From NCBI GenBank assembly GCA_963765895.1, contig CAVXZB010000032.1, positions 13,015 through 77,014 of the forward strand: a DNA stretch of 64,000 nt, in the 5' to 3' direction. The stretch's first letter is position 1. Each line of letters begins with the position of its first letter. The notes under the pieces were generated by a model. The model searched no databases, was not told the DNA's origin, and saw nothing but the letters and a program-made list of their open reading frames with translations. Positions 1-64,000 of this stretch are shown here, one piece after another. Position numbers and translations under genes: made by a program. Origin of the DNA: an uncultured Nitrososphaeraceae archaeon (lineage in GTDB: Archaea > Thermoproteota > Nitrososphaeria > Nitrososphaerales > Nitrososphaeraceae).

Positions 1-1
1 C

Positions 2-727
2 GGACTAACAAATCTAGCCAGAGGACATGCCTTATCGCAAGGCCGCAACTACATTGCACTAGACGATATCCCAATGATTATTAACGTCGTACTCTCCACT
101 GCATCAAAGGAACGTGTAACCATATTTGATCTATTACTTGCACATAATGGTAGGCTTACTGCTTCAGAAATTTCCATGTCGCTAAATATGGCGTCTCCCA
201 CTGCGCGGAGAATTATGCTAGAGCTTTGGGTTCTCAGATTAGTAGACAAAGATAAACCTGAAGACAATACCTCAGCAGAGCAGATATCTCTAAGACCTGA
301 ATTTGAGTGGTTTATAACTGAAGAATTTAGGAAGTTAAGGTATAGTGGCGAGGTAAACAACCAATCTGTTTCACCGAAGATAGGTGAAGGGGTGAAAGAA
401 AAAATACTCCTTAATAGTGAGGATTTTTTACCAGCTGAAAGTTCACCATTACCAGACAAAGAGGCTACATTTTGGAATATATACGATAAATTAGAAGATG
501 AACAGAAAGGATTGGAGGATCACATGGAAGTAGATAAGACCACTGTCGGCGGCTGGGAACTAAAACAGAGGCTTGTTTCTAGCGGAAAATTCCACACCTC
601 AGATGCGGCAATGATGTTAGAGGAAATGGTCAGTAAGGGGGAATTGAAGGAGGTAACAGTTGATACCTATGTCAGACGATCTAATAAAAGCGAAGTAGAC
701 AATACGGAAAGAAAAATTCCCCCTTAG
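2..727 (+). CDS. C-terminal part of a mobile-element replication-type protein (AAA+/MCM-like lid followed by winged helix); 5' end outside the window
   Basis: Frame is open from base 2 (GLTNLARGHALSQGRNYIALDDIPM...), resembling an AAA+ lid. It is followed by the HTH-like LTASEISMSLNMASPTARRIMLEL. Family assignment is by recognition only. Confidence 0.6.
   Translation, partial: GLTNLARGHALSQGRNYIALDDIPMIINVVLSTASKERVTIFDLLLAHNGRLTASEISMSLNMASPTARRIMLELWVLRLVDKDKPEDNTSAEQISLRPEFEWFITEEFRKLRYSGEVNNQSVSPKIGEGVKEKILLNSEDFLPAESSPLPDKEATFWNIYDKLEDEQKGLEDHMEVDKTTVGGWELKQRLVSSGKFHTSDAAMMLEEMVSKGELKEVTVDTYVRRSNKSEVDNTERKIPP
389..419 (+). repeat. Degenerate copy of the ~25-bp island motif inside the replication-type gene
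   Basis: ggggtgaaagaaaaaatactccttaatagtg. Its first 14 nt are the reverse complement of ttttctttcacccc at 9151 and 17570. Confidence 0.65.
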
Positions 728-730
728 TAA
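707..730 (+). repeat. Island motif copy overlapping the stop codon of the replication-type gene
   Basis: gaaagaaaaattcccccttagtaa encodes ERKIPP*. Confidence 0.85.
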
Positions 731-1002
731 AGTAAGAAATATCTCGAGTAAGTAGATTCAGGAATACAGGTCCTTTCATAGAAATTTCTGCTCCAGCTTG
801 AAACTGCTCTGTTATTCCACTGGATGATAATGCAGCAATAGTTAATTCAGATCCACCTGCCTTAATAGATCCATTAAAGCCGTACCAAAAATCACTATAT
901 GTTTTTTTGAAAAAGGAGGAAAGACATCAATTTCTGGTTACTAGCAGGGTAATCAGCAAGAATTCAGTTTTAGACTAGGTGAAATTACGATATGTCCAAC
1001 AT

Positions 1003-3503
1003 TTACTTTGGAAAATAAATGGTTTTTGCTCCAATCGTAGCAACTTCTACTGGAAGATGATCTGTAGTAACAATACTTTCTGCAATTCTAAAGGCTAATG
1101 CTGAAATAGTGAGCGAAGAATTAACTCCTATTGACGTTGGCACTATTCCACCATCAGCTATGTAAAAATCTAGATACGTTTCAGTAAGTGCTCGGCGTCT
1201 CCTTTGTATACTTGACCCAAATTGTTGACTACACCACTGTTTCTATCCTTCCCCATTGAGCATCCACCAAGATTGTGAAGCACTACGGTCAAACTTCCGC
1301 TAGCATTTGCCGAATCCCAAAGTGGAGTAGAAAAACTTGATGATCCGCCTTCTCCTATATGCTTTGCTATTTCCTCCATATTCTTTCTTATCTTCGTAAA
1401 TAGTGGAACCAGTTTATTGGGATCAAAATCTATGTTTAATACATTTAATGCATTCATATCTCTGTTAGGATTATTCTTCCATGAATCTTGGAGCCTAACT
1501 ATTCCATCCGAACTGTCAGTGCCCATCCCAGATAGTAGTAAAGTTTTGGTTAAATCTTCCTCTGAGAATTGGAATGGAAGGCTTGTATTTCCTAATGGAA
1601 TTCCTGAAGGGTTCTGGGTGATCATATTTATTATTGACTGAATGGATCCCAATCCCACAAATCCAAGCAAGCTTCTAAACGAGCTTCCCTGTGATATTAG
1701 CTTGGATATACCTGAGAACATCTTGGGAATGCTGCTATCTTCGATTGTATATACAAAGCCAGGTCCTTCATTAAATTTGATAGCGGATGTTACTATAGGA
1801 CCTCTGGTCGCATAAACATTAGTCTTTGTTGGGTTTACGACTCCAAGCAAGTCTCCGTTTGTAGAATATCCCATACCTAGTCTGCCGCTTAGACTGAGTT
1901 TCTGACCTGCCGTGCGCGTAGTGTTTATAGATTTGAGCAAGATTTCCGTGCTTCCTATTGCCCCTGCTGCAAGAACCAATCTCTTGCAATCCAACGTTCT
2001 TTTTTTACCTCCATCGACTAACCTAAATAATTTTACATCTAACTTGTAAGAATCAGAGCCAATATCCCAACTGAAATTAGTTCGTTTCCATTCTCTTGCT
2101 CCAAAATCTGTATAGTATACTCTGTAGCGATAGGTACCAGTAGTTAATGGTTCTATGTCATAGACTTCACTTAACGCGCGAATCTCAAGGTGTTTCTTTT
2201 TGGTCGGATGATTCAAGTAATCAAATAATTTTCTGCTATTAAGGTGACGCGCCAATGGAATACATCCAATTACACATCGACCTTGTCTCTCACACACATT
2301 TGACTCCGAAGAAAACTTTCTCACAAAAGCAGCCAATTTTTCTTGAGTATTTGAATTGGTCTTGATATTATCTAATACACTTGAGTAGGAATAGTTACCT
2401 GTTGAATCTAAGAAATATGATGCTTTATTAAATAATGTTACCTCGTCTTCTCTATATGGAATATCAGTTATAGATAGATCTACAGCAAAAATATCTTCAA
2501 CGGTATTTTGGTCAGGATCTAAATGATCGAATGTAGTCTCATTGGTAACTATTCCTGGATTTTCTTTTCTTATTTTCTCTGCAGCGTCTTGAAAAGCCTT
2601 TGTCTTTGGTAACTTGTAACTACTCAGCCCCGAGGTAGTTGTGATTTTATTTACACCAATGAATCCTTTTGCCATTTCAAAATAGAGCGATAGATTATTG
2701 TGATCGATTCCAAGATGGAGTTCACCATCCCATCTGTCGATCACGTTATCATTTGGCTTTTCGGTAACATTTGCGTAAACTAAAGAACCACCACCTACTC
2801 CGCTAGCGGAGAGCGTGTGAACATTTTTAGAAATCCTATAATCGTACAGGCCTCTTCTATCAATGACACGCAATGTATTCAAAAACTTCGTGAGTCCATC
2901 GACGTTATCCGGGTATGCCCAAGTCCTGTAAGGAATATCATTTGCTTCTAAGTATTCCCTCATTCCAAGCCTATATTTTGTGGAATCCGTATTCTTCTGT
3001 TCATTGAAACCTTTAGTGATTGGCACTTCGTGACTAGTCCACCATTGCCCACGCTCAAGAAGAATTACTTTTCTCTTGTTAGAATCTGGCACGAGCTTAT
3101 CCTCTTCATGAAGTTGATTAACTAATGACAACGATACAATTGTGCCCCCAAATCCTGAACCTATTACTACTGCCTCACATTTATCTAGTTCACCAGGGTG
3201 GTCTAATGGCGTAAATGGTATGGTAATGATCCCTGTCTCGTGAAGTTGATGACCATTCCGGTCAAAGATGTTAAGATATAAATCTGGCTCACTATTTGGT
3301 GATTCCCAAAATTCTCCAGGTCTCTTGAAGTCATCTTTCGTAAAAGCTATACTAAACGTTCCATCATCAAGTGTTATCGAACTACCTAGTGGATCATCTC
3401 CTAAGAGATCAGTAACAGGATCTTTATCAAAGATCTTTATTGTATAGTAAGAAAGCCCACTGCTAGCAGCATCAGTTAGTTTTCCCTTCAATTGAAACGA
3501 CAT
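1003..3503 (-). CDS. GMC oxidoreductase (cholesterol-oxidase-like) with an extra N-terminal domain; frameshift near 1190
   Basis: VVIGSGFGG FAD motif, ILLERG, GVGGGSLVYAN, LAAGAIGSTEILL and HNLGGC. The C-terminus (YIADGGIVPTSIGVNSSLTISALAFRIAE...FPK*) lies in a shifted frame ending at 1003. Likely start is MSFQLK at 3503. Confidence 0.85.
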
Positions 3504-3844
3504 GCAGGTTATCTTCCACTTCCAATATAAAAGAATTTTATATTCAAGTTTATAGTTGCCTTGCAAGCCCTTGGCGCAAACTCTCTTAACTCGTCTCCAT
3601 AATCAATGTCAGTAGTTTTACCACTATGTTTTCGTGTAATTTATCCAATTTCGTTCTCATTGACTCGGTAAGATATGATACCTCAAGATGATTTTTCCCA
3701 ATCTTCGCAATTATTTGACTATTCCACACATTTGAACATCCGATTCAATAATCCCGCTTAATCATCTTGTTCAATGAAACTCGTGTCTTATGAGATAGTT
3801 CGATTCTGTGTTGATACCAGATTAAACCTACTGCTGCTCCTAGT

Positions 3845-4297
3845 CTACCGACTATGCTCCAGAATATGACAGGCAGCAGTCGGAAAATCGCCTTTCCAAA
3901 CACCATAAAAGCCAAACGGTTTGTAGTAGAAGGCAATCCAGTCATAAAGGCTGTTAGTTTTGCCTTTTTGATTCCATAGTGATTGGTGATGTAGGTACAA
4001 TTTTTCGATTCCCCATACAGGCGTATCCATTACAACTGTAGAGATTAGGAAGGCAGCCAGAAACATTTCTATCTTCGTAGGAAAGAATAACAGCATAAAC
4101 AAGGCAGGTATGAAATGTCCCAATATGTTCCAAGGCTGATATGTTCGATCACCTCCAAAAAGATCACCTAGTCCATCTAAACTATCGGCATAATCGAACC
4201 AAGCGCCATAGGCTATTGCAACAGTTATGACTATTGCTAACACCTTTACAGTCCAAGTGTGATCGTTAAGAAAATACTTTGCAACACCGTCGCTCAT
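3845..4297 (-). CDS. Hypothetical membrane protein, probably frameshifted near its 3' end
   Basis: 150-aa ORF with several hydrophobic segments; the overlapping ORF 3745-3945 carries a plausible final transmembrane helix. Confidence 0.6.
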   Translation of the reverse strand: MSDGVAKYFLNDHTWTVKVLAIVITVAIAYGAWFDYADSLDGLGDLFGGDRTYQPWNILGHFIPALFMLLFFPTKIEMFLAAFLISTVVMDTPVWGIEKLYLHHQSLWNQKGKTNSLYDWIAFYYKPFGFYGVWKGDFPTAACHILEHSR

Positions 4298-4551
4298 CTT
4301 GCCCTCTTCTCATAGGGTACTTTATCAAAGTTGTGCATGTTTTGTATATTAGAATGAGACTATTTTTGCCTCGCTGAGGACTATATTACTTATTCACAAT
4401 TTCTCCCTTTTGATCTCTATTTGGGTTTCTATCTAATTTCCTGACTATATTTAACAATTCCCTCAAGATATCCAGATATCCAGAATCTACATTTTCTAAT
4501 TAAGTAAAAATCAGAAATGTAGGTCATGTTACTGCACAAATTCGAAAGATG

Positions 4552-4717
4552 GTGACGGTAGTGATGGCTCTGACGGCTCTAGAGACAGTGCCCGTGATAT
4601 TAATGATAATAATGCCAAGGTAGTGGCCGCATCAAATCAACAGGATACTGGTCCTAATATCATAGATAAAGTTCAGGGCATTACTCCAGGAGCCGTCACA
4701 GCCGTCATTGCCGTCAC
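4552..4717. repeat. ~28-bp inverted repeat built from three 9-bp units per arm
   Basis: gtgacggta-gtgatggct-ctgacggct (from 4552) versus gagccgtcacagccgtcattgccgtcac (4690-4717); about 4 mismatches. Confidence 0.8.
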
Positions 4718-4860
4718 TTCTGTGGTTTCTGAAATAATAACTCGGTACAACAGATATCCCTGAAACCAGAGTCTAACTGGCTTATAACAGAAGAGTTTAG
4801 GAGACTAAGGGATGATAATAAAAGGAAGTCAGAGCGACTCTTCGAAGATAGATGAAGGGC

Positions 4861-4886
4861 TAAAAGAAAAAATTTCTCTTAGTAGT
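4861..4886 (+). repeat. Degenerate island motif copy
   Basis: taaaagaaaaaatttctcttagtagt, at the position equivalent to 393-418. Confidence 0.6.
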
Positions 4887-5174
4887 CAGAATTTTTTAGC
4901 ATCTGACAATCCATGGCCTTCAGCAGACAAGGTGGCCGCGTTTATGAAAATATATGATGAAGTAGAAGATGAGCAGAACAAGTTAACAAATTGCATGGAA
5001 GTAGATAAAACCACTGTAGGGGGTCAAGAATTAAAGCAGAGACTTGTTTCTAGCGGATTTTTCACCACTTCGGATGCACAGATGATGATTGAGGAAATGG
5101 TCCATCAGGCGAATTGAAGATGGTATCTTATGACACCTATGTCAGAGGATCTGGTAAAAAGAAAGAGGACAATG

Positions 5175-5200
5175 CTGAAAGAAAAAATCCCCCTTAGTAG
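5175..5200 (+). repeat. Island motif copy
   Basis: ctgaaagaaaaaatcccccttagtag. Confidence 0.85.
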
Positions 5201-5424
5201 CCATGAATAAAGCAAATTCTGGATGTGTAGGCAGATGAGGCGCGCATCCCTATAGTCCTGAATGCTGCCTTAATGATATCTATACAGAGAACACTAAATC
5301 GATCAAAGTGGATATCATTAGGAATCTGTCAGGCTATGCTAAATAATGAGACCGTTAATTGGATGAGCACATTTAGAAAACTTGGTTTGAACGCATGATA
5401 ATCTCGCATAAAAATAATCAAGGA

Positions 5425-5489
5425 CAAGGGGGTAAATTTCTTTCATCTGCTTCTTGAGTGCGCTGAAAGAAAAATTACCCCTTAGTAGT
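5425..5489. repeat. Inverted pair of the island motif (site A)
   Basis: caagggggtaaatttctttca, 18-bp spacer, tgaaagaaaaattaccccttagtagt. Confidence 0.9.
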
Positions 5490-5584
5490 GCTAATTAATT
5501 CGACCTGACTTTAAGCCGCTACTTATCCAGTTATATCTTTGGGCTTTCCTGTTACACCGTTCTTTGCTCTGAGTGTTTCAATAT

Positions 5585-6379
5585 CTATAATCCATTCAAT
5601 ATCTGGACTACTCTTTCATATACGTCTCTATGTTCTAGCAGATCAAAGTGTATATAGGGTACCGGTTGGCCTAATTGGGTGTAATGATAACGAGGACTTG
5701 ACTCGGCACTATAAACTGGTACCAAATAATCATCTTTGCCTGGGATAAAACAATTACCTCCGTCTGGTACCGATACCCATACAGTGCCAGACAAACACAT
5801 ATCCGGTATCCAATTTCCAGCAATAGCATAATAGTGGGTACTTTGAGGTCGATCTACTACCGTAGTAGCAGCTGACCCCGGAATTAAATCTCTGTCAGAA
5901 TTGAAAGGGCACCCTGTGATGTCTATCCACGCCGCAGGCGAACCAGAATTTGGAGTTCCAATCATAATTAGATTTGCTACTTTATTAGCGCCACCATGTG
6001 CAATATACCATCTTGCATCTAGACCACCTTTGCTATGTGCAACAATATTGACCTTCTCACTACCAGTATCATGCAGAATTTTATTTACCATAATGCTTAA
6101 TTCAGTTGCATGTTCTGCAACGGATCCACATTCGTCATTTCTGTATGTTATTGCACTGAATGTTATTGGATATACCCTCGAAAAGTTATCAGCCCCCAAC
6201 CAGTCTGTCCATGTATTCCAAACTCCGGAATCCTCGCCGTAACCGTGTATCAATAGAATGGGCAGTCGATTGGAATTAGGCTGTTGAGCATTTACTGAAA
6301 GAAATGAGCCGCCGGCGACTGTAAGGGAGCAAATTGATGCTAGTGCAACTAGACTTATTCTTAACGTCTTTGTTTTCAT
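5585..6379 (-). CDS. Secreted alpha/beta-hydrolase (lipase/esterase)
   Basis: Signal-peptide-like MKTKTLRISLVALAS..., PILLIHGY oxyanion motif, VAHSKGG nucleophile elbow and IGTPNSGS. Confidence 0.88.
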   Translation of the reverse strand: MKTKTLRISLVALASICSLTVAGGSFLSVNAQQPNSNRLPILLIHGYGEDSGVWNTWTDWLGADNFSRVYPITFSAITYRNDECGSVAEHATELSIMVNKILHDTGSEKVNIVAHSKGGLDARWYIAHGGANKVANLIMIGTPNSGSPAAWIDITGCPFNSDRDLIPGSAATTVVDRPQSTHYYAIAGNWIPDMCLSGTVWVSVPDGGNCFIPGKDDYLVPVYSAESSPRYHYTQLGQPVPYIHFDLLEHRDVYERVVQILNGL

Positions 6380-6424
6380 GATCACAAATAATTGCCTAAT
6401 CCTTGTACTCAATTTAATTGTATA

Positions 6425-6499
6425 CAAAGGGGTAATTTTTCTTTCAGCTAAATTACTTATTAGTAAAAGCATTGAAAGAAATTTACCCCCTTAGTAGTA
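6425..6499. repeat. Inverted pair of the island motif (site B)
   Basis: caaaggggtaatttttctttca, 26-bp spacer, tgaaagaaatttacccccttagtagta. Confidence 0.9.
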
Positions 6500-6679
6500 A
6501 GAAATTAAATGTGATTACAATTAGAAGAGGAATTAATTATGACAGGCCACAACCAAAGATTTGATCCTCTGGGTACGATCTGACTCAAACCTATAACACC
6601 GATTTTTATAACAAATCACAGAAAGAAGAACATAACTTTTTCGTTAATTTATTCCAGCATGTAAATGGTTACCGTTCTA

Positions 6680-7639
6680 CTATTGTCTTATCTTTGAAGG
6701 CTTGTCCATCATGTCTGAGAGATTCTTGAAATAAGTACTGGCATTATTGACTTTGCCATCCTCACGATTTATTATCTCCAAGGACGATGACAAAGGAATT
6801 CCTAGGTAACCCACCATGTAACCAGACTGAGCATCTGCATCCCATGCTCCACACCAAAGCTCCAAAGTCCATGGATCTGTTGATGATAATCCAACAAGTT
6901 TACCAGGCAAATAGTCATTAGGATCTTCAAATATTGCATTTCCAGTCAAATACATAGAATACAGCATCCGAATAGAAAATCTTCGAGGACTAATGTTCGA
7001 CATCGTCTCTATACGTGACTTTATTGCCGCAATTTCGATTTCATTTGTAGTCTTTGTAAGGTCAGCCTGAAGCTTCGCAACACGTTCCCTCCATACACCT
7101 GAAAGGTCTAAGATTCCAGTTGCTTCTTCAATTTCCCCCGGGCTGACACTTTGGAAAATTGCTTGAAGTCGTTTGAATTTATCTTGATCTTGATCAGTCA
7201 ATGGTGGAAATCTCATGTCATCATCAAATTTACGCTGGATATTGAAACTGCGACTATCGAGGTCCTTCTTTACTTGTATATGTACTGGAAATATTGCTTC
7301 TGCGCCGGGTTCAGTCAATATAGTATTTCTACCCTCGAATTTTGGCTCATCTAAAAAGTCTACCAAGGCTCCGATGAGAGGATGATCATCTATCCTGTGT
7401 TGATCAACGTAAACTGAAACCACCTTTACACCAATCAAGGGACAATATGAACGTTGAATAACGCCAGAAGATGGTTGGAGTCTAATAATTCTATCCAAAT
7501 CTGGTTCTCCTGCCACAGCATGTACATATCCATCTACGCCTCTAGGTTCGTCTGTGGGGTCTGGATCTGTTGCAAGACGACATTGAAACCATCCTGCGAA
7601 TTTTAATACTAAGGAAGTTGCTGCGTTTACCGTTGTCAT
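6680..7639 (-). CDS. Conserved hypothetical protein, partner of the ferritin-like gene
   Basis: 319-aa ORF starting 5 bp after the ferritin-like stop codon; FAGWFQCRLATDPDP motif. Confidence 0.75.
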   Translation of the reverse strand: MTTVNAATSLVLKFAGWFQCRLATDPDPTDEPRGVDGYVHAVAGEPDLDRIIRLQPSSGVIQRSYCPLIGVKVVSVYVDQHRIDDHPLIGALVDFLDEPKFEGRNTILTEPGAEAIFPVHIQVKKDLDSRSFNIQRKFDDDMRFPPLTDQDQDKFKRLQAIFQSVSPGEIEEATGILDLSGVWRERVAKLQADLTKTTNEIEIAAIKSRIETMSNISPRRFSIRMLYSMYLTGNAIFEDPNDYLPGKLVGLSSTDPWTLELWCGAWDADAQSGYMVGYLGIPLSSSLEIINREDGKVNNASTYFKNLSDMMDKPSKIRQ

Positions 7640-7644
7640 TGTAC

Positions 7645-8913
7645 TTATAACTTCTCCTCCAAGGCCAAAGTTTTTTCTATGTTTTGTTTTAATAGTAATA
7701 GATTTTCAGAAACAAAGTTTAATCTTTGATTAACCGATGATAGTGCCTTAGCTTCATTTGCAACTGCATCAAGCCCCTCCTTAACAATAATCCATCTGCT
7801 TGACTGTTGAGTCGATATCTGCAGACTTCCATAAAGTTCAAATGTTGGTCCAGCATTTCCGTCGTGACTATTATTAGAAGTTGTCGCCGGCATTTCCGTT
7901 AAAATTTCAGCCATTGGTCGCAATACCGAAGTCATAAACTGCCGCGATGAATGCCTTAATGTATCACGTTGTTGCGCTATCTCTCCTCCAAAAGAATATA
8001 ATTGTGATAACAGCAGCAGGACTATCTCATAACATTCATTAAATAACTCGGCAACCCTTTTAGCAGAATCGTTATCTATAAGAGTAGTTCCTTGTGTAGT
8101 TGGCGCGTCTCGATGAAATTTACGAGTACGTGGATTAGGAACGACTGGACGCGAGGGGTCAAAGTCTGGTCGGCGGTGAATTTGCTCATCTAATTCAGTA
8201 CGCATTTTCAAAAAGGTATCGTAATGGGATCCCTCTCGGTGTCCAGGAGAGCCTTCTCCAGAACATACGATTGAATCAATTGCTTGATTGGCAGTCTGCC
8301 TATCTACTACTCGCAATACGCTAATTCTCTCAGACCATTCGTCGCTGTCATCTTCCTGACCAGCTTTTGGTCCTATGAATAGTGTATCTTCAGGAATAGT
8401 ATTAAACCCCTCTCGGACTTTACGATAAAGCTCTCCTACATATTCATATTCTAGCGGATCTGGAGACACATTAAATAATGCCGCTAACATCTTGCTATCA
8501 ATTTTCTTAAGCAGTGGATCTCTTATTTGTGGTGGCTTAGGAGGCTGTTCATCTTTTGGTAATTCAAAACGAATGAAACGATATAACGTTTCATCTGAAA
8601 ATCGACTCAGTGTAAAGCTAAATGGATAATACTTGTCAGCTTCTTGAGGAAAATTAGGGCGTGTGAAGTGCGGCCCTGCACCAATAGAACAAAGAAGATT
8701 GCATACCGTACCAAGATGAACCATTTCTTCGCGTGCGACTGTCAGTATTTGCCCTTCCCATTTTCTAATTAACTCCTGCTGTTCACCAGTAATACCTTCC
8801 TCAAGGCGTTTTTTCAGAGAAAACGCTGCGAACAGATATTGAATAAGCAAACCATGTTCGAGCTCCGCGGCCTCGTAGAGGGCATATGTCAGTTCCTCTC
8901 TTGTATCAATCAA
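7645..8913 (-). CDS. Ferritin-like domain protein (VioB/RebD C-terminal-like)
   Basis: AAELEHGLLIQYLFAAFSL, AREEMVHLGTVCNLL, FIRFELP, VGELY and GEG...SHY motifs. Confidence 0.85.
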   Translation of the reverse strand: MIDTREELTYALYEAAELEHGLLIQYLFAAFSLKKRLEEGITGEQQELIRKWEGQILTVAREEMVHLGTVCNLLCSIGAGPHFTRPNFPQEADKYYPFSFTLSRFSDETLYRFIRFELPKDEQPPKPPQIRDPLLKKIDSKMLAALFNVSPDPLEYEYVGELYRKVREGFNTIPEDTLFIGPKAGQEDDSDEWSERISVLRVVDRQTANQAIDSIVCSGEGSPGHREGSHYDTFLKMRTELDEQIHRRPDFDPSRPVVPNPRTRKFHRDAPTTQGTTLIDNDSAKRVAELFNECYEIVLLLLSQLYSFGGEIAQQRDTLRHSSRQFMTSVLRPMAEILTEMPATTSNNSHDGNAGPTFELYGSLQISTQQSSRWIIVKEGLDAVANEAKALSSVNQRLNFVSENLLLLKQNIEKTLALEEKL

Positions 8914-9000
8914 TTATTAGTAACCTCTACCAATGTATGATGGTAGCAACTAATAAAGTTAGAATATGAATATGTAGTGTATTTAGCCAGAGCATCACTC

Positions 9001-9023
9001 AAGAGAATTTCCCCCTTAGCAGT
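9001..9023 (+). repeat. Degenerate single island motif copy
   Basis: aagagaatttcccccttagcagt. Confidence 0.7.
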
Positions 9024-9137
9024 GAAAGTTTTAGTTCAGGTATAGGATAGAAGAATAATATGAAGATTAATCAAATTAATATCAGTCATGAGATAATATT
9101 AACACTGATTCATAATACCGCTAATAAAATAATGATA

Positions 9138-9196
9138 TACAAGGGGTAACTTTTCTTTCACCCCCTCACAGAAAGAAATTTACCCCCTTAGTAGTA
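9138..9196. repeat. Inverted pair of the island motif (site C)
   Basis: tacaaggggtaacttttctttca, ~10-bp spacer, gaaagaaatttacccccttagtagta. Confidence 0.9.
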
Positions 9197-9423
9197 ACAG
9201 TATTGAATGTATTTTGTAGAAAACTAAAACTAAAATTAAATACTGCATTCATAGGTCGATGCAAATAGTAAGAATTTTTTAATCTCCATTTAAATTATAA
9301 TTAGATAGAACCAGAATGAAGTAAGAAACCATAAATATTTGACTCACAAATAATTCAGCATGAATCCCCAATTAATTGCAAATTTAGTGCTCGCATAAGA
9401 GTCTGTTAATTATATTTCCAATT

Positions 9424-9813
9424 GTGTTAATCATCATCCAAACTTTACAACCTGTTAACGTATTGGCTTTCCCAAGTGCAAAAATAATACCGATCTCGAT
9501 AGAAGTACCGAGACCGCCTTATTCCGAAGGTATAGTTGTTGGGGCAGTAGCATCCAATATAATCAGTAATTACAATTCGAATCCCGAAGCCTCACCTTCT
9601 CTTGAAATACAGACTTTAATCGATAAACTTTCTGAGAACAAATTAGCTTCAAATAACGAAATAAATCCAATAACTACAATGGATCCTGAAATCCGATCAT
9701 TACTTGAAGAGCCTTCATCCGGTAAACCAAACTTAGGTGCAGAGGAACATCCATTTGGTGAACCAAACTTAGGTGCAGAGGAGGAGTCTCACCTCCCTCG
9801 CGCTCCTCTTTAA
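9424..9813 (+). CDS. Hypothetical, possibly secreted protein with a duplicated GxPNLGAEE repeat
   Basis: 129-aa ORF with an internal ~39-bp tandem repeat at about 9715-9785; start uncertain. Confidence 0.5.
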   Translation: MLIIIQTLQPVNVLAFPSAKIIPISIEVPRPPYSEGIVVGAVASNIISNYNSNPEASPSLEIQTLIDKLSENKLASNNEINPITTMDPEIRSLLEEPSSGKPNLGAEEHPFGEPNLGAEEESHLPRAPL

Positions 9814-9955
9814 CTTATGTAATACTCCCCATGAGATCCGGTGAATGTTATCTGTTGTGACTAGTAACTACAATCAGTAAAGATCTTATTCCATTCTTCT
9901 ATTATTATAACGAAGATTATTGCCGTTACATGCCAATTAATTAAACACACAACCC

Positions 9956-10576
9956 TTACCTAACACTTGCGGGGGCACTTAATCTGAAGGACTTAATCAT
10001 GGAAGATACGGTTGCGTCATCAAAGGGCCATGCACTATTATATGTAATGATGTATGCTTTACCATCTTTTATTGTAAAAAGTTGTAATATATTTTTTGGA
10101 AGAATAAACTCTGAACTACTTTGTTTCATGATATATTCTAATTTTTGTGCGGGGTTACCTGCCAAGACCGCGTTAGATTTTGTAATATTATGTAATGATC
10201 CGTAAGATTTTAGTTGGTCTGTGGCAGCTCTAGCATATTCATTTAAGGTTACATTAGCCCGTCCTAAAGTTTCCACTACTATATTGACGACGCTACATGG
10301 CGCCTTAAAGCTAACTACAGTATACGAAGGGTTGCTATTCGGACCTGTTACGTTCCAGCTAGCCGGATACAGTATGCTTATTCCAAGCGCACCATTTTCA
10401 TATGTCTTAAGATTAGTTGTTTTAGGCGTACACTGAGACTTCATTTCGTCAAAGATCTGATCTATATTATCTCCTCTTGCGGGAGGGTAAGATGAAAATG
10501 AAAAAAGAATCGCAAAAAGCAATCCATAGCAAATGATCTCATTTTTGTGAATTACAATCCCATCAATAATTGACAT
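9956..10576 (-). CDS. PsbP/DUF1795-like exported protein
   Basis: TYEN..LGISILYPASW, LAGNPAQKLEY and TIKDGKAYIITY motifs, with a hydrophobic N-terminus. Confidence 0.8.
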   Translation of the reverse strand: MSIIDGIVIHKNEIICYGLLFAILFSFSSYPPARGDNIDQIFDEMKSQCTPKTTNLKTYENGALGISILYPASWNVTGPNSNPSYTVVSFKAPCSVVNIVVETLGRANVTLNEYARAATDQLKSYGSLHNITKSNAVLAGNPAQKLEYIMKQSSSEFILPKNILQLFTIKDGKAYIITYNSAWPFDDATVSSMIKSFRLSAPASVR

Positions 10577-10655
10577 AATATTATAATATCCTTTGGTTTA
10601 ATGTATTAAATAAAGTTTAAAAACAATAAAATAAGCAATGAGTATGACGATAGCT

Positions 10656-12722
10656 TTATTGAATAATTATATCCTTAAATATTTTCTCATTTCTTATGTT
10701 GTCAAAGTCTTTTTCCAGCTTCGCTAATTCTCGATATTTCGGCCCGCCTATTCTAATTGCCTGAATTAAATCCGACATACCTTCCTTGAAACGCCCTATT
10801 TTAACTTTCGAACATGCTCTGTTGTAAAATGGAACAGCATCAATTGGAGATTCAAGGTAATTTTGCACCTCTATAGCATTATCGTAACTTTGTATAGCAC
10901 TGTTGTAATCTCCAAGTTTAGTATAAGCTAAACCTCTGTTATACCATGCATCATAATACTGAGGCCTAATCTTGATAGTCTCATCATAAGATTTTATTGC
11001 TTCACTGTATCTACCTAATTCATAAAACGCCAGACCTCTGTTATACCATGCAAAAGGATAGTCAGCCCTTATCTTTATGGAGGTATCGTAACTTTGTATA
11101 GCACTGTTGTAATCTCCAAGTTTAGCATAAGCTAAACCTCTGTTATTCCATGCAACAATATATTTAGGATCTACTCCAATAGATTCATCATAGTATTGAA
11201 CAGCTTCCTTGTAATTGCCTAATTCATCAAGGATTTTACCTTTGTTATATAATGCTTCTAGGAAATTTGGATTTAGATCAAGAGCTTTGTCGCAGTTTTC
11301 TAGAGCTTTGTCATATTTCTTCAGCTTATAATATGTAATTGCAATAATCATACCGAATAGCTTAGCCTTTTTGTCATCAGACAGATAAACTGGAATCTCT
11401 TTGATCGTATCTTCGACTATATTGAGAGGCACAGAGCTAATGAGTGGGATTGTGTACAAAGTCTCTATAACTGAAGCTGCTAATTCTTCATTGTTAAGGT
11501 TTAATATCAAATCCACTGCTTTCTTAATGTATCCTTTATTTTTAAGAAGCTTTCTTTTGTCGTTTGGATCATATAAATATGAAAGCAGCTCAATATCCCA
11601 TTTAGGGTGAATCGTCTTCCATCCTATGACGGGTTGAGAATATAGGGTTGCACCTTCAAGATCAAGAGCATAACTTAAAAGGTCCATATCTTCTAACAGT
11701 TCTTCAGATATTGGCAAGCCTGCAATATCTAATAATGAACAGACAAGCATAGTTGTTATCTTCATTTCATAAGCCTCTTCAGATTGCTCTGCATCACTAA
11801 GATAATTCTCATATCTTCTTTCGACATCGCTTCTTAATCCCTTTCCAAAAACAGAGAACTTGACCATTAAAGGATGTCCTTTTGCTGCATCATTGTAGAT
11901 TTTTTCAGAAATTAATTGATATGCATACTCTTCTGACCAAGCATTCAAAGGAGTTCTTATTTGCCGGATTAAATGCTCTATGTTACCATACCGTTTGATG
12001 AAGGCTTTAGTTTCTTCCTTGGTATAGGTTGGCAATTTGAATCTGAAAGTTGGTCTTGCTCTAAATTTTCTTATTGATTCTCTGTAAATTCCTTCTTTTA
12101 CCTTTCCCAGTCTATCATTAACATACCAATCAAATTCTGGCAGCCCGGCGGTTAAGACGAATCTTACACTGGCATGTGATTCATAATTTGACAGCTCATC
12201 CATAACGTAAAAAATTGCGGCAGTTCTTTCACTATGAACGTCATCTACGGCAACCAAGACGTTATTATTATTATTCAAAAAGTTTTCGATGAAATGTATA
12301 ATCTCTGTGCCATTTGTAAGATCTGAATCACCAAAATTATATAGTATTTTAAATCCTTTTTCAAAGTACTCGCATATAATTTCCATTAGAATAGTACTTT
12401 TAGAAGTGCCCATTTCACCTACTAACAATACCTGATGATGATTTTCGATTTTCGTCTTTATTTGATCCACAATGCTTCTTCGAAATTCATAATGTTCCTT
12501 AATCGATGATAACTTGAATGAAAACCCCTCTTTCCAATCATCAAAGTCTTGATCTGTAGCCTTATAATCGTCAAAGTAAGTCGGTTTGAGTAAGTTCAAT
12601 CCAAAGCTTCTCGCTTCATTGGCTAGACCAATTACAACATCTCCGCCGATGTGAATGTTTTTTCCAATAAATATTCCCTTACCACTAACGTCGCCTGTCT
12701 GAATACGATCACCAGTAGACAT
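10656..12722 (-). CDS. STAND-like P-loop NTPase with C-terminal TPR repeats and a short G/I-rich N-terminal motif (NLR-like)
   Basis: Walker A-like GEMGTSKST, Walker B VLVAVDDVH, GHPL motif and about 6 TPRs (AWYNRGLAY..LG.Y..AI..YD). Confidence 0.85.
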   Translation of the reverse strand: MSTGDRIQTGDVSGKGIFIGKNIHIGGDVVIGLANEARSFGLNLLKPTYFDDYKATDQDFDDWKEGFSFKLSSIKEHYEFRRSIVDQIKTKIENHHQVLLVGEMGTSKSTILMEIICEYFEKGFKILYNFGDSDLTNGTEIIHFIENFLNNNNNVLVAVDDVHSERTAAIFYVMDELSNYESHASVRFVLTAGLPEFDWYVNDRLGKVKEGIYRESIRKFRARPTFRFKLPTYTKEETKAFIKRYGNIEHLIRQIRTPLNAWSEEYAYQLISEKIYNDAAKGHPLMVKFSVFGKGLRSDVERRYENYLSDAEQSEEAYEMKITTMLVCSLLDIAGLPISEELLEDMDLLSYALDLEGATLYSQPVIGWKTIHPKWDIELLSYLYDPNDKRKLLKNKGYIKKAVDLILNLNNEELAASVIETLYTIPLISSVPLNIVEDTIKEIPVYLSDDKKAKLFGMIIAITYYKLKKYDKALENCDKALDLNPNFLEALYNKGKILDELGNYKEAVQYYDESIGVDPKYIVAWNNRGLAYAKLGDYNSAIQSYDTSIKIRADYPFAWYNRGLAFYELGRYSEAIKSYDETIKIRPQYYDAWYNRGLAYTKLGDYNSAIQSYDNAIEVQNYLESPIDAVPFYNRACSKVKIGRFKEGMSDLIQAIRIGGPKYRELAKLEKDFDNIRNEKIFKDIIIQ

Positions 12723-12765
12723 ATTACTATCTAAATATAATCAGTACGGATATTGAGAGAATCTG

Positions 12766-13257
12766 TCACCTACCTTGTTTTACAGCATCGACAATTGCCT
12801 CTACTCCCTTGCCTATAAGTTTGCTAAAAGGAGATAGAGGTGTAAATGTGGTAATAATTTCGGCTGCTGAGGGAAGAGCATTCAATACTTTATCAACAAG
12901 GTCAACCGTCTGTGCTTGAATATTTGTCTGTTTTACAAAATTTATCTTCTCTTTGCCTGGGGTAACATCTTCAACTTCTTTTCCAAGTCTAACAATGGCT
13001 TCTTGTATCTGGTTTGTCTTTTCTTCTGGAACTTTATATTTTTGAAATTCTTTATTGAGGTTTTCAGAAAACTTTCTTAAGCTCTCGGAATATTCACTCG
13101 GTACCTTTTCAAGTTCCTTAGTTAGATTATTAATATTTATTGTCCCGATGTCAATATCCTTACCTATAACAATGCCTTCTCCACTTACGGTGCCCACTGA
13201 AATAACATCTCCAGATGGCGATTGTTCATTAACACTATTTTTTTCATTAATTTCCAA
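12766..13257 (-). CDS. Small helical protein whose N-terminal G/I-rich motif matches the adjacent NLR-like protein
   Basis: 163 aa. GDVISVGTVSGEGIVIGKDIDIG is followed by helical sequence; the gene ends 43 bp upstream of the STAND-TPR gene. Confidence 0.75.
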   Translation of the reverse strand: MEINEKNSVNEQSPSGDVISVGTVSGEGIVIGKDIDIGTININNLTKELEKVPSEYSESLRKFSENLNKEFQKYKVPEEKTNQIQEAIVRLGKEVEDVTPGKEKINFVKQTNIQAQTVDLVDKVLNALPSAAEIITTFTPLSPFSKLIGKGVEAIVDAVKQGR

Positions 13258-13657
13258 ATCTGAGCCCAGAATTCTATTGAGTCGTTACAATATATAAGAA
13301 TTAATTCCTATTCCTAGGCTATGCGTAGAAATATGATGGCACTACTTCCACACACCGCCAAGGTATGTACTTAATACTGACTAAGGGTATTATAGGCGTA
13401 AAAGAGTTTGAATCATGTTGACTCAGAAAGAAACCGTGATAGTACAATTGCTGAAACTTCTGTAGCTCTCGTAAAAAATATTATTTGAGAGATGGATATC
13501 TTACGCCAAGAATGAATGTTGTGAAATTGGGTAATGTCCGATGGTTGAAGTCATGCGCCAATTTGGGTTTTACTATAGGTATGATATGCAAGATTTCATC
13601 GAATACTCACATCTCGGTCTCTTAGCATTTATTTAACTGGCGGTAAAATATTATTAT

Positions 13658-13730
13658 TACTAAAGGATAAATTTTATTTCAGCAATGGTGTTCCATTAAT
13701 TCGGTCTGAAGAAATTTACCCCTTTGTAGT
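13658..13730. repeat. Inverted pair of the island motif, degenerate (site D)
   Basis: tactaaaggataaattttatttcag, ~23-bp spacer, ctgaagaaatttacccctttgtagt. Confidence 0.75.
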
Positions 13731-13744
13731 CAGATATTTAATGA

Positions 13745-14095
13745 GATAGAACAGAATCTACACTTCATAATATCACATTTCCAAGAACCCCTTTTCCCAA
13801 GGAATATCATGACCAAAACCCTTGGCTATCAGAAAGAAGTGTTCAACCTACAAAAGTCCTAGGATATTTTAAGGCATCAAACTATGAGGACTGTAGAATT
13901 AATGCTTATCATTCGTTTACCAAATATGATGGAATAAATAGAACTACACCAAGTTTTCTAATGATTGACATTGATCTAAAGGACTTTGCGTCAAAAGATT
14001 AAATCGGTAGAGCTATAAAGGGTCATAAAGAAAATTAATACAATTACAAGCGGAGACCCTACATTACTATGTACTGGTAATGGTTATCTTATCTC
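13745..14095 (+). pseudogene. Remnant of an archaeo-eukaryotic primase (AEP)-like gene
   Basis: Fragments LHFIISHFQEPLFPRNIMTK, FKASNYEDCRINAY, PSFLMIDIDL (DxD) and GDPTLLCTGNGY, interrupted by frameshifts and a stop. Confidence 0.7.
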
Positions 14096-14133
14096 AAATG
14101 ATACATAGACAGAACTTTAACAAATCTAAATCA

Positions 14134-16970
14134 TCATGCATTATTATTTTTAATCGGCTTTCCATCTGAAGTATATTTTGTTATTCTTCTTCCAAACGAT
14201 TTAGCAGGTTGCTCAGTATAGCTTGTATTGCGCTCCTTGAGGTCTTGTAGGATTGAATCTTCATAATCCAATTCTTTTGGTACCATATATCCAGACATGA
14301 GATACTTATTTTTCATTTGAATCTCTGTATTCTTTCGTAACATAATCTCTGTTCTTGATGGGTTTTCGAACTCAATAATGAAACTACAATGGAAATTTGT
14401 ATCGGCAATTTTAGTATTTGATAGATCAGCTCCTGAAAGATTTGCTCCAAAGAGAATGGTATTTGATAGATCAGCTCCTGAAAGATTAGCTCCAGAAAGA
14501 TCAGCATTTGATAGATCAGCTCCTGAAAGGTTAGCTCCAGAAAGAATAGTACGTGATGCATTAACACCCATAAGCATAGAATAGGTAAATTTCGTATTTA
14601 ACATATTTGCTCCTGAAAGGTTAGCTCCAGAAAGGTTAGCTCCAGAAAGATCAGCATTTGATAGATCAGCTCCAGAAAGGTTAGCTCCAGAAAGATTTGC
14701 ACGGATATCAGCTCCAGAAAGGTTAGCTCCAGAAAGGTTAGCTCCAGAAAGGTTAGCTCCAGAAAGATCAGCATTTGATAGATCAGCTCCTTGGAGGAAT
14801 TCAAAAGATAAATCAACAGCCCTTAATCTTTTGGGTAGCAAAGATACAGTGCGACTTGTCTTAACTATAAGATCAGATAATATTTTTTTATCAATGTTCA
14901 TTCGGTATTCCTCTAGCTTATTTAACACGTATAAAGATAACCAACGATGAATCCAAAGTTCACGATATCTAGAGAGAGGTAATTCACACATGTTCCATAG
15001 TCCTATCTTTTTTACTTCAGAGTTTTCTGTTTGAAATATTATTTCCTCATCTTCATAATATCTTTGTGCATTTCGGATAAGATTTCGTTTAATTTGTGAT
15101 GGAGATACATTCTGTTGTTGGTTCTGAGGAACTAATGATTTTATCAGAGTGGTGGTATATTCGTTTAGACTATTATTATTAGTATTAAATAATTCCAATA
15201 ATCCATCAAGAAATAGCATTGTCTCTGCAGTGGGAATACCCACATTAAGATAATTTTTCTTGTCTTCCAGTATGCTCTCAATATAGTATTCTGCAAGAAG
15301 ATATTCTTGAAAGCTTTTGTGAATAAAATCTACGGTCTTATCTGTAGTAGTCTGACCTTGTAAATAAAAGTAAGATGTAAGAATGGGTTCAAATAATTCT
15401 TTCTGTAGCGTCTTATCGAAGCCATAGATCCTAAGTTTATCTATGAGAACGCTTTGTTTTAAGATATCCGGATAGTACATCTGTCTTAATGCGGCTATCT
15501 TGCGTAAGATTTTCTTTTCTTCAGAATAAAACTGCGCGTATAATGATATTCATCAGCTACCTGTTTGTGCTTGCCTCTTATAATCGAATGAATGAATCCT
15601 TCATAGATTAATGCCCTTGTCATCTGCGTATTCACAGAATCCTTTAGCATTATTTCATCTTCTAATTTTGACTGCATCATTATGCAGAACATCCGACAAA
15701 ATAAAGGCTTACGAATTTCTTCTTCCGTTAATTTATAATTTTGAAGCTTATAAAAATTAAATTCTAATCCATATTTGTAGAAAAATTCATTTACTTGCAC
15801 TCTACTCAATGGAAGCAGTCTAATATAATGGGATATGTTGAGTTTTTCAGGTATGCCCGCTTCCAATCTTGTTGTGATTATATATTTCATATTTGGAAAC
15901 GCCTCATCGCTTTGTAACTCATCAAGAAACTCCTTTAGCTTCTCTTCATCATCGCCGTATTCGTCCAAGCCGTCACATATAAGAAGTATCTTTCTCTTCT
16001 TGCCCGCTCCTCCGGGAGCTATTAACTTTAGGATTTCATCAAGACTATGTTCCTCTTCATCTACAATTTTAAGTTTGCCTTTTAAGGGAATGAATATAGG
16101 AATGTAGCTATTTTCGTTGTTGGGATTTTCAAGAAATGTAGAAGCCATGGTAGAAGTCAAATGGATAGACAAAGAGGTTTTTCCGATTCCAAAAGGAGCA
16201 CCGAGCACGATACGACGTTTGCCTTTAGCAAGGTGGTCTAATACAAGGGATTTTGCTTTTGGCGTCGTTTCACTATCAAAATATGCTGAGAAATAGATAT
16301 CTCCCTCCTCCCACGTCTGAACACTTCTATTGACAGCGTTGTTTTCAATATAATACTCGTCCAAATACTTCCCATCTATGCGATTTGATTTGTAAATAAG
16401 TGATCTTGAATATTCAAGATGCTTTAATAGGTTTTTAGTTCGCTCTTTGTGCGCGAACATGTCTTTGAATGGTTTAATCGCTGGATCATTATCCGCCTTT
16501 TCTTCTAGAGATATATTGAAATTAAATATAAAATTGTGTATCAAATCCTTATGTTGCTCGTAACTTAAAATATTGCATAAAAGGGATCTAAACCTTGTGA
16601 TGACGGGGTGGTCTGGCAAATATGAGTTCCATCCTTCAGTATCAATAAAAGTGTCAAATAGTTCCCTCTTGATTTTTTTACTTTTAACATTGGAAAAGAC
16701 AGCAGGTTTCTTTCAAAAAACATCCGAAATTGCCAACGCAATTGGCAAAATAATAGGAAATAAAAGCTTTGAAGATAATGTCTTGGCAAGGGCCGGAAGC
16801 ATTGGCGCTTTAATTAGTATTGGTATTGGAATCTATCAACAAATTAAATACGACCTGCAGTCTAAAGAAGAGCAGGCTTTTGCTTCATTAATAAAAATCG
16901 CATTTGAAGCAGCGCACGATTCTTTACCTGAAAGAGATGAAATATCAATAAAGGATGAAGGTATATTCAT
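14134..16970 (-). pseudogene. NACHT-type NTPase fused to pentapeptide repeats; disrupted by a frameshift (~15540) and an internal inversion (16690-16952)
   Basis: Walker A APFGIGKT, Walker B LLICDGLDE, IITTR, FIHKSFQEYLLAEY and A(D/N)LS(G/N) repeats. The shifted frame YAQFYSEEKKILRKIAALRQ joins MYYPD. Confidence 0.85.
14418..14790 (-). repeat. 15-bp coding tandem repeats (pentapeptide repeats)
   Basis: Repeated gctccagaaaggtta and gcatttgatagatca units. Confidence 0.9.
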
Positions 16971-16992
16971 GGAATTATTAAAGATTTTTCTG

Positions 16993-17191
16993 TAACCATC
17001 AGCCGCCAGCTTTCTCTCTAACCGATGGTGGTAGCCAGTCTGTTACATTAGGTCCCGGTAGTTTCGATTTACAATCCACTGATCAAGGTATCTTCTCAGG
17101 AGACTGCATGCAAACAAGCCCTACCTGTGCAACTGGTACCATTAGTACGGGACAGCACCTCACCTGTACTATCCGTATCAAATTGTTCTAA
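16993..17191 (+). pseudogene. C-terminal fragment of a surface or Ig-like protein
   Basis: Fragments DGGSQSVTLGPGSF, FSGDC and ATGTISTGQHLTCTI; no start codon. Confidence 0.45.
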
Positions 17192-17558
17192 TTTTCTTTT
17201 ATTATTTTGAATAATATATCATATGGCTCATTATGAGTAATTATTGCAACTGTAATGACTTTGACAAGGCTATAGATTACAACGGTAGGCAATATTATAA
17301 GTAACAGGATGATAGATTCAATGCAGTAAAAAAGCTGGTTTCGTATATCAGATCATGGTACTTATGATGGCCTATTGCTAGTTTGGAACCATTCAGACAT
17401 TTTCCATAGTGTTCGAAGAAATTAGCAAATCCAATGTCAAAGTGGAGGTGTAAAGGAAGTTTATCAGATTTATGGGGTGTATGATATTGTCAGGTGCGAT
17501 GCATAAATGCAGAACTTTGGCAGATGACGACAAGTACCAACCAAATAATTCTAATGAA

Positions 17559-17622
17559 CAATGGGGTAATTTTCTTTCACCCCTCCATATAGGTGGAGAA
17601 AGAAATTTTCTCCCTTAGTAGT
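17559..17622. repeat. Inverted pair of the island motif (site E)
   Basis: caatggggtaattttctttca, ~18-bp spacer, gaaagaaattttctcccttagtagt. Confidence 0.85.
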
Positions 17623-17805
17623 TTGAAATTTAGTTCTAGTACTTCACGCCCTATTATGTGAGAAGAATGGAAGCACTGAGGTACTAATGATTATTTAATA
17701 AAGTGATATGGATTTGATGATTGTGAGTACATAGCGTATAAAAATAAAATATGATCTTGAACTAGTCAAGACCAATATATGGTGTAGTGTTTGGGCCCAA
17801 CAGAT

Positions 17806-18570
17806 TCATATCAGACTGGTCATGATTTTTTTACCATCGGGAGAACCCCATCCTGTAGATGCATCCCATCCATTAGCTGCCTGAATATCCTGCTATATCT
17901 ACCAATTGATTACTGCCTATCACTTTGACATTGTTTAGACCATTATTTCCATTAGTTATGTCACGAAGTACTCCATTTGGACCAATGCGTGTGTAAAGTA
18001 GCGTATTTAGAAAGCCTACTCTTGTTCCTATTGCTTGATTGATTAACGCTATCAAACCAGCCCACAATGGAGCTACTGCACTGGTTCCCCCGATTGGAAA
18101 GTCTCGTCCGTCTACTCGAACTTGGTAGCCTGTAAGTGGTGACGCATCGCCTGACACATCTGGAACACCTCGTCCATCAAAGTTCACTCCATTAACTGAA
18201 GGAGGCAATACTAAATTCCGTTGATAGTCTGGCCGTTGAGTAAAAGCGCTGATTCCCCCACCACCTGCTCCGCCATCAGAGTCGTTCCAAACTATTTCAT
18301 TATTAATTGAACCATTGAAAGCTGTCAAATGAGTACCACCACAGGCTAATGCGAAAGCAGAAGAGGCAGGAAAATCTACATGTGCATTGCCATCGGGAAT
18401 ACCTTGACCATCATTTGAAGGCCTCTCATCGGAAGAGCCATTATCACCGGAAGCACAACATACAGCACAACATACAGTTATTCCTAAAGCAGCAGCATCT
18501 TGCAACATACCGTCGAAAGCTTGTCGGTTAGGCGCTGTCCAAAATTCTTCTGGTTTGCCCCAGCTAATAG
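17806..18570 (-). pseudogene. 5'-truncated sedolisin/kumamolisin (S53) peptidase
   Basis: ISWG, ASGDNG, DFPASS, GRGVPDVS, GGTSAVAPLWAG, and GWDASTGWGSP in a shifted frame; 12-bp duplication gives VCCAVCCA. Confidence 0.85.
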
Positions 18571-19004
18571 GTCAGGTAGTGCTTATTTCTGGTTAGATAC
18601 CATTATAAAAACATCAAAATTGTATTTAACAGTGAGTGAGCGAAGTTTTAACAGTTACCAGTAAGTTGACATGATAAAAAATATCTAGCGACTTGATTAA
18701 TGAGTTAAGTTCTGGGCTAGGAATTTCGTGTTGATTTTGCAAATGGATATCTATAGATATTAGCAGTTGGTCGATGAGGATCAACATATCTAATTCCGTT
18801 AACATGTAATGCGTCTAACACATCGGACAACGTCGGATTTTTAACACGTCCGGCGTATTTATCCCGAAAATAACGGTATAATACAGATATGAGTGGTGCC
18901 AGATTATAAATATTATCAAAAATACTATGTCCTACGTGTAGACTGACGTCATAGGATGGTGCAGTCTTTTATATAATGGACTGCACTTCAAAATCAGGTT
19001 ATAC

Positions 19005-20031
19005 TGCTCTGTTGCATGATCAATTAGGATTTAATTCATTTATGCAGATGATTATGATTATGCCATTTGATTGAACATGTTATACAGAGTTGCCTTTAGA
19101 AAGATCTCCTTTACCATGTTAGGAAATTTTCTAGCTGTTACATGTTCACCAAACATTCTTTTAATAGATGAAAAGGCAGTTTCTGCCATCCATCTGTACC
19201 CATAATTCACTCTGCGCTTCCATCTTTTGAGGTTTGCATGTTGTCTCATTACAGACATATTCCTAGCATGACAGTTAGTCGGTCTAACCTTGGAATTACT
19301 TCTTGTCTTTATACCAGGCTTAATGTGGTTCTTTGATAGGTATCTAAAATTGTTATTGCTGTCGTACATACCATCTGCTAATATGCCTTTTACATGATTA
19401 CCTCCAGCAGCAAAGAAGAAGAAGAAGAAGCATTGTCTACCAACTTACTTAACATCTTACCATCATGTACTTCTTCACTTGTTACTTCCAAGGACAGGAT
19501 TCTTTTCCTCTTGATGTCAACTGCCACATGTATCTTTAGATATCCTTTTCTAACATGCCATTTATGCCGCATCCATTCTCCACGATTAGCTACTTTAATG
19601 CCAGTGCTGTCTAAAGCATTGACAATATCATTTCCCAATCTTTCATTGATTTTAATTTCCAGTTTGTTTATACGTCTATTGATGGTACTATAATCTGGTA
19701 TGCATGGTAATTTAGTACTTGCGTGAGCTATGACTACACCCTGTGTTTGTCTATATGGTAGATGGAAATATGCTCTCATGTAGCCTAGGAGCTGAATAAA
19801 TGAATCTGGGTAGGCGTATGGTTCACCAACCTTACCATGGTTCATTTGAGATAATTCATGATCCCAACCATCAAGTACATCATAATCCAAGAGTACTCTG
19901 ACCACGTCTTACTAGTGATTCATTGTACGAAGGCCAGTCAATCAAATTATTACATAATTACTACTGGTAAGCTAAATGCAGATTGGTCAAATAAGCAATA
20001 CCTACAACATAATAAATCATGCAACAAAGCA
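19005..20031 (-). mobile_element. IS5-family insertion sequence with a frameshifted transposase
   Basis: TIRs tgctctgttgcatgat and atcatgcaacaaagca; 8-bp TSD ggttatac (18997-19004 and 20032-20039); DDE motifs ALDSTG, KIHVAVD, ADG.YD and RWMAETAFS. Confidence 0.92.
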
Positions 20032-20566
20032 GGTTATACCATAGATTTATCTCATTGTTTTACTAGCTGCCGATAGCTCCCGATTAGTAGTCGCATGTTA
20101 TCGATGATATCAATCAAATCACTATTCTTGTATTTTGTAATCAGGCTTGAAAGAGTACTGTCATCAATTCTGGATTTACTCCCATAGGATCAACGCTCTG
20201 TTTAGGTCCCTGTTTGAAGTCAATATCTGGAGCTGAATCATGTATCTATTTAATTGAAGCAGAATGGGATCGTCTACAGAAGAAATATTGTGTAAGTGCT
20301 GACTTATGACAAAAAGCAAGAGACAGTAAAACACAGTTCCACATGAAGATCCTTTTAAGAAAAACTATCTCCAAACTGGGGAGAAAATAGGTTTTAGTCT
20401 ACATTGATCATAAGACTTATGCGTAAGTATGCTTATAAAGTAACGTGTAATTCAAAACTTTTCCCTCATATATGACAGTTCAGCTAGTAATTGGTCTTGG
20501 CACATCGAATAGTATCACTCGAATATTGCTGGATTACAAAGTGGGGATCTGTGACACCCTAATATA

Positions 20567-21090
20567 CTACGATGCCCTAAAAAAATCAAGATTAACAGTC
20601 AAGTCCGGATTGGACGCATGAAAAGCATTGTCAGAGATATTAGTTATCAAATAAACATGTTTTTCTCCTGAAGCCTTATTTGTCAATGTGATTGATGCAG
20701 GAGAGCTGTCGACAACAAAATGTCCCTCATCATTAGTAGTAAATCCTGATTTCGGAACGTCACTGTATGTACAATCATTTTTGAATGTAAAGACTCCAGA
20801 TTCTGAGGCATCATGCACAGTTCCAGACCATCTCCAATTACCAAATAGTGTGACTCCTGGAAGTTGTGAACCGCATGCATTTTGCTGTTGCGTCGAGGAG
20901 GTGGATGACGCCGATGGTTGAGATGACGTATTTGGTGGGGTGGATAGGGGTGATGAGGGAGCAGTGGGTGTAGGAAGAGTGCCATGATTATATGCCACGA
21001 CTATACCGGTTATGGCTACTATGACTGCTGGACTCCAGTAAGTATACCGGGCAAAGATGTCCAGAACGATTTTTTGTTTTCGTCGCCCAT
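20567..21090 (-). pseudogene. Membrane-anchored protein with a Pro/Ser/Thr linker; frameshift near 21030
   Basis: MGDENKKSFWTSLPGILTG joins VIVAITGIVVAYNHG... across a frameshift. Confidence 0.6.
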
Positions 21091-21559
21091 TGCTAATTTC
21101 ACTATTTTATATTTTGATGATATGCCGCTACAACACCACTTAGCATGTGATGCTTGTCTGCTTTCAAACTGTGAAATAGGAGTCGATAAATCATAAATGT
21201 GTCTCAAGTCGCTTCCTTTTAAACTAATACCGAAAATACAAAGGGAAAACAGAAATAGTAAATTCATTATGGGATGCACCTTTATAATAAATGTTTATTA
21301 GTTTTTCTAACAATTCATTAATACCTGCTCCATATACGAGAAAATATTATAAATAATCTACCTCAAAGTGCACATGGTGGCGGCGTTAGTGCGAGCAGCA
21401 GATGATGGATATATTGCTGAGATAGTAGTAAATTTGAATACAAATAACGCCATTAAAGACTTTTCCATTTATTTTCGAGGTTATTTTCTATGTTACGGAA
21501 GATTTCAGTGCTTATCAGATTCTATAGGAGATCACGTTTAGGAGATGACGTGTCCTAAG

Positions 21560-22183
21560 CTTATGGCATCAACAGATCTTTTATCACTAAAGACGATTAC
21601 AATGATTGTGGTGATCACATTCTAGGTATCTTTAATTTCGTTTCATGGATCCAATCATAATGTATATGCACAACAAGGCGGATCAGCTTCTAGTGGACCA
21701 GCAACGGGCGGATCAGGTATGACTGGAAGTTTTAATTGTACTGTAGCTTACGCCTGCATTACTCAATCGCCCACGGGTGGATCTGCTACTAGTGGTCCGG
21801 CAACTGGTGGATCAGTTTCAGGTGGGGGAGGAAATAACGTGACATCACATGCTCCACCATTACAATCATCGGATGCAGTTTCATTGTATAACCTAGGTAA
21901 CGCTCTTCTTAATCAAGGTAATTATGCAGATGCTATATAATACTTTGACAAAGCATTAGCTATAGATCCAAATTTTAAAGAAGCATTAAATGATAAAGGT
22001 ATGGCCCTCTTTGACCAAAATAATTATGCAGATTCTATGACATATTTTGACAAAGCATTAGCTATAGATCCAAATTATGAAAATGCAAATAATAATAAAC
22101 GAATTGCTCAATTTAAGATGGCCAACCCCAATATTAGTCCGAGTAGCAATATTTGCAGTTCGAGTATCAATGGAAGATGTTGA
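21560..22183 (+). pseudogene. Secreted TPR protein with in-frame stops
   Basis: Gly/Ser-rich repeats (GGSA.SGPATGGS twice), then TPRs (YFDKALAIDPN twice); stop at 21938-21940. Confidence 0.7.
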
Positions 22184-22265
22184 TCCCGGTGGATACTCCT
22201 AATTGCCATAGCATATTTCTTTCATTATCTTTTGTCGCCTCCTGTTATTTCAATCGGTGAGATAC

Positions 22266-23517
22266 CTATTTTGTTATTTGTCTTCTCTCGATCTCCTGTA
22301 ATCTAGCTGATAAAGATACAAGTTGATCTGATAGTTGGGCTATAGCATCGTCTTTTACTTTATCACGATCTCTCATTGATTGATTTAATTCCTCTAATTC
22401 TTCCACCTTGGTTTGTATATCAGCACCCTGTCTTTCCAGCTGATGGATATTTAGGAAGGTTAAATAGGGTTCGATTTTGCGAAATATCTCAGCTTTTTCT
22501 GAATCCTTTTTGCGCCAATATGTAGACCCGGAATGTCCTATAAAATATTCAGAGTAATCGGCGTAACCAAGATCGGATATTGTTGTCTTTACGTATCGTC
22601 TAAAAGAATGAAGGGTTATCTGCCTACGTCGTTCGTTACCATCCTCTCTTGCGCCTTTACCATTGCGATCTAATGTCATCTGAAATGACTTAACCAAATC
22701 GTGATAGAGCCAGAGATAGTTTGGTCTCTCTATATCTTGGTAAACCGCAAATACTAGATCAGTATCATTTTTAGTAGGACTTCGATATTCTGATATGGTT
22801 CTTTCTCCATCTTGTCTGTCTGTAACAAACTCTCCTAGTTCGATACTTATAATCCAACCATGATTTTAATTGATGGGCTGCTTCGTTGGTTAGGAAAATA
22901 GTTCTATCAGTTCTTGTCTTTGTATACTGACCTCTTAAGAACAATGTTGCAGGACTGGAGTCCAAATCTAAATCTTTAATACGGATTGATAAAGCCTCAC
23001 CAGCACGCATTCCAGTTGCTGCCAAGAGTAAAACATAAGTCTTTATTCTGATGTCTGATGCAGCATTTAGTATTTCCACAATATCCTCTTTAGATAATGC
23101 CTCCTTGTTTTTTCTGATTGCTCTAGGTAGCTTTACCTTTAGTTTGAATCTTCGCGGGCTAATATCTATATCTTGATATTCAAGAAAGTTTTTCACAGTC
23201 ACCACTCGCAGCTTCACTGTAAGTGTTGAAATCTTTTGTTGACTCAAATATTTAGCATACTCGGTTAGAAGGGAATAAGGGTCTTGTTTACCGTTTTTAA
23301 TGTTAGAAATAATATCATCTACTCGTTGCGAATATTTCTTCTCAATAAATACTTCAAAAGTCCTGAGCCGTGCATAGTACTCCTTTGCGGTTAATTCATT
23401 CATCATACTGATGTTTGTGATGTAATCTGATATTATCTGACTTGCCGTTGAGTTGCTAGCTTGAACCGTTATAGTTTTCAAACACTTACCATTAGTCATT
23501 AGTCCTTTATATAGCAT
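22266..23517 (-). pseudogene. Tyrosine recombinase/integrase split by a frameshift near 22815
   Basis: TGMRAGEA, TKT, LHSFRR, IGHS and TYW catalytic motifs. Removing one of the duplicated agac units at 22812-22822 fuses the two ORFs. Confidence 0.92.
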
Positions 23518-23944
23518 TTGTATTTATAGCCTATTATTCACTATAAATAGCACAATTTATAATGAATAATAATATCTGCGGACTGTGTCTGTTAATCCAA
23601 ATATAGGGATAGTAATTAATGCGGCACAAGTATACTAATTGATTTACATGATCATAAACCCTACTGACCTCGAAACGATTTTGCTAGATTCCTAGATGCA
23701 AGTTGGGCCTTGTTCGTAGCAACTGCGATCCTAGTAATAGTTACAGGTTTTTATGCAATACAAACTTACTGGTTAGCAAATGTGCCGTTTCGGTCTTTAT
23801 TATTTGCTAGATTAGCCCATAAAACAAGTGGCACAAAATCCAGCATTGAAGTGAAAATTGAGAATGTAGAAATTGGAGCAGCTGTAGCAGTTACTTGTAA
23901 TTATTTAATAGGCTCATTTAATGGGGACTCATTACTAGAAGGAT

Positions 23945-24100
23945 GTCCGGAGCGGATTTACTACCGATAGTATCTGTCACCATGATTTCAACTACTTCTC
24001 CATCTTTATCAAATATATCCGCCTGTCCTGCCTTTGCAATCTTTTGTTTTTCTTTAGGTCCAAACGTGGCATCACCTTTAATAATATATGCAAATAAATC
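23945..24100 (-). pseudogene. Possible pirin C-terminal fragment
   Basis: FAYIIKGDATFG...GQADIFDKDGEVVEI; recognised from memory only. Confidence 0.4.
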
Positions 24101-24148
24101 AATTCAAGTTTTTATTATGCTGGTATCATCTATATCCATTAAGTTGAC

Positions 24149-25309
24149 TCACTTGTCCTTTTTGGTGGTACCGCTTCCTGCTTCCTTCACTTGTTTTACC
24201 ATACCGCCAACTTGGGATACAACTTTGCTAACGATATTCTCGTTTTGTTTATCTTTACCCTCATCATAGTTTTTATTATCTTTTTTCTGTTCTTGTTCTT
24301 GTTGCTGTTTATTTAGTTCAGAATTCCTCATTTCTTCCTTGGTTTTTTGATGTATTCCATATGGTACTAGCTTATATTCCCCATTGTTATTGATCTCCAC
24401 ATACCAGCCAGAGCATGCTTTATCTTGGCCATATTGATCCTCAAACCATCTTGGAGTTACCATATCTGCTAGCCATCCCCCAGTATTGATTACCTTATTT
24501 TCAAAATCGATATAAGGTCTATGCGTATGTCCGAAAATCAGAATTTCGTCTAATTGCATCCCAAGTAGCGGATATCTAGCCTTAGACTTGGCAAATTTAT
24601 CTATTGCATCCATCTCCTTTCGCTGTTCTGCAGTCTGTAGGAAATCAGTTATTTGAGGCTGCCCTCGTGTAAAAACCCTGTGAAACGTTTCATGTAGATA
24701 ACTAGCAATGTTTCCTTCAGTATCATTCATCCTACATAGTTGATCTGAAATTTTTTCGTATTCAGATAGTTTCATAGATATCAATTTCGAGATCACCTCA
24801 AGCTCATGCCCATGAACAAGATAGAAGTTCTTCTCGCCACTCTTAATCCTAAAGTATTTGCTAATGTTGTAACAGTTAAAATCAGGATAATTATGCGCCG
24901 CATCTAGTGTAATATAGTCATGGTTACCAGGAAGATAATATACGTCTTTGAACTGGTTTACCAATGACAATATTTCATCAGATTCAGTTGAGTAAATGAT
25001 ATCATGCTTTCTCCAAAGATCCCAAAAATCGCCAAGAATAAATAACGAATATTCTTTTGAAGTCCCTCTAGAAATAAATTCTGAAAGAAAATCTGAAAAT
25101 GCTTTTGAATTACACTTTTCATAACCAAGGTGCAGATCAGATACTATTATTGCTTTATCTATGTTAATCACATTGGGATATCCTTTATTAATTAAATTGT
25201 CTTTATCAACTGAATTACTAATATTGTGATTCTTACTATCTATTTCCTTGTACTTTGGTTGCTTATTGGTAGTAGCAATAGTTTTATTCACTTCCTGTTG
25301 CTGAACCAT
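24149..25309 (-). CDS. Calcineurin-like metallophosphoesterase (LpxH-like)
   Basis: SDLHLG, LGDFWD, GNHD, HGH, GHTH and NTGGW motifs. Confidence 0.88.
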   Translation of the reverse strand: MVQQQEVNKTIATTNKQPKYKEIDSKNHNISNSVDKDNLINKGYPNVINIDKAIIVSDLHLGYEKCNSKAFSDFLSEFISRGTSKEYSLFILGDFWDLWRKHDIIYSTESDEILSLVNQFKDVYYLPGNHDYITLDAAHNYPDFNCYNISKYFRIKSGEKNFYLVHGHELEVISKLISMKLSEYEKISDQLCRMNDTEGNIASYLHETFHRVFTRGQPQITDFLQTAEQRKEMDAIDKFAKSKARYPLLGMQLDEILIFGHTHRPYIDFENKVINTGGWLADMVTPRWFEDQYGQDKACSGWYVEINNNGEYKLVPYGIHQKTKEEMRNSELNKQQQEQEQKKDNKNYDEGKDKQNENIVSKVVSQVGGMVKQVKEAGSGTTKKDK

Positions 25310-25899
25310 AATGGAACGCTTCCTTAGAATTAATATCTCTGTATGACTTATAGGTGTTTTTAAATATAATTAAGATTTGAAATTGAAAAGCAAAGACAAA
25401 TTAAATGAACGAAGGAATATATGAAAATGTAAAAATAAGCCAGAAGATATAACTTGATAAATCAACAATTAGAAGTTATGCCCTCTAAAGATATGCTGTC
25501 ACAGCCGAGAATCCAGATGTTGAAAGACTACATATTTACATCTCTAGATTGATCTAGATAAGGCCTATATCATAGTTAGACAATAATGTCTCAACCTATC
25601 CGAAATTAATGGATATTACCACATTTGATAACAAAAAAATACTTACCTCTTAGGTCTAAACAACTAGACAAGTTAATTCCTCCTCTTTTAATACTGTGGA
25701 TTCTAAAAATGAATTAGATTACTATCATCCTGACCTTACCAAACCCTCAGAGATTTCTGACCATATAAAAAACAGATTCTTCCCATATTCAGACAGTATA
25801 AGAATAATACTAAAATTAAGCACCCGCAGATTACATACTTGGATGGACTCGAGCATCATTCTGACAATCACAAATTCTTGATCCGTATGACTGCAAAAA

Positions 25900-26140
25900 C
25901 AAGGCGAAAAAGTTAAAGCTTCAGTTTCGTAGACTTTTAGCTACCTATTACACATTTTATATGTTCAGCAATTTTTGCAGCAAGGATTCGAGAGAACATA
26001 CCGTGATAATCGACGAAACTATTTTACATATTGGTTCAGATTGTGCACGGTTATAGGTTGCTATTGTAAAACCAGTACTTAAGCAAATTCTTGGAGTTTG
26101 TTTACATCTCAAGACATAGAATAGGTTATTGCTGAATCAT
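25900..26140 (+). mobile_element. Degenerate IS6-like transposase remnant
   Basis: Fragments VIIDETILHIGS, VAI, KQILGV and ISRHR, with stops. Confidence 0.5.
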
Positions 26141-26560
26141 ATCGAGCTAAAAAATTCGAAGAGATCGAATCACAGTCAAATATGGATAAACAGACTTTTC
26201 ATGATAGGTTTACAGATGTAAAAGTTTGATCTAAAGTATAGAAAATATCTATGATTCCTATCGTAATTCTATCACAATAAACTACTGTTAGTTCTTGATA
26301 AAATCGATTCTGAAGTTTCTTGAGTGAGTGATAGCGTGGAGAATACCAGAAATATAATACCCGGAGAAATTAGATAAGACTCTCGTTAGGTTGGGCATAT
26401 CATTGGACGATTATGTCAGTTTCTCCTTTCATATTTATAGTCAGATCGGGATTTGCTCAATAATCGATTTGAGGTATTTCTTGCGTAGATTTAGACCTTT
26501 ATTAATGGTCAATGTTTTTTCTATAACAAATGAATCGATTGTGACTCGAATATTTAAGAT

Positions 26561-26920
26561 TTGAATTGGAACATCTATTTCATGGCAATGTCACTTCCCT
26601 TATCTAATATGAAGAAAGATCTAGAGGAATTGGTATCTATAATCATTGAAGAACACATATCAAGAATGAAACTCGACAGACTGTTCCTGTTCGGTTTTAC
26701 TGAAGATAAGAATAAAAGATTACTAGAGATTAGAGAATTCTTGAAAGAAGAATCTGATATAGCATTTATTACAGGTATTGAAGATAGCAATATCTCAGAT
26801 AAATTTGGAGACAAAATTACTGATGTCGTATCCATATACGATACAGAGGAATTAGGTATGTTATTCAATTGCATCAACTTAGTTCTAAACGACCGGAATC
26901 TAGAAGATACAAAATACTGA
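26561..26920 (+). CDS. Hypothetical protein, probably the 3' piece of a broken gene
   Basis: 119-aa ORF with protein-like composition; no motif recognised. Confidence 0.4.
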   Translation: MNWNIYFMAMSLPLSNMKKDLEELVSIIIEEHISRMKLDRLFLFGFTEDKNKRLLEIREFLKEESDIAFITGIEDSNISDKFGDKITDVVSIYDTEELGMLFNCINLVLNDRNLEDTKY

Positions 26921-26983
26921 GTCTAAGTAACTAAACATGAACCTACAATAGAAAAATCTATTTACTTACCAGTATTATCTAGT

Positions 26984-28012
26984 TGTTGTACTTACAGACA
27001 TAGGTGACAATATAGCTTACAGACATGGGTTACACTTCTGCTGTCAGGAAGTGTATCCATATAGAAATCAAAACAAAGTTTAATCTAATACATGAAAAAG
27101 AATGGTCTGGAGACACGATATCCAATATTAAGAGATACGGTACATCCAGAAAGACGTACTATAAGTGGAATAATAGATACAAACAGAAAGGAATTGAAGG
27201 TTTATCAGATACCTCAAGAAGACCCTGTAATATCAACTACAAGAAAATAACATCAGAAGTAGAGGAAACCATACTTGATATACGATTAACCAAGCGATTT
27301 GGATGTAACAGAATCAAGTTTAGATTGAGAAGGATTGTTGGAATGTCATTAAGCACTAGAATTATAGACAAGATACTAAAAAGACATGGTCTTAACATAC
27401 TCAAGTGTAGGCTAAAATAAGAAGCTACAAACGCTTCGTAATGAAGCATCCAAATGATATGGTACAGATGGATATCATTGGCCCTTTCTATCTGAATAAT
27501 TCTAGTCAAGGGAATTACATCATCAGCTGTCTAGATGATTGTTCAAGAATAGTAGAAAGCAGATGGTCTGAAAGAAGAGGTCAATAGATGTTCTCAATGT
27601 ATTAGAGGATTGGATAATGATTAATGGCAAACCTGATAGGGTAATGCATGATAATGGCAAGCAGTTTACATCTACCATATTCAGACGCTTTCTAGTCCAT
27701 AATCATATCAAGGATAACGCATTCCAAATTGCTATCCGCAGTTACAAGGGAAAATAGAAGCATATAACAAGATAGTAAAGAATGAGTTTCTAGCAGTGGA
27801 AGATATACCAAACATAGACGATGGAAAGCTAGGTATGATATGTTTGTAAAGGCGTACAATGAAACTAGAGAACATGGAGGAATAAACGGTCTTACTCCAT
27901 CAGAAATGTTTCTACAAAGATTAATTACAGCCACCATACATACAAGAACTAAGCAGCAAAGTGTAACCCATGTAGGTAATCAGAAATGTAACCTATCTAT
28001 GTAAGTACAACA
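26984..28012 (+). mobile_element. IS481-family insertion sequence with a frameshifted transposase
   Basis: 26-bp TIRs tgttgtacttaca...tgtaagtacaaca; flanks tctagt and tctaga; HTH SRKTYYKWNNRY and rve core QMDI.GP, LDDCSR, HDNG.QF, QGKIE. Confidence 0.9.
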
Positions 28013-28160
28013 TCTAGATAAAGCAGTATCTATAAATCCTACTTCATGATACCTTGTAGGGTTAATTGCAGTCCCCATTATTCTACTGGTATAGCGTTGT
28101 TTTTGGAGATACGTATATACCCACTGTATAACCATTAATTAATCAACTACATATTTCATC

Positions 28161-28335
28161 TTATTTCAAAAAGTCTGATAGATTAGTTTGTTTTGTGTTG
28201 CCGGTTATTCCTTCTTTGGTTTGGGGCACCACAACATCATTCCATGTTACTTCTGACAAATCCAACATTTTTCTGAATTTGTTGGCAGTTCCTAGACCGA
28301 ATCCAGCATAATGATTGTTTGCTGCTACAATCGCT
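28161..28335 (-). pseudogene. C-terminal fragment of a DUF72-family gene
   Basis: AIVAANNHYAGFGLGTANKFRKML...QTNLSDFLK*. Confidence 0.55.
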
Positions 28336-28731
28336 TGTCATGGGCACTTGGTTCTTCCTTGTTCGATACTGGGATAGCAGGATGATGACTAACTTTTCGA
28401 GTAGGTTCGGCTGTTCATCTAATTCTAGTTTTTAGCTGCATCAGTACCAAGATTTGTCTCTTCAATTCCTTGTTTATGGCTCATTGATATAATTATGCCA
28501 AAGTTCTAAATACGTTTCAGTTATAAACAATATTCCGAAAAGAAACTAGAACTTAATTACTGGTATAAGCTGCGCGTCAACGATAAATAATGTAATTGGT
28601 TATGAATTTCCTCTTGATTATATTTTATTAAATGGATCACACTACATTTCTTTGAACAAGACTAGATATATTATATTAATCGAATAAGCCATATTATAAT
28701 GTTAAAAAAATAATGTTGTACATCACTAATA

Positions 28732-29060
28732 ATGAGTCAGCCAGATGCCAATCTAGTAAATAATGAAAGAAACGAAAGACTTCAGCTCATAGATACTATG
28801 AAAGCTCCTATTATACAAATAGGAAAGACTGCAGGATATGAAGTAATAGAGAATTAGGATTTGGGCCCTGGACCAATTCATATTACATGGGTAGTTAAAC
28901 CTTGTAACAATAATGAAACTCTTCCAGATATGAGATTAGGATTTATGTGCCTTACCGAATTCTCTGAAACTTTATTAAATGAAGCAATTGAGGTCAAATG
29001 CTAAACCCAATTGACAAATTGGTCTTGGTAGTTCCAACAGAAACAATGACAAAATTTGTA
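28732..29060 (+). pseudogene. Decayed hypothetical gene
   Basis: MSQPDANL...GYEVIEN*DLGPGPIHITW...LPDMRLGFMC, with an internal stop and a frameshift. Confidence 0.5.
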
Positions 29061-29185
29061 TAAGTATTATAATTTATAGCCTAAATATGAATAGGTAAAT
29101 CGCTAACTTGATTGTTTATTTATGATATACATATCTTAACATGCATATCTTATACTTACTTAAATTATGGGAGTGTTATTTATTA

Positions 29186-29545
29186 CTATAATAGTGCAAG
29201 TACCATCTGATTTAGTTTATATAATGATACAGGTTTTTCTATATATCCCTTTACATCTGATGGTAGAAATCCCTTTTGAAAAGCAGAATATTCATACTCA
29301 AATGCACTCATAAGCAAAATCTTCATGTTGGATTTTATTTTTTTTATTTGCTGTACAAATTCATAGCCATTAAGATGTGGCATCTTAATATCTGAGATTA
29401 CAAGATCGTAATTGGATGGTGTCTGCCTAAATGTTTCCAAGGCCATTAACGGATCAGTAAAAGATGATACTGAAAGACCTGCCTTCTCTAGACTAATCTT
29501 GATTATCGATATAATATCACAATCGTCATCGACTATGAGTATCAA
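29186..29545 (-). CDS. Single-domain response regulator (REC)
   Basis: ILIVDDD, YDLVISDIKMP, LMSA and IEKP motifs. Confidence 0.9.
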   Translation of the reverse strand: MILIVDDDCDIISIIKISLEKAGLSVSSFTDPLMALETFRQTPSNYDLVISDIKMPHLNGYEFVQQIKKIKSNMKILLMSAFEYEYSAFQKGFLPSDVKGYIEKPVSLYKLNQMVLALL

Positions 29546-30110
29546 TCTTATGGAGTATCACTAAAATACCGAACTATTTAATATATTCTCTGATTAAATT
29601 AACTAAATAACAACAAAAAATGATATGTAATTAGCTAATTAGCTAATAATAAAGACTGTTTATTTTATACATCATCGAGATGATTTTAGTTGGTAAAAAT
29701 AATTAAGATGAGCCTTTATCTATCTTATCAGATTATTGAATCTAATTGGTCATCAATGCATGTGACTAAATAGTTAAAGATTGGTGATTAGAAGTGTAAC
29801 ACACAATATTTCAACGTATGGTGGCACATAATATCCACAAGTATGTAGTTTTCTAGATATCTGACATCATAATCGTTCATCTATTAAAAAAAGCTTTATA
29901 GAAAATAACTATACATTATATAAAAAGATAGAACTGAACGTTCTGATGGCTACTTCTCATTGGAAAGACAATGATTGTAAGCTAAGCATGTCATAAATTG
30001 TTTGAGTTTATTTATAGATGCATAATTGAGATTGTGGAAAAGATTGTTAAGTGAAACAGAGCTTATTTTACATGTTATCTTTATTAGAAGTAAGTACCAT
30101 ATCGGTTCAA

Positions 30111-30306
30111 ATGACTCATGTTGCAAAAATTATAGAACTCGTAGGCAGCTCGATATTGATGGAAAGAGGCAGCACAAGCAGCAGTAGATGAAGCTAAGAA
30201 GTCTATAAATGGAATAAATGGTGTTGAAATTACAAAGATGACTGCATAGTGGGAAGAATACTCAGTATCGAGCTATTGTAAAATATCATTTGGTTTAGAA
30301 CACTAG
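30111..30306 (+). pseudogene. Dodecin-family pseudogene
   Basis: MTHVAKIIELVGSS, AAQAAVDEAKKSI.GI.GVEI and VKISFGLE, with frameshifts and a stop. Confidence 0.75.
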
Positions 30307-30715
30307 CACTTAAACTTTTATGGATTAAAATTTGTTATTTGTTGTCGGATTAGTTAAGAATAACCAGAATTGATTAGTATTTAGATTCGATATTTTTATT
30401 AACATAGCATTTAGACGTATCGATATTGACCTACATATTCATAACTATTAATATGAAGTAAGCATCTACATTTGTTGATATATGATAGACAAGATAACCA
30501 ACGGATATCAGGATATCAGTCTAATAATTATTATCAAATCACTAGTATTTTGAAAAGATCTTTATTATAGGCAAAAGTGAAGAAGCAGTAAGATGATAAA
30601 TAACAGTTAAACATATTCTCTTTCTTGTTCGTCTGCAGTAGTGATCATTATTTATCGTATATACTATAAAAGATACAAATCCACACAATCCATTTTATTT
30701 AATGTGTATGGTTAG

Positions 30716-31672
30716 GGCCATGTAGAAATCATCACAAAAATGACAATATTCGTTAGCCTGTGCATGTTATAGGCTATGCATCTGAATGATAGTTCCCTGT
30801 TCTGTGTTTTTACTAGCCTTGAAGAAATATATTCTCCAAATAGTCGTTTTATGACAGACATTATGGTCTCATCCTTGTTTCGTTGATTGTACAATAGTTC
30901 GTTATATCCACGTTTCATCTGCTTTCTATATCTGCCATGTGTTCTCCATATCGGTACATGTTCATATCGAGCTGGAATAACACTGAATGCATGCAAGGTT
31001 TCTCTTACCAACTGATGATTATCTTCATTATCATATCCCTTATCAGCTGTAACTACGGATAGTGGTAGAATTTCAGCTATTCTTGTTATGATTGGCTTGA
31101 AATCTACATTATCATGTCTTGTAGGAGCTCGTCTTATCCTTATGTTGCAGATAATCTGTTGTAATACATCGGCTCCAATAGATAATTTCGCATATTTTCT
31201 TGTTGCTTCTATTCGTTCATCATAATACTGTGAAGCATGAGTTATTTTAAATCCTGTTGAATCTATTCCTACAAAGATATGCTTCGTACAGCTAATTACA
31301 ATGAATGACGAAATTATCTTCTCAAGCAGTGAATTGCTAATTCTGTCTGTCTGTAAACTTTTGCAATGTTGTAAAATGAGGAATACGTGACAATCGTAGG
31401 TACGATCTAAGGTAATATGCCTCGACTAACCACTCGACAAACATCCTATAACTCTTACCTTCGTACTGTCTTATTGTAAGTAATACTAAATGCTGCCATA
31501 TCATAAATACATGATTGCTCTTTCTGTGAAGAAACAATGGTATCCTTGAATTTCTCAAGACACGGTACATAGTATTAGCCAGCCTAACATATCTTTGATT
31601 CTTTCAACATCCATATTGGATCATACGTCTAGAAAGCTCTAACGGTATTCAGAACATGGTTTCTACAGAGCC
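30716..31672 (-). mobile_element. IS5-family insertion sequence with a disrupted transposase
   Basis: TIRs ggccatgtagaaatcat and atggtttctacagagcc; 8-bp TSD atggttag (30708-30715 and 31673-31680); GIDSTG, ADKGYD and YNQRNKDETIMSVIKR motifs. Confidence 0.92.
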
Positions 31673-31789
31673 ATGGTTAGATAAGGCTTTCAATATTGAG
31701 TACCTTAATTGTAATAAAAATCCCAGATAAATAGCATACCGCTAATATAACTAAAATTTGCAGCATTTATCTTTCATACTATACATACG

Positions 31790-32896
31790 GTGATTAAGGC
31801 CAGAAAAGATAATGACTTAAATACAATAGAACAAGGTGATATATTCTTCTTTATCGGCCAAAAATAGGCATTGAAGAAGTTGAAGGTATAGAAGATGTAC
31901 AAAGATTTTACATGGTTACTTCGTCTATGCATAAAAATGAACATGACAGAAGCAAAATATATATCGATTATTTTTAATTGGACAAAAGCAATTACCACAA
32001 ATCGTTGAAGGAAAATCAACCTCAAAGGAAAGAAATTGGGCATTAAATATATTGACAACCTCAAACGCAGAAGATATTCATAAAGAGCTTTTGCCGGCTG
32101 AATACACAACTGAGACAAGAGGTAAACGTAGACTCGCAGCCGCTGCACCAGCTGGAGAAGGCAAATACTCAATTGTTAAGCATGATGGTCATACTGAATT
32201 AGCATATTTGTTGGAGCTTCCTGAGGTACCTGGTCCCACGCAGAAGGAATTTGAAATAAAGAAGGAAGCTAGTTATATAATATCAGTAAAGAATCCAGAG
32301 ATAGCGTACCTGGTTTTGCCGCATTTTCTTCTGGTAAGAAACCAGAATATCCCAAGAGATTAATGGAAATGTTTGGAGATAAAAGATGGATAGATGTAGA
32401 AAACTCAGAATTACTTGATTACGAAAATACGCAACTTTTGTTAATTGGAGCTCGCAAAAAAGATGTGGAAGAAGAACTTGGAATTGACATAGATGAACAA
32501 AAAGAAACCCAGAGGAGCGCAGATATATTTAAAGAATTAAAGGTAAGAAAAAATGAGGTTCCATTAAAACCTCTATTGAAGGGTAAATTTCCAGAAAAAG
32601 AAGAGATACCTATGGCGCAAGAGATAAAGCAGTTATCAAAAGATGAAGCTCCAGGAAGAGGGGGAAAGATTGGCGGCAAGGTTGCCGCAAGTAAGGCACC
32701 ATCGGCTGTTGCAATAGCAAAATTACTATCTGGAATAGTTTTTCCAAAATATAAAGATAAGGTTATAGAGCATGCAGAAAAGAATAAGGCAGAATTGGAC
32801 CAGCCAGAACAGGTGATTGATACTTTAAAGGAGATACCTGATAAAACTTATCATAATATGGCAGAAGTGGAAAAGGCATTAGGAAACATAAGATAG
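31790..32896 (+). pseudogene. Frameshifted conserved protein with a C-terminal DUF2795-like domain
   Basis: Pieces IEQGDIFFF, IEEVEGIEDVQRFYMV, EYTTETRGKRR..AA.PAGEGKY and LLSGIVFPKYK...IPDKTYHNMAEV lie in different frames. Confidence 0.7.
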
Positions 32897-32932
32897 GATA
32901 AGGTAAGATAAGACAAAAGGTGAACAAGTCCA

Positions 32933-33511
32933 ATGGCTCAATTTACATGCAGTGTTTGTGGAGATGGATTTGAACAGAAATCTCGTTTACAAAGACATAT
33001 GGATACTGCACATCCACCACAGGCTCCTTCTGCCGCAGACATTGAAAAAGTATTAGCTGGTATTGACTATCCAAAAATAAAAGATGATTTGGTACAATAT
33101 TCATCTCAAAAAGCATCAACTATAGGTAAAGATCTTTTTGAATTAATAGAATCTCTTCCATCTTGTACATATAGAGATTCTGCCGAAGTTGCTGTAGCGC
33201 TAGGCGAATTAAAGAGCGGGAAGAAGGTAAGAGAGGCAAAGCAAACTGAAGCAATAGAGCAACCTAGTACGCAAGGGGGAAGAACTGCAGCTACATCTTC
33301 TGTATCAGCAGTTGCAATTGCAAAGCTTCTAGCAGGAATAGATTTTCCGAAGAGCAAAAGTAGTTTAAAAAATTATGCAAAGAAGAATATATCTAAAATT
33401 AATTCTACCAATCCAAATGAAAATGAGATTCTAAACATACTAAATCGTCTGCCAGATAAAGAATATCGTAATATGGCAGATGTTGAAAAATCAGTTGGCA
33501 GCTTGATATAG
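32933..33511 (+). CDS. C2H2 zinc finger plus two DUF2795-like domains
   Basis: CSVCGDGFEQKSRLQRHMDTAH; LAGIDYPK and LAGIDFPK...LPDKEYRNMADV. Confidence 0.8.
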   Translation: MAQFTCSVCGDGFEQKSRLQRHMDTAHPPQAPSAADIEKVLAGIDYPKIKDDLVQYSSQKASTIGKDLFELIESLPSCTYRDSAEVAVALGELKSGKKVREAKQTEAIEQPSTQGGRTAATSSVSAVAIAKLLAGIDFPKSKSSLKNYAKKNISKINSTNPNENEILNILNRLPDKEYRNMADVEKSVGSLI

Positions 33512-33636
33512 TAATACCATATGAATGATAAAACTGATGAGAAGATAAGTGGCGGCAAAAACCAATAGGGGGATTTATCTCATAAATTCTCCATGTACTA
33601 TAAGAGTAAATAAATAATTATTTTCTATTTCAAGTC

Positions 33637-33846
33637 CTATCTCTCTACACTGAATGAAAATTTAATACCTGTTCTGTATTGAGTTATTTTGCCTGTATTA
33701 GGATCTACTTGTGCAGTCTGATCTACTATTTCTATTCCGTGTATGCCACGTATGGTCTTTACAGCCTCATTCACTGCGATCTGGGCAGCATCTTCCCATC
33801 CCCTGTCAGAAGTTCCTACAATTTCTTCGATTTTGGCAATTGACAT
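33637..33846 (-). CDS. Dodecin-family protein
   Basis: AKIEEIVGTSDRGWEDAAQIAVNEA...ITQYR...FSF. Confidence 0.88.
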   Translation of the reverse strand: MSIAKIEEIVGTSDRGWEDAAQIAVNEAVKTIRGIHGIEIVDQTAQVDPNTGKITQYRTGIKFSFSVER

Positions 33847-34206
33847 TCTAGTTAGTTAGATTTTATCTTAAATAAAAGTTCAGATCGAATATTGTCAAAT
33901 CTAGTATAAATAACAAATTAATTTAAAAGATTGCATACGCACTCTTAATTCGTATATTTCATTTAGGAAATAAGCCACTCGTAAGAAAAGATTAATCGTA
34001 CAAACCAATATAGATTCACATCAGTACTTACCATATTTTCTGATGATATACTAAAGTCTAGTAAAGTATACCAGGAATGATATAGCCCAATTGGGAATAA
34101 TAATTTTTAATTTGTTAAAATGTTCGAATATAATTTTTTATATTATTTCTATCGTTTTAGCATGTTATTGAGATATATTTAATTGCTATAATTGCAAGTA
34201 GTTATT

Positions 34207-34710
34207 ATGGCTAAATTACAAAAGACTGTTCCTAATATATCGTTAACAAAAAGTACTTCAAAACAAAAAAGAAAAAATATTGGACGGGTGGGAAAAGTAA
34301 CCAAAACAAAAGCACCAAAATTAGAAGATATTAATATACTTCTCAGATTATCTGAGCTATATAATACAACTATAGACTTTGAGGCTGCGGAATGGTTCTG
34401 GAGTAAAATGCATAAGGACGAAATTCCATCATCAATCCAAGAGTTTGAGAATAAATACCCTCAGGGTAGCAGAGAATTTCAGCTATTTGAAAGATTTACT
34501 TCCAAGTTTGAACTTGCAGGACTATTGATAAAATATGGATTTCTTAATGAAGGTCTTTATTTTGATAGATTTGGAAGCTTACATACTGAATGGGAAAGAT
34601 CCAAAGATATTATTATGGGGATAAGAAAAGAATGGAATGATCCAAAATTTAGAGAAAACTTTGAACTATTATCCATTAGAGCCAAGAAATGGCTTGAGGA
34701 TCATCAGTAA
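34207..34710 (+). CDS. Hypothetical protein (DUF4760-like helical domain)
   Basis: FELAGLLIKYGFLNEGLYFD...W...ENFELL; likely start MAKLQ. Confidence 0.6.
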   Translation: MAKLQKTVPNISLTKSTSKQKRKNIGRVGKVTKTKAPKLEDINILLRLSELYNTTIDFEAAEWFWSKMHKDEIPSSIQEFENKYPQGSREFQLFERFTSKFELAGLLIKYGFLNEGLYFDRFGSLHTEWERSKDIIMGIRKEWNDPKFRENFELLSIRAKKWLEDHQ

Positions 34711-34948
34711 ATAACTCATGGTTAAGACATGATATGAAATGAAAATAATAATAACTAGGCTAAGCACATAACTATTACTAAGTTAACAATAATTTTTTTG
34801 AATAACCTGAAAAGTATGTTACTTCCTGCTACACGAAGATCAAGCTGCTATTAAATAGCACAAATAGTTTGCTAACACCATATCTTGAGAATATCCTAAC
34901 TAGCTAGTTTTGAGAAAAACGAAAGTGAGTTATGTTTTTCTTTCTTTT

Positions 34949-35679
34949 CTACTTCAAATACTTGGCAAACCACTTAGTTGCAATGCGAGCAACTTCTTCT
35001 AGTTTTCCTGGTTCTTCAAATAGATGTGTGGCTCCTGGTACAGATTACAAGCTTCTTTTTCATATTCTCAATATCATTACTTTTGAATTCCTTTAGCGAA
35101 CGCTTTTTCTCTAATGCCTATTTATTCAGATCGATAACAGGAACATCATTTCCTCCAACAATAAGAAGTGTGGATGCCTAGACTTTTTGGTAAATTACCA
35201 ATTCCAGCTAGATTTGGTCTTCCGCCTCTAGAAACGATTGCATTAATGGTATTAGGACGCTCAGCTGCTGCTACAATTGCTGCAGCTGCACCAGTACTTG
35301 CACCAAAATATCCGATCTTAAAATTCATGTTTTCTAATTTTTGGTTAAGCCAATAAGTAACTGCACTTAATCTTTGAGAAAGTATGCCTATGTCAAATCT
35401 TAGATGTCGTGTTTGTGTATCGATCTCTTCTTCCTGTTCAGTTAAGAGATCTATGAGCAGAGTAGCAATACCTTCATTCTGAAGAACTTGGGCAACATAT
35501 CTATTTCTAGGACTATGTCTGCTACTTCCACTCCCATGAGCAAATATGACTATTCCATGTCAATTTCTAGGAATGTTCAGATCAGCTTCTAGGACTATTT
35601 CTTGGCCACCATCTGTTGTCGGTAGACGGATTAATTAATAGTCTCCTTGTTCTTCTTTTTTAATAGTACCATTACTCAT
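34949..35679 (-). pseudogene. Dienelactone-hydrolase-like alpha/beta hydrolase, frameshifted
   Basis: IFAHGSGSSRHSPRN, GYFGASTGAAAA, VSRGGRP and GATHLFEEPG spread over three frames. Confidence 0.85.
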
Positions 35680-35709
35680 GGTAGAGGATTCTATATACAT
35701 AATATTTTA

Positions 35710-35889
35710 TTACAGTCCTGGAGCATCTGCAAATCCCTCTATTCCGTCTAAAACCATTGAATGATTACTAGGGGTACAGCAGTCACAATTGGATTTCATG
35801 CAATCTAATGCGATCTTGTGATCACATATTTTACAAGTGCATATACTGTCGCCAAATTGCATTATTCTAGGAGTATCATTTAAACTCAT
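35710..35889 (-). CDS. Small cysteine-rich protein (59 aa)
   Basis: MSLNDTPRIMQFGDSICTCKICDHKIALDCMKSNCDCCTPSNHSMVLDGIEGFADAPGL; not in the ORF track. Confidence 0.65.
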   Translation of the reverse strand: MSLNDTPRIMQFGDSICTCKICDHKIALDCMKSNCDCCTPSNHSMVLDGIEGFADAPGL

Positions 35890-36072
35890 TTTGAATGTAT
35901 ATTAGTATTAAACTATAACGAATTTAACTCTTCTAATTTAATATACCAACACTACAGCTGGTGGTATTAGTAGTGGTTATTATTAATTGAAACTTACGGT
36001 CAACAAGCCATTTATTAATTTTTTCATGCAAGTTTAAATAGCAATAAAGTTAAGATTATCTATAGTGGGTTA

Positions 36073-37008
36073 GCCATTGAAGCGTATCTATGCTTTGAGC
36101 CGCATAGAGAAAGTATAGAAGATTATGCAAGAGCTACTGCATTTGTACCTGAATCCTGTGAAGATGAAGTTATTGATATGCTATTGGAATTGCGTAGTAA
36201 AGCTAGTCAGTATAAAACCGATAGATTGGGAAAAAGAGAGGAATATTTTAATGCAGAACAAAATGCAATTGTTACAAAAAATGCCGAATTATATTATCGC
36301 AAGATGATACAGGGTGGTACTGCTACGTGGAATATACGTGATACTCATATGATGGACACTCTTAAACGTCTAATGAATTTTTATGATGGCAAGTATGATG
36401 ATCGTGGTAGTAAAGACATTAATAATAATAATAATAATTTACGCTCAAAATCAATTGTCTGGGCACATAACACACACGTGGGTGATGCCAGGCAAACAGA
36501 TATGGCAACTGCCAAAATGATAAATATAGGACAGCTTGTGCGTGAACATGCTTCTGAGCAAAATGTCATGATAGTTGGTTTTGGAACATACAAAGGAACC
36601 GTTATTGCTGCAAAAGAGTGGGGTGAAAAGATGGAAAAAATGAATGTGCCTCCTGCAGTAGAAGATAGCTGGGATAATCTTATACACAAGAGAACAAATG
36701 GCACCAACAGTATTCTCCTATTCAGAGGTGAAAGTGATCAAAGAAATAAGGCTGAAGAAGCCTTTGCTCTTCACAGCAAAGAAAGAATCAAGGATGATAA
36801 TATAAAAAGAAAAAAAGGCCAGAGAGCAATCGGAGTTGTATATCACCCGGAATACGAAAAATACGGAAATTATGTACCCACTACTCTTGCCAAAAGATAT
36901 GATGCTTTTCTATATATCGATGAAACACATGCTTTAAGTCCGTTGCATATGCCAGAGATTAAGGAAGAGTAAAGCAAGCTTCCGGAGACTTTTCCTTCAG
37001 GGTTATGA
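36073..37008 (+). pseudogene. 5'-truncated erythromycin-esterase-family gene
   Basis: NAELYYR, WNIRDTHM, VWAHNTHVGDAR, QRAIGVVY and YDAFLYIDETHAL. A premature stop at 36972 precedes LPETFPSGL*. Confidence 0.85.
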
Positions 37009-37340
37009 ATCAGTAAAAATGGCTTGTTTTTTACTATCATATTATTATAATATTTCTTTGCTGCTCTGTCTGTCTTGCATATATAAAATATTTCCTATAT
37101 TACTAGAGTGCCTAGCAAGTTTACTGGCTTTTAGATTAGACTTTTCATAATAACAAGTAATGACATTACGATATCATTTCTCCTATATAGGTTACCATCC
37201 ATAAGATTGCAATATTCATGAATTGCGTGATAGAATACGCATAATGATTACGGAGAAACATGAGAGGGAAAAACACTTTTTTTAAATCTAATATATAATT
37301 ACTATATAATTTGTTCAACAAGATAATTTACAAGTAGATA

Positions 37341-37822
37341 TATGACCTCAAAAGAAGAAGAAGCAACGAAAAGACATGGATAGATTTAATCAACGAGTCA
37401 GTCCAGACAAGTGACGATATAGATATTGGAGATATACATGCTGTAAGTAGAGATTTTGTACTGTAAGTAGAGATTTTGTCGTAGTAAAAAGAGGAATAGA
37501 GTTTATCCATTTTATCGAGCTTCATATCAGCATGGTTGAATGATATATAATGTGTTATGGATCCAAATTTTAAATGCGAATTAGCAATATGAGAGAGATA
37601 AAACCAAATGTTAATCTAATGATAAAGATAATGCAAATCATACTTCAACAGTTTTATTTCAGCCAGATAAAGAAGACTACTATACATATCATTAGAAAAG
37701 GTTATCTCAGAAGAGTTTACTCTTCTTCTAATGTACCACGTTTGTATAAATGTGGTTTATGTGATAAGGTCTTTAAGTCAGAAGATGAATTAAGCAACCA
37801 TGTTAAATCAGCTGCACATTAA
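37341..37822 (+). pseudogene. Decayed PRC-barrel-like protein with a C-terminal C2H2 finger
   Basis: WIDLINESVQTSDDIDIGDIHAVSRDFV is broken by a 20-bp duplication at 37441-37480; YKCGLCDKVFKSEDELSNH at the end. Confidence 0.6.
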
Positions 37823-38253
37823 TATAATTAGGACAGATTCTATAAAAATATATTAAGTTCAATCTGTGAAAATGTATCAACTATCAAAACAACTAACTAA
37901 CAGATCATAATTCTGGTTAATCATCTGAAAATGGATAGGTAATATCTTGCAACAGTCTAGACACAATGAGCCTAGAACATTAAATATCTCTGCATCCTTG
38001 TTTTTACATTTTTCGCAGTTATTAGTTGAATTTAGTATAACTGACATTGTAATATTTGCAACATCAAAGATATAAAGAAAAATCCTTTGTAACTAATTTT
38101 TGATAAGTCAAAGAAATCAATGGATGCTATATAGATACATTCTATTTTGTATCATGGTATTAGATTTAACTACAAGGTATTAGTGATTACTATATTATAA
38201 TCAAGTATCCACATAGATTAGATTTAGAATGAATAAAAAAGACTTCATATTAT

Positions 38254-38894
38254 CTAGTCTATCTTTACCTCCTTCTCTTTAAATTTAGTCTGATCTTTCT
38301 TCTTAAATGTTATTTCAAGTATACCATTATTGTAGGTAAATCTAGCTGTTTCAACATCAACTTCTTCTGGTAAATTAATAATTTCGTGATACTTTTTTTC
38401 TGCGCCTTCAGTAGTTTGTACTTCAACTGAGCTATCATAGGCACTAATTTTAATGTTGGACTTGGTAACTCCGGGCATTTCGACAATAACTTTTACATCT
38501 TTATCTGTTGTTGTTACATCAGCTAAAGGTTCTCGTTCTGAGGATATCTCTGGTGTTGTTCTAAAAAAGCCCTGCCTCGTAACGGAGATTTTACATTGCC
38601 AAACTCTCTAACCTTTGGTTTACCATCAGGATCAACCGTCATTGAATATCCATAATCAAATGGACCATATTCTTTTACATTGGCTCCTTCAGTAGTTACA
38701 TCTTCTCTTATCAAATCCTCTAAATCTCTAGTTTGCATGGTTTTGACTATATGTGATTTTGTTGCATATCTCTGATGAGCTCATCAATATTTTAAGTATT
38801 CGGAAATGAAGTCCGCATGTAGATTTCGTCTGTAGTGTAAGAATCGATTGAGCCAGTCAAATGGTTCGATATCGCCACCTTCTGGATAACTCAT
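38254..38894 (-). pseudogene. hsp20: Archaeal Hsp20 small heat-shock protein, frameshifted
   Basis: GPF.YGYSMTV.PDGKPKVREFGNV, EREPLADV, VEMPGV and YNNGILEITF in several frames. Confidence 0.88.
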
Positions 38895-39518
38895 GCACGG
38901 ATATACCGATTTTATTACTTTTATAGATTCCAAATGTGGCAGGTGTAGTTGTTTAGAAAAAACAAAGAAATGATGCAATTATAGCCAATAAGATAATATC
39001 AAGGGTTTTAATAGTCGTCATGAACTCTGCTTTGATAAGAAGGTATTCCCGATTTTATTACATGCAAATAAGAATCAGGTAATTTAAACAAAATTAGTTA
39101 TTTGGAGAAATCGTGAAAACATAATTTTGACCCTGGGATTAGATCCTTGGCCTAGATATTCTTTCATTATTGCATATACTATAGATACTATTAATCATCA
39201 TAAGCCAAGATCATCTCCAACAACAACTGTATACTAAGTAATAAAAATGGATATAGTATGTTTTCAAGGATCGGGTGCTGCTATTATATGGGAAAGGTAC
39301 TCAAATCAGCTTCCGGCACAATTATAACTACAACCATTACGAATGTCATTTACAAATCTCGTGCTAGCTAATGCCAAGCCGTTGCCATAACTAGAGCAGG
39401 ATGAAAAATGATCACTAAGTATCCTACAAGACAAAAAATTACCAATGAGGTGATATTACTTTCAAATAATAATATTACCTCGTGAGATTATTAAATATCT
39501 TATAGATCATAATTAAAT

Positions 39519-39942
39519 ATGGTTTCGACTAGTAAAAAAAGATCTTCTATCCGATCGTCTAAAGGAGGGGAGACAAGTGCGAATTACATGATCAAAGGAG
39601 CAGGAAAGAATAATACAATGAGAAATAAATCAAAACAAAAAGATAGTGTTGTTGGTAGGTTTAAGAAAAAAGTAAAAGGTGTCAAAGATAAAGTTGTTGA
39701 TAATGCGGATAAGACTGCTGCTGCGACCACGCGAAAAGCCAAGTCTACTGCAAACAATTCTACCAATAACCGTGGTAGGAAATATGAAAAAGGGTCACCA
39801 GATACAGAAACTCCTAAGAGTACGGGATCCCACTAAAGAATATGAAGCCAAGGAACCAATCTCACCAGCTAAAATAAAACAGCATAAACCTACCGCCGTT
39901 CGAAGAAATGCAAGTGTTCAAAAAATCATAGAATTAGAATAA
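39519..39942 (+). pseudogene. Basic hydrophilic protein, frameshifted near 39830
   Basis: ORFs 39519-39836 and 39679-39942 overlap; the C-terminal KEYEAKEPISPAKIKQHKPTAVRR motif recurs at ~55870. Confidence 0.55.
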
Positions 39943-40677
39943 AAGAAGGAGAGTTTGAGAATAATCAAAAAATTAGAATAGACATTTAACTAATAAATGT
40001 CACGGCTGAAACTGATTGGAGATAGAAGGGATTTTCCTCTTGTCAATGTTTGCAATATGGTAATTTGGATCTATAGTTGACACTTCCAAAAGATAGAGCC
40101 AATATATTCCACTCAGTTTCTATTATGGGATCAGAATAACAATAAGGCGACCTAATAAGGCGACTATCATTACCTAATCCTTACACTCTAAATAATTTAT
40201 TCCTGGATAATTAGCCTGTGACATTAGGCTAAAACAAAGCAATTTCTAAAAGTTAAAATTCTGCGGAGTACTATATAAGTGAAAACAAGGGATCTAAATA
40301 ATATAGGTATATGTTAGTAACGGATGGCCAGATTGTGACAGCGAAGACAATCCGATAGTAGTTAAGAGGTCCTGCCTTATATCGTTAGTGTTACATTAGC
40401 AAGAGATGAAATATCTATTAGCATGGAAGACTTGCGTAATTACAAGAAACTCAAATGAATTGGCTACCCAATCTGTCGGCCGTCCAAAGAAGGCAGAAAT
40501 GAATCTTGCCTATGTGATATATTTGAATATATGGAGAACTTGTTAATTATGACTAGTGAAATATAAAACAAAGAACAACAATTCTGATATATATTCTGGA
40601 ATACTTTAGATTAGCCAATATCAAGTCTTGTTCATTTCATAGTGTTAAATCTTATGTAGTTTAAGTCATATCATAAC

Positions 40678-41349
40678 ATGGTAAACGGCAGAGATAATAA
40701 TAATACTAATATCGCCAATATAAATTGGAATGAGGTGTTAAAGCAAGATACTAGAAGTATAGATGATGTATACCTAGGCAAGGTCAAGGGACTATATGAA
40801 CCACTTATAGTTATTGAGAAGGGTACAATAAATAAAGAAAAACTCTATATTCCAAAATCTGTTATTGAAAAATATGATGCAGATATATTGTACTTGAGTA
40901 TAACAGAACAAGAAGCAAAGGACACCTATAAGCGAGAAGCACCTCCAACAGAGGATGAGATCAGACAAATAGAGAAAATTACAGAAAATAGAATTCTGGC
41001 ATCTAGAAGTAAAATCGAAATTACAATGCATGAATCACGTCAAGAAGAAAAAGAACAACGACAGCATCCAAAAAAGGATGAAAAGAAAACAATAGTAGTT
41101 AGTAAAATAAAGGAAGTTAAAGAAGATCTTACATTAACGTCATCAAAAAGTCTTTCAATGCTCAAAATTGATAAGGTAGGAATAAATAATAGGTTAAAAA
41201 AGGTGGCAAATGGACTCAAAGATATACTAACTTTAGGAACGAAGATAGCAAAGGAGAAGATCTGGGAAGGAAAAGATATAATAAAAGAAAAGATAAAGAG
41301 AACGACTAGAATTAGCAGAGCTTATGTTAAGCGTAAGACATCCATTTAG
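40678..41349 (+). CDS. PRC-barrel-like protein, paralogue of 49369-50577, probably 3'-truncated
   Basis: INW....QDTRSIDDVYLGKVKGLYEPLIVIEKGTINKEKLYIPKS, with near-identical DNA to ~49464-49590. Confidence 0.7.
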   Translation: MVNGRDNNNTNIANINWNEVLKQDTRSIDDVYLGKVKGLYEPLIVIEKGTINKEKLYIPKSVIEKYDADILYLSITEQEAKDTYKREAPPTEDEIRQIEKITENRILASRSKIEITMHESRQEEKEQRQHPKKDEKKTIVVSKIKEVKEDLTLTSSKSLSMLKIDKVGINNRLKKVANGLKDILTLGTKIAKEKIWEGKDIIKEKIKRTTRISRAYVKRKTSI

Positions 41350-41883
41350 GAAATTCAATACAATATCTTAATTATATTAGGAACACCAATAATAATTCAT
41401 AGCTATGAAGAATATATCAAGATGTACATCTTGTAAATTGACATCTGGTAACAATGAACATCGTTGGTTTGCTGATGCGGTACAACCATTAAAATTTAAT
41501 AGCATAAGATGTTTTTTTCAGAAAATTAGCTAATGTATCTATCATCGATAATGGAATGGCGGGTATGGTTATTGCATAAATAGTTTCAATGCAAAATTTG
41601 ATTCGGGATAATTCATCAATAATTTTAAAGTTTTTCTTTTGTACCCCAGAATGTCCTTAGCTGTTGAGTATGGCCATGTTATTAATAAATTGTTTTGGTG
41701 AGATCTATCACATAGAAATTTAAACGACTGAAGATCTTGAGAAAGAAGGAGTGGGTAAGGATAAGACAGTTATTAAAGTAAGCAAAGAAGCCAGTATGAC
41801 TTAATTCATTGAAAGTATAGGTTCACTTCTGGATGGAGTGACTTATTGAAAGGACAGATCATTAGGTTATAATATAATTTAAC

Positions 41884-42282
41884 TCAATGTTCTTCTAAAA
41901 ACTTCTTCAAATTGTTAACTTCTATATCAAATCCTTTAAGTTGTTCCTGAAACTGATCATCTAAAAGTCCATCTGGTCTCATAAACATCCATGTGGTCGT
42001 AGAACCTTCCTCATTAGGGACTACTCTCATGTATACATTCCATTCTAATCCTCCACCTACAAATGTATGGTCAAGTATCCCCAGATTTTGAAATGGTTTG
42101 ACTTTTACCTTTGATTTACCTGAAACAATATGATCAAACTGCCACCAATCATCATCACCTCTCGTAACTGATTTTATTGCACCTCCTATCTCCATATTCT
42201 TGACATTAGAAAAGAATTCAAATACTTGATTTGCAGGTTTGTTAACGGTTAGGACTTTTACAATAACTTGCTTGGGAGCCAT
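41884..42282 (-). CDS. SRPBCC/START-like protein
   Basis: TVNKPANQVFEFFSN, GILDH.F, MRVVPN..GS and LKKFLE motifs. Confidence 0.75.
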   Translation of the reverse strand: MAPKQVIVKVLTVNKPANQVFEFFSNVKNMEIGGAIKSVTRGDDDWWQFDHIVSGKSKVKVKPFQNLGILDHTFVGGGLEWNVYMRVVPNEEGSTTTWMFMRPDGLLDDQFQEQLKGFDIEVNNLKKFLEEH

Positions 42283-43618
42283 GGTCTACTATGACATCCG
42301 TTTAGTAGGATATTTATTCCTTAATTCCATCCAGGAATAGTTCATGCATTTGATAATACCCATTAAGAATTTACATCTCAGTGTCCTTTCAAACCTCAGT
42401 GGCCTTATCCCATATTTCTTTCCTAATAGCTTTACTAATCAATTGATTAAGTAACCTAGGTTATTCTAGTTTTTGGACTATTGTTTATTAATTGACTGTT
42501 GTTTTCATGAGCCTCCAATCCCTCATGATATTCGTCTAGCATGTGTTCTATCACATAGTGCAAGAGGGTAGAGGAAGTGAAACTTTCAAATAGTCCACTT
42601 TCAAAGAGATATTCCGCCAGCAAATTGAATCTGTTATGAAGGTCTACGGAAACTTTAGTAGAGATTACTTTATTTTGCAGGCGAACTATGCGGTCATTAT
42701 CATCCCATTCGTTTTGTTGGTAGACTCACTCAGATACCTCAGTAATAGTGTGGAGCGTGATTAGAGATCGACCACTCGGGACGATTATAACGTCTAGGTA
42801 GACCTGTGCAATCTACTCTGGTCTATCACAGATTTGATGAGACTTAAGAGATTATTATCTGCAACGTGCTTCAGCGCCTACGTTAAGTTTAACTATAGTC
42901 ACTATTGCAAATGTATTAGTTTAGATATTGTTTAGACACAATTTATGCTTGACTGATATACCAATATCTGATATTTTATTTTATAGGAGTTGCGATATTT
43001 TTGGTTTCGATACCTCATCAAATACTGAAATAGTATTGAGGAAAATAACACGTCCTTACATATTGTAACTTACCCCTGGTACCTCAGCTACTCTACTAGT
43101 ATTGATTATTAAGAAACAAGTTTTCTGGAGGTTCGGAGGTTGCGAAGGTAGTTACTATGACATTGGTGTGCCGGGACTATGATGAGTTGAGATTCTAGAT
43201 GATTTGTATAAGATATATGTCTAGCTGCTAAGGATATCACTAGAGACTATAGCGTGAAATTCTAGAAATATAGAGTATAATTCTAATCCGTCAGGGTTGA
43301 TTTTCTATAGGTCAGCAACTGGATCTATCAAGGAAGCAATGTGTGTTATATATTTACAGTAAAAGTAAATCTGAACCACGAAATTGACAACTTTATATTG
43401 TGCTTAGATAATGATTGAAATGTAACGAATCTTTAGAAAGCTATCGATACTAAATTTTCTAACATCCTTTGCAGAATACAAAGCTTCAGCAGAATCGACC
43501 CAAATGATCTATGTAACAATTAAGTAAGGAGCATACAACAAAAATAGCATTGGTAACAATGATGCAGCTCAAATCTTATAAAGACAATGGCTTAGTATTC
43601 ATCATTGTAAATCGAAGG

Positions 43619-43740
43619 TGGTACTTACAAGAGTAGAGAAGGAAGAAGTAGTCGAGAAACTATATGAAGAAGGAAAGACAATTCGTGAAATCGCAAAACA
43701 AGTACACATGTCACTTGGTCCGATAGGAAATAATAGAACA
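43619..43740 (+). pseudogene. HTH gene remnant of a type seen in thaumarchaeal mobile elements
   Basis: VLTRVEKEEVVEKLYEEGKTIREIAKQVHMSLGPIG. Confidence 0.55.
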
Positions 43741-44833
43741 AATAGGTGTCCATAAATGAGCAACTAGATCTTCTGGTATGAGGAGAACCATAAATAGCTG
43801 GTTCATGTTGGGTAAGTTTCTTGCCATACCGCAAATAATATTATGATTAAAAGTACAAATCCAGCAGCAGTAAGGATTTTCGCAATCTTTGTGCGGCCAG
43901 CTAATGCTAGTACACCAGAAATTGCAAATGGTAATATCATTTCCCAGGTTATTGCAAATGCTTCGGCTATAATTCGGGTATATTTGGATTAATTGTTGTC
44001 ATACTTGCCAGAATTAAGACACCAACGATTACCGTTGCATCGATCTGAGCTATATCTCTATCTTCAAACACCGTGAAGTAAATACATGACTTTAAATAAG
44101 GTTTTTGGTAAATCTTGCCTAAATATCTATGTTAGGTTCTGTTTAATCTGACTAGTGTTACATAATGCTGGTGAAAAAGTGTTGGTATTAAAAAGCTAGG
44201 CTCTACGAATGTTTACTCAAATAGATGATATAGATAGTCTCAATCATCCAATATCACTTATCCCTACTCTGGAAGACTTGAAACGGGTCCTATTCGAACC
44301 GGTTTATCCCGAACTAGAATTCGTTATCCCTCAAAAGCGACCGATGTAGAAGACATAAAGTCGGCGGCGTTTCTGGCCCAAGCAGCCACTAGAACACTTT
44401 GTACTCCAGCTAGGGTATCCACTATAATCTCGACAATAATGAATAGGTTGTCGGAACAAGTGCATGATTTTAATGAAGAATGTATTAGCCATGGTGGAAG
44501 AACAAGAATTTTCAATGCAGACGACAGTACAAAGCTATCGATGGATGGTTTGCTTAAGAAATATTACTCAGAATAGTGCAAAAAATTGTAGCAAAGCCAT
44601 ATTTGTGCAATATGTCAATAAAGATTCGACTATTATAGATATCGCAGCAACGAATCGTAATTTTATAATTTCTTGGTTATAATCATTCCTGTAAAAACTG
44701 GACCGATAGATTGCTGACAGATCATCAGTTACATGTCAACTATCAATTATCTTTCAGTTTGAATTTGGTGAATGCTTGTCCTCTGTAATTAATTTTCCAG
44801 GACTCAATTAGCGCAAATGAGCATATCGTAAGA

Positions 44834-45139
44834 ATGAAGCCTAGAAATACCTTTAAATCGTTAATAGCTCCATCTGATGGTATGGCGAAAGGGCCAGACC
44901 TGAAAATTCTAGGTATCATTGCTAAACTGGCACGGAATGATGTCCACAAAGAAGTTCTTGAAACAGAGATAATTGCACTAAGTGAGCTTTCAGAGTCCGA
45001 AGTGAGGAATCACCTGGATGAATTGGAATGGCTGCATTTAGCAAAAGAAGCATTACCCAAAGCTAGTCGTGCAGAATTTAGGTTGTGGAATGTAACAGAG
45101 AAAGGATTGCAGCAATTATCTAGTCAGAACACTGGATAG
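44834..45139 (+). CDS. Small winged-helix protein
   Basis: IIALSELSESEVRNHLDELEWLHLA...WNVTEKG. Confidence 0.65.
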   Translation: MKPRNTFKSLIAPSDGMAKGPDLKILGIIAKLARNDVHKEVLETEIIALSELSESEVRNHLDELEWLHLAKEALPKASRAEFRLWNVTEKGLQQLSSQNTG

Positions 45140-45189
45140 TTACGGTTTTGCAGAGATCTAACTATTCATTTTTAATTTATTCTATCTAT

Positions 45190-46242
45190 CTACTTACTAG
45201 ATGTAGAAGATTTCCAATCAGCTTTAATTGGTGGCGATTTTCCTCCTTTCAGTTTTTGTATAAAGTTATAGGCTGACAACGCTGCAATACTTCCTTGACC
45301 TGCGGATATCACAGCTTGTTTGTATGGTACATCCGTAACATCACCGGCTGCAAATATTCCCTGCCTAGATGTGGCACAATATTTGTCTACAATGATTTCA
45401 TTGCTATTATTTAATTGAACCAAACCTTTTACAAAATCTGTCTTTGCAATGTATCCCATCTCCACAAATACACCATCTACATCAAGTTTGGATTGTGATG
45501 ATGAGGATGAGGATGATTTGGTCTTGGCATTAGTAAGAGTTAACGATTCAACCTTTAATGTACCATTAATTGCCTTTACAATTGAATTAGAGATAAATGA
45601 TACGTTATTTTCATCCTGTTGTAACAATCTAATGGTTTCTTCTGTACCTATAGGAGTATTGGTTTGATAAATTATGTATATTTTTGAAGCTATCCCTTTA
45701 AGTAATAACGCAGCATCCAAAGATGGATCACCGACGCCAACTACTGCCACTATCTTTTGCTTAAATAAAGGACCATCACAAACAGCACAATAAGAAACTC
45801 CTTTTCCTTTCAATTGTTGTTCTCCAGGTACATTAAGATCTCTCGGGGTTTTACCAAAAGCAAGTATTACTGCAGATGCTAAATATTCATTATTGTTACC
45901 TGTTATTATTTTAAAATAATTCTTTGCAGATTTGTTGTTGTTTTTTTCTTCTTGTTCTCGCTCTTCTTGTTTATGTTCTATGATAGAAGTAACTTCTTCG
46001 TATGCAAATTTTGTTCCAAAATTTCTAGCTTGTGATTCAAATTTAGTCATAAGTTCATAACCACCGATGTGATCAAACGCAGGATAATTTTCTATTTCAC
46101 TTGTTAAAAGTGCCTGTCCTCCAATGTCTTTTGTAATTAATAATGTATTTAGACCCTGGCGACTAGCATATACTGCTGACGATAGACCTGCAGATGCTCC
46201 TCCAATAATTATGATATCCCACTTATCTAACGGACGTGACAT
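45190..46242 (-). CDS. trxB: Thioredoxin reductase
   Basis: IIIGGASAGLSSAVYA, GGQ, GKGVSYCAVCDG, GIFAAGDVT and QAVISAGQG motifs. Confidence 0.92.
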   Translation of the reverse strand: MSRPLDKWDIIIIGGASAGLSSAVYASRQGLNTLLITKDIGGQALLTSEIENYPAFDHIGGYELMTKFESQARNFGTKFAYEEVTSIIEHKQEEREQEEKNNNKSAKNYFKIITGNNNEYLASAVILAFGKTPRDLNVPGEQQLKGKGVSYCAVCDGPLFKQKIVAVVGVGDPSLDAALLLKGIASKIYIIYQTNTPIGTEETIRLLQQDENNVSFISNSIVKAINGTLKVESLTLTNAKTKSSSSSSSQSKLDVDGVFVEMGYIAKTDFVKGLVQLNNSNEIIVDKYCATSRQGIFAAGDVTDVPYKQAVISAGQGSIAALSAYNFIQKLKGGKSPPIKADWKSSTSSK

Positions 46243-47907
46243 TGAACCTTCTAACGAAAATAATACACATTCTAAATAATAACTTACCTTGGGTCTAAGA
46301 ATAGATAAGTAATCATCGCTATAATATCATTTTTCAAGTAATAGTGTTTGTTTCACACTGATTTCCTTATTTATGAAGTAGATCTAAGCTCTACTTTGAT
46401 AGATTCACTCCTTTACTGAATTAGAGTGTCAGTCTGGCGGCTGACATTCGTATTTCTAATACATAAGAAATTAGTATAGGTCGCATTAAAAATAACTGCT
46501 TTAGTTTTATGGGTCTTCAAATATTTTACCTGGTCGAACTAAAATAAATTTTATGACTTGAGAGTATTGGAAGAATCTCTGAAATTTCTCTGAGGATTTC
46601 TTTTTATTTGATCTTAGGAAGAATACGCCCGAATACGAATAGTCATCTATGATCTAATAGAAAATACGCTATCCGTATCTGGCAAGTGTATCTCTATTAA
46701 ACTGACCCTATTCGGAGTCATATTAATTCCTGCAGTCGTTTACTACAAACATACCGTTAAGTCATACATATACTTTGACGAACTTTTGTTAGGACACAGT
46801 ATTAATAAATAACAAAGATAAGTTAGCACTAATTTTTAAGAAGTGGCAGACTATTGGTAAAGGTCTTTATCAATGTTGACCATTAGCGCAATACTTTGAA
46901 CCGGGTTTTCGATCAAGGCTGGAGAAAATATCTAATTTTTTACCTATCATTGTGGGTGGTGTTGAAATTATATGAAAATATGCATAGTTTGTCGTTTCAT
47001 AGATATTCAAAGCTAACTCAAATATATGAAAACGGTTGCGCGTTGAATATGACCAGGAAGGATACGATAACTCGCACATCATTTGTCAAGAAGACTTTAT
47101 CTCACATTGAGCTACAGCTTGAAAGTGCGAATCTAAAAAGATTTATGGAATATGCAGCGAAACAAAATGAAAATTATAGTATATATCAAACAGATCAGAC
47201 AGATATAATTACTATAATAGAGAATTCGTTTGGTAATGAGATATCTTTTTTATATATATATTATTCAGGCAAGAAAGGTTGAATCTTGCCTGAATCCCAA
47301 GATGAACGCATAATGTCATCTAGTGTGTACGACTCGATGATGCATATTGATTATTCATATAAGCAAGAAAAAATGCCAGACCGAAAGATTTCTTACTATG
47401 GATCATTAAACGCGATCACGAAATCAAAGATAGATTTATGCTGTGGATGTAGGATCAATTGCTTACGAAGGGCAAATCATTGATCATATGCGCAAACTTC
47501 AAGACGAGATATGATTATATTTAGATACTATACGCAGATTAAGCTTTAACTGGATTCATTATTACATGTTTGGCTTAACAGAGAAAATCAAGAATAAATA
47601 TTATTTGATCATACATATATGGCATATGTCACCCAATGTTCTGTCTCTAATCTTAAAATAATCATGCGTATAATGCGTTGGGTAAATCTTTGTTATTATA
47701 CTATAGGAACAATAATGTGTACCAGGAGTAAATTTAAGATGATATTTACAAATCACCGACCACAACAATACGAACCTGAAGCTGATCATATCATATTGGA
47801 CGAAACATGCTTATCGGCATAAGATTTGAATATGAGACTAATAATTAAAGATAATATATCCTACGTTTAAGTAGTATTAAGAGCATATTTAGATATAGAA
47901 ATACAAA

Positions 47908-48021
47908 ATGAAATTTAACTTCTTTCGTAAAAATTTCAAATGTATCTCATGTGGAGAAAAATTTAGAACTGAAGATAGCCTCAAGCAGCATAGTCAAATA
48001 GAACACAGAAAAAATACTTAG
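47908..48021 (+). CDS. Mini C2H2 zinc-finger protein (37 aa)
   Basis: MKFNFFRKNFKCISCGEKFRTEDSLKQHSQIEHRKNT; a conserved copy lies at 57653. Confidence 0.7.
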   Translation: MKFNFFRKNFKCISCGEKFRTEDSLKQHSQIEHRKNT

Positions 48022-48344
48022 GTAATCTAGGTTTTTAACCCCTTGCTTATCTTGTTCTAATTGTCCCTAATTTATGGCTAACAGGTGGTACTAGTATACC
48101 TTCGGTCTTAAGCTTTGTTTAAAATCCCAGTTTTCGAGATCGTCACATTCGGACATGTTACGATATAAGCGGTATATGCAATGGTTGTCCATGGACAGAA
48201 TAATGAGCACGCCTCCAACGTCTACTACTAAAACACCATCAACCGCCGGACTATTATATAATTTAACTATTAATTTAACCATTAAGGCCGCGAAAACTCA
48301 CTTACGAAATTTGTCTATATGTCCCCTGATATTGCTAAATAGTT

Positions 48345-48614
48345 TTGTACTTATTAAATCATGTGAGCGGGATGGCAGCAGTTATCGTAGCAATTGCTAT
48401 GATTACTACTATACTAGTATCCACGGTACCTATTACCTATGCGCAAAACATAATTACCAAACCAGTAACAAACTATACTTCTATAACAATGCCGTCAATA
48501 GCAGGACTGAATGCAACTACAATTATTAATGCTATAAATACTAAAATCAAACTAATCTATGACGAGAAATCGTATAACACAACGAACCCAGCAAATGATA
48601 CAAAAATATTCTGA
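48345..48614 (+). CDS. Hypothetical secreted protein (fragment); decayed copy at ~59230-59470
   Basis: Signal-like AAVIVAIAMITTILVS..PITYAQ. Confidence 0.5.
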   Translation: MYLLNHVSGMAAVIVAIAMITTILVSTVPITYAQNIITKPVTNYTSITMPSIAGLNATTIINAINTKIKLIYDEKSYNTTNPANDTKIF

Positions 48615-49368
48615 CGAGGAAATATTTGGAGCAGACTGATAGTGGCATCTATCTGTTTCCGATAATAGTCTTACAGCTTCTTAACGAATAGTTCAGATTT
48701 TTAGGAGTCACTAACTACTAAATAGTCGCTATCTCTATATTCTTCGTGAAAGAATTACATTCTCCGTTCCGACTCCGTTGGTCTTGCAATGCTCTTGCCG
48801 AGTAATACCCAGAGCTGGACTGATAGTTATCTTACCAAAATTTGTATGATTTGTCCCCTACGTTTATCCTATTCATATTATTATGCTACTTGATGTATTA
48901 CTTATCTTACTTAGTTAATACGGTTGTTAGGCTAAATCAGGCCGTGCCATTCCACTTGTCAGTAGGATTAGATTACCTAGCCTAATAATGGTCATAATAT
49001 ATTGCTTAATACAAATAGATCTGCTAGCCTAGCCGAGAAGCCTTAATTAGGCATAGTATGTAGGGCTAATTGCTGTTCGAAGGCTCATGCGATTGCCTCG
49101 AATTCAGCTGATATGTCATAGATCGGCAATCATGATCCTCTAGGACGCTGGATTCGGTTTGCGATCGTTTGGTTTGCTATACGTAATATTTTCGGACTCT
49201 ACAATCAGGCATGCTCCTACGAGATGTAATACCATAGATTTCAGTCAATTTTTGTAAAGATATTTGAATTAGTATCAATCTCAGTTATTACATCTATCGA
49301 AGATAGATTCTAAGCCTATTATTTTATAGTATTAAATCCGATGTAGTTTACGTAATTATTGTTATAAT

Positions 49369-50577
49369 ATGGCAGCCGAAGAGAATAATAATAATACTAA
49401 TAATAATACTAATAATAATAGTAATACTGTCGCTACTATAAACTGGTATGATATAATAAATCAAGATACTAGAAGTATAGATGATGTATACCTAGGCAAG
49501 GTCAAGGGACTATATGAACCACTTATAGTTATTGAGAAGGGTACAATAAATAAAGAAAAACTCTATATTCCAAAATCTGTTATTGAAAAATATTCAGCCA
49601 ATATTTTGTACCTCGGTATAACAGAACAGGAAGCAAAGGATATCTACACACGAGAATCGCCCCCATCAGCAGATGAGATCAAACAGATAGAGACAATTAC
49701 AGAAAATAGGATTCTGGCATCTAGGAGAAATAATATAGAAACTACAGAACAACGAGAAGATGGAGATGTAAAAAAACAACGACAACAGCCAAAAAGTGAA
49801 GAGGAAGAAATCATTAAAAAGCTAAAATATGCAGCAACTGAACTTAAAGACTTACTAATTTCAGGAGCTAATGTAGCAAAAGAAAAGATCAAGGAAGGAA
49901 AAGATATTACACAAGAAAAGATAAAAGAACAACGAGAAGCGGCAGAGGAAAGAAAAGCTGAAAATGATGCAAAAAAGATATCTAAAATGGGAGATTTAGC
50001 ATTACAGTTTTCAACTTCTTTTGATGATATTTTATCAGAGATTTCATTAACCAGAACATATGCAGAACAAGAACAGATCTATAAAGGATTCCTAAGGCTA
50101 ATACAAATGCAACGTAAACTTCTTGTCGCAAGAAAAGAGTTAGCTACCAAGTTAAAAGATTCGGTAGATAAACCAATCCTCATCAACAACAACAACGATA
50201 TAAAACAGCCAGAGTTAACACAAGACACTCAAAATCAACTTAACAAGGCATCTGAACTACCCATGCCACAACCACAACTACCTAAAACAATTAGTACTGC
50301 TGAAGAAGAAGAAGAAGAAGAAGAAGAAATAAAATCAAAACCTCGGATAAAAATGGTCACCAAGAAAGATTCTGATATAGAAGTAACACGTGATGAGGAA
50401 TTGCCAGCAATGTCGTCATCATCATCATTGTCGTCAAATGCAGCTGCTGAATCACCTTCTACAGAGATTCCATCTACTGAAATCTATTCTGCCAAAGGAG
50501 AAGGAAAAGAAGGAATGGCTATAGAAAAGAGAAAATTAGCTAATGAAAAAAGGAGTAGCAGGAATAAGAGTAAGTGA
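49369..50577 (+). CDS. PRC-barrel-like N-terminal domain plus coiled-coil and low-complexity regions
   Basis: 402-aa ORF with two paralogues in the window (40678 and ~61160). Confidence 0.8.
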   Translation: MAAEENNNNTNNNTNNNSNTVATINWYDIINQDTRSIDDVYLGKVKGLYEPLIVIEKGTINKEKLYIPKSVIEKYSANILYLGITEQEAKDIYTRESPPSADEIKQIETITENRILASRRNNIETTEQREDGDVKKQRQQPKSEEEEIIKKLKYAATELKDLLISGANVAKEKIKEGKDITQEKIKEQREAAEERKAENDAKKISKMGDLALQFSTSFDDILSEISLTRTYAEQEQIYKGFLRLIQMQRKLLVARKELATKLKDSVDKPILINNNNDIKQPELTQDTQNQLNKASELPMPQPQLPKTISTAEEEEEEEEEIKSKPRIKMVTKKDSDIEVTRDEELPAMSSSSSLSSNAAAESPSTEIPSTEIYSAKGEGKEGMAIEKRKLANEKRSSRNKSK

Positions 50578-50781
50578 GCAGTACACTAAGAATGTAGTAT
50601 ACGTGGCTTTATATTCAACCTCTGATGGTTTTACAACTACTACTTTTCTTTCTTCAGCTGGTTTTTTTGCAGTCAACTCACTGTCTTTCTCTATCAGTGC
50701 TTCAGATGGATATGTGGTAGTAGATTCTTGAGAATTTGATAATTCTGGATCTTCCTCCTCCTTGTTCTTCTCATTGCTCAT
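50536..50781 (-). pseudogene. Internally deleted copy of the gene at ~62457-63019
   Basis: Matches 62850-63019 but lacks the ~470 bp present at 62380-62850. Confidence 0.6.
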
Positions 50782-51443
50782 AACATATACAGTTAAAGGT
50801 CTTTATGCTTAATAAAAAATTTACCGTCTATGATTAATAGGATTAATAGTACTAGTTATGACAGATATTACTGTGGACGAAATTATGTCATATACATTTC
50901 ACTGTAATGAATAAAGGAATATCCATTCGCTACCGAAAATCTTATTCATTCATAAGGCCTTCATTACGATAAGGATATTATATTCCACATAGAGAATCCT
51001 TCTCTAGCACCACTATTATTTCAATATTTTATTAACATGATCTGTTGCTTAACAAGTAACCGAATATCTTACAGAATTAGATTAGTATGTTAAAATAGAA
51101 AATATTATAAAAATAATCTTATATTTATTTTCATTCTAAAATTGATGGCCAACCACTATATAATATCATGCTCAGAATATGGATATGGTATTAGGTATGC
51201 TATGGACAATTGTAGCGATAATAGTAGTCATAATTATCATCATAGTCTTACTGAAGGTAGTCTTTGCAATAATAGCAATCGGTCCTCTCGCAATAGAACA
51301 ACAGCAAGAATTACACACAATATATAATATGTTAGCACACGTGCCTATTAAGATCTGAGCGCTGGCTGTCAAAGTTAAGATAACGCATTATACATTGGAA
51401 AACTTCTGATTTGGGTTAGCTAGTCATCTGAGCTCTATTTGAT

Positions 51444-51593
51444 TTATGTGTCTATTTCTTTGGTCTTTGTATCATTTGCATCTTGCCTGAATGCTTCTGC
51501 TGTCTTGGGACCGGGCGATTGGGATTTAATTACTTCCTCTTTGCGTTTTTCTGCTTTAGTCTTTCCCTGATTGCGGGTATCTTCGTATGTCAT
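51444..51593 (-). CDS. Small hydrophilic protein (49 aa)
   Basis: MTYEDTRNQGKTKAEKRKEEVIKSQSPGPKTAEAFRQDANDTKTKEIDT. Confidence 0.45.
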   Translation of the reverse strand: MTYEDTRNQGKTKAEKRKEEVIKSQSPGPKTAEAFRQDANDTKTKEIDT

Positions 51594-53268
51594 ACCAATA
51601 TTATTCGCTGCAAGCCTTATCAGTATTTCATAACGATGAAGAAATAATTGATCTATTAAGTAAGTAGTTGAATATAGAGATCATTTTCTAAGATTAAAGC
51701 GGGGTTATATTCCGTATAGTAACTAGCAGAAATAAGAAAAAGAAGTAATAAAAGATGTGATAGGAAAGTTGGTGGACATGACATCAATAATTGGGATCAT
51801 CAATGGAATAGGAACCTGCCATTGTAAGTAGGGAAATGTTAAAGACCACTTACATTATACCCAAGTCATGCTTTGCATTGGCCAGATGTTATGGCATGAG
51901 TCTAGCCATGCCGTACCAACCTCACTATCTGCCTACTTACCTTTTCACCTACCACCATAGTATATTTGGTTTCTAAGGTATATAACGAATGATTCCTAAT
52001 TATTCTTCCTTATAGTTCTATTATATATTATAATACGCTCTATGCATCCACTCATTCTCAAGCAAATTTGGGGGGCAAATTCATTCGAATAATCAGGTTA
52101 TAAAACTGATTCACTTTTTGATATCTCCACCTTACTATAAAAAACCTCCGCTATTCATGCCTTAATTGTAATGGAGTGGAGCTACTGTTAACCAATTAGT
52201 ATGAGACAGGAAATATATCTTAAGATATCTGATCTCCGAGATAGAACCAAAGTAAATTAACTTTATTTGCTAGTTATTCGAACCGATTTATAGTTGGGTG
52301 CTAGACTGGCTAGGCAGCATTTGCGAGCGGGCAAAGATCTGAACAGAAGATATCGCTCGCAAATATTTGATAGATATTGGCGCTTTTTCCAGTCTAACAC
52401 CCTATATTATTATGTTCAATATTATATTTAGGATTTAAGAGATAGCAATCCCTTGCGGCCAATTTGCAATCTTTTTAATAGATAGTGCACATATAGTATC
52501 GACAAGACAAAACCGATTATTATTCTACGGCCACCGGAGCCCAGGATTCGTAGATTGGCTGTTGGGCATCCTTTGCGATCCTAGACTGCTACGGTCGTTA
52601 TGTAGGATTAAACTTGTAGGCTAGGTTAGATGCCGTTACAATTATACAAAAGGTCAGAAAAATACTTTATTTGTCTGTTATTCGGAATACGTATACAGTA
52701 GGACTGCTGGGTTATTTTGCGAGTGGAAATCAGATCGCAAACGCAAATGCTGATAGATATTGCTAGCCCAACAGCCTAGAATATAGTAGCCAACATTGTA
52801 TATAGAAAGATGTGTATTGCGGCAGCCTTTGTAACATTAAATGCTAATGGAAGCCTATGAGATATTACCGCCCGAATCCTTACGGGGTCATACGGTCATA
52901 CTTGAGTCCAGTAATCATAGATTGGTAGAAACTTCCTCAAGGGTTCTGGATTCCTGCCCATGATCGTGGGCGTTCAAGGTTCTAATACAAACGGGCGCGC
53001 TACGTATGATCTTAAGTTCATTTAAACAAAATTTAGGTAGACAGTTAGTCATTTTCGTTCAGTCAGTATTATACAGTAGATATATCACCAGTACAAACTT
53101 GGGGTTTTGTTCCATAAGTCAATTCGCACGCTATGCGCACTATCTAAAGATGATGTAAATTCAGATTTCCTGGCTCAGCATCGCAAATAAATAAAACAAA
53201 ACAGTCAATGATAGCTACCATTGGACTTATAGACGATCAGGTAGACAAATAGACAGGCAACTAAAGGC

Positions 53269-53466
53269 ATGCAAGCTCACACACTAGGACCACTAAGAAA
53301 GATCTTTTACATAAAACCAGAGATATATAACAAACTAAGAGAAATTGCAATGGAAAAAAGAATAAGTATTGACGACTGTGCAGAGGAATTGTTACGAGAA
53401 CATTTCATGCTAAAAGAATTTATCAAGGAAATAGATTTAGACTCAGATTTAGAATATTATAGATAG
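53269..53466 (+). CDS. Small ribbon-helix-helix-like protein
   Basis: IFYIKPEIYNKLREIAMEKRISIDDCAEELLRE. Confidence 0.6.
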   Translation: MQAHTLGPLRKIFYIKPEIYNKLREIAMEKRISIDDCAEELLREHFMLKEFIKEIDLDSDLEYYR

Positions 53467-53511
53467 GTATCGCTAGGTCGGAGAAGATTAAAAGAATCAA
53501 GAAGTAAGGTC

Positions 53512-53676
53512 ATGAGAGTATCTAGTACCAAAACAACAGTTACATTATCAGTAGATATCTCTACTTACAAGAGATTTCAAGGGGAATTAAGACTGGCGAA
53601 TAAAAACATGAGTTCAATAGCACAGTCCTGCATGGAAAATTATATAGTCAAACATAGCTACCAAACTTGCAACTAA
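53512..53676 (+). CDS. Small ribbon-helix-helix-like protein (54 aa)
   Basis: KTTVTLSVDISTYKRFQ...NMSSIAQSCMENY; not in the ORF track. Confidence 0.55.
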   Translation: MRVSSTKTTVTLSVDISTYKRFQGELRLANKNMSSIAQSCMENYIVKHSYQTCN

Positions 53677-53800
53677 ATGAGTCGGGATTAGGCATAGGAT
53701 TTGTATCTATCAAAGAATATTATTGAATTCCATGGAGGCAGAATATTGGAGAAAATAATAAAGAAGGAAATGGAGCCATATTTGCATTCGTCCAAGACAT

Positions 53801-54025
53801 TTAATTCAAAGTCGAGTTTTTCTTAATACCATCAATAACTTTCATGCTATAGGTCCTAACCCTTTCGTCTATGCCAGATGAGCTAATGACTTCTGTTATG
53901 GCGTCTATCGCCTGTGTTCCATAATCTGCAAGCATATCTAGTGCTTTAATTCGAATCGTTGGTTCGTTTAAGCAATAGACTCTATGTTTTATACAATTAA
54001 TTTGGTCTTCTGCTGACAATTTCAT
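53801..54025 (-). CDS. Small HEAT-repeat-like protein
   Basis: IRIKALDMLADYGTQAIDAITEV...VR. Confidence 0.6.
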   Translation of the reverse strand: MKLSAEDQINCIKHRVYCLNEPTIRIKALDMLADYGTQAIDAITEVISSSGIDERVRTYSMKVIDGIKKNSTLN

Positions 54026-54247
54026 ATCTCACAGATATACTTACAATAACAGGTGATTCCAATACTATTTTAGCATTATATAGAAACTGATGGAATAATA
54101 CCACTTGTGGTATTAATAACATGAGATTTCGAAATATAGATATGTTCTGGTTGACTGTCTATAATTTTATTATTCTATTAGACAAGTAATATCAATAGAA
54201 ACGCTATCCTAACCTAAATTCTGAATTTCAGTTCTCTAATTTTGTCC

Positions 54248-54613
54248 TCAAATTTTTCTGATAATAAATTTAATCATTCTGATAAATATATTTTCATTAT
54301 CACCCTTGGATATGCTCATTGCAATAACTGAAAGCGAAATCGCTAATCCAGTCGCAGATGATGTCAACCACAGAACATAGTTATTTGCAAGATCTATTCT
54401 TTCGGACCATATATCATATATAATTCGCAATGCTATGGTAAACAAACCCTGACCTGTACCAATCCCTACAAAGATCTTTCCCAGGTTAACTCTGTTTGCA
54501 GCAAACAAGCCTGCTCCTACGAGCACTGTAATTCCTCCTAACTGACTAATGATTACAAGAATTCCTATTGAAAATATAATTGGTGACCCAAAATCGCTTG
54601 GGGTATTAATCAA
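54248..54613 (-). CDS. Membrane protein, probably broken upstream
   Basis: Several Gly-rich hydrophobic segments. Confidence 0.55.
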   Translation of the reverse strand: MINTPSDFGSPIIFSIGILVIISQLGGITVLVGAGLFAANRVNLGKIFVGIGTGQGLFTIALRIIYDIWSERIDLANNYVLWLTSSATGLAISLSVIAMSISKGDNENIFIRMIKFIIRKI

Positions 54614-54967
54614 TATCTCTTTTTCAATAAGATAATAAAATGTTATATCGGCCTTATAGCCAGAAATTAAAAAGACTATTCCTGAAATAGAGGTAATAAC
54701 TGCTGCCTAATCTATTCCTTGACATCTACAAGTAGTACACTTCATCGTTATGCAAGAGTTATTCATTTGCTTTGTTATACAATCAACTATTTTTCTAATC
54801 CTACCTAGATGTTTCCTAGTTTGACGGTAGATATAGGCAGCAAGAGATTTGGATAGTGTACATGTATGTAGCTGTTATGTAATACTAAATTGTTTGTTAA
54901 TATGAGCCTATTTAAAACAGTTTGCTGGTATGTTAGTCATTAAATATCTTATAGAATATAGTATAAT

Positions 54968-56099
54968 ATGAGTATGAGTATAAGTTCTAGGAAAAAGGAT
55001 AAAGATAGAGATAAAGATACTAAGGGAGCTTCTGGCATAAAAGCTAGTACGGATTATACAATTGGAAAAGCTGGAGAAGAGGTAGGTATTACCAATACAG
55101 TGAGATCATCGGAGGTACATTCGGAAACAACGGATAAGAGCAGTAGAAGATGTCACAAATAAGATAGAAGAAGATGTCACAAATAAGATAGAAGAAGATG
55201 TCACAAAGATAGAAGAGTCACATAAGATAGAAGAAGAGATGATTTCGTCTTCGTCACCATCATACGATACTCCACCAACAGAACCGACTGTGGCTACAAC
55301 CTCGCCATCATTTGATCATCATCGGTATGAGCAGAATTATCAACAACAACAACAACAAAAGAGAGGAGCAGCAATTCGAAATAAATAGGGCATTAGAAGA
55401 GACTAGAGATAATATTAGAAAATCTACAGATGAAGCAAGAAAAGACATTCCACGTTTTACTCAAGCAGCTAGTGAATATCAAGAACAAACCATTGAGACG
55501 GCTAGAGAAATAGCAGATACCTTGCTAGAATCACAAAAGCAGATTCTCGGTTCATTTCAATCAGCATGGCTACCTCATATAGATGCAGCAAATATTTTTG
55601 TATCGAATTGGATGTCTCCTGGGCATTATTCACAAATATATGCAAATATGGTTAGCAATTTTGCTGACAATATAATAGTAGGTACCGATTAGCAAATAGC
55701 ATGATATTTGCAAATATGGAAACATCTAAAACATTAATGCTCCAAGCAAGAGATAATACAAAGGAATTATCTAGATCAAACGTGAATGCTGCAAGAATCG
55801 TTAGAACAAACATCAAGAGATGCTGCTAGCAATGTAAGACAGAATAATACTTCGACTTCTTATACTAGAGAATATAAGCAAATGAACCAATGTCGCCAGC
55901 AAAGATAAAAGAACACGAACCCACTGCGGTAAGAAGACAAGACAATACCTCAAGTTCTAGTACTAGTTCGTCGTCAGGGCAAGATCCTAAAGAAAGATTA
56001 AGAAGAAGTGGAATGACAGAAGGAACAGCTGGTTCTAGTGAAACTGGTGACAGGTATGAGCAAGGAGCAGCAGGAACAAATAAGAGTAATTATGACTAG
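54968..56099 (+). pseudogene. Multiply frameshifted hydrophilic/helical protein
   Basis: Pieces 54968-55162, 55312-55692 (INRALEETRDNIRKSTDEARKDIPRFTQ...) and 55890-56099 are collinear. Confidence 0.6.
55145..55236 (+). repeat. 24-bp tandem repeat, about 3.5 copies, decaying
   Basis: agaagatgtcacaaataagataga repeated (EDVTNKIE). Confidence 0.85.
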
Positions 56100-56226
56100 C
56101 CAATAATGTCAGCTCGAAAAATGAGATAATTTTTACTTTGTGTTCTATTGCTTTATTTATTTTAGATCTCTGATATTCTTGTAATTTTCTAAAATCCTTA
56201 CTCTTTCCTCAAAGCCGGGGCTATAT

Positions 56227-56574
56227 TCACCTTTCTGGCCTGAAGGCGAGCTCTTTAAAGGACTCTAATCCCTTTGTATATTCATCTCCTCTAGGTGATT
56301 CATCTCCATATACGTGCTTTGAATGAACTTCTTCCTCATTTATCAAAAGCCACAGATGCTTTCCATCATATGCATCAGCAGTATACTTTGGAATCCAGAA
56401 TTTGTCTTTCTTTATTGAACCCTTCTCTAAACGAATATAGTTATCAGATATATCTTTTATTTCTCCAATATCTTTTCCATCATTTGTTATCACTTTTTTA
56501 CCTTTAAGCATGCTCCATAAAACTGTAGGACCTATCCTATTGTTATCAGGTTCATTAGAGGACATGTAATGCAT
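56227..56574 (-). CDS. PRC-barrel-like protein
   Basis: LKGKKVITNDGKDIGEIKDI...EKG...FWIPK...YDG. Confidence 0.7.
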   Translation of the reverse strand: MHYMSSNEPDNNRIGPTVLWSMLKGKKVITNDGKDIGEIKDISDNYIRLEKGSIKKDKFWIPKYTADAYDGKHLWLLINEEEVHSKHVYGDESPRGDEYTKGLESFKELAFRPER

Positions 56575-56743
56575 ATAGTCAGAACCTGGTTAATGAATGT
56601 TCCATCTATAATAAATTAAGTCACATGGGATGGTAGAAATGTGGAAGCATTATTTTGTCATCTGCTAGATAAACCTTACTAATATATTTTATATTGTAGT
56701 CTATTTTGAGTATAGGATATAATAATTGTTAAGAGCAACCACA

Positions 56744-57357
56744 ATGAATTCAGGATAATACAAATTATAGGTCTGCCAGTATTGATTACAGTAATGTTGC
56801 TGTTTGCAGTAGGTTATCCAGCGAGCGTTAGCTCAAAATCTATCCTCTATGAATAATTATACCAATAATAGTAGGAATACTGCTACTCCAAACTCATCAG
56901 CTAAGACAATAATAATTCCACAAGGTAATAAAGCACCAATAACAACAGCAAATTCTGCTCCTACAGGCAAGAGTAATAACGTACAGGCCGGTAGCAATCG
57001 AACTGGCTTTGCTAATATTTCTAACCTGGTGATCAAAGATAAGACATTCCCAATTAAATATAATATAATATAACAAATGGAAAACTTTTAGGAATTATTG
57101 GTGATAAAGATAAGACGACTCTGGTTCTTTTACTTGGTTCCATCTTGGACAACGGTAAATTAACAGTTGAACTCCCAAGAAATGTATTAGATGCAAAAAG
57201 TCAAGGAAATACGGACGCCAAATACAATATCAAGATTGATAACAAGGATGTAGATTATAAAGAAGTTGGTAATAACCTCAATGCTAGAATATTACAAATT
57301 AACTTTGGTAAAGATGATAGGATGATAGAAATAACAGGGACCGAGATGACATCTTAA
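56744..57357 (+). pseudogene. Secreted surface protein of thaumarchaeal type, frameshifted
   Basis: Signal-like start at 56744; C-terminal GKLTVELPRNVLDAK...ARILQINF...IEITGT. Confidence 0.6.
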
Positions 57358-57652
57358 CCACACAGTACAATACAACACTTATCTGCCTGTAAGTTCAATA
57401 TGATACTTGATTCTAGAAATGGCAACGTTTCTGAAAAATGGTCTAGTCTTAATGAATTTAATTGAATTGATCAGTAATTTAACTTGAGCTAATGATATAT
57501 ACCACATTGTGTGGCTTACATTGAACCAGTTATGTAGTTGTGCAATCCGACATTATACTGCAATCCAAAAAAATAGATCAGATTAGAGTTTATTAGCCAT
57601 TTTTGATATGTTGATATACTTAAGTAGTTTTAAGTGTACTTAATTGTAAGAA

Positions 57653-57760
57653 ATGAAATTTAACTTCTTTCGTAAGAATTTTAAATGTATCTCATGTGGA
57701 GAAAAATTCAAGACCGAAGAAGATCTCAAACAACATAATCAAATAGAACACAGAAAATAA
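57653..57760 (+). CDS. Mini C2H2 zinc-finger protein (35 aa)
   Basis: MKFNFFRKNFKCISCGEKFKTEEDLKQHNQIEHRK; paralogue of 47908. Confidence 0.7.
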   Translation: MKFNFFRKNFKCISCGEKFKTEEDLKQHNQIEHRK

Positions 57761-57967
57761 CGGTGGAAGGTTTCGCTCTTATCCTATTTCTCATATCTAT
57801 ATGAATATAGGAAGATATGTAAACTGGTGTAACAGAAGTCGGCGATATATTTACTTAAGCTTCATTTGGAATTAGGTGAATTTTCATTTTGTAGTTCAAA
57901 TAATGAACAAGTATTGAGGAATATGCAATTGTTAACTACAATGGTAAGCTTTATTAGTTATCTAAAA

Positions 57968-58587
57968 TGTCGATAAATAAAGATAATGAAATGACCGGTA
58001 CTATTTCAGTATTATCAAGGAATTGATAAAATAGAACATGGAGAACACGTCGTCCTTATCTATCCTAATCTCTACACACTAAGAGAAATCTATTCACATT
58101 GTTGTAATATAGCATTAAAAAATAATGAATTAGTATTGATACTCGCCTACTATCAGACAGCAGAGTCTATCAGGCTAACTTTGAAAGAGCTCGATATTGA
58201 CGTGGAAAAGTATGAAAAGAAAAATGACCTGATAATAATACAGGATAGCATCTAGACACACTCTGGTTATACAGAGGATTTCTTGTCTTTACTAAAAACT
58301 CTTGATAAACAACAAGAGAAACGAGGTAAAAAAGGGTTATCTGTGATTGCAGATATGTGTTTTCTTTCATTTTCAATATAATACAGATGTTTTAATAGAT
58401 TTTGAATCATCATTACCAAAGTTTGATATGAATGTGAAAAGAATTTGTATCTACCATGCTGGAAAGAGATTTTGAGAGATTTGAGCAGTATGAAAAGGAT
58501 AATTTAATAAAATCACATCATCGACAAATAAAAGTGCTCCCTAAAGTTGTTGGTAAAGATAAGTCTAATGCCTCAATTTTATCTTGA
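57968..58587 (+). pseudogene. MEDS-domain protein, frameshifted
   Basis: IEHGEHVVLIYPNLYTLREIYS, GLSVIADM and ICIYH in different frames. Confidence 0.7.
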
Positions 58588-58693
58588 TATTAACGTGTTA
58601 CTAGACAACTATGATTGTAATTCAACATTATATTTTAATTAGGAGCTAGTTATTAATTTTGTTTGATATACAGGGGTTCTGACTGATCCCTAC

Positions 58694-58900
58694 TCATGAA
58701 TGATTATCAACTTTTGATAAGCCTGGAATTTTATTTAGCCAATCTAATAATATATGAGGAATAGCTCTATCCACACTATTGAGACCTAATTCCTTGGCCG
58801 TCGAGCTGAGTAGGAATATTTCTACCTTGTTTATAATATAGACTGGAACCTTTATTTCAACTGGTTCGTCCATTGGTTTAGAGTTATCTTCTTCTGACAT
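58694..58900 (-). CDS. Small hypothetical protein (RHH-like pattern)
   Basis: VEIKVPVYIINKVE...ELGLNSV...ILLDWL. Confidence 0.5.
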   Translation of the reverse strand: MSEEDNSKPMDEPVEIKVPVYIINKVEIFLLSSTAKELGLNSVDRAIPHILLDWLNKIPGLSKVDNHS

Positions 58901-61162
58901 GACTAGAAAGAGAGTATGGAGAAACTCCTATTTCTATAGTTGTCATTATAAATTCTCTTCCGATAGTCTAAACCATCATTGCCTTTTTTAAGCAATTATC
59001 AAGTAAGCAATGCAAAGTTACTTTGTATGATCCATGTCCTTGGGCTGGTTCAATGCTAAGACTTGACGTTGTTATAGCCTATTGTTATTAGGCATATGAT
59101 TCCAAATATTGGTGGTGGTAGCTGAATCTATTTTCAATGGATTGTAAAGTTGGCTATGTAAGTATCGACTACCTGAATCCCACTTAAATCAATATAAGGA
59201 AAGGACTAAGGGTTGTATGAAATATCATATGGATTGGGCATGTAGCAGTTGTTGTCGTAGCAATGGATATGATCACTACTATATTAGTATCCCGCAGTAC
59301 CTGTTATCTATGCGTAAAACATAACTATACACCAGTAACAAACAATACTTCTATAACGATGCCGTCAATAGCAGAGCTGAACTCAACTACAATTATTAAT
59401 GTATAAATGCTAAATTAGACTAATCTATGGCTAGAAATCATATAACACAACGAAACCTAGCAAATAGCCCCAGAAATAAATTTGTAAGGCAATATGTATT
59501 ACTGACGAATAATAATATGGAACTACCAAGCTAGGTATTAACCATATCGCATAGCTAGTTCCTTGGTGGATACTCCAATTTTAGGGGTCACTACTGCTAA
59601 ATAGTCGGTATCTCTATATTCTTTGTGAGAAAATTAGGATTAGTAATAGCATTGGCAGTCGCAGCATCAATTGTAGGTACATGTGTCCTTATCAACTGTA
59701 AAAAGAAACGTAGTAATGCCTTAGCCGATACTGATCTTGATCTGTCTATGTCTGGTTAGTATTAGCATCGACTGCTGATGCAATATCTTCAGTTAGACTC
59801 AGTCAGTAAGTATCATGTTGTCTTAGTTTTTGCAATATTGTTATAAACTGCTGGCTGGGTATCTGCGGACAATAGATTGTTTTCATAAGTAAAGATAAAT
59901 TATTAGTTTAAAGTCTGTTAGAATAGATAATGTCGGCCGATGGATGTAACCATTACACAACCAATAAAATAATGAAGTCGGATTACAGTCGGAATTGTCA
60001 GTTGGCCAGAACTATATTGGTAATGGTCGGGATCATTTATGAGTATGTCGATTACGCAACATCATTTATGAAAATTGGTAGTCACAGACTATTCAATGAA
60101 CTGAACTATGTCGGCTGATATGTCTTCTTGCGAGCAGAAGGGTTCAGTCGTAATGGTGATATATTGTCCTGCCTGGAGCCTTAATTAGGCAGAATGTATA
60201 TAGATAATTGCTGTTCGAAGCTTCATGCGATCGACTGAATCTAGTTAGTATGTCATAGATTGGCAATCACTATCCTCTAGGACGCTGGATTCGGTTTGCG
60301 ATCGTTTGGTTCACTCTATCTAGTATTAATTAAAAATATGATGCACAAATCTCTGTTTGTTGCAGGTTTTAACAGTCAATTAACTTGAGACAGACATTAG
60401 CTCAATTGAAAACTGAGGATATGAAGTGGATATAAAGTCATTATATAGTTTTGAGTAATGTACTGTAATACTTATGCTCATAAACAAATCAGGCAATCTA
60501 GAGTATTTCTCTAATCTGTATCAAGATGCACATTCAATATCTGCTTTGTTCATTGAAATAAACGCATTGGTATGGATACAGTGGGGTGGATCATTATTGT
60601 AGGCACAGTAAATGAGCTTGAATCACTTGGTATTAGCGTAAAGAAAATGAACGAGCTAAATGACGATTATGAGCTCGAGAACCTGATCGAAAATATAAAA
60701 CAAACATGGATTCAAGATTATAAAACTTGTTATAATGATAAATAGGCGATTTCGAACGTCAGACAACATCTTTTAATTTTGTGTCATATAACAAATCTTC
60801 ATGATACCGTATTCTCTAACATCAAAATACTCAAGTCGTAATGTGAAACTACCAGAGTAATTCGTATTTCATACATTCCTATGGAAGGTCGTCATACTAT
60901 TATCGGACATGAAAGTTTTACAATTAACACTTTATTTATTTAAATAATACACTATACAACGGTTGTATTTGATACGCAGTCATATTCTCAGACTCAACAA
61001 TCAGACTCGATAAGATGAGACTGAATAGATGGTTTTCGACTGCTCATAGCAAAAATGTTGGAATTAGGGATTAGTAGAGATCTCTTCTTGTCGAAATAGA
61101 TTATGCTAAGCCTATTATTTTATAGTATTAAATCCCATGTAGTTTATCGTTTATTGTTATAA

Positions 61163-62340
61163 CATGAAGCCGAAAAGGATAATAATACTAATAGTAACAC
61201 TATCGCCACTATAAATTGGTATGATATAATAAATCAAGATACTAGAAGTATAGATGATGTATACCTAGGCAAGGTCAAGGGACTATATGAACCACTTATA
61301 GTTATTGAGAAGGGTAGAAATAAATAAAGAAAAACTCTATATTCCAAAATCTGTTATTGAAAAATATTCAGCCAATGTATTGTACCTCGGTATAACAGAA
61401 CAGGAAGCAAAGGATATATACACACGAGAATCGCCCCCATCAGCAGATGAGATCAAGCAGATAGAGACAATTACAGAAAATAGGATTCTGGCATCTAGAA
61501 GAAATAATGGAACCCAGAGAACAACAAGAAGCTGGGGAAGTAAAAAAACAACGACAACAGCCAAAAAGTGAAGAGGAAGAAATCATTAAAAAGCTAAAAT
61601 ATGTGACAACTGAACTTAAAGACTTATAAATTTCTGGAGCTAAGGTAGCAAAAGAAAAGATAAATGAAGGAAAAGATATTACACAAGAAAAGATAAAAGA
61701 ACAACGAGAAGCGGCAGAGGAAAGAAAAGCTGAAAATGATGCAAAAAAGATATCTAAAATGGGAGATTTAGCATTACAGTTTTCAACTTATTTGATAAGA
61801 TGTTACTCAGAGATTTCATTAACCAGAACGTATGCAGAACAGAACAGATTTACAAAGGATTCATAAGGTTAATACAAATGCAACGTAAACTTCTTGTTGC
61901 AAGAAAAGAGTTAGCTACCAAGTTAAAAGATTCGGTAGATAAACCAATCCTCATCATCAAGAATAATGACAATGTTAAAACAGCCAGAGTTAACACAAGA
62001 CACTCAAAATCAACTTAACAAGGCATCTGAACTGCCCATGCCACAACCACAACTCCCTGAAAACAATTCGTACTGCTGAAAAGAAGAAGAAGAAAAAATA
62101 AAATCAAAACCTTGGATAAAAATGGTCACCAAGAAAGATTCTGATATTGAAGTAATACATGATGAGGAATTGCCAGCAATGCCGTAGTCACCATCATTGT
62201 AGTCAAATGCAGCTGCTGAATCACCTTCTACAGAGATTCCATCTAGCGAATTCATTTCTAAAAAAGAGAAGGAAAAGAAGGAATGGCTATAGAAAGAGAA
62301 AATTAGCTAATGAAAAAAGGGGTAGCAGGAATAAGAGTAA
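61163..62340 (+). pseudogene. Frameshifted duplicate of 49369-50577
   Basis: Long near-identical DNA with several indels and stops. Confidence 0.9.
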
Positions 62341-62456
62341 CTGAGCAATATATTTAGAATGTAGTATACTTGGCTTTAGTCTGCGAGATCGCGTGCCCGT
62401 AGATATCCTTGTACATATGTGTTATTTTGAAATATTCTTAAGTCTTTTTGCAATTC

Positions 62457-63019
62457 TTAGTTTTTAGAATCAATTACATTTACCTGTTCTTCTAACAGTT
62501 TCTTGTAACCCGCGAGCAACTTCTCCTGAGTTTTATAATCTTCTCTTGCTATTTCAAACATTATTTTTTCATATACTAAAACTACATTATCTGCATGTAT
62601 TCCAAGAGCCTGAATGTCTCCTGCGTTCGTCTGTGTACCCATCTCAATTTCTTCAATAGATTTATCCTTAAGTTCATTCATCTATCTTTTCTGTCTCCGT
62701 CACTGCTTTTTTGCCCTTAAAGACTTTATCATCTCTATGAATGATTGCCCTGCTTCTTTAGCTTTGGCAGCAAGAACAACTGATTGTTCTCCTTCTGCTT
62801 TTTCTTATCTTGTTCTCCGGCTGAGGAATTCTCTATTTGATTATTTTCTTTATATTCAACCTCTGATGGGTTTATAGCTACTACCTTTTCTTTCTTCAGC
62901 TGGTTTTTTTGCAGTCAACTCATTGTCTTTCTCTATCAGTGCTTCAGATGGATATGTAGTAGTAGATTCTTGAGAATTTAATAATTCTCAATCTCCTCCT
63001 TGTTTTTCTCATTGCTCAT
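62457..63019 (-). pseudogene. Frameshifted hydrophilic/helical protein (longer version of 50536-50781)
   Basis: Pieces MSNEKNKEE, VVLAAKAKEAGQSF and EIAREDYKTQEKLLAGYKKLLEEQVNVI. Confidence 0.65.
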
Positions 63020-64000
63020 AATGTACATAAAGGTCTTTATACTTAATAAAAAATTTGAAGCCTATGAAAAATATGGTAGACAAGCTTTACGTTATAACTG
63101 AAACTATTATTAATATATCAGTTTATGGATGAATGCAAGGCACTCACTAACAAAATATTAGCCCGAATTAACGGATCCAAGCTAACAATAAATCATTATT
63201 ATCTAATCTTATCAAATAAATATGATGATATTATAGTATGTTTTTTTAAAACCGTTCCTAGAACAAGGCCATGAAAACTCAAATAGACAACGAATCCTCA
63301 AGTAAGAACAAAGAAGCTTTTAAACTAGGCTCTTCAATTGCCAAATTGATAACATCTTCTTGGAATTGTCAGGAAAAACTAGAGAAAGTCTACATTTTTA
63401 ACCGAAGAGTTCATCATAGTGGGGTTGAGGCTTTGTTAGGTTTAAGGAGTATTTTCAGAAAATCATAACCTATACCTTCTGAAATATTATCAGGATTAGG
63501 GAAGCTGTAACTCGAGATGATTATGCCGACAAGACCAATTCGTCTTCAATAAAGCCTACAGATAATGTTGGTTATAATGGTACCCATATCATATTCACGC
63601 ATCCTCGTTGTCATCTTCTACATCGACTACGAGTAATCCATCGAATACAAGATCGTTATTATTGGCTATCAATTGAACGAAAAGGCTAATAACACATCAA
63701 CTATTAGGAAAACAAAAAAATCATCGCCAAGTTACCAGAATATGAAAGAGCAGATTGTCTATTTTATTGTTCACGTTAAATATGCGAATATCATCAGTTA
63801 TTTTCTACTTGAGTAGCAACATTTTGACGGAACGCTATCAACAGTCAACGTTAGAAGAATTCAGAACTATCGACGTAGACGAATCAAAACATATTCTCAC
63901 AGTCAGCTATTATGTAAAGTGGGAGGGCATTCTCTTGTTATGATGAGGAATACAACTTGGTAATGGTGGATAACTTGGGTGGAATACAAACAATGAATAA

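Follow-up and report, generated by a model that had tools for sequence, protein, structure and literature searches.

A short N-terminal motif shared by a STAND NTPase and its small helical neighbour in a Nitrososphaeraceae archaeon: a candidate mirror-image counterpart of amyloid signalling pairs

What could a 23-residue motif do that is shared by two adjacent and otherwise dissimilar proteins of a soil archaeon? The question arises in a 64,000-nt window (the whole stretch of DNA analysed, from contig CAVXZB010000032.1) of an uncultured Nitrososphaeraceae archaeon, whose genome carries archaeal amoA. An initial annotation, made from the letters of the DNA, had proposed an NLR and an effector coupled by a RHIM-like amyloid motif, in an immune or cell-death setting. 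The two genes are adjacent and co-oriented as it placed them, with the small gene upstream and a gap of 43 bp, and its coordinates for the two motif copies (13212-13144 and 12713-12645) were exact. The features of the locus are collected in Table 1.

Table 1. Features of the two-gene locus, in positions of the window
Feature	Coordinates	Strand	Basis
163-aa partner protein gene (N-terminal motif and helical domain X)	12766..13257	-	ORF, TTG start, stop 12766-12768
Partner-side motif GDVISVGTVSGEGIVIGKDIDIG, residues 16-38 of the small protein	13144..13212	-	Sequence comparison, family alignments
Helical domain X, residues 40-163 of the small protein	12769..13140	-	AlphaFold2 model and family alignment
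688-aa STAND NTPase gene with TPR sensor arm	10656..12722	-	ORF, ATG start
Sensor-side motif GDRIQTGDVSGKGIFIGKNIHIG, residues 4-26 of the STAND, followed by GDVVIG	12645..12713	-	Sequence comparison
nSTAND_NTPase5 P-loop domain, residues 65-192	12147..12530	-	Pfam PF25199, E 1.8e-11, 44.5 bits (cut-off 34)
TPR repeats, about residues 456-621 of the STAND	10860..11357	-	TPR_1, E 2.1e-50, 5 stretches
TPR end-of-group domain, residues 632-686 of the STAND	10665..10829	-	NCBIfam NF047558, E 3.8e-23, 81.2 bits (cut-off 32)

The motif copies of the small protein and the STAND protein are identical at 15 of 23 residues (the initial annotation was right about the strong identity, but counted 14), and the conserved core reads GxGN[IV]IGK[ND]I. 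The two DNA segments agree at 44 of 69 bases, and for nine of the 15 identical residues the codons differ, so the peptide is conserved over diverged codons, as had been claimed. The similarity is also confined to the motif: BLASTP between the two proteins finds similarity at the N-termini only (E 7e-7, against E >= 0.09 for other segments), and the Smith-Waterman score is 79, versus 36.3 +/- 5.4 (maximum 68) in 1000 shuffles of the small protein. A strict motif pattern, searched in 43,049 six-frame ORFs (at least 40 aa) of the 4.9-Mb genome, is found in these two genes only, and an HMM made from both copies returns the same two from this genome, with the next match at E 0.81 (10.8 bits). The match thus exceeds chance by a wide margin and has no equal elsewhere in the genome. 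Adjacent genes are able to exchange segments, and in another locus (L026) a run of 16 residues, GKNNKFSQNIGNTVNK, is identical in both genes, so the similarity might be left over, without function, from a recombination or a partial duplication between the two genes; but the different codons, the arrangement kept in at least 9 pairs (39-62% STAND N-terminal identity), and the conservation of the motif across a family of hundreds leave this already disfavoured reading with hardly any credit.

Environmental sequences touch the locus at several points. A 603-nt soil-metagenome contig (X7) with 18 differences spans positions 12453-13055; it bridges both genes, and therefore the adjacency is present in a related strain. 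A 223-nt metatranscriptome contig lies inside the STAND gene (11605-11824), where DNA carry-over is possible; no sequence from that run falls on the small gene. Strain variants from different sequencing runs fall in the motifs: V18I, D34V, and D36N in the small protein, and G26D in the STAND.

By sequence, the small protein is a member of an undescribed family: 10 homologues were found among 5.8 billion proteins searched, and the family profile reached 331 cluster representatives. Structure prediction, which the initial annotation had suggested, was made with AlphaFold2: residues 1-32 are unstructured (pLDDT < 50), and residues 31-163 form a block of six helices (pLDDT 74-98). Because the first residues score this low while domain X is confidently predicted, the motif-bearing tag is placed outside the globular fold, as would be expected of a signalling motif according to that annotation. 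The beta-prone stretch extends past the motif to about residue 44 (TININN), and the family alignment shows a conserved FTPLxPFSKLIGKGV segment at the C-terminal end of domain X; in all family members aligned, the motif lies upstream of the helical domain.

Domain X itself resembles little that has been named. It has no Pfam match above cut-off, and no Pfam match places the small protein in the Bell/HeLo/HeLL/SesA group or among known enzymatic effector domains. A Foldseek search of the model against the PDB gave none at E <= 0.001 (best E 0.52, TM <= 0.39). We read a subthreshold Pfam match to Sec10_N (26.9 bits, cut-off 27.4; 7 of 25 members) as helical or coiled-coil noise and rejected it. 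Other weak Pfam matches in the family are to 'Goodbye' (five members, best E 0.015) and ApoLp-III (four members, best E 4e-4). PADLOC gave a sole match for the small protein, to CARF3 at 15 bits, and none for the STAND protein; no plasmid or phage sequence matched the small protein in tblastn.

The larger gene encodes what is, on its profile matches, a STAND-TPR protein with an nSTAND5 NTPase (PF25199), which agrees with the earlier assignment: the P-loop domain is accompanied by five TPRs and a TPR end-of-group domain. The Walker A motif is GEMGTSKST (residues 102-110), with invariant G/S/K/T columns in the STAND alignment, and a Walker B-like motif reads VLVAVDD. Neither NACHT nor NB-ARC is among the 25 Pfam families listed, where nSTAND_NTPase5 is the best NTPase model; the nSTAND family names are Pfam labels that presumably stem from the line of work of Kaur, Burroughs, Iyer, and Aravind. 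The upstream stop stands only six codons before the ATG. STAND relatives of the same clade (L064 and others) have unrelated N-terminal domains in the tag's place, as NLR families with swappable outputs do. Domain X was found in none of the N-terminal domains of these tag-less relatives, and no STAND with a directly fused X was found in the loci examined.

The pair recurs. We found nine small-protein/STAND pairs in Nitrososphaeraceae genomes and metagenomes, and in the loci from genomes of this family 9 of the 13 motif-bearing STAND genes adjoin a small X-family gene (the locus described here, L032, L034, L039, L041, L044, L052, L055, and L063); the other four are L031, L033, and L047, where no X-family gene adjoins, and L043, which is at a contig end. 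An extra pair is found on a metagenome contig (L003), and on contig C281 of genome G466 the small gene lies between two STAND genes, all three in one orientation and separated by 39 and 34 bp. Patatin-like genes beside two motif-bearing STANDs of G466 show no motif at their ends. The distribution of the module is patchy and accessory: the STAND clade occurs in 17 of 201 genomes of the family and in none of six genomes of the same genus, and domain X in 11 of 78 genomes of the family.

The motifs of the partners also co-vary. For nine STAND pairs, the summed local alignment score is 726 for the true partners and 580 +/- 43 for permuted ones (p = 0.0006), and with one pair per genome it is 659 versus 528 +/- 43 (p = 0.0014); the permutation result for all 13 pairs is inflated by shared zinc ribbons. 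A SAGVIIG.NI..GDI flavour, for example, is seen in the G484 pair only, and both genes of L026 carry the identical run noted above. Most of the co-variation links motif classes rather than individual pairs, and the two motifs of our locus are not mutual best matches among 13 pairs (ranks 2 and 3). The recurrence and co-variation bear out the gene-pair logic of an NLR and its partner that had been proposed. The initial annotation held that occurrence of the motif without NLR pairing would refute its reading, and this is in part the case: in at least two loci (L026 and L009) the motif is common to the small protein and a coiled-coil/TPR(-NHL) neighbour without an NTPase, and several small-protein genes lack a motif partner within the stretch available (L001, over 8.3 kb, L006, and L008); in L005, the neighbour's motif score of 21 equals background. 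The motif-sharing neighbours seen are of STAND-TPR, coiled-coil-TPR-NHL, and zinc-ribbon-coiled-coil-TPR types, and NTP-driven oligomerisation is not obligatory, because the NTPase-less neighbours carry the motif too.

The tag is N-terminal in both proteins, and a zinc ribbon precedes it in many members of the small-protein family and in one partner; the shared N-terminus might accordingly be a common targeting, modification, or degradation signal of proteins that are merely co-regulated or co-localised. A signal for conserved machinery should be constant, however, and the motif is hypervariable between genomes and matched within pairs; it is also internal in L063 and in CHAT-motif-X proteins. 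We consider a common signal very unlikely.

The composition of the tag is distinctive. In 117 family members the region ahead of domain X contains 16.4% G, 11.8% N, 15.0% I, and 10.6% V, versus 4.3, 5.2, 8.1, and 7.0% in domain X; it is depleted in K, E, L, A, and P (K 4.7%, L 2.0%, P 1.1%), and Q is not enriched (3.2 versus 5.6%). Although hypervariable across the family, the region is uniformly beta-prone. The RHIM-like label of the initial annotation found no support: the RHIM core is a Q-containing tetrad, which the core found here is not, and RHIM (PF12721) has no match at E <= 0.1 in either protein and is absent from the small protein's listed matches at E <= 1.

Glycine autocorrelation of the same region peaks at lag 6 (z = 10.3). 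This spacing, the four to five hexads per tag that can be read from the sequences, and the beta-solenoid segment that always precedes X would equally suit a finite, closed hetero-oligomeric beta-helix (as in hexapeptide-repeat trimers or bactofilin-like caps), in which case the tag would be a plain adaptor interface and no prion-like templating would take place. Pfam hexapeptide, pentapeptide, and bactofilin repeats have no match in the small protein at E <= 1, though, and the one to two solenoid turns of each chain would be unable to fold alone. These computations cannot tell a closed beta-helix apart from an open co-assembly, but we hold the closed form to be unlikely. A complex prediction with two STAND N-termini (residues 1-45) and two small-protein N-termini (residues 1-60), made without controls, scored 0.19 (mark 0.32) and weighs neither in favour of binding nor against it.

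Fusions of domain X fit an immune or cell-death setting, as initially proposed: X is fused with caspase, CHAT, TIR, and pentapeptide-repeat domains. A caspase-pentapeptide-X-TPR protein is encoded in the same genome as our locus (on contig C75) and in G232, and the other architectures are CHAT-motif-X, pentapeptide-X-caspase, and TIR-TPR-X. In the fused forms the pentapeptide-repeat beta-helix ends about 10 residues ahead of X. Since X is internal in these large proteins and has no clear hydrophobic helix in its sequence, a membrane-inserting killer role of the HeLo/Bell type is disfavoured; the initial annotation had called the helical domain an effector, and it may be either an effector or an adaptor.

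TPRs are peptide-binding modules, and they occur in every motif-sharing neighbour seen. The tag could therefore be a docking peptide for the TPR arm or for a third factor, with the STAND tag auto-inhibitory and the small protein acting as a competing regulator, decoy, or antagonist; co-variation within pairs would also be expected with a shared receptor site. TPRs are, on the other hand, simply the commonest sensor repeat in such proteins; a tag that is rich in G/N/I/V, poor in K/E/P, and has glycines in hexads is of the beta-solenoid or amyloid type, unlike typical extended TPR ligands; and a true beta-helix holds the same position ahead of X in the fused proteins. We rate docking as improbable, on a par with the closed beta-helix.

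The explanation that we favour, and hold to be probable without being sure of it, is that this soil ammonia-oxidiser has here an NLR-like module for conflict or cell death, whose sensor and partner are coupled through the tag they share, by homotypic co-assembly of a beta-solenoid or amyloid-like kind. The STAND NTPase, with its nSTAND5 P-loop and TPR arm, would be the sensor, and its output would be the N-terminal tag of roughly 25-30 residues, rich in Gly/Asn/Ile/Val, in place of a fused domain. A ligand would cause the STAND to oligomerise and so bring its tags together; the clustered tags would form a nucleus of stacked beta-solenoid or cross-beta structure, and the tag of the small protein, disordered as a monomer, would join this template. 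Domain X, clustered in turn, would either fire the output directly or recruit X-containing caspase or TIR proteins. That the tags bind, that one templates the other, and that death or defence results are steps that we infer.

A bolder form of this co-assembly is rather doubtful. In it an archaeal 'inflammasome' would have the small protein as its bipartite adaptor, in the manner of ASC: once the STAND is activated, the tag would form polymers on it by prion-like templating of a beta-solenoid, and X, as a homotypic module of a new, death-fold-like kind, would bring in executioners that themselves contain X, for example the caspase-pentapeptide-X-TPR protein encoded on contig C75. If true, this would be a two-step filament relay in ammonia-oxidising archaea, with a topology that is the mirror image of all described amyloid signalling pairs.

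To our knowledge, short amyloid motifs that relay signals from NLRs to effectors have been described in fungi, in filamentous bacteria and, among archaea, in Methanosarcinales only, with the effector-side motif always C-terminal (to a Bell/HeLo-type or enzymatic domain); for ammonia-oxidising archaea, almost nothing is known of programmed cell death or of defence against viruses. With this locus, such signalling would also be found in the Nitrososphaeraceae, a group of abundant nitrifiers in soil; it would involve another STAND clade and a new family of partner domains that numbers hundreds of members, its topology would be inverted, and some of its partners would have no NTPase. In addition, domain X, tied as it is to caspase, CHAT, and TIR, would offer a concrete handle on cell death and antiviral defence in these archaea. 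Motif-mining pipelines that target effector C-termini beside NACHT/NB-ARC genes would miss a class with N-terminal tags.

Among named domains, the clusters nearest to X by protein-language-model features (Atlas) are those of Pfam TCAD2 (PF19971, 'ternary complex associated domain 2'), which are small proteins of about 145 aa: the resemblance is 0.93 (184 of 256 features) for the whole small protein and 0.91 (171 of 256) for residues 40-163. The PF19971 HMM has no match in this genome at E <= 10, and the family is absent among the Pfam matches listed for the small-protein family alignment; kinship of X with TCAD2, as a language-model resemblance with no HMM match, is a lead only. The effector-associated-domain (EAD) and Death-like adaptor systems that Kaur, Burroughs, Iyer, and Aravind describe from multicellular prokaryotes (PMC7159879, eLife 2020; PMC8195603, eLife 2021), as far as the available text of these papers goes, likewise link a STAND and a separate component by a shared homotypic module and use the same vocabulary of caspase, CHAT, TIR, pentapeptide, and TPR; their module is a folded helical adaptor, whereas the one here is a short, disordered, beta-prone tag. 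The available main text of neither paper mentions Thaumarchaeota, and the word 'amyloid' appears 0 times in that of the first and once, in a reference, in that of the second.

The closest likeness is to the Bell/NLR pairs with BASS1-10 motifs, as described in the available part of Dyrka et al. (2020, bioRxiv 10.1101/2020.01.06.895854). As there, the genes are adjacent (in BASS pairs mostly collinear), and a motif of about 25 aa is shared between the very N-terminus of a STAND-TPR receptor and a small helical protein. The composition also matches the one described for bacterial amyloid signalling sequences: BASS motifs are about 25 aa long, enriched in Q/N/G/V/I and depleted in K/P/L, and ours is enriched in G/N/V/I with the same depletion. 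Several motif flavours on one partner domain and a patchy distribution are further shared traits. For BASS, the same study used a prion-reporter assay in Podospora. The differences are that the partner-side motif here is N-terminal (residues 16-38 of 163), before the helical domain, whereas in published effectors it follows the effector domain, at the C-terminus; that X, unlike Bell, has no Pfam or PDB match and carries its conserved hydrophobic segment at the C-terminus; that the NTPase is an nSTAND5, still a STAND-class P-loop, and not a NACHT or NB-ARC; that the host belongs to the Nitrososphaeraceae, archaeal Bell domains being described from Methanosarcinales only; and that some partners have no NTPase.

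The fungal HET-S/NWD2, HRAM, sigma, and PP systems, in the same part of Dyrka et al. (2020), offer a model for the step proposed here, in that an N-terminal NLR motif templates the matching motif of a separate helical protein. By analogy with HET-S/NWD2, a beta-solenoid of few rungs per chain is plausible for the hexad-periodic tag, and the tag likewise abuts the helical domain directly. Unlike in HET-S/NWD2, the partner side shows no evident two-fold pseudorepeat, the small protein has no similarity to HeLo (Foldseek), no match of the RHIM/PP type was found, and the topology is inverted. Overall, the locus has the look of an amyloid signalling pair, as known from fungi and bacteria, in a mirror-image form not described before.

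Two genes of the window, co-oriented on the minus strand with 43 bp between them, encode a small protein and a STAND NTPase that share a G/N/I/V-rich N-terminal tag of 23 residues. We confirmed what the initial annotation had observed of this pair and its motif, including the exact positions, although our recount gives 15 of 23 identical residues and not 14. Its remark that the codons have diverged also holds, as 9 of the 15 identical residues are encoded by different codons (at DNA level the copies agree at 44 of 69 bases), and the N-terminal match is, as it had stated, the sole similarity between the two proteins (BLASTP, E = 7e-7); their local alignment scores 79, against 36 ± 5 (maximum 68) in 1000 shuffles. 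Among the 43,049 six-frame ORFs of the whole 4.9-Mb genome, a strict pattern matched only the two tag copies, and so did an HMM built from them (next match at E 0.81). The large protein is indeed a STAND (Pfam nSTAND_NTPase5, 44.5 bits; cut-off 34). Its Walker A sequence is GEMGTSKST, and its five TPRs are accompanied by a TPR end-of-group domain. Read by eye, the tag of the small protein is legible as five hexads (GDVISV GTVSGE GIVIGK DIDIGT ININNL), and the STAND tag likewise.

Coordinates of the features discussed (window positions unless a contig or locus is named)
Feature	Position	Strand	Remarks
Small-protein gene	12766-13257	-	163-aa ORF, TTG start
STAND gene	10656-12722	-	688-aa ORF
Tag in small protein	13212-13144	-	23 residues
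Tag in STAND	12713-12645	-	23 residues
NACHT ORF	15495-16619	-	Pfam NACHT, E 2.6e-9
Pentapeptide-repeat ORF	14134-15480	-	FIHKSFQEYLLAEYY NACHT-associated start, then pentapeptide repeats; 14 bp past NACHT ORF, other frame
Second NLR-like gene	14134-16619	-	0.9 kb upstream of tag pair
Region sparse in long ORFs	25300-64000		39 kb; G+C lower, 0.31-0.37
Caspase-pentapeptide-X-TPR gene	own genome (G000), contig C75, L065:2109-4602	+	caspase part (Peptidase_C14) in overlapping, different frame
amoA match	own genome, contig C24:168102-168652 (L066)		three consecutive pieces, differing frames
Interrupted small-protein gene	L002:3754-4876		stop after residue 66; tagged 189-aa ORF downstream

Only 10 near-length relatives of the small protein were found in 5.8 billion clustered proteins; the tag persists in every one of them, as does the helical domain at the C-terminus, which ends in FTPLxPFSKLIxKGV. 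Using the first 308 STAND residues as query, we found the STAND clade in 17 of 201 same-family genomes (one of them, G435, is unpublished, and no claim is based on it) and in none of six same-genus genomes. The 30 loci inspected hold 13 tag-bearing STAND genes, nine of which adjoin a small gene encoding the same helical domain, here called X (our own pair, L032, L034, L039, L041, L044, L052, L055, and L063); the L039 pair is divergent, and in L063 the tag lies about 105 residues inside the STAND. A metagenome contig (L003) carries a further pair, and on contig C281 of genome G466 a small gene sits between two STAND genes, from which it is separated by 39 and 34 bp as computed from the coordinates. 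In L044/L023 (G158:C139) the STAND ends after 133 residues, just beyond Walker A, and neighbouring ORFs resemble transposase fragments; this pair appears, from its sequence, to have been broken by a mobile element.

Of the other tagged STANDs, L043 sits at a contig end, and L031, L033, and L047 have no small X-family gene within the ~1.5 kb inspected. The last two face a patatin-like phospholipase gene instead, divergently adjacent and without a tag (L033/L060 and L047/L061, on G466 contigs C308 and C275), which may be an alternative, unlinked output. In some members of the clade, unrelated N-terminal domains replace the tag (for example, ~300 helical residues in L064), and X was absent from these domains at all such loci.

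Several loci speak against a strict NLR reading. The tag partners in L026 and L009 are coiled-coil/TPR(-NHL) proteins without an NTPase, and L001 (8.3 kb), L006, and L008 show no tag-sharing partner in the sequence inspected. In L002, possibly a module copy in decay, the small gene is interrupted by an in-frame stop and its tagged neighbour lacks an NTPase; the neighbour in L005 aligns at background score. Given the NTPase-less partners and partnerless loci, the constant feature is a tag that the small X protein has in common with a neighbour bearing TPRs; this neighbour is most often a STAND.

To compare partners, all small-protein N-termini were aligned against all partner N-termini (13 pairs). 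In the nine STAND pairs the scores of true partners add up to 726, whereas permuted partners reach 580 ± 43 (p = 0.0006); with one pair per genome the two values are 659 and 528 ± 43 (p = 0.0014). The figure for all 13 pairs (1049 against 709 ± 66) is inflated by zinc ribbons common to partners. Such a same-genome excess is unexpected for ancient paralogous tags and therefore points to co-evolution or to homogenisation that has happened repeatedly. Most of the signal lies between motif classes: GDxIxxGxVSGxGIxIGKxIxIG in the window, L003, and L002; the common GDVIGxGVSGSGNIIGKNI; SAGVIIGxNIxxGDI, private to G484; and GKNNKFSQNIGNTVNK, which the two genes of L026 share without any difference. 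The members of our own pair rank each other second and third among the 13, not first.

A family profile built from 25 sequences was run against 1.84 billion proteins and retrieved 331 cluster representatives (E <= 1e-3), of which 235 reached <= 1e-10; most of the 150 listed are 140-200 aa long. In 117 members 30 residues or more stand ahead of X, and this region is highly variable in sequence but uniform in character: G, N, I, and V make up 16.4, 11.8, 15.0, and 10.6%, compared with 4.3, 5.2, 8.1, and 7.0% in X, while the residues K, E, L, A, and P are scarce, and glycine autocorrelation peaks at lag 6 (z = 10.3). With the family alignment, AlphaFold2 predicted a confident six-helix domain at residues 31-163 (block pLDDT 74-98) and gave residues 1-32 a pLDDT below 50; in this model the tag would lie outside the globular fold, and not be part of one, the alternative that the initial annotation had itself named. 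A C4 zinc ribbon precedes the tag in many small X proteins (among family members P0010, P0011, L006, L007, L009, L026, and L039) and in one partner, that of L009; in L007 the ribbon is present and the tag almost missing.

X matched no Pfam family above its cut-off, no PDB fold better than E 0.5, and nothing in plasmids or phages. A language-model search pointed to TCAD2 clusters (0.93 for the whole protein and 0.91 for residues 40-163), a lead only, because the TCAD2 HMM has no match in our genome at E <= 10. X also occurs in fusions: caspase-pentapeptide-X-TPR (contig C75, the sole other X-domain ORF found in our genome), caspase-pentapeptide-X-MAP3K_TRAF_bd/TPR-S (G232), pentapeptide-X-caspase (P0108), CHAT-tag-X (P0051, P0067), TIR-TPR-X (L025, P0082), and TPR-tag-X (P0039). 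X thus belongs to the prokaryotic caspase/TIR/STAND conflict vocabulary, and in every case it is preceded by a tag or a pentapeptide beta-helix. In the predicted C75 structure, ~10 residues separate the end of this beta-helix from X (pTM 0.50, relative orientation unreliable). Because X lies internally and shows no obvious hydrophobic helix, it is more likely to oligomerise or to act as an adaptor than to kill at the membrane in the manner of HeLo/Bell domains. Co-occurrence does not support a fixed relay from small to fused X, since only two of eight genomes with a small X protein (G000 and G360) also showed a fused one.

The host is a soil ammonia-oxidising archaeon, because its genome carries archaeal amoA and the one small-protein relative among genome contigs comes from an uncultured Nitrososphaeraceae archaeon. 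That a core gene such as amoA has frame breaks suggests that the assembly contains indel errors; therefore, the breaks in the NACHT and C75 caspase genes should not be taken unchecked as pseudogenes. For the NACHT gene there are two readings, a frameshift in a NACHT-pentapeptide gene and an indel introduced by the assembly. In the last 39 kb of the window only five ORFs reach 200 aa, whereas the first 25 kb have 12; candidate causes are assembly indels, an element of foreign origin, and an abundance of small genes.

The initial annotation had read the pair as a RHIM-like amyloid NLR/effector module, and this is partly supported: tagged pairs recur and co-vary, but no match to a RHIM-type profile was found, which leaves that label without support. 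The best explanation, which we hold to be rather probable, is an NLR-like sensor/partner module whose tag, of beta-solenoid or amyloid type, would join the two proteins through homotypic co-assembly. Full-text searches found no paper linking amyloid signaling with Nitrososphaer- taxa or Thaumarchaeota, though the supplementary pair tables of Dyrka et al. (2020) might bear on this. The closest known system consists of the Bell/NLR pairs that carry BASS1-10 motifs, together with the equivalent systems of fungi. According to Dyrka et al. (2020), BASS motifs are ~25 aa long, beta-prone, rich in Q, N, G, V, and I and poor in K, P, and L, and archaeal Bell domains are found only in Methanosarcinales; effector-side motifs, there and in further published passages, are C-terminal. 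On every applicable computational criterion our module resembles the Bell/NLR-BASS system, but it differs in four features: its partner-side motif is not C-terminal, its STAND has a NOD that is neither NACHT nor NB-ARC, its partner is without a Bell/HeLo effector domain, and it matches no RHIM-type profile.
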